Shown here: one piece after another, positions 1 to 64,000 of the stretch
Layout: each line of letters starts with the position of its first letter
How positions within the stretch are numbered: the first letter of the stretch is position 1
Assembly (NCBI GenBank): GCA_002104945.1
Contig: MCFH01000002.1
Span: 1 to 64,000 of the forward strand
Length of the DNA stretch: 64,000 nucleotides
Direction of reading: 5' to 3'
DNA from: Piromyces finnis finn
Lineage: Eukaryota > Fungi > Neocallimastigomycota
Position numbers and translations under genes: made by a program
The notes under the pieces: generated by a model
Database searches by the model: none
What the model saw: only the letters and a program-made list of their open reading frames with translations
Told to the model about the DNA's origin: nothing

Positions 1-2763
1 ATCGATCAAGAAAAACTGAGAAAGTTTATATTGAACAGGAAGATAGTAGGTCCATTACATTTTGTTATTATTCAAATGTAAATGTTCAAAGATTAAAGCG
101 ATATATTGTACTTTTTAATTTTATATATTTTTTTATTAGTTAAATATATTTAAAATATTAATTAAAAAAAAAGTTAGATATTCATACAATTAAAATGAAT
201 AATTTGAAAAATTGTAAAATTTGATTTGTTTATATGTGGTTAAGTCAGAGTTATATTCGTAATTTAAATATGTATTGTTTTTAAGAAATTTATAAATATT
301 TAAATTTAATATTAAACAAATGCATTAATTTTTAAAATGTAAGCAATAACAATTTAAATAAAAAAAGATTATAATTAATATGAAAAAAACAGTTTATTTT
401 CATTAGTATTTCTAACTTTTCCACTTTTTTTTTTAATAATAAATCTAAACAAATTGTTAATTATATTTATAGATAATAAAGTTATTTTAATAAATTAGTA
501 GATATATTAATAATTTAATTAAATTAATATATTAATAATAAAATATATAGTATATTAATATCTATTATATAAATTAAAAAAAAAAAGAAAACACTTTTTT
601 TTTAAAATCTATATATTAAAATTATAATAATTAAAATAAAATAAATGAATGTGTAATAAGTAAATAAATATAAATAACCTTTATTAAGTTGAAAGTTTGA
701 ATATAATTATTATATATTTGATATGTGTTATTTTGTAAACACATAATTCTTGACATTTAATTTATTTAATTTATTTATTAATAATATTCAATATATTATA
801 AAATATAATATAATATTATTAAAGTATATTCTAAAATATATTATTTGGATAAACTTTAATTATTAATAATATCGATTCTTTTTTTGGTATAAATTAAATT
901 AAATCCAAATTATTGGTTTAATCTATAAAACAATAATATATTATATAATATATTTTTTTTATGAAAATAAAAAAGTCAATTCAATTCAATATCTTTAGTT
1001 TTATATTAGTATGATTTATGAATTGTATTCTAAGAATTTGTATAAAATATCTTTCAAAATAGTATGTATAAAAAGTTAAGAATAATTAAATCTATTGATT
1101 AAAACTTTAAATATGTTATTTTGTATAGCGAAATCGTTATGTTTCAAGAAAAAGAATGACATTAACCAAAAAATATTATATTATCATTAAACATAAATAC
1201 ATATAAATATTTTTATCGGTTTAAATATATATGATTGTAATGAAAAAATTCTTTATAAATTAGAATTACTTTATTTTAGTTTTGCTTATTAAATGATTTA
1301 CAACAGACAAATATATAATCTATTTATAAACAATTATTATAGATAACTTAATTATAGTATTAATAAATGAAAATTTTAAAAAACAGAAAGGTATATTGGT
1401 AATTTTTACATTATTTCATATCACATAAGATTATAATAAATGGACATAGTATTAATAAAAATGTAGTTAATATCTATTTTAAACATTTAATTAAAATCAA
1501 AGTTTAAATATTAATTTTTATAGTTTTTTTTTAAATTATATTTTAAAAGAACAGATTTGTAATAATTTTATTTTGTAATGTTCTTTATTCAGTTATTCTT
1601 TTTTCAATAAACTTGTTTTTTTTTTTTTTTAAAAAGTCCATCCACTTATTCATGCAATTTATAAAAATCAAATTTTTAAATATTCTGTAAAAATCTTATT
1701 AATAAATAAAGTTTAAGATGTAAATAACTTAAACATTGATATTTTAACAAATAATAAATAAATAAATAATATATGAGGAATATAATATAAATAAATGGAT
1801 TTAATAAATTATTTTTCAATTATTAATATATCAATCCTTAAAAAATAATGTATTATATTAAAAAAAGGTATAATAAAAAATATAGTATTTTTAAAACCTT
1901 TTATTACTCTTTGTTATTTTGATTTCGATTCGAATTTAATATAATTTAATTTTATATTATTCAAAAGTAATATCAATGGGTTATATACAAATGTAAAATC
2001 TCAATGTTAATAATAATTTTATCAATATCAAAATTTCAAATTTTTTATAAAAAGGATAAAACAATTTAAAGTCATTTCTATTTAATGAACCAGATTAATT
2101 AATAAAAGTAGGACTCAATAAAAAACGATATATATATATATATATAGATATAGATATTAATATTTTTTGGAATAAAAATAAAAAATATAAAACAAAATAA
2201 AAAGTTGAAAAAACGTAATAGTATAATTAATTCTATAGAATATATTTTTTTGATTTAGTAATAATTATAATGTAAGATATAAGTTCTAAGGTTTTCTTTA
2301 TTTCTTTTTTTTTTTTTTTTTTCTAAATAATTTAAAATATTTAACAAAATCTATCGGTAATTAATCATAATATAACAATATGTATTTATATTTATATAAA
2401 TTTTAAAAGTGTTAAATAATAGTAGGTCTATTCTTTAATTTTTAATAATTATGAAAAGAGAAAAACATGCAAATAAAACAAATAAAGAAAATAATAATAA
2501 TAATAATAAAAAATAACAACATAAAAGAAACAAAATTAAAATTAATCTTTAATATATTCTTTTAATAAGTATATAAAACATTTTAATAGATTCCAAGATT
2601 TAAAGTGTATTATCAACAAGAAATTTTATTTTCAAGAAATTTTATTTTTAACTAAAAATTATTTATCTCACATTGTAACAAATATAACAATTAATATATA
2701 TATTTCAGCTTAAACAGTATTTACTTAAATTATTTTATTAATTAAAACCGTTATTATATTATC

Positions 2764-5700
2764 ATGGATGATGTTGGTAAGTGTTAAAATTTATAATACC
2801 ATCCTTTTAGATTTATAATTAATTTTGGAATTAAGAAGTACATTCTCTTCTTAGGTTAAAAAAAAAAAAAAAAATTTAGAATTATAATTATAATTTTTAT
2901 TATTAATTTTTTCTTACATGATATATGAAATAATAATATTTTTAAAAAATAAATTTTTTATCATTAATACTCTTTTTTTTTTGATACTTTTAATCTATTA
3001 AATATCAATTTTTCTTGTCAGATCCACAATTAATAACAAATCCAACAAAAAAGCGAAAATATAATCAAAAAGATATTGGTAAATATTAATTTTTAATATT
3101 ATAATTTAAATAAATAGAAAAATAAAAATAAAAATAAAAATTATATTTATATAAATGTATATAAAATATATAAATTCAATTAATTGTATCTATTAACGTT
3201 TAATTATTAATTTCTATAACAATTATTAATTTTAAAATAACACATTTAATAAATTAATAATTATATTACATTTCAATATTTCATTATATATATGCAATTA
3301 ATTTTATAGTTGTATGTGAATCATGTAATAAATCTATTCCTTTAAAATCCTCTATAAAATTATATAATACAACTCTTTGTTTTCAATGTAAAGTTATATT
3401 TACAGGTGGTAGACAAATTAAATCAGTAGTAGATTATTCTGAGAAAAGGAGTCGTAGTAGTTCTCGTTCAGTTAATATTAAATCAGAATCAATTCCAACT
3501 CCTGAAACTTCACCAAAATATTCTGTAAGTAGCAATGAAATACGAAATAATCCATTAAATAAAAAACAAGAATTTCATAATAACGTAGAAAATTCACCAA
3601 CTTCAACAAATACATTCACTCCTATAGCTTTTACAGAATTTTCAACATCTAATATTCCAGTAGCTCTTTCTAAGAACCCTGTTAATACTAATATTATTTT
3701 AAATGAAGCTAAAAAGGTTAAGCGTTGTGTCGGAAGACCAAAAAAAAATATTTCACCAAATATAAATACCCAAAAAACAGTTATAGATTTACAATCAACC
3801 TCGGTAGTATCATCCAATGATTCACCCAAAATACGAAAGAAAAGAGGACCGAAGAAGAAGAAGAAGAAAGAAGCTGAAAGCAATTCAACCATAAATAATA
3901 CAATTGATTTGGATATGTCCTTGACAATAGATTTATTGAATCGAAATTCAAATACTTCTTCTATTCAGACTTCGAATGATATTATAAAAAAAACCCAAAA
4001 TACTAAAACTTCTCATAATAATATGAATATTGATAATATTATTAATATTAATACTAATACAAATACCAATTCTAATTCTGATTATAATAATACCAATTCT
4101 GATACTAATATTAATAATACTATTATTAATACCAATATAAATAATAGTTTTAAATATAATAATTTAAATTCTCCATCATATACACAGTTTTCCAAAGATA
4201 CTGCATCGTATCCCTCTCCTGATATTCGTCACAATTTGAATTCTAATTCACTCATACCGAATAGCTTAAATTATATATTACCAAATCCTCAATGTAAAAT
4301 CAATTCATCTTCTGTAAAATCAACTGCGAATTTTCCAAATTACAACTCTTGTTTATCTAGTATTAAGAGTCAGAGTCAAAATCCAAATACTAATATAAAT
4401 GAAATAAATAAAAATGAAGACTTTAATCAAAGTAAAATCAATGATTATATCTATTCTAATCAATCAAAGTGTTCATACTTATCCCCGGAAGAAAAAACAA
4501 ATAATTTTAATTATACATCTAGAATTGAAACTAAATATAATAATCAACACCAACCAAGTAACTTATCTCGTAAAAGAAACGACTTTCAAAGTATTGATTC
4601 TTCATATATAAAATACAATAATAATGATAATAATAATAATAATTGTAATGATTATAATGATAATAATAAAAACCTTAAAATAAACAATATTCTTAATAAT
4701 AATGATGATAATAATAACAGTAATATTAGTATTTTTTCAAAAAATTATAGTGTTCCAAATTCATCAACAACTTCAATTATAACTCAACCTGTAGTTTCTT
4801 CTTCCATCTCTCCAATTTCTTCAAAAACTTCTCTTATATCATCATCTACGACCTCTATAATTTCAAATAGAAGTGTTGTTGATATTAATAATAATGACTT
4901 TAATAGTGTTAATAGTGAAGAGTATATAAATAATTATTCTTTTAACAATGATAGTAATAATGATACTATTAATCAAAATTTGTACCAAGTTAGAAGTATT
5001 AATCATAGATCTATTTTGCCTTCAATCGGAACTTTTAAACAGCACATTCCAATTCATAAAAATTCTACATATAATTCACAATTATTTTTATTAAATAATG
5101 GCACATCTTCTCATTATGTTTCACCTTCTCTTCAAAATAATTTCACCCATAAAATTCCTGAAACACCTAAATCATACATTGATGATAATCAACATTCAGG
5201 TATTCATGTTTCTTATTCTAATTCTTCTAATTCTAACATACATAATAATCTCGAAGAAAAGCAACACCAAAAAGAAGAAATGAAAAATATTCATAATGAA
5301 GATTTGAGTTTTTCAGATAATAGAAAAGATGTAGTAGAAGATATTAAGAATTATCATGAATGTATGCCAAATAATATTTCTTTTGTTAATTATTCATCGA
5401 ATAATCAATCAATTATATCATCTTCTTCACAAACATCTTCTAAGTGTGATAATCAAGGACTTTATACCTCACATTTTTCCTCATCTATTTCCTCCTCATC
5501 TTTGGGTAATAAAATGTTTTTAAATTCTTCAAATAGGTAAATAAGAAATTATTAAAATTATGATATAAAAGTAATAAATTTATAATTGTGATGTTATCGT
5601 ATTTTATTAAATTGTAATTAATTTTATTTTATTTATTTTTTAATATTTATAAACATTTAACATCAATATTTTAGTGATAATTATACCAAAAACAATAATA

Positions 5701-8700
5701 TCAAGAGTATGGATTCTGTAGATGTTAATGGAAAGTATAAATATTTTCCAAATGAATCTAATGATGTGTGTTATTACAAAAGAAACAGCTCAGAAGAAAG
5801 TGCGGCTACACTGCTTTCTTTAAAGCAAACAAATAATAATCAATATAATAATTTATATTGGAATGATAAAATTTCTTTAATTAATGAAAATGAGAATAAA
5901 CAATTAATAGAAATGAATTTACAAAAATTAAATAATAGTAAACTTGGTATCATTGATAATTCTTTTATTGAATCATCTGTTTATAATTCTAATGTATTAC
6001 ATAATGAGTCATATGCTGTTGATAGCAATGAAGAAAATACTAATGATAAAAATAAAACCCATTCATTTAAAAAAAATAATGATGAAAGTAATGAACTTTT
6101 AATGTATAAGAGAGAATCAAGCTCACTTATGCCATATGAATCAACTACTAAAATATATTGTGAAGAAATTAGTACTTCAAATAATTCTAATTCTAATTCT
6201 AATGATAATATTCAAAATAATGATTCTAATATCCCAATTGATTCTAATTCAGATAAAAAATGTTTAAAAAAGGGAATTGTTATAGAAGTATTAGATTCAA
6301 ATAATAATTGGCGTAAAGGTTATATAATGGATTTAACATCAAATGAATTTCAAGTAAAATATCATTTATCTGATAGTGACAGTCAACAATGGATACCACT
6401 TAATAGTCGTTGCTATCGTATTATTCACAGTAATCATTCAAATATTAAAGAAGAAGATATAAATATAATATCTGTTAAAAACAACCTTTATTCCAATACT
6501 TCTCATGTAAAAAGAGGTAGAGGAAGGCCAAAAGGAAGTAAAGGAAAGCCTAAAGTTAATAAGATTGAAGAAAAAATAAACTTAAATTCACAAATTGCTG
6601 AATATAATGAAAAAGATATATCTAATGATTTAGAGAATAATTGTCCTCAACATGTGAATACACTTGATAACACCACAAAACGAAAAAGAGGTAGAAAAAA
6701 GAAGTCAGAAAACCAAGCAGAAATAGAACCAATAAAATATGAAAAAACCCCTTCTAATGATGTAAAAAAAGAGGAAGAAAAGAAAAAAAATGGAAGAGGT
6801 CGTCCAAAAGGACCAAAAAAACAAACTAATATTGAAAAAATTAAAGAAGATTATAGTGAAAATAATTTAAAGAAACGTGGACGTAAATCAATTTTAGAAA
6901 AGTATAAAGATTACAAGGTATTAGAAGAAGATCTTAGTACTTTTAATAAATTAATGTATGGTAAAGATTTTAATCCAATACAGTTTGAAGTTGGTAAGAA
7001 GGCTTTTAAATATGATGATCAATATAATGTATATTATGCAGTAGAAATGTTACGTGAAGATATAGTAGTTGATCCAAAAACTCAAGAAGAAATGAAGGGT
7101 GTTTTAATTCATTATATTGAATGGGATGATAGTTGGGATGAATGGATTAGTAAAGAGAATAAAGATTTAGTTGAGTGTGATCCCGTTTTGTATGAGAGAA
7201 TTGAGTTCATAAAAGATGGTATTACCGCTTATAATTTCAAAAGTATGGTAATTGATTATATGATTGAAAAATATGATTCAGCCAAACAAGATGAAATTAT
7301 AAAAGCAAATGGTATTCCGTTACAAACACTAAATGCGTTTAATACTCTTGGTAAATCTTTAACATTACATGAACAACAGGATATTTTAACTGCGATTGAT
7401 AATTATACTGAAGAGCATTATTTGATTAAAAGTTCAGAAACATATGAAATAGGAAATAATACAGACGATTTAGTTAAAGATTCAATTAATAAGCGAATTA
7501 CTGAATTTAATCGTCGTCATAAGACTAATATTCTATTTCATCAATTTTACAGTAATCGTGTGGAAGGCATTAATTTTCCATCTGTAGATAAAATCAATCG
7601 ATTCCGTGATGAAATTGAGCATATTAGTATTGACAGAAATATACGTTTTCGTTATGGTATGTTTGAATCAGAAAATGCTTTTGATATATTGGATTATGAT
7701 CCTAGTATATTAGAAGGAAATCATAAGATGACCAAAGATTTAACTTCATCATCAGAGATATCAAACAAATTAATTGAAGTTAAAAAGGAAGAAACTGAAA
7801 AAATCGTTATTAAAAAAGATTCTGATAATGAATTCTTAATAAATAATGATATTAAGAATGAAATAGCACAAGATAGTTTTACTCCTGAATCTTCTATTAA
7901 TATGAAAATATTATCAAATGAATATAATATTAAGGAAGGAGATGAAAGTGACACATCAATTATTGATATGGAGATTGATTCTAGTACTTCAGATATGGAA
8001 ATTGGCAGTAATATAAATTTCATCATTAAGTCCAAGCCGTCTTTAAGTATACTTGAAGATTATAATTCTAATCCATCTGGTACAGATACAGAATCTGATA
8101 TGGATATGGATTCTGGTTCTGAATCAGATATTAATATTAATTATCAAATAGGACGAATGATTTCTAATAATTCACAATATAGAAAACAATTATTTAGCCA
8201 AAATAACAGTTACGAAGATAATTCAGAATCTGAAATGGATATGGAAATAGATTCAGAGGGTTCTGAAGTTTATGAGTATTATTTAAAGAATATTAAACCT
8301 ACAATTGAGAAAGAAAAAGAAAAATCCATTGAACACTCTGAAAATAGTGAATGTATTAAGATGATTAAAAAAGAAGGACTATTAGAGGATGAAGATGATA
8401 CTATAAAAGAAGACAGCTCCGAAGAAATGATATTAAAGTCTGAGAGAAATGATGCTTTAAAAAATATAGTAAAAGAGGAAGATGAAGTATCAGAGGATGC
8501 CACTATAAAAGATGAAGAAGTTGTTACTAAAGGTGAACATTTAAAAAATCCTAAAACCTTCTCAAATGAAGAAAGTGAATCTAACGAAAAAGGAAAAAAT
8601 GTTGTAAATGATAATGAAATCATTAATAATATTGTAGATAATGATGAAATTATTAAAAATGAAAATATCAATAAAAAAGAAGGAAATAATAAAAATAATG

Positions 8701-11700
8701 AATATAATAATGATTACTTAAAGAAAGAAGAAAAAATAGAAACATTAACATCATTTATGGAAGATCTAGGAAAATATAAGGTAACAAAAGATAAATCACC
8801 AGAAGAATATTATACTCGATTAGCAGTTAAAAGAAAAGAGGATGAAATAAAAATTGGTACTAATTTAACCATGTGTAAGAAAAAATCTCATATCTCTAAT
8901 CATAAATTGGCATTAGAAGAGTGGATTCCATGTAATACCATATATACTAATAATGACCAATTATATATTAAGCAAGTTTATTGCGATGCTCAAGGTCGAC
9001 TTAAACTTAGTCGTGATTGGTGTTCAAGAGATAGCCATATTGTTCGTGAAGAATTTTATGATAACTTTTCTTACATTGCTGTAAACTTTATTAATGAAAA
9101 GAGAGTCATTTGTGGTCATCTTTTCCCAAATCAAGATGTAAAACTTTGGGAACCACGTCGTGATGATTATATGATTACTGGTCCAATTCGTGAAACAAAA
9201 TTAGAAGAGGATGAAGATTTAAGTACAATTACTGGTCCTATCATTTATTGTAAAGGATGTATGAGAAGAATTAAAGATGTTCGTTATTATTGTACTTATT
9301 GTGAAAAATCAGAGGATGATATTAAGATAAGTGATAAAGAACAAGAAACAAGCTATAATCTTTGTCTTTATTGTATTCAATGTAACTTTCCATCTCATAT
9401 CCACCCTCGTTTATCCTTTGCTTACCAAAATCTTAATGCAAAAATTAATGATTTACAATTATTAGAACAAAAACATCATATGGAAGAGTTAGATAAAGAC
9501 TATTATCATCGTATTGAAATTAGTGCTAATGATACTACAAGCACAGTTCAAAAACAAAAAGTATATCCAAAAAAGTGTGCATTTTGTGATGAAGGGGAAT
9601 ATACTAGTGGAGAAACCTTTATTAGTCACTATCCATTTAAACCGGGTGATTCCAAACTTAACCATCTATTTTGGGCTCATGAAAATTGTGCAATTTATTC
9701 CCCAGGTGTTTATAAAACAGTTGAGGGACATTGGTTTAATCTTAGTGATGCTTTAGTTCGTGCACGGAAAACAAAGTGTGCTGAATGTAAGCATCGTGGT
9801 GCAACAATTAAATGTTTTGATCCTGGTTGTCATAAAGTTTATCATTTGAGTTGTACTCATAAACAAAATACTTATTTTGAAGAAGGTATGATATTTTGGT
9901 GTCCATATCATGAACGTCTGAATGAAGAATTGGACAGCTGGGAAGAAAAATATAATTGTGATGTTTGTGGTATTGAATTAAATGAAGAATCATGGTATAC
10001 ATGTAAAAAATGTAGTAATGATAATTACTTCTCTACATTCGATCTTTGTGTTGAATGCTATGAACATTCATTTCCAAAGGATCATGATCATCCGAAAGAA
10101 CAATTTAAAATGATTTATTCTAAGGATAAAAAGAAGGATTTGCAGGAAAAACAAGAGGAAGAAATTGAATACTATGAAAAAAAGAGTAAGTACTATCAAC
10201 AATTTGAATTAAAACGTAAACGTAAGTTGGATGGTGAAAAAACACTAAATCGTTGTATATATTGTAATGCCGAAATCACTTCTGATACCCCATGGCGTTC
10301 AGGTTATAATGGATTAGTTATGTGTGAGAAATGTTTCACCAAAGCACCAACTCAATTTATTAATGATAATGAAAATAAAAATGGTGAAACAGTTAATGTT
10401 GTAGAATATAATACATCTTCTAATGTTGGTAAATATGCTGCAGCTGTTGAGGACTATGCTTATCAATATTATCTTACACGTGATCTTTATGCTAAAATTC
10501 AAACAGAGGGAGCTGAGATAAAATATTTGAAAACTTATAGTCCTACTGACGATCAGCTTTATTCTCTCTTTTTTGACTATTCTTATTATGATATTGTTTC
10601 TAGAGCTCCTCGTTGGGCAACACATTCAGGTACAGATTATCATGGAACTTGGCTTCCTCAAATTGTTCGTATGGCTTTAATGCGTTATTCCTATCGTAAT
10701 GATAAGGTTCTTTCTAACTTTTTAGGTCGTGGTACGGATGTTATCGAATGCTTTCTTTTACAACGTAAATCTTGTGGTATTGATATTAATCCTACAAGTA
10801 TCCAATTAAGCCAACGCAACTTAGCTTTTGCAATTCCAGAAACATTTAGCGAAGAAGATCGCCCAAATGCTGAACATCGTCCAATTCTTATTCAAGGTGA
10901 TTCTCGACAGTTGAAAGGGCCTCTATTTGTTAATAATTCCTATGATTTAATTCTTTCTCACCCTCCTTATAAGGATTGTGTCGCATATAGTTCTCATATT
11001 GAAGGTGATCTTTCTCGTTTCCCAGATTTAGATGATTTCTACTTGGAAATGAAAAAAGTTGTTAAGGAAACTTGGAGATTATTAAAACCAAATTGTCGTT
11101 GCATTTTAGGCATAGGAGATAATCGTCGTGGCCGTTATTATCAACCAGTATCTTATCAAGCTATTCGAAATTATTTAGATGAAGGATTTATTATTGAAGA
11201 GTTAATTTTAAAACGTCAAAGATATTGCCAAGCTTCACCTTTAGGTCTTTTTCTTTGCACTCAACATGACTTTTTAATGTTTACTCATGAATTTATTATT
11301 ATTTTGAGAAAGGTACCTCACCCAAAGGAAAAACCATTTTCTTTAAAACCACTTGAAAAAGAGATTAATATTCCATACAATAAAAGTATTCGTTTAATTC
11401 CAAGTTATCCATCTGAAAGAAAGTCTGTTGTCATTGGTACTGTTTGGAATCTGGCCATTTCACGTTCCTATGGTCTTCAAGAACTAACCCTTTCCAGAGC
11501 ATTAGAACGTTTTGGTAGAGATAATGAATACTGGGAGGAAATTGATCTTTTTGACTATCAAGAAAAATTACAAGATTTTTGTTTTACTCATCCAAGTTGC
11601 GTAAATGATATTGAAGAAAATGAAGACTATTTTGATGATGAAGATCGTATTATGAGAGGAGGTGCTGATGAATTGACTGAATCAAGTGATTATACTAATG

Positions 11701-12723
11701 CAATTTCTAATTATGAGTTAGAAAGACAACGTCGAATTCAAAAAAACAATGAATGCTTGGTAAATTTGGGTCTTCTTATGGAATTAAATAAAAACAATAG
11801 TAGTAGTAATAACTATATCTATTTCCAAAAAATTTTCAATACTCCACCTGAAAAGAATTTCAATATAGAGGAACGAAAGCTATTTATCATTTTTATCCCT
11901 CATTTAGATATTCCTTCTACCTATATTTTTAAACGTTCCAAGATGGAGTGGATCACAGAGTATCGTCATTTTATTATTGAACAAGCTAAAGCGGCTGTTA
12001 ATAAATTAAAGAATGGTGGTTTATTTATTGTTGGTGGAAAAGATATTCGTGTCGGTGAACTGGTTAGCCGTGATGGGGATGTCTATGAAGGTTCCTTAGA
12101 GGATGATTTTGAAGATGAATTTGAAGAAGGAAGTGACTCTGATGATGATGAAGTAGTTGATATGGATATTTCTGATGATGAGAATGAAAATGATTTAGAA
12201 GACGGGGAAATAATGGAAGAGCGTCCAGAATCTGAAGTAGAAGAAGGAGAAGCTGATGATGTACCAATTAAATCTCAAAATAATAAAGTTAAAAAGAAAG
12301 TAAAAAAATATTTAAGAAGTGAATATATACCATTATCTATTTTACTTTACGAAGATATTTATCGTAACGTTTCCTCTGAAGAGCTAAAGCTTCGTGAGTT
12401 CTTCATTGTAACTCCAGAAGGTTATGAATGTGATAATAAAAATGTAGATATTTCCAAGATGAAAACAAAACTTAAAGAAACCTATGCCGAGTACGATAAA
12501 GAAAAGATTATAGAAAATAAATATTTTGATGGTCAATTTTCAAATCATGCAAATATTCGAAGAATTGCTCCAATAGTTAATGTAAGTTTCTATATTAATA
12601 TATATATATATATATATTTAAATATTTTAAGTAATCAATTTCAAATTCAACTAATATATTTATTATTTCTATAATATATTTTAGGCATTTTATCTAGTTT
12701 TTATTAAGTTACCAGAAAAATAA
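2764..12723 (+). CDS. Multidomain chromatin-reader fused DNA amino-methyltransferase (N6-adenine/N4-cytosine type), ~3048 aa
   Basis: Exons 2764-2776, 3022-3078, 3406-5536, 5675-12581 and 12685-12723 are joined by phase-compatible GT-AG introns and total 9147 nt. ORF 3909-5540 is cut by a donor at 5537 (AG|gtaaat), which splices in frame to ttttag|T at 5675. Motifs: AT-hooks (GRGRPKG, GRPKK); Tudor/chromo-barrel-like segments (~6270-6420 and ~6984-7170, IHYIEWDDSWDEWI); ZZ-type fingers (~9249-9410, ~9957-10090); extended PHD (~9576-9910); CxxC..CxxC GATA-like finger (~10254-10335); MTase motif I FLGRGT (10719), GIDIN, and motif IV-like SHPPY (10956-10970). Confidence 0.9.
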
Positions 12724-13229
12724 TTTTTTTTTTAACAAGAAAACAAAAAAAACAATTTTTAAAACAATAATTTATATAATTATAACTTATCTAAAAACCA
12801 TAAATTTAATTTATGTTATTTTTAATATATTTTTTACCATTTTTTTTTATAATCTTTTATGGATAATTTAATATATAATTTTTACCCATATATTGAAAAT
12901 GGCTTTATCCTAAGCTTATTTTAGTATATATAATAAATAAAGCAATTATATTTCAAATCTTACAATATTTTTCAAAAGTATGATTTTTTTAGTCAAAATT
13001 ATTATTAATATATATTATAATATATATTTTCATTAGCTTTTTATATTATTTTAAATAATGAAAAAAGATATTTATTTATTTATTTATTAATTATTAATTA
13101 TTATTATTTTCTTTTCTTTTTTCTTGTAATAAAAAATTGGAAAACTCATTTTGTATTTTATTCATTAAAAAGTATATGTATTTACATTTCAAAAAAAAAA
13201 AAAATAATAATAATTAAAAAGAATTCTTT

Positions 13230-15303
13230 TCATAAAATCAACAAGAATTGGTAAAATTCTTTTGTTATATTTTCAAATTCCTTTTCAATGGAATTTAATG
13301 TCCCTTTTTCAATGTGAGAACTAACTCTTTCACAAAATACTTCTAACTTGTAAATTATTTTAAATAGTTTTTTTATATGTTGTTCCAATTTTGGCTTTTC
13401 TTGATCTGAATTAATTTTATTACAGGAAGAATAAAGGATATTTTTTGTTTCATTTGTGGAGAAAAAGTCCATTTCATGATCCAAAAACCATATAATTATT
13501 AATCCACAAAAAAGACAGCATTCGATTATTTCTTTTAAATAACTTGATAATTCTTTCAATTTCTTTCTTCTTCTAGTAGTAACTATTAATCATATTATTT
13601 AATTAAAAGCACATTAATATTTATTAAAAATAATAAATGATATAAAATTTATTAAATTTAATTTTACATTATTTTGTTTTTTTTTTTTTTTTTTCCTTTT
13701 TTGTATGAATATTATTTACTTACTATTTACATTTCCATTAATTTTATATATATTTTCATCCTTATTCATTACATTTATTTTCATATTTTCATAATTTTTA
13801 AGAGATAAATCCTTGTTAGAGGATGAAAAACCAATCATTAATTTATATGATTCAATGATATTTTTTATATCAAAATTTTGAGATGAAGTTTCTATTAAGC
13901 AGCTTTGGATTAAGTTGGATGTTGATTCATGAAAGTCATTAAGAATTTTACTTAGACAAAGATTTAAAATCCTTGAACAAGCATTATAAAATCTTATTTG
14001 AGAAGTTGTACCATAGAGTCGAGGGGTGATGAATTTTTGTAATTGGGGCAAAATAATGCTTGAAAATTCAATTGGTGTATGCTGTTTATAAATAAATGAA
14101 GGCTGGAAAATTTGATAAATAACTTTATTACTTTGTTGATAATTATTTTGCTGTATTTGTGGTAATAATGATTCTATAATTGATTGTTTCATTAGTTTTG
14201 GTTTTACTTCTTTTAGTATGATAATGTCATCTTCTTCAGGGAAAAATTGCTTATTTTGAAGAATAATTTGTTGATAGCAACTGTAGCTAGAATATAAATC
14301 CAGGAGTAAATTTTGTGCTTTCTTAAGGATAAAAGATTTTGGATGGAATTGTATTTCATAATTTTTTAAATAACTTTGAATTGAAACTTTAAGCTCTTCG
14401 AAAGAAGTTTTATCTTCTTTATTATAATTATTAATATTAATTTCATTTTTGATAATACTTTTATTTCCATTATATTGAAATAGAGAAAGAAGATAAATAA
14501 TGATTAAAACTATGAGATGACATGGGCTTTTGTAATTTTGATATAACTGATTTAATTGAAAATCTCCATGTGATAATTTATCTCTTATTCTAATTCCTTG
14601 TTGTAATATTAATAAATCATAAATAACCATCTATTATATTTTTAATTATATTTATATATTCAATATTATTAGTATAAAATCTTATATTTTATAATGATGA
14701 AAATAATAACAAATAATATGAAATATTATTATTTTAATATAGATAATATATACAATATAGGAGGGTTTAAATAATTGAATTATTTTATTCTGCTTTATTT
14801 TTGAAGTTAAATCTAATCCCATTATGTTTTTAACGTTAGAAAGTCCATTATCATTTTTTGATGAAATTTCCTTTTGTTGGTTTTTTCCATTTTGATAATC
14901 ATCAACTAATAAAAATTCATTAAATATTGTATCAATAATTATATAATATTCATGTGTATTAGCTGTTAAATACCGATTTTCCTTAAGTTGATTTACTGCA
15001 ACATATAAACAACGTAATGAATGCTCAAATAATGGTAGTATTGCTGTTAAAAATAAAAGAATATTATAATTATTTATTTCTTTGTTTTCTACAATTCTCA
15101 ACTTATCATTCTTTATAATTTTAAAATAATAATGAAAGGCTTCATGCCATAACGTTTTGGATTCCTCAATTGGGAAACATGATTCATCAATTAAGTTATG
15201 AATAAATGATTTATTCTTATATAATAATTCATAATCTATATTTTAAATGCATTTAATAAAAATATTGATATCGTAAAAAATATAGAATTATTATTTTATT
15301 TTA

Positions 15304-15349
<46 letters not shown>

Positions 15350-17085
15350 ATATATATTACCAAAATTGAATACAAATTGATTGTTTGATATTGTATTAGA
15401 AAATGTTCTATTAATAGTAAATGTTGCATTCTTATAATTTTGTTTTTGTGTATAATTATATTTATGATTTAATGATTTTTTCATTCTGTTGAATGTAACA
15501 GTGAAAACTGTCCATGTAAGTTGAAAATAATAATGAATTGGAAATGAATCATATTTATTGTTCATTAATATTTCGGGAACTGTTATTGAAGGTGGCGGTG
15601 GAAGAATAACAAATCCATGCCATAAAAGATTTCTTATATTAAGATAATTTGGACCACCAAAAAGTAATATAAGTATTAAAGTAAGTGGATCAATATAATC
15701 ATTTTCATTTTCGTTTTCAAAACTTGATTCATTGGGCATTGGTATTGTAGATTTATTGTTATATTCAACTTTTTTTTTCCATAGCCGAATTAATTCTGGT
15801 TGCACAATTAAATCCTTAAAGAGAAAAGGTATTTTAGCTTCATTAAAGACTTGTGTATAAAGAATGTCACCTAAAAATCTTTCAAAGAAAGTAGTTAATA
15901 ATGTAAATGCAATTTGTGTTCTATTTTGAATTGAATTGCAATTTACATTTCTTGAATAAATATTTTCGTTACAATGTTTTATCATTAAAAATTGATAATT
16001 AGATGAAGGTTTCAAAATATGTAATATAACTTTTATTTTCTGATTTAAAAGTTGAAATTATTATTTTTTTTATAAAGTTTAATATTTAGAATTACTAAAT
16101 ATATTCGAGTTACATAGTCAATATTTACTTATATTTTTCTTTCTTACATTAACAAATTCCTGACCAAAAATTGACCACTGATAATCAATAGCATTTTCTA
16201 ATTCTGAAAAAAAAGTTTTGTTATCATCATTTGATAGTGGCAAAAGTGATAAATCTTCTATGTCTAGTTCAGATTTTTCATTAAAAATTGTACTTGATTT
16301 TTTGTCATTAAAACTATGCAATTTAAAAGCTATTGATGAAAGTCTATATGATAATATCTTTAAAAAATCGATCCATATATTCATATATTGATCGATGATA
16401 TTATTAATTTCTTTATTAACTATTTCACTGAGGTATAGATATTTCATTTTAAAATCATCCGGTATGCTTATAGTTTTTAAGAAGTTATCCTTGAAACAAT
16501 TCATATTTCTATAATTATTATATTGTTATTTCAATTTAAGAATATAATAATAATAATTATATAATATAAAATATATTATTAAGAAAATATTAATTTAATG
16601 TAATATATATATATATATGTATATAATAAAATAAAATTTGAAATTTCTGTTTTAAAATATAAAATTTTAAAAATTGAAATTATATAAATATTAAAAAGTA
16701 ATATAATTCTTATTACTTTAAATATGAAAACTCTAAAAATTGAATATCATTATCACATTTTTCCTCCAAAGAAAAAATATTATTCCAAATCTTCATTACA
16801 TTATTAATGTTATATTTTCCATTTAATTCTTCTCCACTAATGTGTACCTTTTCTAGAACATCTTTTGAAAACCCGCTATTTATTGAATTAAATTGCTCTT
16901 TTTTTTTTTTTTTATTTTATTTTAATAAGAACGTATAAATTAATAAATTATATTAATAACAATATTTATTTTAAATATGAATATAATTTTTTGTCAATAC
17001 CTTCATTTTTTATTTTTGAAATATTTTCATTTTTAAATAGTATTTTACATAAATTGCACAAATGAAAATTTTTATATGATTGCAT
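13230..17085 (-). CDS. ERMARD: ERMARD-like (DUF4209-type) ER membrane-associated RNA degradation protein, multi-exon
   Basis: Consecutive minus-strand exon ORFs carry the family-like motifs FERFLGD..PFLFKDL, LNIRNLLWHGF, LPLFEHSLRCLY..LTA and RIRDKLSHG. Additional upstream exons lie at ~16714-16895 and ~17000-17100. The start codon is uncertain. Confidence 0.7.
15301..15347. repeat. (ATT)n microsatellite, probably intronic in the ERMARD-like gene
   Basis: A run of ATT units lies just past a minus-strand G|GTAATA donor near 15360. Confidence 0.8.
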
Positions 17086-18797
17086 TGATTTGAAATCTTC
17101 TTCTTATTTTTTTTTAATTAATGATATGATTACTGAAATTACTATCTAGATTAATTTCTAAAAAATATTTAAATTAAAATTTATTTTATTTCTTCTCAGT
17201 AATATGTATATATATATATATCAAATTATACCTTTTTTAAAAATGTTTTATCCATATAAACAAAAATTAATACAAAATCAATAATTAATATATTTAGAAC
17301 CTTTTATTTTTAAATTTAATGTTAAAGCTATAATTTTATTATTTTTATATTTTTGAGGTTTTATTTTTTTACTTTCAAATTTAAAAAACCTTCTTAATTC
17401 TTTTTTATGCATTATTGTTTTACATATAGGTATATATGAAAAAAAAAGAAAAACTTCGCTTATTGATATAAAAATTAAAAAATCAATTATAAAAAGATTA
17501 TTTTAATTTAATTTAAATTGGAATAATATATTGTTTAATTAAATCTATTATATTAAGTAAAGATAAAATAAAAACTTTCAAATTTTAAAAAAATAAAAAA
17601 AAAAAAAAGGAAAGAAGAGTATTTTAACTTATGAATGTTAAATATTTTCCTTTTTTTTTTATTTTTTCTTTGGTTAATATTGAAAAATAAAATCTTAATT
17701 TTTTCACATTTTTTAAACAATTAAAACAGTATAAACACTTTTTTTTATTTTTTTATTTTTTTATTATTACCAAATCATTATTTATTTTTATTATTCATTA
17801 AAGTTTTGTATTTTTCATACTAAATTAAAGTTTTTTCCTTTTTTGATTACAAATAAACCAAGAATTTTTTGTATTAAATACAAAATTAAAAACAGAAAAT
17901 ATTTTTTATTATAACATCATTAACTATAAAGAAATTTTTGTAGATTAATTGAATTTTCTTTATAATAAAATATAAAATAGAAGAAAATATTTTATTGTAT
18001 TTATTATTAAAGTTATATTGTATTTATACTGTATATTTTTCGAGTTTTGTCATTTATCTCATCTTTAATAGCAAAACATTAAACAACACAAGAAAAGAAA
18101 AAAAAAAAACTGAAATTTTATTATCAGTATAAAATTTATATATATATATATATATTTCTTTTTTATGTTAAAATATCAAATAAATTCACAACCTATAAAA
18201 ATAAGAGTTTTATTTTAATTAATACTAAACATTTTGAAAAGAAAAAGAAACTACTTTTTTTTTTTCTTAAAAAATATCTAATATTCTTTTTCAATTTATA
18301 TAAAATTTTAACAATAAAAAGAAATGTAAGTAAACAAAATTAATTAGTAACAGAATATTAAAAATAGATAAAATAAAAATATATATTCTTTTAATAAGTA
18401 TTGTAAAAATATTAATAAGAATGAAGTAAATTTTTTCATTTATTTATAGAAAAATCTAATTTTAACTTTTTTTTTTTTCTTTTTAATTTATATTAGCCTA
18501 GATATTATGATATAATAAAATAAATAGTGAAAGGATTATTATAAAGTATTTTAAATCATAGAAAAGCAAAAATTAGTGGAAAATTAGACATTACTATCAA
18601 AAGTTTTTTTTCTTCTTTAATTCTTTCTTTTTTTCGTTTTCTTTTTAGTTTATTTTTCTTTTTTCTTTCTTTCTTTTTTTATAACTAAAAACAAATCTTA
18701 ATATTAACTTAGAATTTTTACGCATTAAACAAAAGTCGATAAATTTAAAATTTAATTTATTTATTCTCATATTTCATTTAAAGTGTTGTTCTTCAAT

Positions 18798-19993
18798 ATG
18801 CAAACCATTAAATGTGTTGTTGTAGGTGATGGTGCTGTTGGTAAGGTACAATTAAAAAAAAATTTAGTAAAATATATGATAGAAATTCAGATAGACAATA
18901 AATAAATATATTTTTTAAATATTTAAAAATATGCATTAAATAATATGTTTTTAAAATTAAATATATATATATAATAATATTATTATCACGTCTTTTTCAA
19001 TTATACTAAATAAATATAATTATAAAATCAAATTATGTTATTATTTATTAAATAAAAAGACTTGTATGTTAATTTCATATACTACAAATGTTTTCCCAAC
19101 AGATTATGTTCCTACTGTAAGTATTTCAATAAATATATAATTATTCTTTTTTTATTTTTAATATAAAATAACAAACAAACAAACAAAAAAAGTATAATTA
19201 AAATAATAGTATAATCTTTAATAACAAAACTATAAAGGTTTTTGATAATTATGCTGCAACTGTTATGGTTGGAAATGAACCCTATACTTTAGGTCTTTTT
19301 GATACTGCAGGTAAATATTCTCGATATTATATAACATCTATTTTTAATTTAATAAATCCTACTATTCTATTTATATTATATTATAATTTTCTATAATAGT
19401 AGATTATGTATTCAATTTTATTTAATAAAAATTTTTTTTTTCAATATATATATTTCTTTTCAGGTCAAGAAGATTACGATCGTCTTCGCCCTCTTTCATT
19501 TCCACAAACTGACGTTTTCTTAGTTTGCTTTAGTGTAGTATCACCTACCTCTTTTAATAATGTTAAGGATAAATGGCTTCCGGAAGTTCGTCATCATTGT
19601 CCTGATGTTCCATGCATCATTGTTGGTACACAGATTGATCGTCTTAATGATATTAGTACTATTGAATATTTAACCAAAAATCATGAAAAACCGATCACTA
19701 TCGAACAAGGTCAACATTTAGCTAAGGAATTAAAGGCTGTTAAATATGTTCAATGTAGTGCTCGTACTCAAGAAGGACTTAAAAATGTATTTGACGAAGT
19801 AAGAATAATAGTATTTATAAAATAAAATATAGAAATTAAATAAATACATACAAATTGAAGAGATATATTGAAAAATAATAACAATTACTTTAATTTTTAT
19901 AACACATTTCTTTTAAAAAATTTAATATAGGCCATAATCGCTGCTTTATCGCCTGAATTAGATAAAACAAGAAATAATTGCATTTTACTTTAA
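18798..19993 (+). CDS. CDC42: Rho-family small GTPase, Cdc42-like, 191 aa
   Basis: Five exons (18798-18845, 19060-19116, 19238-19310, 19464-19798, 19931-19993). They give [49 protein letters not shown] and a C-terminal CaaX CILL. It may be a paralog rather than the ortholog. Confidence 0.9.
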
Positions 19994-20988
19994 TAAAATA
20001 ATATTTAAATAATAACTATCTTCAATTAAAAAAAGAGAAAAAAATATTAATAATATCATTTATAAAAAATTTATAATTTAAGAAAAAATTTAACAAAATA
20101 GAAAATCTATTATATATAATAATTTTAAAAAGTTGTAATATTTTATCAAACCTCAATAAAAAATAGAAATAAAATATATTCACCCTTATAAAATGAGTAA
20201 AATATTATAATTTATTAATGATTATATGATAAATTGAATAATATAATATTTAATACTGAATTATTATTATTATTGACAAAGTTTTGTTTATTTTTATTAT
20301 AATAAAAATATTGTTTAGTAATATAAAAGATATTTAAAAATATTAAAAAAATTTTAATAATAAAAAATATTTGATAAAATAAATATAATTTTAATAAGAA
20401 GAATAAGAATTATAATAAAAAGCTATAGAATTTTATAAATGATTATAATAAAAATTTCAGTATTTAAATAAAAGACATAAGCTATAAAAAATGAAATATT
20501 ATATCAGTCTGAAGTCTTTTTATAATGATTTGCTATAAAGAAATATTAAAATGCTTTATAATTGAAAGACATTCATATTTATACTAATTCATTTTTCATT
20601 TTATTAATAAAAGATTATTCGAAATAGGTAAAAAAGTTTAATGTAAAAAAAATTATTAAACTTTTTATTTTTTATTTAATTCTTTTATTGTAATACTTTT
20701 AATTAATATTAATTATAATTAATAAAATTATTACTACGAATACATATTTCATTTTAAATAAAAATAATAAAACAAATTGATTGTATGTATAAATCACAAT
20801 AAAGAGTATATCAATAATTCATAAAAATAATTATAATAATAAAATAAATAATATCAGAAAATGCTTTAATTTTATATATTTAACTAAAAACTAACACAAT
20901 AAAGATTACTAATAACTCTGAAGTATAATTTTTTTTTTCTATTTCAAATTTTTTATTAAAAAATTTATTAATATAACACTATAATAAA

Positions 20989-23900
20989 ATGATAAAGATA
21001 CCCTATACAATTAAAAATTATAAGTAAGAACATTTTTTATACATAGATATTCGTTTTATATTTTGATCTTTTTATAAAAAAGGAAATATTCTTAATTAGA
21101 GTTGAACACACTTTTATCATTATATAAATAAATTCTTTATATTAATATTATATCTTTAATATGTATGCTTTTATTTATAAATACATTTTCAATATATATA
21201 TTATCATGGAAAAATTATTTAAATGAATTATAATATGAAAACTTGACTTGAATATTATTTCTTGACATAAATAATAAAAAAATATTAGATTAAATAAAAT
21301 AAAATTTATTGAAATATGGTTTTTATTACATTATTTATTTTTACGATATACATACTCTGCAGCATTACCATCTTGTATATCAAAAAATTCAATATGTACT
21401 CTGTCTGATAAATCTTTATTGCAACCATCAAAGTATTGTATTTCTTCAACTACTATTTATATGGGTATTGACGAAACTGGAAAATGTAAAGTGGATAGTG
21501 ATTTTATGAAGAATCCTGGAAACTTTTTTTTTAATAGTGATTATAAGTTAATGAGATCGGCAAATGTTATTGCTGTTGGTTATATTTGTTCAGGAATAGA
21601 TGCTACAAAATGTAGAATAATGGACGATGGGATATATATAAATAGTGTTTCAAGTACTTTAAATTTCGCTGTTGATTATTCTGCTAGTAATACAAACACT
21701 ACTTCAAAAAACATATTTATTGACCAAAAGACAAAATTTTATATTAATTCTGGAGTTGAAGGAAAAAAAAATAAAGATAATGAAGCATATCCTCTTATTA
21801 AATGTGATAGTAAAACATGCAAGGCTGTACCATTACATGAAATTTCTGAAGGATTTTATATTAATAGCGGCGATGTTTCTAAAAAAACACTTATTGAATG
21901 TAATAAAACAGAATGTAATTTAAAAGATAATCCTACTATCGGTTATTATATTAATGCTGATAAAGATGATGTTCAACATCCTTTGATACATTGTAATGAA
22001 AGTCAGGGCATATGTGAATTTCAAATTTTGAATTCTATTAATTCTGGATATTATATTAATTCTGGAAGTGAGAATAAAAAAAGTATAATTCGTTGTGATG
22101 ATAAATCTTGCTACTCTTTAATTCTCTCAGAAAATCTTTCACAAGGCTATTATTTAAACGCAGGAGACAGCAGTGCTCCAATTATTACATGTAATAAGAA
22201 TTCTTGTTCATCAGGTGCGAATGAAGGAACTAAATTCAAAGGAAGTTATCAACTTATTAATAACTCTTTAAGATTTAGATATACAGATAATGATACAATT
22301 GAATGTAATAGTGATAATGATTCAGAAAGTTTATATTATATGATTGCATTAGAAAAAGACAGTTTTCCTGGAGTTAGTGAAAATACCCAAGTTTTAATTA
22401 AAATTTCAAAGAATTCTATAAGTCAAGTAGTATTAGATAGTTATTTACCTGTAGGAAAATCCGATTTAAAGTTGAAGCATGGCGATTTAGAAATAGATAA
22501 AGGTATAGATTTATATTATTGTTCTAAAAGTAGTGAATTATGTTTATTGAAGTCTTCTTGTAATGAGGGTCATTTTTTACTTGATACACAAAGTCAAAGA
22601 GCTTATTATTGTTCAAATAATAAATTAATTGAAGTAACTTATTATAGTGGCTATTATATTGATAGTGGGAGTGTTGTAAAATCCCAAACACCTTATTTAA
22701 TTTCATGCAATAATGGAAAATGTAAAAGTTTAAAAACACCTCTTAATTATTATCGAAATGCTGCAATTCAATTTAAACCTAATTCCAGCCCGTTAATTTA
22801 TTGTTCATCTTCATATTGTTTTGAAGTTATAGCCAATCCCGGTTATTATCTTACTACTTCAACTACTAATGATAAAAATATTTTTCAAGGAGTGATTCAT
22901 TGTAAAAATGAATCTTCAGAGTGCGTGAATATTAAGAGTAATATTAATACTAAATATTATATTAATGAAGGATTTGATAAAAATAGTAATAGAATAATTC
23001 GTTGTACCAATTATCAATGTAAAACCATTAAGGCTAGTAATGGATATTATTTTTCAGAAAATACATCACAACTTATATATTGTTCAAATACATTTAATTG
23101 TGTCATGATTAATGCTGTTATTGGTTATTATTTTCTTCCGGATGAAAATCAACAGAATATTATCAAATGTTTAAGTTCTTCTAATATAGTAACTTGTGAA
23201 ATACAGAAAGCTTCTAAGGGATTTTATATTTCTGTAAAGAATAATATATTAATTGATTGTTTGAGTGATATTAATAAATGCTCTACAGTTCATGCAGTTG
23301 ATGGCATTTACCGTTCTGCTATTACTAGTTCTACACATTTTTCTCGAAATGATGATGTTAATAAACGATCATTTATGTATAATAAAAGTCAAACTTTAAA
23401 AGAGACAAGTTCTTTTGTAAATTCAGTGCAAAGAGCTATTAACAATATAATGTATAACATTATTATTTGCAAATCTGGTCAATGTAATGAACTATCTTCA
23501 TATGAGCTAAATAATGTTCCTTATTGCACATATACAAATAATAAATGTTTTATCATTAATACCTCATTAATTAATGAAAAAGTTATTAATCGTATTGAAG
23601 CTGGTGAATTTTGTACAAATTTTGATCGCTCTATATTTTATTTTGCCACTAACACCATAGATTTAGAAGTTGATACAATTGATGCCGATCTTTCAATTTA
23701 TTCAGATACAACAACTATCACTAATTGCGTTATTGTTTCTAATGCTTATGCTAATAATTATTTTCTTACCGAAAATCAAATTTTCCGTATTAATGAAGGA
23801 AGAATAACAAAAATGGCTAATGAAGGATATTATTTTATTGATATTGATAAAAATGTTCTCCTGACCGATAGTAAAGAAGAAAGTCTTTATAATAAAAAAT

Positions 23901-25264
23901 CAATCAAGCTTAGTAAATGTGATGGTCAAAAATGCAAAATAGTAGAAAAGACTTCGGAAATTTCATATTATGCTGACGTTAATAAACATATAATTAAATA
24001 TGATCCAAATAATGATAAATATTCTTTCCCTTATGAAAAAGATATAATTTGTATTTACAAAAGTAATAGTTGTACTCCTAAATACGATTTAAAAAATAAT
24101 GAATTATGCATTACATATAAAGGTGAATTAGCATTAGTAAGTAAAGAAATTATTGGCTTTGAAACTGGTTCATGTTATAAAGCAGCTTCTATTATTAACC
24201 CTATTTATGGTCTTTCTACTTATTTCTATGAAATGGATACAAATTCAGCTAAAAGAATAGTAACTTCTGGATATTATTTAACAGATAGTTTAACAAATGG
24301 TTCTATTAATATTAAAAAATTTTCGAAAGCATCGACTTCATCAATATATCTTTATGGTTGCATAGACTCTAGGTGTAAATTATATGAACCCATGGAAAAT
24401 TCCTACTACTATGATAATATTACTCAACATATATTTAAGTATGAAAATTCAGCATGGTATATTGTAGATAAACAAGGTTATTCATTTATTAAAATGACAC
24501 CAGAATTAACTCATGTTTACAAAATATCAAAATTAATTAATAACATTTTAATTGAAAAAGTAACTAAAAGTGGATATTACTATACTATTGATAATAATAT
24601 GTATGAATGTTATATTAAAGAAAAAAGCAATGTAAATTGTATTCCTATATCTAATAGTGACTATTATTATACTATTGATAAAAAGTTATATTACTGTGCT
24701 TATGATTCTGAAAATTTAGAAAAGACATTATGTAATATACAACTTTGTATTTCCGGACAAATATATTATTTTAATAAAAGCTATTATCGATGTAACATTA
24801 AAGATTATATTTATGAACCAATATCAGAAAATTTATGTCATGCTCTAGACACAGTAATTATAAATTATCCAACCTTTTTAGAAAAAGAATATCCCACTCG
24901 AGTAAAATTGATGCTTAAATATATGTATGAAATTAATATAACTGATATTGAGACTAATTATAATAGTTCATATATCCCATCCATTACAGGTGTATTTAAT
25001 CAATGCAAATATGATGTAAATAATAATATTCCAACTTTTAATTTAATATGTCTTAATAATTTTGTAGCATTAAGTTCAATTAATCCACCAAAGATTTGCT
25101 CCATAAAACGTATGGGCCTTGTAGAATGTATAGAAAATGAAGAACATCCTGGACGCTGTCACCCAGATAATGCTTGGTCTTATCTTTATAATATAAAAAC
25201 AAAATCCTTAATAATAATTGTTATATTTTTATCAACTACTTATTTACTTTATATGTCAATATGA
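20989..25264 (+). CDS. Secreted/surface-anchored Cys-rich repeat protein, fungal cellulosome scaffoldin-like (copy 1)
   Basis: The 3.9-kb ORF has many GYY(I/L)N...LIxC...C repeats. The frame stays open upstream to a hydrophobic signal-like stretch (IWFLLHYLFL..SAALPSC), and there is a C-terminal hydrophobic tail. A putative first exon at 20989-21023 splices in phase (gtaaga..tattag) to 21289; this start is less certain. Confidence 0.75.
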
Positions 25265-25509
25265 TAAATATTATTTATAAATACATAATAGATATACAAT
25301 AAATAAATTGGAGAAAAAAAATTAAAAAAAAAAGAGATGAATAAGCATTTAGCTTTTTTACTATAACATAATTGTATTTTATTTAATTTTAGTTTTAAAA
25401 TAATTAAAATAATTTATTTATTATACATAGATGAAACAAAAAATAAAAAAAATAAAATCAAATAAAAACTTTTAAATATCTAATCTTATTTTAATGTAAA
25501 AATTTTAAA

Positions 25510-26694
25510 TTACGTTTTCCATTCAAGTTCTGATTCTTTTATTTGAACTACATTAGATATTCTATTATATACTAAATAGAAAATTTGATCAAATTCTGCA
25601 GTATATCCGTTACTATCCATCATTTCACCTTTAGTTTCAATTTTTCCAATAGAAGGAAGATTTGGGTTAGTAAACACCAAACTTTTGGATTCACCATTCT
25701 CATTAATAGAAGAACTAGAACTATTTCGGTGATAATTTGCTAATAATTTATTTACAGAGTCTGTATTAGATAAGGCTTTATTTTTCGATTCAATTTTTGG
25801 TTCAGATTCTGATAAAGGACCATTAGAATTAGAAGAAGCAGTAGCTAATACTTTTGCAGCTGGTAAAAGCTTTTTATTTATTTCAGAAACAGAAAATTTT
25901 TTTGGTGTTGGAGTACTAATAGGGAATATATTAAATTCCATTTTATTAACTTTCATTGGGGCAGCTTCTCCTAATCTTTCAGTAATAACTTTAGCACCAA
26001 TAAAAGGAATACCTTGAATTTTTAATTCCGCACCAGTACTAACATATTTTTCTAAATACTTAGTTTTGTCTTTATTAGAAAGGCATTCCCAATAAAATTT
26101 CAAAAATTCATTTGCAAGAGATTCTGTAAGTTTAGGAACATTACTCAATGTATTTTTATTATTTTCTGTATTATTTGAATTTTTGGATGCTTTTTTGTCA
26201 AGCTTATCGCTTTTAGAACTATCACTACTAGTTGTGTCATCATCACTAATTGAAATATTTTTTAAAAGATGATTTATATTTTGATTATCTGTTTTATCAT
26301 AATTATGATTAATTACTTGTGTATAAGTATTATTTTGTTGTTTATATTCTGTATGATTATAATAATTATTTATAATAACTGTTTGATGAATAACTTTATC
26401 TTCATCTTTTACATTCTTTTTAACTGTGTCTTTGGTCTTGGAAGATTTAACAAGGGCTGTTTCATTATCAGAGTAATCACTATCAGAATTATCTGAAGAA
26501 ACTTTACTACTTTTTCTACTTACTTTTTTTGGTTTTGTACTCTTTGTCTTTTTGGGGGGTTCTTTTCCTGGAACGTTATAACATTCATATTTATCTTTTT
26601 TTGAACAATGGGTACATTCATCTGTACAACTTATTCCTTTAGCTCTACATGAACATTTTTTATTAATACAACCAGTTAAGCATTTGCAAGGCAT
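25510..26694 (-). CDS. Orphan protein: N-terminal CXC-type Cys cluster, Ser/Lys low-complexity linker, interrupted NTF2-like C-terminal domain
   Basis: Single 394-aa ORF with an AAAAATG start context. It contains CKCLTGCINKKCSCRAKGISCTDECTHC, then LANEFLKFYW..LKIQG..FIGAKVITERL, and later KGEM..FDQIFYL, which resembles NTF2 helices and strands. Confidence 0.75.
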   Translation of the reverse strand: MPCKCLTGCINKKCSCRAKGISCTDECTHCSKKDKYECYNVPGKEPPKKTKSTKPKKVSRKSSKVSSDNSDSDYSDNETALVKSSKTKDTVKKNVKDEDKVIHQTVIINNYYNHTEYKQQNNTYTQVINHNYDKTDNQNINHLLKNISISDDDTTSSDSSKSDKLDKKASKNSNNTENNKNTLSNVPKLTESLANEFLKFYWECLSNKDKTKYLEKYVSTGAELKIQGIPFIGAKVITERLGEAAPMKVNKMEFNIFPISTPTPKKFSVSEINKKLLPAAKVLATASSNSNGPLSESEPKIESKNKALSNTDSVNKLLANYHRNSSSSSINENGESKSLVFTNPNLPSIGKIETKGEMMDSNGYTAEFDQIFYLVYNRISNVVQIKESELEWKT

Positions 26695-27395
26695 TTTTGG
26701 AATTATTATAAATTTAATCAGTATTTATATTGTTCAAAAAAACAATGTGGTATAAAAAAATAAAATAAAATCTCTTATTAATTGTTTAATAATTGATTAT
26801 CTCTATTTTCTATTTATTAATTATTATAATTATAGTTGTATAATTGAAGAATAGCCTTATTAATAAAATATTGATTTATTTTATAATATTATTTTATTAA
26901 ATTGAAAAAATAAATTATTTTAATTAATGAATTTGTTAATGTGTTAATGTATATATATAAGATTATACTAAATTGATTCTTTAAAATATATAATTTAATA
27001 AAAACATATAAAATAGAAAGAAACCAGAATTAAAAAAAAATAGCATTAACATCTTTTTTCTTTTTTTTAATTTAGAATTTTATTTTATTTTGTTAAGTTT
27101 TACAAAATAGTTGTATTATATTATATATATATTTTGTGAAACCATTAAATAAATATAAACCTTATTATATAGTTTTAAATAAATGGAAATTTTTATGATA
27201 AAAATACAGAAATTAATAATTGATAGTAAATATTATTTGTTTTTCTTATTCTAGTGTTTATTCTTTAAAGAATATTTTATATCATATATATTTTTTTAAT
27301 TGATATATTTTGAAATATTTTATAAAGTATAAATATATAATTTTATTTATTTTATTTTGTTTAATTATTACATTAATTTTATTAATATAAATTAT

Positions 27396-28026
27396 TTAAT
27401 TCATTACTCTTGAATATGTTGATGGATGTATGCATTTACGAAGTGTTTTAACAACAAATAATGGTATATAACTAACTGAAGTTATTGCAAGAACTTTCCA
27501 TAAGAAATCAAATGTCAAAATAAAGTTAACATCTAATTTAATTATTTAATATTAGAAAAATACATATTAATTTTTAAATTTAATTATTATTTTATTTGAT
27601 ATAAAAAATTTATTAATAAATTTAATTTCTTTCCACTTACCGAAATCTGTATTTAAATAGAACATTGAGCCAATATAAAATATTATAGTAAATAATTGTG
27701 CGTATACTATAAATTTTTTCCTAAATAGATTAAATTATATTTTATTAAATTCAAGTATTCAAAATTTTATTGAATGTAAAATATAATTAATAATTTACCA
27801 TCTATATATTTCAAGTAGAACCATACATAGCTCATTTAAAATTAATGATGTAAACGTAATAGATACAATATTTATAAACTGATCTTCAAATAATAAAATA
27901 GCCATAACCATAATAGCACCACCTAATAAATATTGTTGATTTCATTATAAATAAAATTTATTTTAGATTACTTATTTTAATCAATCAATTATTTATTTCT
28001 TTTACTACCACTATAACTATTAATTC

Positions 28027-28104
<78 letters not shown>

Positions 28105-31100
28105 CCTTGATAAACACTAGTTAATACCCATTGACAAAAAGTTTTTAGAGAAAGTGATCGACCCTTTAATAACTCTTTATATAATTCTGGATAGAGTTTA
28201 GCAACATCTCTACTAACATCTTGATTTAATACTAATGAAAAGATTGGACCACTTGTAAAGAAAGTAGCATAACCAACAAGTAATAAACCTTGATATAAAG
28301 CAATAGGAGCAAAGTAGAACATTGCTGAAAAAACAAATTGGATAAAAGAAATAATTAATCCTCTGTGAATAATAAATTGAGATAAGATAGCAGAACGTTT
28401 ATCTATAATTATACAAAAAAATTATATAAATAAATGTAAAAGATATGTTATATTAATTATTTTTTAAGTTTATTAATATAATTTATGATATATTTTTATA
28501 AATTGTTTATATTTTCTATTATATAAATTTACTTACAACTATTTCTTCCATGCCATAATAAGAGATCAGATAAATAACTAAATTGATTGATAGAAAAATC
28601 TGCAGCCAATGATGCTTGTTTACCTTCTTTTCCTACAATACCAACACCTACATCTGCGGCTTGAATCATACTTACATCATTACCACCATCACCAATTGCA
28701 CAAACGATAGATTTCGTATACTCTTTAATTAATTTAGTAATTTCAGCTTTTTGGGTTGGAGAACATCGACAACAAATAACAGTTGGTAATTTTAATGCAA
28801 CAGATATAAAAAGTTCTTTCTCAAATATTAAACAATTCTATTTTATATTACATAGTTTATATACATTAATATTTTTTAAAAAGGATTTATATATTCTTGA
28901 TCAAAGATATAAATATATAATCTACCTTTAAGGTTTCACCATCAATAACTAAACATGAATCATTACTTGCTTCTAATATTTCTAATTTATCTCTAATTTC
29001 ATTTCTATCAATTACTATATTTATATTTAATAATGATAAGAATTAATGGACAATTAAACATTTATATATTCTAATATATGAATATAATTTTTTTTAAATA
29101 TTTTTACATTTAGCCATTATTGAATAAGTTTGATTTCTTGAAATTAATCTTGAGGAAATACCAATACAACAAGCTGTTTCAACTTTATCTCCTGTTAACA
29201 TCCATATATTAATACCAGCATTTCTTAAAAGTTCTAATGTTGAACTAACATCATCTTGTAATTTATCTTCAACACCAGTGATACCTAATAACTCCAAATC
29301 ATTTTCAAGATATTTTGTTACTACACTTTGCATAGCTTCATTTCTATTATTGATATTAATTTTTGCATTATTATATCTATGTTTATTAAGTTTATATATT
29401 ATTAGATATATAAATATAAATAATTAATTTATATATATTTATAAAAATTATAATTAATTATAAATTTAAATATTTATATTACTCATTTATGAATTTTTCA
29501 TAAAATTGTTCTGATAACTTCTTTTTTCCAATAACAAGAGTACGTAAACCTTCACGAGCCATATTTCCACATTCTTCATCCAACCTAAATATAATAAATA
29601 ATTTTTACTGTTAATAAGTATTTAAGATATCTAATAGTGAGAAGTTCTCATTTATCTTCCTTTCTTACCAATCATTATATTGAACAATTTTGGACATGAC
29701 AACATCAGCACCTTTCATATAGAAAGTAATTTTATGGTTCTTAATATTACGAACAATTATTCCCATTCGTTTAGTTTCACTTGTAAATGGGAAAATTTCT
29801 AAAATTTCATATTCGATAGTATTATTATTTTTGTTGAGAGGATCAGGGAATTGAAGTTTCATTATGTTAATATCACGATATATTAAAGTAATCCCAACAC
29901 TTTCACACCACTTCAAAATTGCAATTTCATCAGGTGAAGAAGCCTGATATGTTATTTTTCCATTTTCTGAGATTATCGGCGAAACATTATGACATAATGC
30001 TAATGATATTACTACGTCATGAATACGACTTGTCATATTTTTTAATTGTTTATATTTATATGCAACTTTTTCATCTAATATTATATATAATATTATTTAT
30101 ATTATTTTTTTATGATACCATAAAGTTCAGAAATTAGTTAAAATATATTTAATTCGCAATAATAAATTAAATGGATATTTTAATGAAATTGCTTTAAAAT
30201 TTTTGTCACTAATAATACCTTTATTTAAAGTATAATATTGAATTATTTGTTCTTTAATTTCATTAAATGTATCAAAGGAATAAGAAACTCTACCCAAATG
30301 AATACGTTTTAATATCATTTCTATTTTTAATTTAATTTTATTATTATTATTAAAAATTAAAATAATTATTAATTACTAAATTGTATTTTCTTAGTATATT
30401 TTATTTCTTATTAATTTCTTTCTTTTTTTTTTCTTTGTCGATATTTTTATTTTTGTTCTTGCTTTAACTTTTAATTACCATTTTTTGTTAATGTCCCTGT
30501 TTTATCACTTAAAAGATATTCTACACGACCAAGTTCTTCAGGAATAGTACTAGTACGTACCATTGTTCCAGGTATTTCTTTATCATGCTCAATTTCATAA
30601 CTATAATATGTTTTGGCTAAATCTAAATTTATACGAAGACTTTATTAAAAATATTTGTATATATTGAAATGTAAAACAATTAAAATAAATTTAAATATCT
30701 ATAATGTTTATCTCGTTTTCCCTCTTTCTATTTAATAGCTATTAAATAATAATTTGTATTAATTTATAATATATTATTATTTTATACAAACCTTATTGGA
30801 ATAATAGAAGAAAAGATGATCATAAAGCGGAAGAAAGAAACATACCAAAGACCACGGAATTGATTTAATGCTACTAAAATAAATGATAACAACAGTGTAA
30901 TTATCATTAAGATTTTGGTTAATCTGTTAATTTCCCAATCAACAGAACCAACTTTGGTATTTGGCTTACTAATGTTCATCACAGAACGATTATCTTTACC
31001 ACTATAAATTACTAATCCTATAGAAGTACCTTGCGCAACAACACAATTTGCCCATAATGTATTTTCCACTTCTAATGGAATTGTTGTTTCTATTTCCTGT

Positions 31101-32667
31101 TTTTTAATTATAATAAAATAAGATGAAAAATATTAATTAATACATTTTGAAAGTTTATAAAAAAATATTTAATTAAATTACTTACTTCTGGATTCTCAGG
31201 GAAATAAGTAAAAGTACCAACAAATTTATGAATATCTTTTTGTGGTTTTTCAGCTATTTATAATTAATAATATATATATATATTAAATTTATAAATATTT
31301 TTATTTATTATTGGAATTATTATTAATATTATTAATATTAATATTGTTAGTACAATAAACTTGGGCATTCATATATGCTAATGATTCATCTGACGGTAAT
31401 TTTTGAGTAATTGGTACAGCCAATCTTATATTTTGTTTATTTTTAAAATTAATTAAAATATTACAGATATAGATAAATAAATATTATAATAATATTTTTG
31501 TTATAGGTATTTAAAGTTTTTACCTTAATTTCCAATCAGTTTCTCCATCTAATTGATCAGTACGAATAAAACAAGATCCTGTATCTTCTGAGGTTCTTAA
31601 AAGAATCATATCAGTTGGAATCTTTTAATAAATTAAAATTAAAGAAATTATTTTTAATAAGAATATTTATCTGTTTATCTTTTTTATAATAATAATAATA
31701 TTGGTAGTAGTAATAGCATAAATAATTAAAATAAAGTATTTACTCTTTGATTGCAATTAATTTTAATAAGATCACCAACTTTAATCTTTGAACTTGGTAT
31801 ATCTATTAATCCATTCTTAGTTAACTTTTGATATTTTTGATTATTAATTTCTTTATCTCTCTTATGACGTTGAATATCATCATAAGCTTCTTTGCTAATA
31901 GTAACTGCTAATACACAAGATAGAGGTCCATAGAATGTAATTAAATAACCTACAATATTTTTTAAGTAATTTTTACATTAATTTAAACTTTCTAAAAGTA
32001 TAAGCTATATCAAATTCTATAAATATTTAAAAATATGGAAGATAATTTAATAAAAAGATATGTTACCAATTCTTAATACAGGGAATATCTGAGATAAAGC
32101 AACCAATAGAAAGTACAAATTCATGAAGAATTTAAACTTATATATTATAAAACATTGTTTAATAAATTAATATTATATTAATATACCAATATTAAAATTA
32201 ATTATTGTATTTACTTGTTCATATAAAACAACTGGAAAGAAAGAAAATATTGAATATTTTTGATTTCTAACAATATTTGGAGGAAATTTATTTCCATTTT
32301 TACTGTTATCTATATAATCATTATAAATAATTAAAAATAAGAAAAAAAATTTTTAATTATAAATTTTAAAACATAATTATCTCATATCAATTGTTAAAAT
32401 ACCAGGTAAATTAATAACACGGGCTTTCCCTTGATTTGAATTTGAAATTGAAAATAGTTTGACCAATGCTCTTAATTTATCTTTTATAGCATAAAATGAT
32501 CCCCCTCTTCTTTTATGTCTCTGAATGAATAATTATTCATAGTTAAATATAGTAATTGTTATTAAGAAACATTTATTATTTTTTTATATATATTAATAAC
32601 TTACTAATGGTACATTATCTCCGGGTCCTTTTGGTAATAAAGGTAATTCAACTTCTATATCAGACAT
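27396..32667 (-). CDS. NEO1: P4-ATPase phospholipid flippase, Neo1/ATP9 subfamily, many introns
   Basis: Motifs [19 protein letters not shown] (~30490-30513), ASSPDE, MLTGDK and [24 protein letters not shown]. The C-terminus is [14 protein letters not shown]. The first exon is [11 protein letters not shown] (ATG at 32667). Confidence 0.93.
28030..28102. repeat. (TAT)n trinucleotide microsatellite inside a NEO1 intron
   Basis: About 24 uninterrupted TAT/ATT units. Confidence 0.9.
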
Positions 32668-35053
32668 TTTTTATATTTCAAATTATATTGAATTTGAACT
32701 CTTCAAATATTATAAAAATTTTCTTTTTCTTTTTTATAATATTATTATTTTATTATATTATTTTATTATGATTGTTTATTTTATATTATTAAAAATTTAT
32801 TTTTTTAATAAAAAATTATTATTTAATAATTCTATCAAATTTATTATTTAAACTTTTAGTTTAATAAAAAGGTATCTAATATCTCTCTTTTATAGATAAT
32901 ATTAGCATTTTATATAATATACATTATATCATTAATTAATAAAATAACAATATTTATATAGAGGGAAACATTAATAATTTTATTTTTTAAAAAATAATTT
33001 TAATAATAAATTAAATAAATTGTTTTATACATTTCTTATTTTATTATGTAAAACAAGCGATGACAGATATTGTATTCTAGTTATTTATTCAAAAATAAAA
33101 TAAAAAAATTAATATTGAATAAGAAATTTAAAATAGGGAATTTGGAATTGTAAAATATTACATATACTAATTTATTATAATAATTGTTTTATATCTTAAA
33201 TAAATTACAATAAATTGAAAAATAAGAATACTTAAGATATTATAAAATCTTTAATCTTTAATAATGTTATAATAAAAAATATATATCAATATTGATAAAG
33301 GTATAATTTATATATATAATTATAATTAATAATTAATAATGCTAAAAATTAATATTGTTACTATATCCCATTTATTAGCATTTATTATTATTATTATTTA
33401 GTGAATTATTTAATTATTGATTCAAATAAGTCTAAAATAAAGGTACTATTTATATTTTTGATATATATTATTCAAAATTATGCTTTATTAAATCTTTTTA
33501 ATTGTTTATTTCTGTTTTAATGTAACAATTATATACTTACAAAATTAGTTGATAAACAAAACAAAAACAAGGCTAATTTTTCATTTTATAAATTGTAATT
33601 CTCGATTTTATAATTTTTATATTGTTATTATTATTATTATTTTGTTATTATTCTGTTATTATTATTATTGTAATTGCTATTGTATTGTTATTTATTTTAA
33701 AGTTTTATCATTCAATAATATATTTCATATTTCATGCAATTTATTTCTGTATGTTTTTTTTTTGGTTTATTAAAATATCTTTCTTCTTTTTCTTATTTAT
33801 TTTCTTTATTTTTCTTTTCCCGTTTTTATTTTTTAATAAAAAGTTTCGATTATTTTTTTTTATATAAAATAATAAAAATCCCAATTTCTTAACCGAAACT
33901 TTCAATTTTTTCGTTTAAAAGTGAATTTTTAAAAAAAATTTTTTTTTATCAAAAATTTTAAATTTTTAATTAATTTTTAATATTTTGTGTTTTAGATATA
34001 ATTTCTTATAAAGATTGAATTTTATTTTATTATATTATTATTTTTTTTTTTTTTTTAAAAAAAAAAAAAATATTGAATACTTTTATTTTAATTAAAAATT
34101 ATTGGAAGAAATCATTAAAAATTAATCCATTAAACATAAATTATATATTTTTACATTATATATAATATCTAAATAAATATTTTTTAAAAAAAAACAAAAA
34201 CAAATATAATAAATATAATGTATATAATAAATTACAATTGTTATATTTATTTTTGTTTTTGTTTTTTTTTTTTTAGTTTTTGTTTTTATGTTTTTATGTT
34301 TTTGATTTTCGGTTTAATACATACAAAAAATATATATATTAACTATATTTTATATTTTTTAAATCTCTAATTTTAATAAATATGAAAAAATGATTGATAA
34401 ATATATTAAAATTAATTTAATTTTTTAATCATAATTTTAAAAATTCTTATTAAAAAATAATGAAAATTTCATAGAAAATATAATACAAATAATAATCACA
34501 TCAAACTAAATTGGATTAAAAAAAATAATAAATATCTCTTTTAATAATAAAATGAATAAAAAGTAATTTATTTATTAAAGATAAATACTTCCAAATATTA
34601 AGTATATTAATTTTAATATTCCATAGGAATATTAGGTTTATATTAATGTTCAATAAATTAATTATGAAATAATATTTCTTTAAATAAAAATATATAATAC
34701 TCTTTAAAATAATTAGAAAGTCTTAATACGAACTCAATTTGAAATAGATTTATATTTTTTCAATAATTAATTGTAAAAGATTTTAAACATAATATATTTA
34801 AATATTATTTTCTTTATTAAATTTATTTTGTAATAATACATTTATTATTTAATAGAAAAAAATCATTTCCTTAAATAATTTATAAAATTCAATATTAAAT
34901 ATAAATGAATCTTTAGAACGTACATTAAATAATTAATATAAATTATTATTATATTCTTTAATAAGTTATTTCAATTTATAATAACTATTAATATTAATTT
35001 AAATTAATGATAGTTATTTTTCAAATAAATATTAATTGAATATATATCGAAAT

Positions 35054-38000
35054 ATGAATACATCAAATAAAATTAAAATTACATATGGTTCAAATAGTGG
35101 ACGCCGTTATAAAAGTTCACGAATAAAAAATAGTATTTTACCAAGTCTGCCAATTATTCCAACAAAAAATAAAAGCATTAACGACACACAAATTAAAAAA
35201 GATATATTTGATTTCAATCCGGATCATGATGACTTTGAATATAAACAACTTAATCGTCAGAAACAACGTATGGGCATTTCTATTGGTAAAGGTTTGACAG
35301 TAATTAAAAAACAACAAAATACTTCCATTATGAAGGAATCATCTTCAGGAATGGATATTACTTCACCTGTGACAATATCAAAAATTACAATTGAAAATAT
35401 ACCAAAAAAAACATCTTCATTTCGTACATATCAAAGAAAAGCAAAAGATAAAAGGAAAAAAAAGGAAAAAGACGAAATTATAAATTTAGTTGATGAAGAA
35501 AAATCAAATAAAAAGAGAATAGATATAAAAAGTAATAAAGATAGTGTGAAAAGGAAAATGTTAATAACAAAAAATAACAATATTAATAATAATTGTAATA
35601 ATAGTAATAATAATTCGGAAACAGAAAATGAATCAAAAATATCAAAAACAAAACATGAACGTTCAAATACACTTGATTCTATAATATCATCATCTTCATT
35701 AACTTCACTATCTTCTCTTCCATCAGTATATTCATCACCACCATCATCACCTGAAATTATTGAAATTATAGATAATTCTACTCAGAATAATAATCAGAAA
35801 AATAAAAAACAAAAGAAAAAAGAACTAGAAGTTATTGAAATATTTTCTGATAGTGAAAAAAATCCATTTAATATATCTAAAGTAACATATAAAACAAATA
35901 CTAATAAGGATGATGATGATGATGTAATTATTATTGATGATTCAAAAGCAAAAACTATTTCAAGAAATTATTCTATAATACATAATAAAACATCATATAT
36001 GAAAAAAACAATAAACCTTAGTGATTATAATAGAATAAAACGACAGAAAATAGCTCAAATAATATCCCGAAATAAATCGAATTCCCATCCTATTTCATCA
36101 AATTTTCATAACTATTCTATTCGTAGCATAATAAATAATCATAATAATAAAAGTTTTGAAATTAATGACTTTTCTCAATTTAATGATACCTTGTTTGATT
36201 TAGAGGTAATTATACGTTCTTTAATAATTATTATTAAATATATATAAAATTATCAAATTTTCATAAATTTCAAAATAAAGAAAAACTCCTTTTATAAATA
36301 TAAATATTAATATATTTAATAATCTTTTATAAGAGTAATAATTATAAAATGGAAGAATTAGAAGATACTTTTGCTTCATCTACCCTTCCAAAGATACCCA
36401 GAACCTCTAGTTCAACTTTAGTTAATGAAGTTAACGATTCATCTTTAACATTAGATTCTCATCTATCAGAAAATGAAGATCATCATTCTACACCTTCTTT
36501 CCGACCTTCAATTCCTTCTATTAATAAATCTCAGTCATTAAGTCATTTACTTGATAGTCGCGTGGGGAGAATGAAAGGTTCACATTTAAAAAAATCTAAA
36601 TCTTTTGGAAATATCTATGATTTTGGAATAAGGCATGAAGAAAACAATTCATCATTACCATCAAATCATGTATTAAAAATGGGAAAGTCCGAAACCACTG
36701 AAAATGAAAATGATCAAATTAGTATAAATAGCACCGGTTCATTAAAAAGGAGCATTTCTTCCTTAAGCTATTTTAGTGAAATCAGTAATAATAATAAAGA
36801 AAAAGGTAATGATTATTAATATTATAAGTATAATTCTTGAATAATTAATAAATGAAGTTTTATAGTAATATATTTCATATAATATTTAATTTAATTAAAT
36901 TTAATTCTAATAAATTATATAATTTTAATTTTTCTTTTATATTATTATATTCAGTTATTAATTCAGAAATTAAATTATTAGATGGAAGTAGTGTCAGTGT
37001 ACCTATTCTTTTCTTTAAGAAAAAAAGAAAAAGATTGGGAAATGATACAGATATTGCTTCATTAACTGGAATTGATGAAGGAGAAAATAAAAGTAATCAT
37101 TTTTATCGTAAAACTTATCAAAATATAGGTAGTCTTGTTAAAAATGATGATTCGTATGAAGAACCATATGTAGCTATGAGTAAAATGTTTGATGATTCAG
37201 AGGAAAGTGAAGAAGAGGATATTGATTCAAAGGTAGATTATTAATTATAAATTAATAAATTAAAGTAGTAATCTTTAATGATATATGTATTGTTTATATA
37301 TTTTCCATTTATTTAATTAATTTTTACTTATCGAATTTTCAATATTTTAAAATGATAATCGATAATTAAAACTATAAGAACAAAAACAAAAAGGTAAAAT
37401 CGATGTTTGAATTAAAAGAATTAGGTGAAAACAAAAAATTTAAAGATGAAATTGATTATTTATTGGATGGTTTGACTGAAAATCAAACGACTACTACAAA
37501 AAGATTAAGGTAAAAAGAGACATTCTTTTAATAAGAATAATAAATATTTTACATTTTATAATAATAAGAAGAAAAAGAGGAATATGTCGATTTACTAAAT
37601 TTTTTTTTATAGTTGTATTGATTTATGTAAAAAATTATCAGAAAGTGACTTTATTTTGAATTTACGTGCCTATGGTTTTATCCCTCAACTATATAAGATT
37701 CTTTCAAAAGAAAAGGATAAAGTATGTTTTAAATCTATTTATCTAATAAATAGAAAAAGAGAATATTATTAAGATTTTATCTTCACAATCAACCTAAAAA
37801 ATTACATATTAACTTTTTTTATTTTTTATGTAAGATCATACAACTATGTCTATTATATTTTATATATACATTGTTTCAAGATGATGGTAGTCTGGATATC
37901 ATTATACAGGAAGACAATTGCCTTCCCCTACTCGTTAAATTTTTAAGAATCAAAGATGATTATATTAATATTGAAAAATTGAAAAGTACAAAAGAAAAGA

Positions 38001-39382
38001 TTTGCTTGAAAGAAATCAAAAAAGTTATAGAAGAATCTAAACATTTTGAAAATACTAATATTTCTTTTCAATTAATATCCATTAAATGCTTTATTCAACT
38101 TCTTAATCCTTCCTCGACAGTAGATGTAAAAAATGAATTAAAGAAGATGCTTTTTGATAATGATTTTTCAAATGATAAAATTTTATTATCTCCAAGTGTA
38201 AAATCATCTTTTTCTTGCATTGATATAATATCAAATCGATTAAAATTATATACCAACTTTTTACAAAAAGATTATCAGCAATGGAAAATTAATGTTGAAT
38301 CACAAAAAAAGAATATTCCTTTTGATATTAATATTGAGTACTTAAATAATGTATGTTTTTGTTTAAAATTTTTTGAATTATTAAATAAAGAAAATGACCT
38401 GGAATTATCATTATCTACCAAATCCAAAATATCTACTTATATTCTTCAACTTCTTACAAATTTTGTTGGAATAATTTATAATAATCATAAAGATATAAAA
38501 GAATGTTATCATCAAATCTTGTTAAACTGTATTAATGTATTGATTAATTTTTTCAATGAATCTAAAGAAATTGAACAATTTACTAAGACTGATCTAAATG
38601 ATGTTTCATCTCAACAAAATATTATCACGGAGGAACAATATGATGAATTATTTAAAGTGCTATTAGTATTTATTGATCAATTTTCACCATTGTCAAAAGA
38701 AAATCATCAAACCAAACTTCAAGATATTTTTTTATTAATAATTGGGTTGTTAATCAATATTTCAGAAAATAATGAACATTGTCGTATATTACTAGCAAAG
38801 CAACAAATCGGTAAAGCCTGTAGTTATCAATCTAATTCAAAAAAGAATTCTTGGGTTCCTTGCAGATTTGGATGCATTTGTCCTGATAAAGATAAAAAAG
38901 GTTTCCTTGAAATTATAGTAGAAATTTATAGCAACATTGTAAAAACAGAAAACTACATATTAGCATCCTATCTAGCTATTTTAATTGGATTTCTTTGTTT
39001 ACATCCAGATAATAAGGTTATTGTAAAACAATATTTGTTTGAAAATTCTTTTTCAACAATAATCCAAATCTTAGAACAATTCCTCCAATTGAATACTCTT
39101 TCAAATGAATTTGTATCACCAACCATGGAATTAAATCCAAATGCACTAATTAATGCTAATAGTAATGAATATAATCTTGATCCAGGAGATTTAAATTCAG
39201 CATCAATGATTGATTTCACTTCATCTTTAGCCTTACCAATTGAGAATTCTGGCTCTAATCTTGATATTGGATTAATTAATGGTCTTTCTCTGCCATCATC
39301 GCTCTCTTCAAAAAGAGAATATCAACAAGATACCACAACAGAAAGTTTCTTAAAAATTATAGAAGTTTTAAAACAGCCATAG
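35054..39382 (+). CDS. WAPL: WAPL (wings apart-like/Rad61) cohesin-release factor
   Basis: Six exons (35054-36205, 36334-36805, 36955-37232, ~37379-37509, 37613-37722, 37836-39382). A disordered N-terminus is followed by ELKELGENKKFKDEIDYLLDGL, LSCIDLCKK..F..NLRAYG, GLLINISENN and ASYLAILIGFL, typical of the WAPL HEAT-like domain. Confidence 0.85.
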
Positions 39383-40789
39383 GGATTTTATTACAACAAT
39401 AGTTGTTCATTTTAATAAAAAAGTTTTTTTATAATTTTTCAATTTTTATATAATATTATTATATTATATATTATATAATGTGTTTATTATATATTATTTT
39501 ATTATTAAAACATAATTCCACCATCTCATTAATCCTTTAATTATATAATTTTTTCTTATAAGTATTTTTTCTTTTTTTTATAATTATATCACTGATAAAA
39601 GATATATAAATATATTAAATTTAATCATATATTATCTCAATACTTTATACTTAAAACTTTATGATAATTTTTCATTAAAAAATTATGTAGTACAAACGAT
39701 TATAAAGAATAACGTGAATATCATGTGAATATATAGATTTTATTTTTACCTGGATAATTAAAATTAAATATATAAATTAAGTGTTATGAAATTTCGATTT
39801 AATCTCTATTTAATTAAAAAGTAGATAAATATAGGTTATAATTATAATTTTATAACTATGATATTAATATGTAAAATATGTAACATTAGTTTTATATAAT
39901 TATAGTCTCTTTTTTTCATAGTTCTAAAAAATCAAATAAATTCATAATTTAATTGGAATATAATAAATTAAACTATTAAAAATTTAATTTAAATAAAATA
40001 TATTATTAATATATAATAATATATACTGTTAAATTAATTACAATTTAAAAATAAAAATAGTAACAAATACAGAAATAAGGCTAGAATAGAATAAAATAAT
40101 TAATGAAAGTAAATATAAAAATAAAAACATAAAATTATTATTAAAACATTATATAAATAAAAAGTATTACCAAAAAATTTTTTTCTTAAATAAATATTAA
40201 AAATTAAAAAATTAAAAAGAAAGAATTAAAAAGTAAATAGAATCATTAACTTTAAAAACAAAACAAAAAAAAAAAATACAAACGGTAATTAAAAGAAAAA
40301 AAAATGAAGTATATATATTTAAATAGTTAATAGAAAATATTAATTATTATTGTTGTAATTATTTTATATTTTATAATTAATATGGACTGTCCGACCAACT
40401 GAACATTTAACTGAACATTTTAAACCCAACATAATTATAATACATTACTTTGTTTTTCTATTATAAAAAATAAAATATAAAATATGATGTATTTCGGAAT
40501 ATATAAAAATTTAATAATTCAATTTTTATAATAATCAAAATTTTAGGCAAATAAATAATAATTATTTAATTTTAAAATAAAAATAAAAGTTAATTTTAAA
40601 TAACAATTATAAAGCAAATTGATAATTTAACTTTTATTTTTATTTATCTTTAAATATATTGCATAAATTAAAAAAAAAAAAATAGAAAGATTTTAAATAA
40701 AAAAAATTCATAAAATTAAATTTTAAAATATATAAAACATCCAACATAATAACTCAATATTTATATTAAATAAAAACAACTAAATAAAA

Positions 40790-41835
40790 ATGTCTTCTCG
40801 CTACGTTCCAAAATCAAGAAGAAATCAAAATCCAACCAATGATAACAACGGTTACGGAGGAAATGACAATTGGAATTATGGTAACCGTAATAATAATTAT
40901 GATAATTACAATCAAAATCAATTCAGAAATCCAGAAGAAGAAAGTAGATATTATCAAGAACAAACTGACTCTGTTATGAATGATACTCTTGCTACCAGTC
41001 GTAACATTTTAAAGAAACTCGATCAAACCGAACAAATTGGTGTTCAAAATATGAATTTACTCGCTGAAAGTGATGGTAATATTATAATATTATATTTATA
41101 CTTAATATTATTTAAAGTGAAACTTTAAAATTATCAAAATTAATAGAAGATAGTGATAAAAACTAAAATAATAATTATAATCAAATAATAATTCTATATT
41201 TATCTTTACTAAATAAATAAAATATAATATCAAAAAATAAACTTTATTAAATATTAATAAATCAAAAAATAGAAAGATTACATAATATTCATGCCAAAGC
41301 TAAGAATATTAACGATAAAACTGATAGAGCTAACCAACACGCCACTGAATTAAAGAAATATAATAGAGCTTTCTTCTTACCAGTATTTAATTTCACTTCA
41401 AAAAAGAGAAAGGAAAAGAAGGAACAAAAATTAAATGATAAAATGAAGCGTCGTGAAGAAGAAGCAATAGATAGAAGTGCTCAAAATAGACAAAGAATTG
41501 AACAAGAACTTCAATATGCTCAAAATTACAATGGTGGACCAATTAATACTGATGATGGTAAAAAAAGAAAGGGAAAGAAGGGAGATCAAACACCACCACA
41601 ATCTGCTCAAGGTAGATTATATAGTTATAATAGAGATCATGCTGCAGCTCAAGAAATAGAAGAAAACTTAGATAAAGCTTCAATCGGTGTTCAAAGGTTA
41701 AAGCTTATGGCTCTCTCTATGAACAAAACTATCGACCAACAAAATGAATTTATATCTAACGAATTGGCTCCAGCTGTTGAAACTGCCAATAGTAAAATTA
41801 ATTATGCTAATAGAAGAATTGAAAAATTCAAATAA
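40790..41835 (+). CDS. SEC9: Sec9/SNAP-25-like Qbc t-SNARE
   Basis: Two exons (40790-41074, 41273-41835). There are two SNARE-like heptad regions (SRNILKKLDQTEQIG..; IEENLDKAS..LKLMALSMNKTIDQQN), no transmembrane anchor, and an Asn/Tyr-rich N-terminus. Confidence 0.82.
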
Positions 41836-42810
41836 ATTGATGTTATATAAGAATAATATATATATATAATATATATATATAGATAATAGATTGAAATATC
41901 ATTTTAAAATATTAGAAAAAAGATATATTAATTAATAATATAGAATTAAAAAAAAAAAAAAAAGGAAAAATATATAATATATTGAATTAATAAAACTAAA
42001 AATCTGATTTTGATTGTATTATTTATGTTTTATAAAAACTTGTAATTTTATTTAAAATTATTGAAAATAAAAATAAAATTAAAAATATTAAAAAATATAA
42101 AATTTTTATGTATATTAATGAAAATATCTTGAGGATAATAATTTATTGAACTTTTGTATAACATTTTAAATGGTAATTTATCTAAACTATTGTTTATGCC
42201 ATTTTAAATTAACTTATCTTATTATTATATATACCTCAATCTAATAATATAAATTATTATAATATAACATATGGAAATAATAAGAGTATAAATAATTTTC
42301 TTATATATAAATAACATTGTTCTATGTTATTTTGCATAAATAATTTCAATGTTGGATGATATTGACTTATATAATCATATAGAAATATTATAATATTATA
42401 AATGTTTAATTAAATATATATTTTTTTTTGTAAATTATTTACCAAAAATAATTTCAAATATATATATTATATATTCTATAAAAAATTGTATTCAGTATTA
42501 TAAAAGAATATTTTATTATTAATATTTTATATTATTTATAAAAATATTTAAAATAATGAATATTTTAATAAATTTTTAAAAAATTAAAGAAATATTGTGT
42601 TTTTATAATTTTAATTAATAATTTTTCTATTATTTTAAATACTATTTTATTTATTATTTTATATATTATTTTTTTGAAAAAGTTTAATAGTAATTTCATA
42701 TGAGTTTTTTTCTCTTTTGTTGATTGAATATGAACATTTGGAATAATAATATCTACAATATGAAGATTTGAATAATTAGTATTAATGCAAATAACAATAA
42801 AATTTTTATA

Positions 42811-43632
42811 TTACTTCGTACCAGTTGAGTTAAATTCATTTACATTTTTTTCATATAATACTCTTCCATTAATTTTTATTTCTATTAATTGATTTGATTG
42901 ATATTTTTTTATTTGTATAAAATAACTTTCATTTACACATTTGGGATTATTATTGATGTCATTTCGAGTAATACATATATTCTGAGAATTTATATCAATA
43001 TTATCAGGTACAATTATATTTTGTAAATATTTATCATTATTATTTATTAAATCTTTTCTATAACTTATATTATCTTCTTTAGATTTTATATAATTTTTAT
43101 TTATATATTTCTTCTCTTTGTTTATCATCATATTATAATCATAATTAGTATCATTCTGAAAAAAATGATTTCGACTTTTATTATTATATTTCAAATCTAT
43201 TGTTTTAATATCATCACCTCTTATTTTTGTTAAATCAATAATATCATTTCCATATGAAATTATATTTTCATTTTTTTCTTCTTTGATATTATTATTAACT
43301 ACTATATTTGCTTTTTCATTTTTTCCGGTTTTTATTCTAGAATCTAATATTAATGTATTTTCTTTTTCTAGATATTCATTCTCAATATTATGATTTTTTA
43401 TATTTGATGAACTATTTACATTATTTTTTTTCTTAGATTTATCCCTTTTTATAAGATTATTATTTAATTCCCCTTTTATTAGAGTATTATTTTTCATATT
43501 TTCATCTGAATTATTATGATGATGATGATTTTTATTTTGAATTTTTATTATTTCTTTTCCATTGTTTATAATATTGTTTGTTTTAATATTGTTTTTATAA
43601 TCATCTATTAAGATAATAAAATATATTATCAT
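42811..43632 (-). CDS. Asn/Lys-rich hypothetical protein, probably an internal exon of a spliced gene
   Basis: An 820-bp open frame is bounded by a plausible acceptor (taatag| near 43606) and donor (g|gtacga near 42821). A phase-compatible downstream exon starts at 42752. No recognisable domain. Confidence 0.4.
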   Translation of the reverse strand: MIIYFIILIDDYKNNIKTNNIINNGKEIIKIQNKNHHHHNNSDENMKNNTLIKGELNNNLIKRDKSKKKNNVNSSSNIKNHNIENEYLEKENTLILDSRIKTGKNEKANIVVNNNIKEEKNENIISYGNDIIDLTKIRGDDIKTIDLKYNNKSRNHFFQNDTNYDYNMMINKEKKYINKNYIKSKEDNISYRKDLINNNDKYLQNIIVPDNIDINSQNICITRNDINNNPKCVNESYFIQIKKYQSNQLIEIKINGRVLYEKNVNEFNSTGTK

Positions 43633-46374
43633 ATTTTACTAATTGTGGTAAATATCATAATGAATATCTAGAATAGTTTTTTATTATTACCTAATACTTT
43701 TTGAAGTCTATCAATAAATTTATTAATATTGCTTTCTTTTTGTTTGTATTAAATTTTTATAAATACATCATTTTATTTAAATTTAATAAATATTTATCAT
43801 ATTGTTAATAATAATCTTTTTTTTTAAAAAAAAAATATATATATTTTTCATATATATATATAAAATAACATTCTTCCCATTTAATGAAAAAACTAACCAT
43901 CAATTTTAGTATTCAAGATAAAATTATTTAAGCTCTGTTCAATATTTAATAATTTAGTATTCATACTTATTTTTATACCATCTTTAGTATTAACTGGTGT
44001 ATTAATTAATAAATATAAAAGTTCACTTCTCAGATCTTTCATTCTTTTATTTTACACTTTTTTCAATAAAATCAGTAAAATTAGTATATAAAACTAGTAT
44101 TATTTTATTTTATTAATCTTTAAAAAGAAGTTTTTTTCATATTATATATTTTTTAATATAATAAAATACTTTAATAATTTAAATCAATACTTTAATAACT
44201 AATATTTAATAATTATTAAGAAAATTTAATAAAAAAGTTGACCATTATATAGAATTAAAAACTGTATTTCATTATTAACTAATTTTTTTCAAATAATTTA
44301 TTTCATAATGTTTTTACTTTAAAATAGGATGTTAGCATTTAACTTTAAAATATTAAAAAATATATTAAATATTAGAAGTACGCCATTATTTATATAATTT
44401 ATTTTATTTTAAATGTACAAATATATAAATAAAAATATATAGATATATTTTAATAAAAGCTGTTTTCATTATGTAATTCATATTCACTTTAAATTTTTAT
44501 TTTCTTTTTATTGAAACTATTTATATTTATTTAATTAAAAATTATATAAAGATAAAGAACATAACGGACATTCTCTCATTTTTTATTATAATTATTAAAA
44601 ATATTATATTATAAAATAAATTAAATACAGAACTAAAAAAAATTGATATTTTTTATCATATTTTATTTAATATATTTGATTTTGTTGCTACAAATAACTA
44701 TATTTGTATATACAATCGTATATAATTAAATATAAAAAAAAAAAAAAAAAAAAAAAACTATTTTTAATAAATGGCTGAAATAATTAAGAAAACATCTTTT
44801 AATTATATAGATCAAAATACATCAATGATAATTTTATAAAAATACTATTATTTTTAATCAAAAGCTCAATCCTTCTAAAAAATTATAAATAAATATTTTC
44901 TTGAAAATCAAACTTTAAAATAATTATTAATAGTAATATAATATAAAAAAAAAATATTTATAATTATATTTAAATAAATAGTAAAAATATAGTATGTATT
45001 AATAGTAATGATTATGTATTAATAAATGTGAAAATAATATATTTTGTTAATATATTGTTAGAAAAGATAGAATGAAAAAGATGCTATATTAAAACTATTG
45101 CAACCTGTCTATTATTTTTAATCAACCTTAAAATTTCAAAATTAATATAAAAAGTTTAAACATAATAATTTTATTTTTTTTATAATATTCATAAATTATA
45201 ATATATATCAGCATTTTAAGTGACATGTTGTTAATCAGCTGAATTATAAATATTTATTATCTGTTTTTCTATTTTTGATACTTATAATCTAAATTACTTA
45301 AAATTTTCAATAATCATTTTAAGAACAACAGTTATTTTTAGATTATTATTTAAATAAAAAAAGAAAATATATTTCATTAAAATTAATAAGGAAAAATAAA
45401 TATATCCTCCAAAAAGGATATATATATAGATAAATATCAATTCTATTTTATAATAATATATATATATTAATATTTTTTAAACCTAATAATTACAGTTAGA
45501 TTAAATTAAAATTGTTACCAATACTTTTGAAATTTTCTAGGAATCCAAATATATTTTAAAAATGAATAATAAATTAAATTAAAATATTTTATTTTCCGAT
45601 TAAAAGTAAAATCCTCACATGAAAAAAGTAGTAATATTAAAATTATATATATAAAGTTTAATTTTAAATTTTTTTAATAATAATATGATTCTCGAAACAT
45701 TTTTTATTATGACATTATATGATATTATATATTATTATTTATTGATATTAAGAACTATTAGTTTTTAATTATATAGTTTAACATATATATATTTTATGTA
45801 CTCTTTTAAAACTTCTATTAGCCATTTTTTGCTTTATGATTTAAGATAAGAAATTTTAATGAATATAAAAATTTTGTTTCTAATAAAAACCCATTCTTTT
45901 TTTTATTTTTTCTTTTTTTTTTAAAAAAAATCTATTTTTATCTTAAAATAAAAAAAGATAAATAAAGGTAAAGAAAAAAAATGTACATGTAATAATCATT
46001 TAATTATTAAAAATTTCCTTTCTATTCTTTTTTTAAACTATTCTTTTTTTGTTATTAAAACTTTATTAATTACAATTTTATTTTTACTTAGCTTCTTGTA
46101 CCCATTTTTTATTTTTGAAAATATTATAGTAGTAACCTTATTTCATATTATTTTAAATTTTCATTTTTTAAATAAATAGCAAATAATTTCTTTTCCTTTT
46201 TTTTTATACATAAAATAAAAAAATAAAATATATATAATTAACTTAAAAAAAAAAAAAAAAAGAATTAAAAGATAAATATTTGTATATATATTTAAAGTAC
46301 TTAAATAATACTATTTATTTATAATAAAAATAATAAATAAAAGTATTTATAAAATAATTGAATATTAATTAAAA

Positions 46375-49300
46375 ATGAAAACTAAAACCAAAGTACTTAA
46401 TTTGTAAGTAATATTAAAATAATAAATTAATGTTTAAAAGTTAACAATAATAACAATCAAAAAAAATTTATTTTATAATTTTTTTAAAATAAGAATTGGT
46501 TTACTGGGTTGTTCATTATTATGCATTTATAATGTAAATGCAGCCGGACTTCCAAGTTGTGTGTATGAAAGTGGAAAAATTTCAGCTTCATCTCCATCAC
46601 CATGTTTTGATGAAACTAAAGGTTGTTTATATGATAATAATAATTGTAGTACTACCGAAGGAAATTACTTTTTCTTAAAAAGTAATGATAGTTATGTAAA
46701 GTATACAAGAAATGATAAAAGTGGAACTGCTATTCAATTTGGATATGTTTGTGCCAATTCTAAATGTTCTTTAATTGAAAATGCAGGCATATACAAAGTT
46801 GAAACGGGTGTTTTTATAAATACATATAAAAATAATAACTCTGTAAGTTACCAAATATGTGATATAACCAATTATGACTATTCTATAGCAATAAAGAACA
46901 ATGGAGCTAATAATGGTTCATTAAGAGATGCTCTTATTTTATGTGAATCAGATAGCTGTGTATATAGAAGCCCAAATGAAGGTGATGTTTATATGACAAC
47001 TGAAAGTAATATATTAAAATGTAATAGTAAGACATGTACAGGACAACAAACAGATTCCGCTATCTTTATAAACGCCGCTGCAGAAAGTGGATCAAGTAGT
47101 CAATTAATTAAATGTACTGCTGGAAGCTCCTCAGCAACATGTAAATTAGCTTCCGGAAATAGTAATAAATATTATATGAATGGAATGAGTGCCAAGTCAA
47201 TTATTTACTGTAATGATAGTAATTCATGCAAAGTATATAAAGACGTTGAAGATTCTTATTATCTTAATGGTAATGAAGATAAAGAACAATTAATTAGTTG
47301 TCATAATGGATCTTGTTCACTTCAAAAAGGATTAGAAAATGGCCATTATCTCACAATGCCTTTATCATCAAATGAATCAAAGATATATAATGTTATTGAA
47401 TGTGTTAAAGAAAGCGAAAAAATAGTATGCAAAGTTAATTCAAGAGAATCTCAAGGATATTATAGAAATTATGATGAAAATACAAATTCTACATCTCCAC
47501 TTATTCAATGTACTTCATCAAACTGTTCTTCATTAAAACTAGGACAAGATATTCTTCCAGGTTATTATGTAGATATATCTGATGGAAATGCAAATATATT
47601 AGTTTGTAATGAAAATAGCTGTGAAGATGATTCCACCTCTAAGACTTATACAAGTTCCTCTCCAATTATAAATGGTAATTACGTTTTTAAAGATGGTAAT
47701 TTACAACTTGTTATTAATACTAAGGCTGAAATAGATGATAATAAGTATTCTGCAATTAACAGTAATAGTTCAGACGAAGAAGCTCATTATTATTATGTTG
47801 AGGTTTCAAATACTAAAGGTTTTCCTGGTATTAATGCTCAAACAACTACTCTATTCAAAGTTTCAAAATATTATATTGCAAGAGTTATTTCTGATGGTGC
47901 CATATTTGTTAGCGATACTGACAATAAAATTACTAAAAGTGGCACACCAGGAACAGAAACTACAATCTACAATTGTGTTAAATCTAAAAAAACCTGTACT
48001 ATAAATAAATCTTGCACAGTTGATACTTATTTCCTTGACAGTATGAACAAAATTGGATACTACTGTAATACAAAAGGAATTATCGAACAAATTACAGCTA
48101 ATGGTTACTATATTGACAGTAGTAATGGTAATAACAAAAGAAACTTAATTCACTGTGAAAATTCTGAATGTACTTCTAGTGTTTCCACAAACTATTATGT
48201 AAATGCTGGCAGCAACAGCTCCTCTAAGCCTTTAATTCATTGTAATAGTAGTATTTGTTATGCTACTTTAGGATCAAATGGTTACTACCTTAGTGGTTCA
48301 AAAATTGATGGAAACTATGGAATTATTAATTGTTCTTCATCCACTTCATGTGCAGAAGTATCAATTAACAGTATTAAAAGAAATGAACACTACTATATTA
48401 ATAATGGTGGTGATAATGTTCAAAAGCCTTTAATTCAATGTAAAAACAAGAGTTGTTTAACAGTCGGTGCCTCTGAAGGTTATTACATTACAAATGATAG
48501 TAGTAATCTTATTAATTGTGAAAATGCCTCTAGTTGTTCCGTTATTTCTGCCTCTGTTGGTTTCTATAATACAGCCGTCACTGTTGATTCTGGAAAAAAA
48601 ATTATTGAATGTTCAAATTTAGCAACTGTTACATGTGAATTAAAGGATGCTAATGTTGGTTATTATGTAGCAAAAACTTCAAATGTTCTTATTAATTGTA
48701 ATTCTACACCATGTAAAGCTGTTACAGTTTCAAATGGTATTTATCGTAGTGCTACCACTAAAGTCATTTCAACTAATAAGAGAGATAGTATTCCAGATGA
48801 AGAAGAAGGAGATGTTAACAATAAGGAAAGATCTAATTCTTCTGTTGTTTACAATATTATTTCTTGTACTAATAGTGGATGTACTGAACTTAGCACCTCT
48901 GAATTATCTTCCATTCCAGTTTGTACTTTCAATAATAATAAATGTTTCATCAATAACAAAGTTAGTATAAGTACTACTACCGTAAGTTCAATTTCTGCTG
49001 GTGGTTATTGTACCAATAGTGACCGTTCCATATTTTATTTTGCAACTGATTCAATTGTTATTGATCCATATATTATTGATGGTACTACCTCTATTTACAC
49101 CTATACAACTACTACTACTAACTGTATTGAAGCCGTTGACAAATATAGTAATAATTATTACACTGTTGGCAGTAGTATTTATAAAGTTAAAGAGAGTAGT
49201 ATTTCTCAATTAGTTGCTACTGGTTACTATTTCATTAATGTTGAATATAATACATTAGTTTCAAGTAATTCCATTGAGAATTACAATAATGAAAAAGTTA

Positions 49301-50631
49301 AACTTTTCAAGTGTAATGATAATAGTTGTACTATTATTGATAAATCAGAAATTGTCACATACTTTGCTGATATCAACAAGAGAATTATTATGTTTAATCC
49401 AAATAGTGATTCTTACTCATTCGCTTATGAAAATGATGTTATATGTATATACTCTAATAATAAGTGTACACCAAGAGAAGATATTAAAAATATGGAATTT
49501 TGTATTACTTACAAGGGAGAACTCTGTTTAGTAACTAATGATATTAAATCTCGTGAAACTGGTGAATGTTACAAAGCTGACAGTATTACTTCCAAAATTT
49601 ATGGATTATCTCAATATATGTATTCTATGAATGCATTCGCTGCAGAAAGAATTACTGATACCGCCTATTATGTTATTAGTTTATCTACAAACAGTACTGC
49701 CACTACTAGAGACTATGATGGAAGAACAAACTCTCTTAGAATTTACGGTTGTCTTGAATCAAAGTGTGATATTCAAGAACCAGAACAAGGTGTTTACTAT
49801 TATGATAGTATCAGCAGATACATGTTCAGATATGATGGAGAAAAATGGAATTCACCACAAAGTTCTGGTTATGCTTTAATTAGTATTAATTCTGGGGATA
49901 CCTACATTAATAGATTCAGCTTAAATAATAATAGAACTATAATTGATGGAAAGGTTAAAAGTGGTTACTACTACACCATTGATAAGGAAATGTATGAATG
50001 TGATCAAGAAAAGTATTTATGTGAAAAGATTACAAATAGTGGTTATTACTTCACTGTTAGTGGTGAAATTTATCAATGTATCTATGATTCCGAAGGATTA
50101 GAAGCAACTGAATGTGTTAAAAAGAACTGTATTGTAGGTCAATACTATTACTTAAACTCTAAATACTATTACTGTAGTTCCGGTTACATGCTTAACCTTG
50201 TTTCTGACAAGACTTGTGAATATGATGATAAAGTTATTATTAACTTCCCAGTAGCATTCAGTGAATCTAATCCAGATAAGATCAAGAGTGCTGTCGAAAG
50301 TGTTTCTATAGTTAATAATTCTACTGCTGTTGTTACTAACATTAATAATAAGTATATCACTTCTGTTTCTGGAGTTTTCACCAATTGTACTTATACCGTT
50401 GAAGAAAAGGATAGTGAATTTGATTTAGTATGTGTTAATAACTATGTTGCTGTTAATGACAAAACTGATAACATTGAAATTTGTTCTCTTACCAGTATGG
50501 GATATACTGAATGTATTGATGATGAAAATAATCCAGAAAAATGTAACCCAAGTGGTGCTATTTCTCAATATAAAAAAGGACTTACTTTCATTTTATCTCT
50601 TGTAATTTCTTCCCTTCTTTTCTTCATTTAA
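46375..50631 (+). CDS. Secreted/surface-anchored Cys-rich repeat protein, fungal cellulosome scaffoldin-like (copy 2)
   Basis: The 4.1-kb ORF has GYY..N...LIxC..C repeats. The frame extends upstream through a signal peptide (IGLLGCSLLCIYNVNA-AGLPSC). A putative micro-exon MKTKTK at 46375-46392 is followed by a 48-nt intron. The C-terminus CNPSGA plus a hydrophobic tail is GPI-signal-like. It is clearly paralogous to 20989-25264. Confidence 0.8.
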
Positions 50632-51348
50632 ATGTAATTAATTAAAAAATAGAAATATAATTTATTTCTTCATTTTGTTTTTCAAGTATTTCTTATTTTA
50701 ATTATAAATAAGAAATGATTTTAATTAAAATTCAAATATAAAATTCAATGCAACAATCATAATACAAACAAAATTCAACTAACTCAAAATTAAAATCAAG
50801 AAAACATATATTTCATTTTCAAAAAATATTTAATAAATGTATAATTGTAATTTGTATATTTTGTAATTTCAATTTAATAAAAATTATGTAAATAATTTAT
50901 GATTTTGTATAAAAAAATAAAAAAATAAAATAAAATATAATAAAAAAAAAAAATTATAACAATAATAATTGGTTTGGGGAAATAAATTTTTGAAATAGAA
51001 TTAAAATAGCAAAATATGGAATAATATTCAAAGCACTATTATAATCTGTTCGTTAGTATTATTTAATAATAAAATATAATAGTAATATTAAAATGAAGTA
51101 TAATAAAATTATTATTATTTAAAGTATACAAATATTAAAAGTCTATTTAATTTAATGGAACTTTTGGTTTAATAATTATTAAATAATATTAATAAATATT
51201 ATTAATTAATTTCATTTTGTTAAAATCTTTAATATATAATTTTTATATTTGAAAAGTTAAAAATCTCTCTTTTCCAACTTATTATTTCATGAGCAAAATG
51301 AATTCTTCGTTATTATTTAATTACAATACTAAATACATTGTAACATTA

Positions 51349-51350
51349 AT

Positions 51351-51401
<51 letters not shown>

Positions 51402-51403
51402 TT
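51349..51403. repeat. (TTTA)n microsatellite upstream of POL5
   Basis: Perfect TTTA run read directly from the sequence. Confidence 0.85.
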
Positions 51404-51512
51404 AATTTTAATAACATATTTTAAAAAAAATAAATATTAAAATTATTTTTTTTAGTTTTGAATTAATTTGATAAAATTTAATTGGCCAATTTTTTTTACA
51501 AATAAAAAAAAA

Positions 51513-51544
<32 letters not shown>

Positions 51545-51597
51545 AAATAAACTTCAAAAATATTTATAGAAAATTTAAACAATAATATATTTATAAT

Positions 51598-54500
51598 ATG
51601 TCTACATTACAATATTACTGGGGTTTAGCTTCAATAAATACAGAAGATAGAAATAAAGCTGCTGTATCACTAATAAAAGCTTTATATCAATTTCAAGAAC
51701 AACATCAAGAGGAAAATAAAGATAATTGGGATGAATATTTAAAAGACACTTCCATTGAACGTTTAGAAACTCTTTGTTCACCTGATGTTCTTTATGCTTT
51801 AAAACGTTTAATTCGTGGAATTACTTCATCAAGAGATAGTTCAAGACAAGGTTTTTCAGTTGCTTTAACTGAAGTAAAATAAATAATTTAAATTTTATTA
51901 ATTTTAAATTTAAAATTTTAAATAAAATAATCTATTTAAAAAATATATATATATATTTAAACTAAAGATATTATTTTATATTTTATATTATTTTATAACA
52001 GTTACTCTCTATGTTATCATTCATTACAATTTCAGATGTTTTAACCTTGTTAGAAAAGGCTACTGAAATTACTAATGGAATGAAAGCACAAGTACATTCA
52101 TTATTCATTATTAATTTTTAATCCAAATAAAAATTTATAAAATTCATCAAATAAATTATACTAATTCTTGCTTTAATATATTTTATCTATATATATTAAT
52201 ATGATTATATAACAATTAAAATATATATTTACAGGAAGAAAAAGAAATGTTATTTGGTAAATTATTTGGTGTTGCTTCAATTATTCAATCAGGAATCATA
52301 GAACATCCAAATACTACAGAAGATGAATTAAAAAAAATATTTGAATATCTCTTAATATGTTCTAATAAAAAATCATACTTAAAAGAATCAAGCTTCAAAA
52401 TTATTATATTACTTTTTGCCCAGGTTAATATAAAGCTTTTAATAGATAATATAAATAGAACTATTATTTTAATAAAATATTTTATTTGGATTCAGCAATA
52501 TTTTATTTTATAATTTAAAATATTATAAAATTAATTAAATTGAGTTAAAATTTAAGATTTACAATATAAACTAATTTTATATTTTTTCAATAATTTAAAA
52601 TAAATTGTTTAATAATTAGATAAAAAAAATAAATAATGAAAATATTTTAAATTACATAATTAATGAAATATTAAAAGATGGTGTTAATACTCCAGAAGAA
52701 CTTGCATTTACTATTAAAGCTCAAGAATTATATCCATCTTTCGATTATTCTAAAATTATTAACTGGAAATATGTCAATGTTTTACATTATTCAAATTCAT
52801 CAAAATTAACTACTATATTAAAGGTTTGGAAAGCAAATGAAATTATTTTATTTTAACTAAAATATCAATAGATTTATTTTATTTTATTTAAAATTATTCA
52901 TTAACTTATATTATAATTATGATAAATTATAATATAGGAATCTTCATACACTCATCCACATATTCACTTTGTTTGGAATATTATATTCGACAAATTATTT
53001 AATAATGAAAATAAAGATATTATATCACTTCAAGATTTATGGTTAACTGTTGTTGATGGTATTTTATTATTTTTATATATTTATTATTTTAATTCAATAA
53101 ATAAAATATTTATTACTAAATAAATAATAATTGAATAATTAAATTTTTAAATATTTATAAATTTAAAAAATTATGATATTAACAACAATTAAATGAAAGA
53201 ATGCTTATTCAATTCCACATACGAAAGAAAATACCTTGGTTTCTCTTTATTCAAAATTATTTTACCAAAAGTTTCAACTGAAAAAATTCCATTCATTTTT
53301 GCCCCAAACTTTATGCGTTCATTAATCAACAATCTTTCAATTAATAAGACTTATCTTCATAAATTAGCTGTTCAATTAATTCAAGATCTTGTTGAAACTG
53401 CATCCAAGGATTCAAGTGTTGCAATTGCATTAGTAGCTCAATTAACTGGTAAACACGGTCACCAAAACTTCGATAAAATTACCAAAACTAAAACTATTGA
53501 TTCTATAATTTCTACCTTAAACACCGATGGAATTAAATCATACATTGACTATTTAAGAAATATTTTCTTAGATCAAGATAAGTAAGTAAATAATTTTTAA
53601 ATATTAGATTATCATATTTATTCAAATATTAAATAATTCCAAAAACTTCATATATTCAAAATTTAAAATTCATATGATAGCTTTGAAATTGATGCTAAAA
53701 AGGTTGAAGCCCATCGTATCTGGGTTGTTGATCAATTAGTTTCTATAATTAAGAATCAAAAGATTCCAAAAGATAGTGATGTTTACCTTAGAATCTTTGA
53801 ATTCCTTTTCATTAATGGTTTCTGTGTTGTAGAAAAAGAAAGTAAGAAGGCTTTCACTGATAACCTTAAAACTTTACCAAAACCAGAAGTTTCTGAAAAA
53901 ACTCAAGATCTTTGTCGTAGTCGTTTCCAAACTGTTTTAGGTGAATCCTTAAATTCCCCAGCTCTTACTTCTTCTGAAGAAGTTGCACCATCTATTCAAC
54001 TTTTACAAGTTATTGATAAATTAAATTCAGCTAAAAACGTTAAATTCTTAACTGAATTTGATAAAGAAGCTAAGGCTGCTAAAACTAGTGCTAAGAGTAC
54101 TATTAATACTATCAACAAAAAGGTAAATAAAAAGAATTAATAATAAAAGAAAGTTTATGATAGAATTATAAAAAGTATTAATTTATATTAATTCTTTTCT
54201 AATTAATATTATCTCAAAACAAATTTTTTTAAAAAAAAATTATTCTACTTTAGTTATCTCTTACTACTGATAAGGAAGAAATTATTCAATTAAAGGCTTT
54301 CGAAAGTTTATTAGTTCATCTTATTATTTTAATTCATATTGATGCTGCTGAAGCTGTTTCAAACATTGATGATATTGTTAACTGTTATATTAGAATATTC
54401 CCAGAAGAAACCAAAAAGTCTAAGAAAAGTAAAGTATCAAATAAATAAAATAAGCCACTTAAAAAATCAAAGCAATATTAAGATAATATCATTTGATAAA

Positions 54501-56488
54501 GAATCACATTTCTGTTTTAAAAATAATAATATATTAATTGTTAAAATATAATTATATTTATAGATGCTGCTAAAAAGGAAGACGAAGAAGAAGCTAACCC
54601 AATTGAAGTTCTTGTTGATGTTTTACTTAGTTTCTTATTAAAACCATCTTTATTATTAAGAAATCTTACTGAAAAGGTCTTTAAGGCTTTCTGTAGTAAG
54701 CTTACCAAGAATGCTATTACTTTAATTATTAATGTAAGTTTTCATACCTAAAAAAAAATACTAAAGATAATTAAAAAAAAAATGAAAAAAAAATAATTAT
54801 AACATATAAAAACTTGATTTATTAATTAAATAATAATATCAATAAAATTAGGTTTTAAACCCAGAAGAAAGTGCTGCTGTTATTGAAGAAAATAATGATG
54901 AAGATGAAGATGGTATGGATGTTGATGAAGAAGATGGTGATATTGTCATGGAAGATGGTGATGATGATGATGACGACGACTTAGATATTGATGAAGATGA
55001 TGATAATGAAGAAGTAGATGAAGAATTAAGAAGAAAGATTCAAGCTGTATTACAAAAGAAGGATCCAAACTCAAATGAAAATCTTGATGACGAAGAAGAA
55101 TTACCAGATTTAGATGATGATGAAATGCTCGACTTTGATGAAAAATTGGCTGAAATCTTCAAACAAAGAAAAATTATTAAGAATAGTAGAAGAGGTAAAT
55201 ATTATTTTAAATGATTTAAAAGTTGTTTTTTTTTTTTTTTTCTTTTAATGATTATATTTTCATAAAATATACATATATATATATTTTATACCATATGATT
55301 AATTATTTTTTTTCTTTTTTTTTTTTTTTCTTATTCTTATTTCACAATGAAATAAAATTTGGAAATATTAATAGATTCTAAACAACAAATTCTTCACTTT
55401 AAGTTTAAGGTTTTAGAAATGTTAGATATCTTTATCAAGAAACAATCCACTAATGTTTTAGTATTAGAATTAGTAATGCCATTACTTCACTTAGTCAAGC
55501 AACTCTATGGTAGTCATGAACAACAACAACTTTACGAAAGAGTTCAATCCCTCCTCAAAAACAAGTTATTAAAAATTAAGGATTATCCAAAGAATGATGA
55601 TGTCAACACAGAAGAATTATTTAATTTATTAGAAGAAGTCAATAAATTTGCTGAAAAGTGTAGTGAACCTGAACTTTGCAACTTAGCTGGTGAAGCATCT
55701 ATCTTTGTTGTCAAGGTCATTCTTGGTAACAATGTCCAAAAGGTAGAATCTTCTCCAAAGAAGGCTAAGAAGGCAAAATCAGAAGATACTGCTACTGCTA
55801 ATAACACTCATCCAAATTATGACAGTAAGATTTTAAAGCGTTTAGCTAAATTCCATGGTGATTTATTAGAAAAATTCATGACCAAGAACCACACCAACCT
55901 TCGTCCAGGTCAATTTACAATGATTATTCAACGTTATCCAATGGTTGCATGGGAATTTGTTGATGTTATGGTTGATTACCTTTCACCAAAACCTCTTCCA
56001 AATTCCAACACTATCAAGGTTTTCCAACTTTCTCAAGCCTACCGTTTCCTTGAAATCTTATTCAATACACTCTCTAAACAAGTAATATATTTTTAACCTT
56101 TCTCTACCCTCTAAATATTATATATTTTAAATTTTTTTTTTTTTTACAAAGATAATATTTTTTATTAATTATATAACTTTTTTTTTTTATTTATCATAAT
56201 GATATGTAGGATGAAGAAAAGTATGTTGCTAAAATAAAATCTATTATTCCAAAGATTAATGCTGCTCAAAAGGAAGTTTGCAACGCTTACCAACAAGTTA
56301 TTACAGTTAATGATAAGGAAGATAATAGTGAAAGAAAGATTACAAAGATTAGTCCACAACGTTTAAAGGATATTACCAAATCACTTAATAATATTTCTAG
56401 AAAGGCTAAAAAGATTGGTAAAGAAGATGCAGCTTTTATTATTGACACTACTGAAATGAATGCTCTCCGCAACAACAAATCAAAGTAA
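51598..56488 (+). CDS. POL5: Pol5/MYBBP1A (DNA polymerase phi family) nucleolar ribosome-biogenesis protein, multi-exon
   Basis: Motifs YALKRLIRGITSSRDSSRQGFSVALTE, LFGKLFG, ERKYLGF, a long acidic tract, LDDDEMLDFDEKLAEIFKQRK and HFKFKVLEMLDIF. The stop codon is at 56486-56488. Confidence 0.9.
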
Positions 56489-56745
56489 ATTAAATAATAA
56501 TGATAAAAAAAAAAAGAATTTTATTATTATTATTTTTATTTTTATTTTTTTCTCTAATGCCATCTTTTAAAAAAGAAAATTGTTATTTTTTATTATTTTT
56601 CAATATTTATAAATATCAAAAAAAATTTTTATTTATTTATATATATACAATTTATATAATAATAGTAGTAAAAAAAAAAAAAAAAAAAAAATCATTGTAA
56701 TCATTAGAAATATTATCCACTCAAAATAATAATAAAAGCCATCGT

Positions 56746-56820
56746 TTATATAATTTATATTATTTATTTATTTATTTATTTATTTGTTTATTTCTTCATT
56801 TAAGCATTTATATAATTTAT

Positions 56821-56852
<32 letters not shown>

Positions 56853-56952
56853 TTTGTTTATTTCTTCATTTAAGCATTTATATAATTTATATTATTTATT
56901 TATTTATTTATTTGTTTGTTTATTTCTTCATTTAAGCATTTATATAATTTAT

Positions 56953-57001
<49 letters not shown>

Positions 57002-57005
57002 GCAT
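56746..57005. repeat. Compound minisatellite: ~62-70-bp unit (CTTCATTTAAGCATTTATATAATTTATATTA + variable (TTTA)n), 3 full copies plus partials
   Basis: The unit anchor recurs at 56794, 56864 and 56926. The spacings of 70 and 62 differ by two TTTA units. Confidence 0.9.
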
Positions 57006-57413
57006 ATCATTATTTGTGACTACACACAGTATGAAAGGGGAGGAATAAAAGAATTTATTTTTAATATGAAAAAAAAAAAAAATAGTAATAACATTAGTAA
57101 TAGATTAAAGATTACGATAAATTCTTTACTTTTGAATATGACAAAGAGAACATTTATAGTGTTCTGAATTCAATGTTAGTATTTCATCAAATGAAAACAT
57201 TAAGAGTTCATGAAAAAATTTAATGGGTATGACACTATCCCATACCTATCCATACCTATGCTTCTTTTTTATTTTATTTAATTTATTAGGTTAGGATCAA
57301 TCCCACACAGTACAAATTGATTATACAGAATTTATCGAAAATTTTTGTGCAATTTTAATAATTATTAAATTTTATTTTAGATATTCATACCTCTATCTTA
57401 TGTATATATATAT

Positions 57414-57461
<48 letters not shown>

Positions 57462-59232
57462 TAATATTATATTATCTCGTAATATAATATAAATAAATAA
57501 ATATAAAAAGTGTATTCTTTTTGACTAAGAAAAGAAAAAAAAAACATCAACAATAATCTAATCAAATGAAAGAAAATAAAAAAGAAAGAATCTTTTCTAT
57601 ATATCTTTATTATATAATTTTCTTAAATAAATTTAAATTTTACATTTTACATATTTTTAGAAAATACAATGATTATACTTTCTTATTTTTAATTAGAATG
57701 TTATCAGTAGCTGTCAAATTCTAATTTAAAAATCTTTAAGCATAAAATTTTTCTGAATATATATAATTTGAATCCAATAAAAAAATTTTTTCAGCATAAT
57801 CCTTTGACATCCCAATTGTTTTTTTTTTTTTTAAAAAAAAATATATATATATTATTTTTTATTATATATATTATATAAAAAAAACATATATAAAAATATT
57901 AATTCTCTTAATATTTTTTTCATATTATTTAAAAAATAGAGCTTTAAACTTATTTTTAATTAATATAAAAAAAATAGTATAATAAGAATGGAAATAATAA
58001 AAATATGAAAGTAAAGTACTGTAATGTGTCATTTTATTATAATAATAAAGTTTAAATAATATTATAGTCAAAACAGAATGTGAAATACTATTATTTGAAT
58101 TTTAAATCTAATTATAGGCTCATACATAAATTAAAAAATCTTTTTTTTTTTTTTGTTTTTTCATTCATTTTGAGTTTCGAGTTTTTCAAAAATAAAAATT
58201 ACACTAATATAAGTTGAAGTAATAATCATTAATATAATACTATTTTAAATTAATTTTAGCATCAATACTACTGTATAGGATTATATAATAGAATTCTTTA
58301 TTTAATAACAATTTAAATATAATTAAGAATATGATAGAATTTAAATAAAGAAAATTAATAAAAGTTTTAAATATCATTCTATTTTGTTCAAATTAAAAAA
58401 TTTAATTATATATTATGTATTAATTAAAATAAAAAAAATTAAATATATTTTAATTTATATATAACAATATTATTAATAAGTTTAATAAAGAAAAAAAGAA
58501 TTGATCTAAAACTAACTTCTACATCCTAATTTTATTATAAAAATATTAAAAAAAAAAAAAAAGGAAAGAAAAAAAAAGTTATATATATTAATTTAATATT
58601 CATTTTTTTTATTAACTATTTTTAGATATTTAATTTTAAAATGATTGCATAAAATATTTATTTTAGTTAAATAAATTTAAAAATGTTATTAAATTAATTC
58701 TCAAACTTTAATTTTATTAAATTAAAAAGTTTATTTATTTGTATTTAACTTTAAAAATTTTATATTTGAAAAATATAACTTTTTATTGTATAATAATCCA
58801 CGAAAATATTTTTTTTTAACTGTGTTTTTTTTTTTTACATAAAATAATAAAATCGATTCAAATAATAATTAATAAATAATAATAAATATTAAAAAACAAT
58901 GAATATGATCATAAAAAAAAATTAATTACACTTTAAAACATTGATAATTGAATAAATCCATAATTTATGATGTATTAATATTATAAAAGATTATAAAACT
59001 AAAACTTAAAGGATGATGTTTCATAGTTAAAAGACAAGGTTTTTTATATATCAAATACTATTAAAATTTTTTGCAACATTACTTTAATAATAAAATTGGT
59101 ACTATTTTTTTTTACCATCAATTTTAATGAGAATTATAAAATAAAATACATATCTATTCTTTAATAAAAATTAAAATTCATAAATATATTTATAAATCAA
59201 AAACTTTAAATTTTTTATTTTTTCTTTTAGTT

Positions 59233-59235
<3 letters not shown>

Positions 59236-59312
<77 letters not shown>

Positions 59313-59313
59313 T
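59236..59313. repeat. (TTTA)n tetranucleotide microsatellite
   Basis: A long perfect TTTA run; similar runs occur at ~51349-51403 and ~57414-57461. Confidence 0.9.
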
Positions 59314-60047
59314 ATAAAATGGATTATGTAGAAATATATTTATGTATTCTATTTTAATTCTGATTAAAAACGATTCTAATATAAAAAATTCATTTTTTAT
59401 GGGAGAAAAAATTTTTTTTTTTGTTACTAAAGATTATTGATTTATTATTTAAAATTGAAATATGCCATTTGCCATTCAGTATAATTTCATCTAAACTTGG
59501 TTTATTATAAAATATTATCTATTAAAAAAAGATAGCTTTTAAGTAAATATTTTTATTATATATTTAATAAAAGTGCAAAAAATTATTTAAGAGTTTATCA
59601 ATGATATTGATAACTTTTTTTAATGCTAATAATATTTGTACATAAAGAAGTTGTAATAGTCTTTTATTTTAAAAAATATTTTTAAATTTATAAAAAAAAA
59701 ATTAAATATACTTTTATATCTATATTATCTATGTTATAATAATTCTTACATAAAGACATAATAATAAAAAGTATAATTAAAAAAACATAATAATGTTTCA
59801 CATGAATTTTTTGTATGAACTATTTTTAATCTTTGGCAGAAATGAATGATAAATTATATTATTAATTAGCAATAGGCAGTTAAAACAATTTTTATCTAAA
59901 GAAATTTCTTTAATTTTTATTATAAAACCTAAAAAAGAAGAAATTGTTATTTATTTATTTTTTTTTGAATCAAAAGTATTAAAACTTTTTATACTTTAAA
60001 AAAAAAAAGAAAGAAAGCTGACTTTTACTTAACTTTATTTTAATAAT

Positions 60048-60412
60048 CGGCCTGAGAGGGTCTAGTGTACATGGTACATTCCAAATTAGAACTTAATAAG
60101 TGGTGACTTAGGCTATGCCAAAAACACATAATATTCCTTAATCAATTTAAGTGTAAACATTAGGGGGCGGTTGACACGTGATCAAATTGACTATAAGAGG
60201 CTTAGCATTGTAGTTGTGAAATATCGTACAACGACATGCATCTAATGTACATGGATTAAGTGAGCGTCGAAGCTGAAGAAACAGTATGACAGACCAGGAG
60301 GGTCACAACCACCTAGCAATAGGAATGAGCCAACGTTTCTCTAAGAACCACCATTGGAGCTAACTCTGATCGATGGGAGAAATGCACTCGGAAGTTAAAA
60401 AAAAAAAAAAAA
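60048..60412 (+). mobile_element. Non-LTR retroposon insertion (SINE, 5'-truncated LINE 3' end, or retrocopied RNA) with poly(A) tail and 13-bp TSD
   Basis: A GC-elevated 349-bp body is followed by A16 (60397-60412). It is flanked by identical TTATTTTAATAAT at 60035-60047 and 60413-60425, exactly at the edges of the composition shift. Confidence 0.8.
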
Positions 60413-61662
60413 TTATTTTAATAATTGCTATTAATACTATTATTTTTCCAAATTTAATAAATTTAGTTTTAACTTTAAAGGTATTATTTTACTTTATTGT
60501 ATATATTATAATACATTATGTAATTTAAATATTAATTAATTTTAAATCTTCATATGAGGAACTTTTGTCATACAATACTAACACAAAAATAAATTAAAAA
60601 TGAATTAATTTTAATAAAAGTTTTTTATATTATAAAAATAATATTTCATTATATATATCGGATATATTAATATGTATTACTTTATAAAATTTTAATTAAC
60701 ATTAATTTACTTTGATATTAATAATTAAAAAGTGCTTAATAATCCTGGTTAAAAAATAATATTGACACTATTAAAAAGTCTTAACTTTTTTAAAAAAAAA
60801 TAAACATTTCTATAAAAGGGGTATTATTTAAAAATTAAAAAGAACATTACTACTCTAATTAGTACATGTAAAGTTGATTTTTATTTTTCATTATGTAATA
60901 ATAACTTACATCCTATTAATTTTACTTAAAAACACCTCCTTTTTTTAAAACTATTAATAAAAAAAAATTTTTCTTACTAGATTGATCTTCCTATCAAAAA
61001 AATAAATTATACAGAAAGTAATAAATGGAATTATACCAATTGTAATATTTAGAAATTAATTGATAGATATAATATATGAAAATAAATAATCAAAATTGAT
61101 ATATTATGTTTTTAATTCCATCCATGTTTTTTATTATTTATATTATGATATATATTACAATATAATTAATTATATTGTGTAATGTTTGATGTTGAAAATT
61201 TTATTTTTATATTCATTTTAAAAAAAACCACAACTACTAAAAATAGAAATTTTCAATATTAAATTTTTAATTGAAAAATTAAATTTTATTAACCTGATCA
61301 GCATTAGCCAATAATAAATTATTCTTCATATGATAAAATAGTCTTATTCATGATGGACATGATGACAAATAAAATAAAAATTTTTTAAGGAGTTCGACGA
61401 ATAAATAAATCTTCACTTTTTTTTTAATATGAACAGGTTTCCTAAATTATAGATTTGGCTTATTAATTCAATACTATCAATTCCGTAGTAATGCGGAATT
61501 TGCGGCGCTATGTTATTTTCTAAATGTCTAAATGATAAAGAATGAAAATAAAGTAACGATATAAAAAAAATAAGCTAAAAAAATTAATGGCTTTAGACTT
61601 TGATTTATTTAGTTGTAATTTTAATTGTGATTTTTTCCTTTTTTATAAAAAAGTTTATCCTT

Positions 61663-61792
61663 CTTAAATAGTAAATTCTTTTTTTTATACTCTTTAAATG
61701 AACAAACTTTATAATATAATAAAAACTCTTAAATAGTAAATTCTTTTTTTTATACTCTTTAAATGAACAAACTTTATAATATAATAAAAACT
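61663..61792. repeat. Exact 65-bp tandem duplication
   Basis: CTTAAATAGTAAATTCTTTTTTTTATACTCTTTAAATGAACAAACTTTATAATATAATAAAAACT occurs at 61663 and again at 61728. Confidence 0.9.
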
Positions 61793-63804
61793 CTTTTGTT
61801 AATGAACTTTAATCTTTATAAGAAAAAACTTTATCATTATTCATACCGTTAGATATACATTATATGGCAATATATTAAATATATTACTCTATTATTTTCA
61901 ATTAAATATATTTTTATTTATTGAAAATCTATTATAATGTAAGACAAATAGTGTTATAAAGATAAACATATATTATAAATCATCAATTTGTATATTGTTA
62001 TATATATGCTGTATTATATTTTTAAATTGAACCATTTTTATCATTATATATATTATATTTAAATTGAACTTAAATATCATTTATATTCAAATTTTTTAAA
62101 TAATAATATATTATTAGTTATATATTAGCATTAATGGATGATTTATACTAAAATACACTAACCCATAAAAATATTGGGTGTAAGAGTAAAATAAGAAAAA
62201 AAAATAGTAATGAGTAACGATTAGTAATTTTCACAATGTAAACCATTTTTATATTAAATCATATGAATTTTATTCTACTTAGCATTATAATCAATCTTCT
62301 TATCAAATATCATTTTAATAGGAATAAAATTGGCTTTGAATTTATTTATTATATTCATTATATTCATTATATATATATATTAATAAAAAAAAAAGTCGCA
62401 TAAATTAACAGAAATGGAAAGTATCGAAAGCAAATCACTACCAAAAATAAAAGGTTATTAATAATAACAAAAATGGCATTGAAACAAAATAAAAATTAAA
62501 ATTTGGATGCATTGAAAAAAAAAAAAAAAACTATATAAATATTAAAAAAAGTTCTTACTTTTTATTTTATAAAAATTTAAATAAAAAAATAAAAAATAAA
62601 AAAATAAAAAAGAATTATAATTTTCTAATAACCTCTTCACAAATTAAAAGAGGAACAAAACTTTAGAACTCAATAAATTTTCAAAAATTATAATAAGGTA
62701 TAAAAAAACTATATAAAATTTCACTTTAATTGTTTTCTTTAAAATACTCATACCTTTGTATCATTTTATACTAATAGATAAAAACAAAAATTTAAAAGGT
62801 AAAAAAAGTTTTTTTTATTATTACATTAAAAATCATACCATTTTTTTGTTTCATGCAATAGTTATGTCGTTGTTGGAGAAAAAAAAAAGTTTTATTATTT
62901 AAATAAAAAAAAAGAAAGAAGAAAAGTAAAATGAATACAAATTTTAATTATTAAGAATTTTGTTTTGATTATTAAGACTTTTTATTAATTTTAATAAGAG
63001 TGATAAGATTTTTTATTTTACATAACCTGTTTTTTTTTAATTTTTACAAAATCATCCATTGATTATAATTACAATATAAAACAATATATAATAAAAATAT
63101 TTCAGAATATATTAATATATATTAAAAATATATTATAATAATTTATTCCATAATAAAATAATATTAGGTTAATATTATAGTATTATCATACATATTAAAA
63201 CTATATTAAAATTAATAGAATGATTAAATTTTATAATATATTATAATAAAATTCATTTTAAAAAATTTTATTTTATATTCAATTCAAATGATAATAAATA
63301 TTAAATTAATATATTAAATTTTTTATATGAAATACTAAATTTATATATAATAAATTTTTTATATGAAAGTTAGCGAATAAAAACGAAGAAAAAAAAGTTT
63401 ATTAAAAAAAATTTAAAAAAATAATATAATTAGGAAATATATTTTTTATTATATAAACAAATAACAGACCTTTTTTTTTTTAAATTTAATAATCAATTTT
63501 TAAATTAAAATATTGTATTTCTATTAAATATTAAATAATATAGAGGATAAAAGATAAAAAGATATTATTTAATTAAAATTGTTTATACGATTTTAAATTT
63601 AAAAAAATTTGTTCATTTTATATTATTTTCATATAGTCATCTAACTTTTTTTTTATAAATCACTTTAATTTATTAGTAATAATAATATATATATAAAAAG
63701 TAAATATAATACAATAATAAAAAAAAATAATCAAAATAAAGTAAAAATATATAGATATATAAAAATAATTTATAATTTCATTTAATTGTCGAATAATTTT
63801 CAAT

Positions 63805-64000
63805 ATGTTGACGAAAAAACTTGGAGCATTAACTGTTACAGCAGCCATTCCGGTATTAATTATAAGTTTTTTTTTAGCACAAATTGATATTCAAAGATAT
63901 AATATTGGAGCTGCAATTGATATTCTCACTAAAAAACCACTTCCAAAAGAAGTTCCAAATCCACCTTCTTCAAAAGAATTTTTAGTTCGTTTATCACCAG
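63805..64000 (+). CDS. 5' end of a gene encoding a protein with an N-terminal signal/anchor; runs off the window
   Basis: An open frame runs from ATG 63805 to the edge: MLTKKLGALTVTAAIPVLIISFFLAQIDIQRYNIGAAIDILTKKPLPKEVPNPPSSKEFLVRLSP. GC is elevated relative to the flank. Confidence 0.65.
   Translation, partial: MLTKKLGALTVTAAIPVLIISFFLAQIDIQRYNIGAAIDILTKKPLPKEVPNPPSSKEFLVRLSP

Follow-up and report, generated by a model that had tools for sequence, protein, structure and literature searches.

A predicted Clade 4 chromatin-associated amino-methyltransferase in the gut fungus Piromyces finnis

The 64,000-nucleotide stretch of Piromyces finnis DNA analysed here (the window) carries a gene, BCR36DRAFT_408217, whose sequence makes it a member of the known “Clade 4” chromatin-associated amino-methyltransferases. 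Its architecture is not new: the same arrangement, including a second, inactive domain, was described in basal fungi by Iyer, Zhang and Aravind (BioEssays 2016; PMC4738411). Taken as a whole, the evidence is best explained by a Clade 4 gene for a chromatin-steered DNA amino-methyltransferase, with the N6 of adenine as the most likely target and the dead domain as a partner, a reading that we hold to be reasonably probable.

Early-diverging fungi have levels of N6-methyladenine (6mA) that are among the highest reported in eukaryotes, and the writers credited there are the AMT1/MTA1 complex and MetB. Lax et al. (2024; PMC11258239) do not list the Clade 4 family among their candidates, nor is it mentioned in the fungal 6mA papers of 2024–2026 that were examined. 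It provides a third candidate, a methyltransferase of restriction-system origin that is laden with chromatin readers, conserved from chytrids to Mucorales, and under strong purifying selection at its active site. If active on DNA, it would add another fungal DNA mark, and would show in what way an enzyme of bacterial type can be guided by the state of histones. Within the gut fungus itself, the protein looks like an ordinary orthologue of the family.

By its sequence, the locus is a single nuclear gene of expressed type, encoding about 3,000 residues (Table 1). A first-pass annotation of the same DNA had joined two large open reading frames (ORFs) through one intron and completed the coding sequence with further small exons, and both proposals hold. 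The join agrees with the deposited protein, P0001 (3,012 aa), and sequence comparison finds the position and phase of this intron conserved in a second gut-fungus species: in the related contig L009, the homologous upstream ORF ends in ...AATAG/GTAAG, and the acceptor TGTAG/T restores the reading frame with an identical Ser codon. The five-exon coding sequence is open throughout and gives 3,080 aa, with exon 2 ending at 3078 and its donor GT at 3079-3080. The last small exon is backed by homology, as its product PIVN/AFYLVFIK aligns to PIVHAYYLIFxK, found at the C-termini of proteins across the family. The two models differ solely in intron 4591-4794, an in-frame 204-nt stretch within the Asn-rich region that is spliced out in the deposited model and retained in the longer one. 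A Pfam scan of seven other large ORFs of the window found nothing.

Table 1. Features of the BCR36DRAFT_408217 locus, in window coordinates (aa, residues of the protein).
Feature	Position	Strand	Basis or remark
Whole gene, Piromyces finnis BCR36DRAFT_408217	2764..12723	+	six-exon translation equals P0001 exactly
Exons of the gene	2764-2776, 3022-3078, 3310-5536, 5675-12581, 12685-12723	+	deposited model also splices out 4591-4794
Intron joining the two large ORFs	5537..5674	+	GT..AG, phase 2; AG/T = Ser codon
N-terminal CxxC-x17-CxxC finger, aa 24-52	3078..3395	+	putative; codons span intron 3079-3309
First AT-hook (GRP core)	3717..3755	+	sequence motif
Asn/Ser-rich low-complexity region	3912..6221	+	gut-fungus lineage only; no homologue coverage beyond close relatives
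Agenet/Tudor-like Royal-family domain, aa 897-948	6270..6425	+	aligned to homologues P0048 271-317, P0034 402-454
AT-hook cluster: RGRGRPKG, GRGRPKG, weaker KRGRK motifs	6507..6893	+	sequence motifs
Chromo barrel, MRG15/Eaf3/MSL3 type, aa 1133-1197	6978..7172	+	profile matches; Pfam Tudor-knot and MSL3_chromo-like weak
Acidic low-complexity linker	7899..8741	+	composition
First ZZ-like zinc finger, aa 1889-1946	9246..9419	+	Cys/His columns invariant; start of family-wide conserved core
Extended PHD finger (ePHD, zf-HC5HC2H)	9573..9917	+	zf-HC5HC2H E 4e-9; KMT2D ePHD E 9e-15
Second ZZ finger	9951..10100	+	PF00569 E 5e-3 (below cut-off); ADA2 ZZ E 4e-3
GATA-type zinc finger	10251..10340	+	GATA-3 E 9e-5, GATA-1 E 7e-4
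Catalytic amino-methyltransferase, non-permuted PF01555, “HPPY” type	10524..11324	+	Pfam, motifs
Second methyltransferase-like domain, degenerate	11379..12720	+	without GxG and without [DNSH]PPY; contains intron 12582-12684
Conserved helix insert (KRI) of second domain	11694-11789	+	family comparison
Acidic insert of second domain	12057-12299	+	roughly 80 aa; gut fungi and some chytrids only

The modular order of the protein is AT-hooks, an Agenet/Tudor-like domain, AT-hooks again and a chromo barrel, followed by a ZZ finger, an ePHD, another ZZ, a GATA finger, the catalytic domain and a degenerate second methyltransferase-like domain. Pfam and profile matches bear out the earlier claim that one gene unites Royal-family, ePHD, ZZ, GATA and AT-hook modules with a prokaryote-type amino-methyltransferase (FxGxG, then HPPY). 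The putative N-terminal CxxC-x17-CxxC finger shows 63% identity to its counterpart in the upstream ORF of L009, and the GRP cores of AT-hooks lie at aa 165, 981, and 1074, with weaker ones besides. The Tudor-like segment found no match in a single-sequence PDB search; its assignment came through homologues from Rhizopus and Umbelopsis, whose matching segments are Agenet/Tudor_4 by Pfam. The chromo barrel matches the MRG701 (E 0.008) and Eaf3 (E 0.025) profiles, with E 0.008-0.25 over the range MRG701/Eaf3/MRG15/MSL3. Database searches returned no significant ZZ match for the first ZZ, which is assigned solely from its Cys/His pattern and family conservation. Further profile matches are to PHF6, JADE1, and BRPF1 for the ePHD and to ZZZ3 and the PRT1 ZZ for the second ZZ, and homologue P0034 has a PF00320 match at the GATA finger.

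The catalytic domain is recognized by PF01555 (N6_N4_Mtase) with E 7e-15 and 56 bits, against a gathering threshold of 26.7. The motifs FLGRGT, GIDIN, GDSR, and SHPPY, all picked out in the first-pass annotation, were located at aa 2380, 2399, 2439, and 2459 of P0001 (window 10719-10970, with FLGRGT at 10719-10736 and SHPPY at 10956-10970). The SAM-binding loop (FLGRGT, DIN) therefore precedes the target-base motif SHPPY, which is the non-permuted order of a complete PF01555 module, and the permuted enzyme 2zie matches in two swapped pieces. The 114 fungal homologues compared, drawn from six fungal phyla, all keep SHPPYK unchanged, and NFLGRGTD is at least 90% conserved among them; at the sequence level, conservation of this kind is what a functional active site would show. 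HPPY is also found in 127 of the 128 long fungal-type sequences of the subfamily and in 61 of the 70 short, mostly prokaryotic ones. Between three gut-fungus sequences, the domain is 94-96% identical, vs. about 68% for the Tudor-like region. Pfam gave no match in the protein to PF02384 at E up to 5, to PF01170 or THUMP, or to PF05063 (MT-A70), whose DPPW is absent, the motif here being HPPY. An NCBIfam scan of the C-terminal region found no match.

In a tree that is a quick one only, the fungal catalytic domains form one clade (SH-aLRT 98) nested among prokaryotic HPPY-type methylases, and the named fungal homologues all come from Chytridio-, Neocallimastigo-, Mucoro-, Glomero-, Mortierello- or Zoopagomycota, that is, from early-diverging fungi. 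Orthologues are present in Mucor lusitanicus (MUCCIDRAFT_114945), Rhizopus microsporus and Spizellomyces punctatus (SPPG_04959). Identity to the prokaryotic enzymes is 37-38% across the entire domain: 38% over 256 columns for a Chthonomonas methylase, and 37% for a methylase of 245 aa, aligned from end to end. The gene of this second enzyme and that of a DpnII endonuclease overlap by 3 nt. The shared motifs are WATHxG..Y.G.W, FxGxGT, DINP, GDxR, HPPY, GDLS, IGDxR, and KRQ. Unlike the fungal protein, these methylases stand alone (245-550 aa), with neither chromatin modules nor a second domain. A genome scan with an alignment of 19 closer prokaryotic sequences was used to find their loci. In this set (n = 80), a DpnII endonuclease gene (PF04556, E 4e-35) is nearby in 26, a D12-class (Dam-class) methylase gene (E 2e-62) in 19, and both in 13, mostly adjacent and on the same strand; a PD-(D/E)XK nuclease gene occurs in 7. 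Three of the first five prokaryotic relatives examined are surrounded by housekeeping genes and have no nuclease in the vicinity. On 848 plasmids, distant co-linear relatives bear the annotation “DNA adenine modification methylase.” The DpnII and Dam-class neighbors argue that the ancestral target was DNA, probably at N6-adenine. In the DpnII cassettes these methylases take the place of DpnA, to which they are likened by cassette position; the PDB entry labelled “DpnA” (5hek) is a marginal match (E 0.9), aligned solely over the SAM-loop region, near the C-terminus of its chain, which suggests a permuted order.

Could the substrate be RNA instead? The nearest solved folds of the catalytic domain are the tRNA m2G enzymes Trm11, TrmN, and Trm14 (Foldseek E 8e-10; VIA Z 16-17), archaeal Trm11 gives a co-linear profile match (E 9e-4), one bacterial relative carries the NCBI name “TRM11 family,” and prokaryotic relatives match UPF0020 weakly. 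All this would suit a Trm11-like enzyme making m2G or m6A on chromatin-associated or nascent RNA. However, structure scores leave the domain unseparated from hundreds of Rossmann methyltransferases (Z 14-17), and resemblance to the Trm11/UPF0020 m2G enzymes (PF01170, usually with an N-terminal THUMP) is at the fold level only, the P. finnis domain matching PF01555 and not PF01170. The protein has no THUMP or other RNA-binding module but does have DNA-binding AT-hooks and a GATA finger, and many prokaryotic relatives sit in DpnII-type restriction-modification cassettes. Clustering with Trm11-like RNA enzymes was among the outcomes that the first-pass annotation had named as fatal to its reading. 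The nearest solved folds are of that kind; by sequence family and relatives' gene neighbors, however, the catalytic domain belongs with restriction-modification DNA methylases. We regard an RNA target as unlikely.

About equally improbable is a DNA N4-cytosine methyltransferase writing 4mC, as in bdelloid rotifers (Rodriguez et al., 2022; PMC8885841). PF01555 holds both N6A and N4C enzymes, with specificity having switched repeatedly (PMC8885841), and the rotifer N4CMT proves that a 4mC-writing member can be fused to a chromatin reader. It shares with the gut-fungus protein the combination of a horizontally acquired bacterial PF01555 enzyme and a histone-methyl-lysine reader, and no other fusion of this kind has been demonstrated to write a DNA mark in a eukaryote. 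It nevertheless belongs to the permuted beta type, its only chromodomain is a C-terminal one of HP1 type, and it represents an independent acquisition with no reported eukaryotic homologues (PMC8885841). Moreover, Ser is the typical first residue of motif IV in N4C enzymes (PMC4738411, Box 1), whereas the invariant residue here is His, which is common to relatives paired with DpnII (GATC, adenine) endonucleases, and G+C in the window is only about 20%. A literature search found no characterised enzyme with His at that position, and for this reason the product base is not predictable. A literature search for DpnA or N6_N4_Mtase together with fungi led to Iyer et al. (2016) and the rotifer paper only. 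Still less credible is a protein that serves as a chromatin scaffold or reader, with a methyltransferase domain that has lost catalysis, or one that methylates protein amides such as histone glutamine: the [DNSH]PP[YFW] clade does include protein glutamine methyltransferases (PMC4738411), a His opening motif IV is unusual and the protein already has one degenerate domain, but residues of the SAM loop and of HPPY vary little or not at all among the 114 fungal homologues, and the same HPPY occurs in prokaryotic relatives linked to restriction, whose role requires DNA methylation.

That the second domain is a copy of a methyltransferase has modest support. In a two-domain structure model (pTM 0.81), its strand-helix order mirrors that of the first domain, with inserted helices preceding a PHL-bearing strand. 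Its top-50 VIA matches are all Rossmann SAM-methyltransferases (Z 8.4-6.7), whereas no Foldseek match falls below E 0.08. Compared by hhalign, the profiles of the two domains agree weakly (E 0.003, probability 10%), and the second-domain profile found nothing among PDB sequences but a chance-level JetB helix. In the model, the degenerate domain would pack onto the active one and act as its non-catalytic partner within the chain, recalling METTL3-METTL14 and AMT1/MTA1-AMT6/7. These MT-A70 pairs likewise combine an active subunit with a catalytically dead paralogue, here apparently in one chain, but they belong to another methyltransferase family (PF05063, DPPW).

For the favored chromatin-steered DNA amino-methyltransferase, the following mechanism can be proposed. 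With SAM as methyl donor, the enzyme would methylate an exocyclic amino group of DNA, most likely N6 of adenine. The AT-hooks and GATA finger would anchor it on AT-rich DNA, and the chromo barrel, Agenet/Tudor, ePHD, and ZZ modules, judging from their domain families alone, may choose nucleosomes by the state of their histone tails. That Clade 4 enzymes engage both DNA and methylated histones in chromatin has already been proposed, and Iyer et al., drawing on DpnA, suggested that they prefer single-stranded DNA (PMC4738411), a preference that the P. finnis enzyme may share. MetB and the MTA1 complex already account for most of the 6mA of Mucor (PMC11258239), so that little bulk 6mA is left for a Clade 4 enzyme. 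More tentatively, and we think with the odds against it, the family might write a second DNA mark independent of AMT1 and MetB, for instance 6mA outside symmetric ApT (GATC-derived, or in single-stranded DNA exposed by transcription or replication), confined to chromatin in a histone state that the chromo barrel, Agenet, ePHD, and ZZ modules recognize, and with the dead domain as an obligatory partner in cis.

The first-pass annotation had pointed to similar architectures in early-diverging fungi, citing the Mucorales MetB. The precedent that fits is Clade 4 (PMC4738411), not MetB. As is predicted for the present protein, MetB is a DNA adenine methyltransferase of bacterial origin retained in early-diverging fungi (Lax et al., 2024; PMC11258239); however, it is an MmeI-like PF02384 enzyme with its own target-recognition domain and no battery of chromatin readers. 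The link to MetB is thereby ruled out, as this protein is of PF01555 with no PF02384 match.

With Clade 4 (PMC4738411), in contrast, the likeness extends to the non-permuted catalytic domain, the fusions to chromo-type, ZZ, PHD, GATA, and AT-hook modules, the prokaryotic relatives in DpnII cassettes, and the restriction to early-diverging fungi. It may also take in the C-terminal inactive methyltransferase-like domain with a KRI helix insert between strands 3 and 4. The Clade 4 paper does not mention Neocallimastigomycota by name. The gut-fungus member differs in having a very long Asn/Ser-rich N-terminal extension and an extra C4 finger, and only one Agenet/Tudor-like domain plus one chromo barrel, where MBT or Agenet repeats come in multiple copies in many of its relatives. 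It also carries an acidic insert of roughly 80 aa in the second domain.

The methyltransferase region, used as a protein query, found a 100% match in "hypothetical protein BCR36DRAFT_408217 [Piromyces finnis]" (P0001, 3,012 aa). The gene lies in a very AT-rich window, with a G+C content of 10-36% across the region. When the exons proposed in the first-pass annotation are rebuilt from the DNA (see table), every intron is GT..AG and a single open frame of 3,080 aa results. The one-gene spliced model is confirmed. Its sole difference from P0001 is an in-frame stretch of 204 nt (4591-4794) in the Asn-rich region, read through in the first-pass model and spliced out in the deposited one from a weak donor (GTATTG); with this stretch removed, the translation equals P0001 exactly, and either length may be the true one. 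The in-phase intron placed at 5537-5674 is borne out by the metagenome contig L009, which comes from a related gut fungus: its orthologue (1519-12444) has the same layout of an upstream ORF followed by a large one. The upstream ORF carries an N-terminal zinc finger 63% identical to P0001 aa 23-100 and ends in ...AATAG|GTAAG; 304 nt on, the acceptor TGTAG|T brings the reading frame back by way of a serine codon split AG|T, just as at 5536/5675. Because this serine junction is the same in both, position and phase of the phase-2 intron are conserved, whereas its length (304 nt against 138 nt in the window) and sequence differ. The gene caller had cut the L009 orthologue into two proteins. The last exon, of 13 codons, is confirmed by homology: PIVN|AFYLVFIK lines up with PIVHAYYLIFxK, the C-terminal sequence in homologues from chytrids, Mucoromycota and Zoopagomycota, while two unspliced metagenome models run on into the intron. 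Elsewhere in the window, no Pfam match at E up to 1e-3 was obtained for two long ORFs (21419-25264, 1,281 aa; 46561-50631, 1,356 aa), nor for five shorter ones (272-503 aa).

Exons of the rebuilt gene model and catalytic motifs of its deposited product (P0001)
Feature	Position	Strand
Exon	2764-2776	+
Exon	3022-3078	+
Exon	3310-5536	+
Exon	5675-12581	+
Exon	12685-12723	+
FLGRGT	aa 2380	
GIDIN	aa 2399	
GDSR	aa 2439	
SHPPY	aa 2459	

The domain order read from the sequence at first pass proved right, on evidence from Pfam, PDB-sequence profiles, homologue alignment and AT-hook motifs. In the P. finnis protein, Pfam finds PF01555 (N6_N4_Mtase; E 7e-15, 56 bits, cut-off 26.7) and both ePHD models (zf-HC5HC2H and zf-HC5HC2H_2) above threshold, and ZZ, Tudor-knot and MSL3-chromo below it. 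A profile of the zinc-finger region (50 sequences, aa 1880-2290), compared with PDB sequences, matches the ePHDs of KMT2D (9e-15), PHF6, PHF7, JADE1, BRPF1 and NTO1, the GATA-3 (9e-5) and GATA-1 (7e-4) fingers, and the ZZ fingers of ADA2, ZZZ3, PRT1 and BIG (4e-3 to 0.2). Of the 16 matches listed for the chromo-barrel segment, nine, including the best nine, are chromo barrels of MRG701, Eaf3, MRG15/MORF4L1 and MSL3 (E 0.008-0.3). The "Tudor-like" segment aligns to stretches of homologues in Rhizopus and Umbelopsis to which Pfam gives the name Agenet/Tudor_4. Three AT-hooks are of the canonical GRP type, and several further ones are weaker. Conservation across the family begins only at the first ZZ (P0001 aa ~1885) and runs to the end; the ~1,880 residues before it are specific to the lineage, except for the two Royal-family domains.

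The catalytic domain is non-permuted, since its SAM loop comes ahead of motif IV; its best PDB sequence match, the permuted enzyme TTHA0409 (2zie), aligns as two swapped pieces. Among 114 aligned homologues SHPPYK is invariant and NFLGRGTD at least 90% conserved, and three gut-fungus sequences agree at 94-96% identity over the domain, a pattern typical of an enzyme that selection keeps active. Behind it, a conserved region of ~280-420 aa reaches the C-terminus, with a predicted strand-helix order mirroring that of the catalytic domain. It has a helical insert (YE..R..RI..N...L..LGL) ahead of a strand bearing PHL/PHIP where the catalytic domain has HPPY, and a G-poor VV(I/M)GTVW at the SAM-loop position. 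Foldseek gave no significant match for it; the best 50 VIA matches of a separate model (pLDDT 76) were all SAM-methyltransferases, at Z scores of only 8.4-6.7, and its profile-profile similarity to the catalytic domain is weak. We read it as a degenerate, probably non-catalytic methyltransferase-like domain, in agreement with the Clade 4 description, and the high pTM of a two-domain model suggests that the two pack together.

Exactly this architecture has been published as Clade 4 of the basal-fungal N6A-methyltransferases (Iyer, Zhang and Aravind, BioEssays 2016, PMC4738411), and our analyses of the P. finnis gene independently reproduce each published point. Judged by its sequence, the gene is a newly recognised member of a known, computationally described family; the first-pass interpretation, supported in part, namely on the reader-methyltransferase fusion and its order, was largely anticipated in print. 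The precedent it named, the Mucorales enzyme MetB, fell away: MetB is a PF02384, MmeI-like protein (PMC11258239), and kinship with the PF01555 domain of P. finnis was rejected. The PF01555 family goes unmentioned in that Mucorales study, in a 2025 survey of eukaryotic 6mA and in a 2026 review of fungal DNA methylation. The nearest analogue with bench evidence, the rotifer N4CMT, writes 4mC (PMC8885841); it too is a PF01555 enzyme, acquired independently and joined to a chromodomain, and is permuted, unlike the P. finnis domain.

An exhaustive profile search collected 2,812 relatives at E up to 1e-3. Directly below the fungal sequences rank co-linear proteins of 240-550 aa whose source names are bacteria and archaea; these match PF01555 strongly, and HPPY is present in 61 of 70 short sequences. 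One from Chthonomonas has 38% identity across 256 columns, with the family's distinctive motifs in common. In a quick IQ-TREE analysis with midpoint root only, 29 fungal domains form one clade (SH-aLRT 98) nested among prokaryotic sequences. P0185, an ENA metagenome protein of 683 aa with a weak ePHD match and an HPPY methyltransferase, forms a long branch sister to the fungal clade; it could be a fragment or come from a non-fungal eukaryote.

Is the substrate DNA or RNA? The tRNA m2G enzymes Trm11, TrmN and Trm14 came near the top of structure searches with a good model (pLDDT 77, pTM 0.81); clustering with such enzymes and modifying only RNA was what the first-pass annotation would have counted as a refutation. 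Hundreds of Rossmann methyltransferases, however, score within 3 Z units, and the likeness to these three is the shared non-permuted order; an RNA methyltransferase akin to Trm11 is improbable. The genes beside the prokaryotic relatives say more than fold rank. The first five neighbour look-ups were mixed (three orphans, one gene with a D12 methylase and an Mrr-like gene as neighbours, and one next to type I-U cas genes). At L005/L006, the type I-U CRISPR-Cas genes GSU0053, GSU0054 and Cas3 are directly preceded by the gene for P0194, an HPPY methylase of 242 aa. A species-genome scan then found at least 598 relatives, from which 80 loci (L010-L089) were kept and their flanking ORFs clustered. 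A DpnII-family endonuclease gene (PF04556, E 4e-35) occurs in 26 of the 80, nearly always directly adjacent on the same strand, a D12-class (Dam/DpnM-type) methylase gene (E 2e-62) in 19, both in 13, and a PD-(D/E)XK nuclease gene in seven. Most remaining loci have one of a few recurrent uncharacterised ORFs directly downstream on the same strand; several families among them that Pfam does not recognise (about 170, 402, 189, 113 and 358 aa) may be uncharacterised restriction endonucleases. Some recurrent partner is present in 63/80 loci. The P. finnis domain is 37% identical along the full length of one 245-aa methylase whose gene overlaps that of a DpnII endonuclease by 3 nt.

Co-linear relatives that are more remote (identity about 31%) occur on 848 mostly conjugative plasmids under the annotation "DNA adenine modification methylase"; on one, P. 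aeruginosa pMKPA34-1 (L091), the gene adjoins a DNA cytosine methyltransferase gene. Together, the DpnII and D12 neighbours and these plasmid relatives point to DNA as the ancestral substrate. "DpnA-like" should be taken to mean that the gene holds DpnA's place in the cassette, since the PDB entry labelled "DpnA" (5hek) matches only marginally (E 0.9). Only its SAM-loop region aligns, and this is close to the C-terminal end of the chain, a hint of permuted order. We infer that DNA is still the substrate of the fungal enzyme, a view strengthened by the DNA- and chromatin-binding modules attached to it. The DpnII endonuclease family is specific for GATC, so the DpnII-linked members presumably modify the adenine in that site. 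Across the whole window GATC is mildly under-represented (76 against 105 expected from base composition or 118 from dinucleotides), and CTAG is also low (44 against 83-105).
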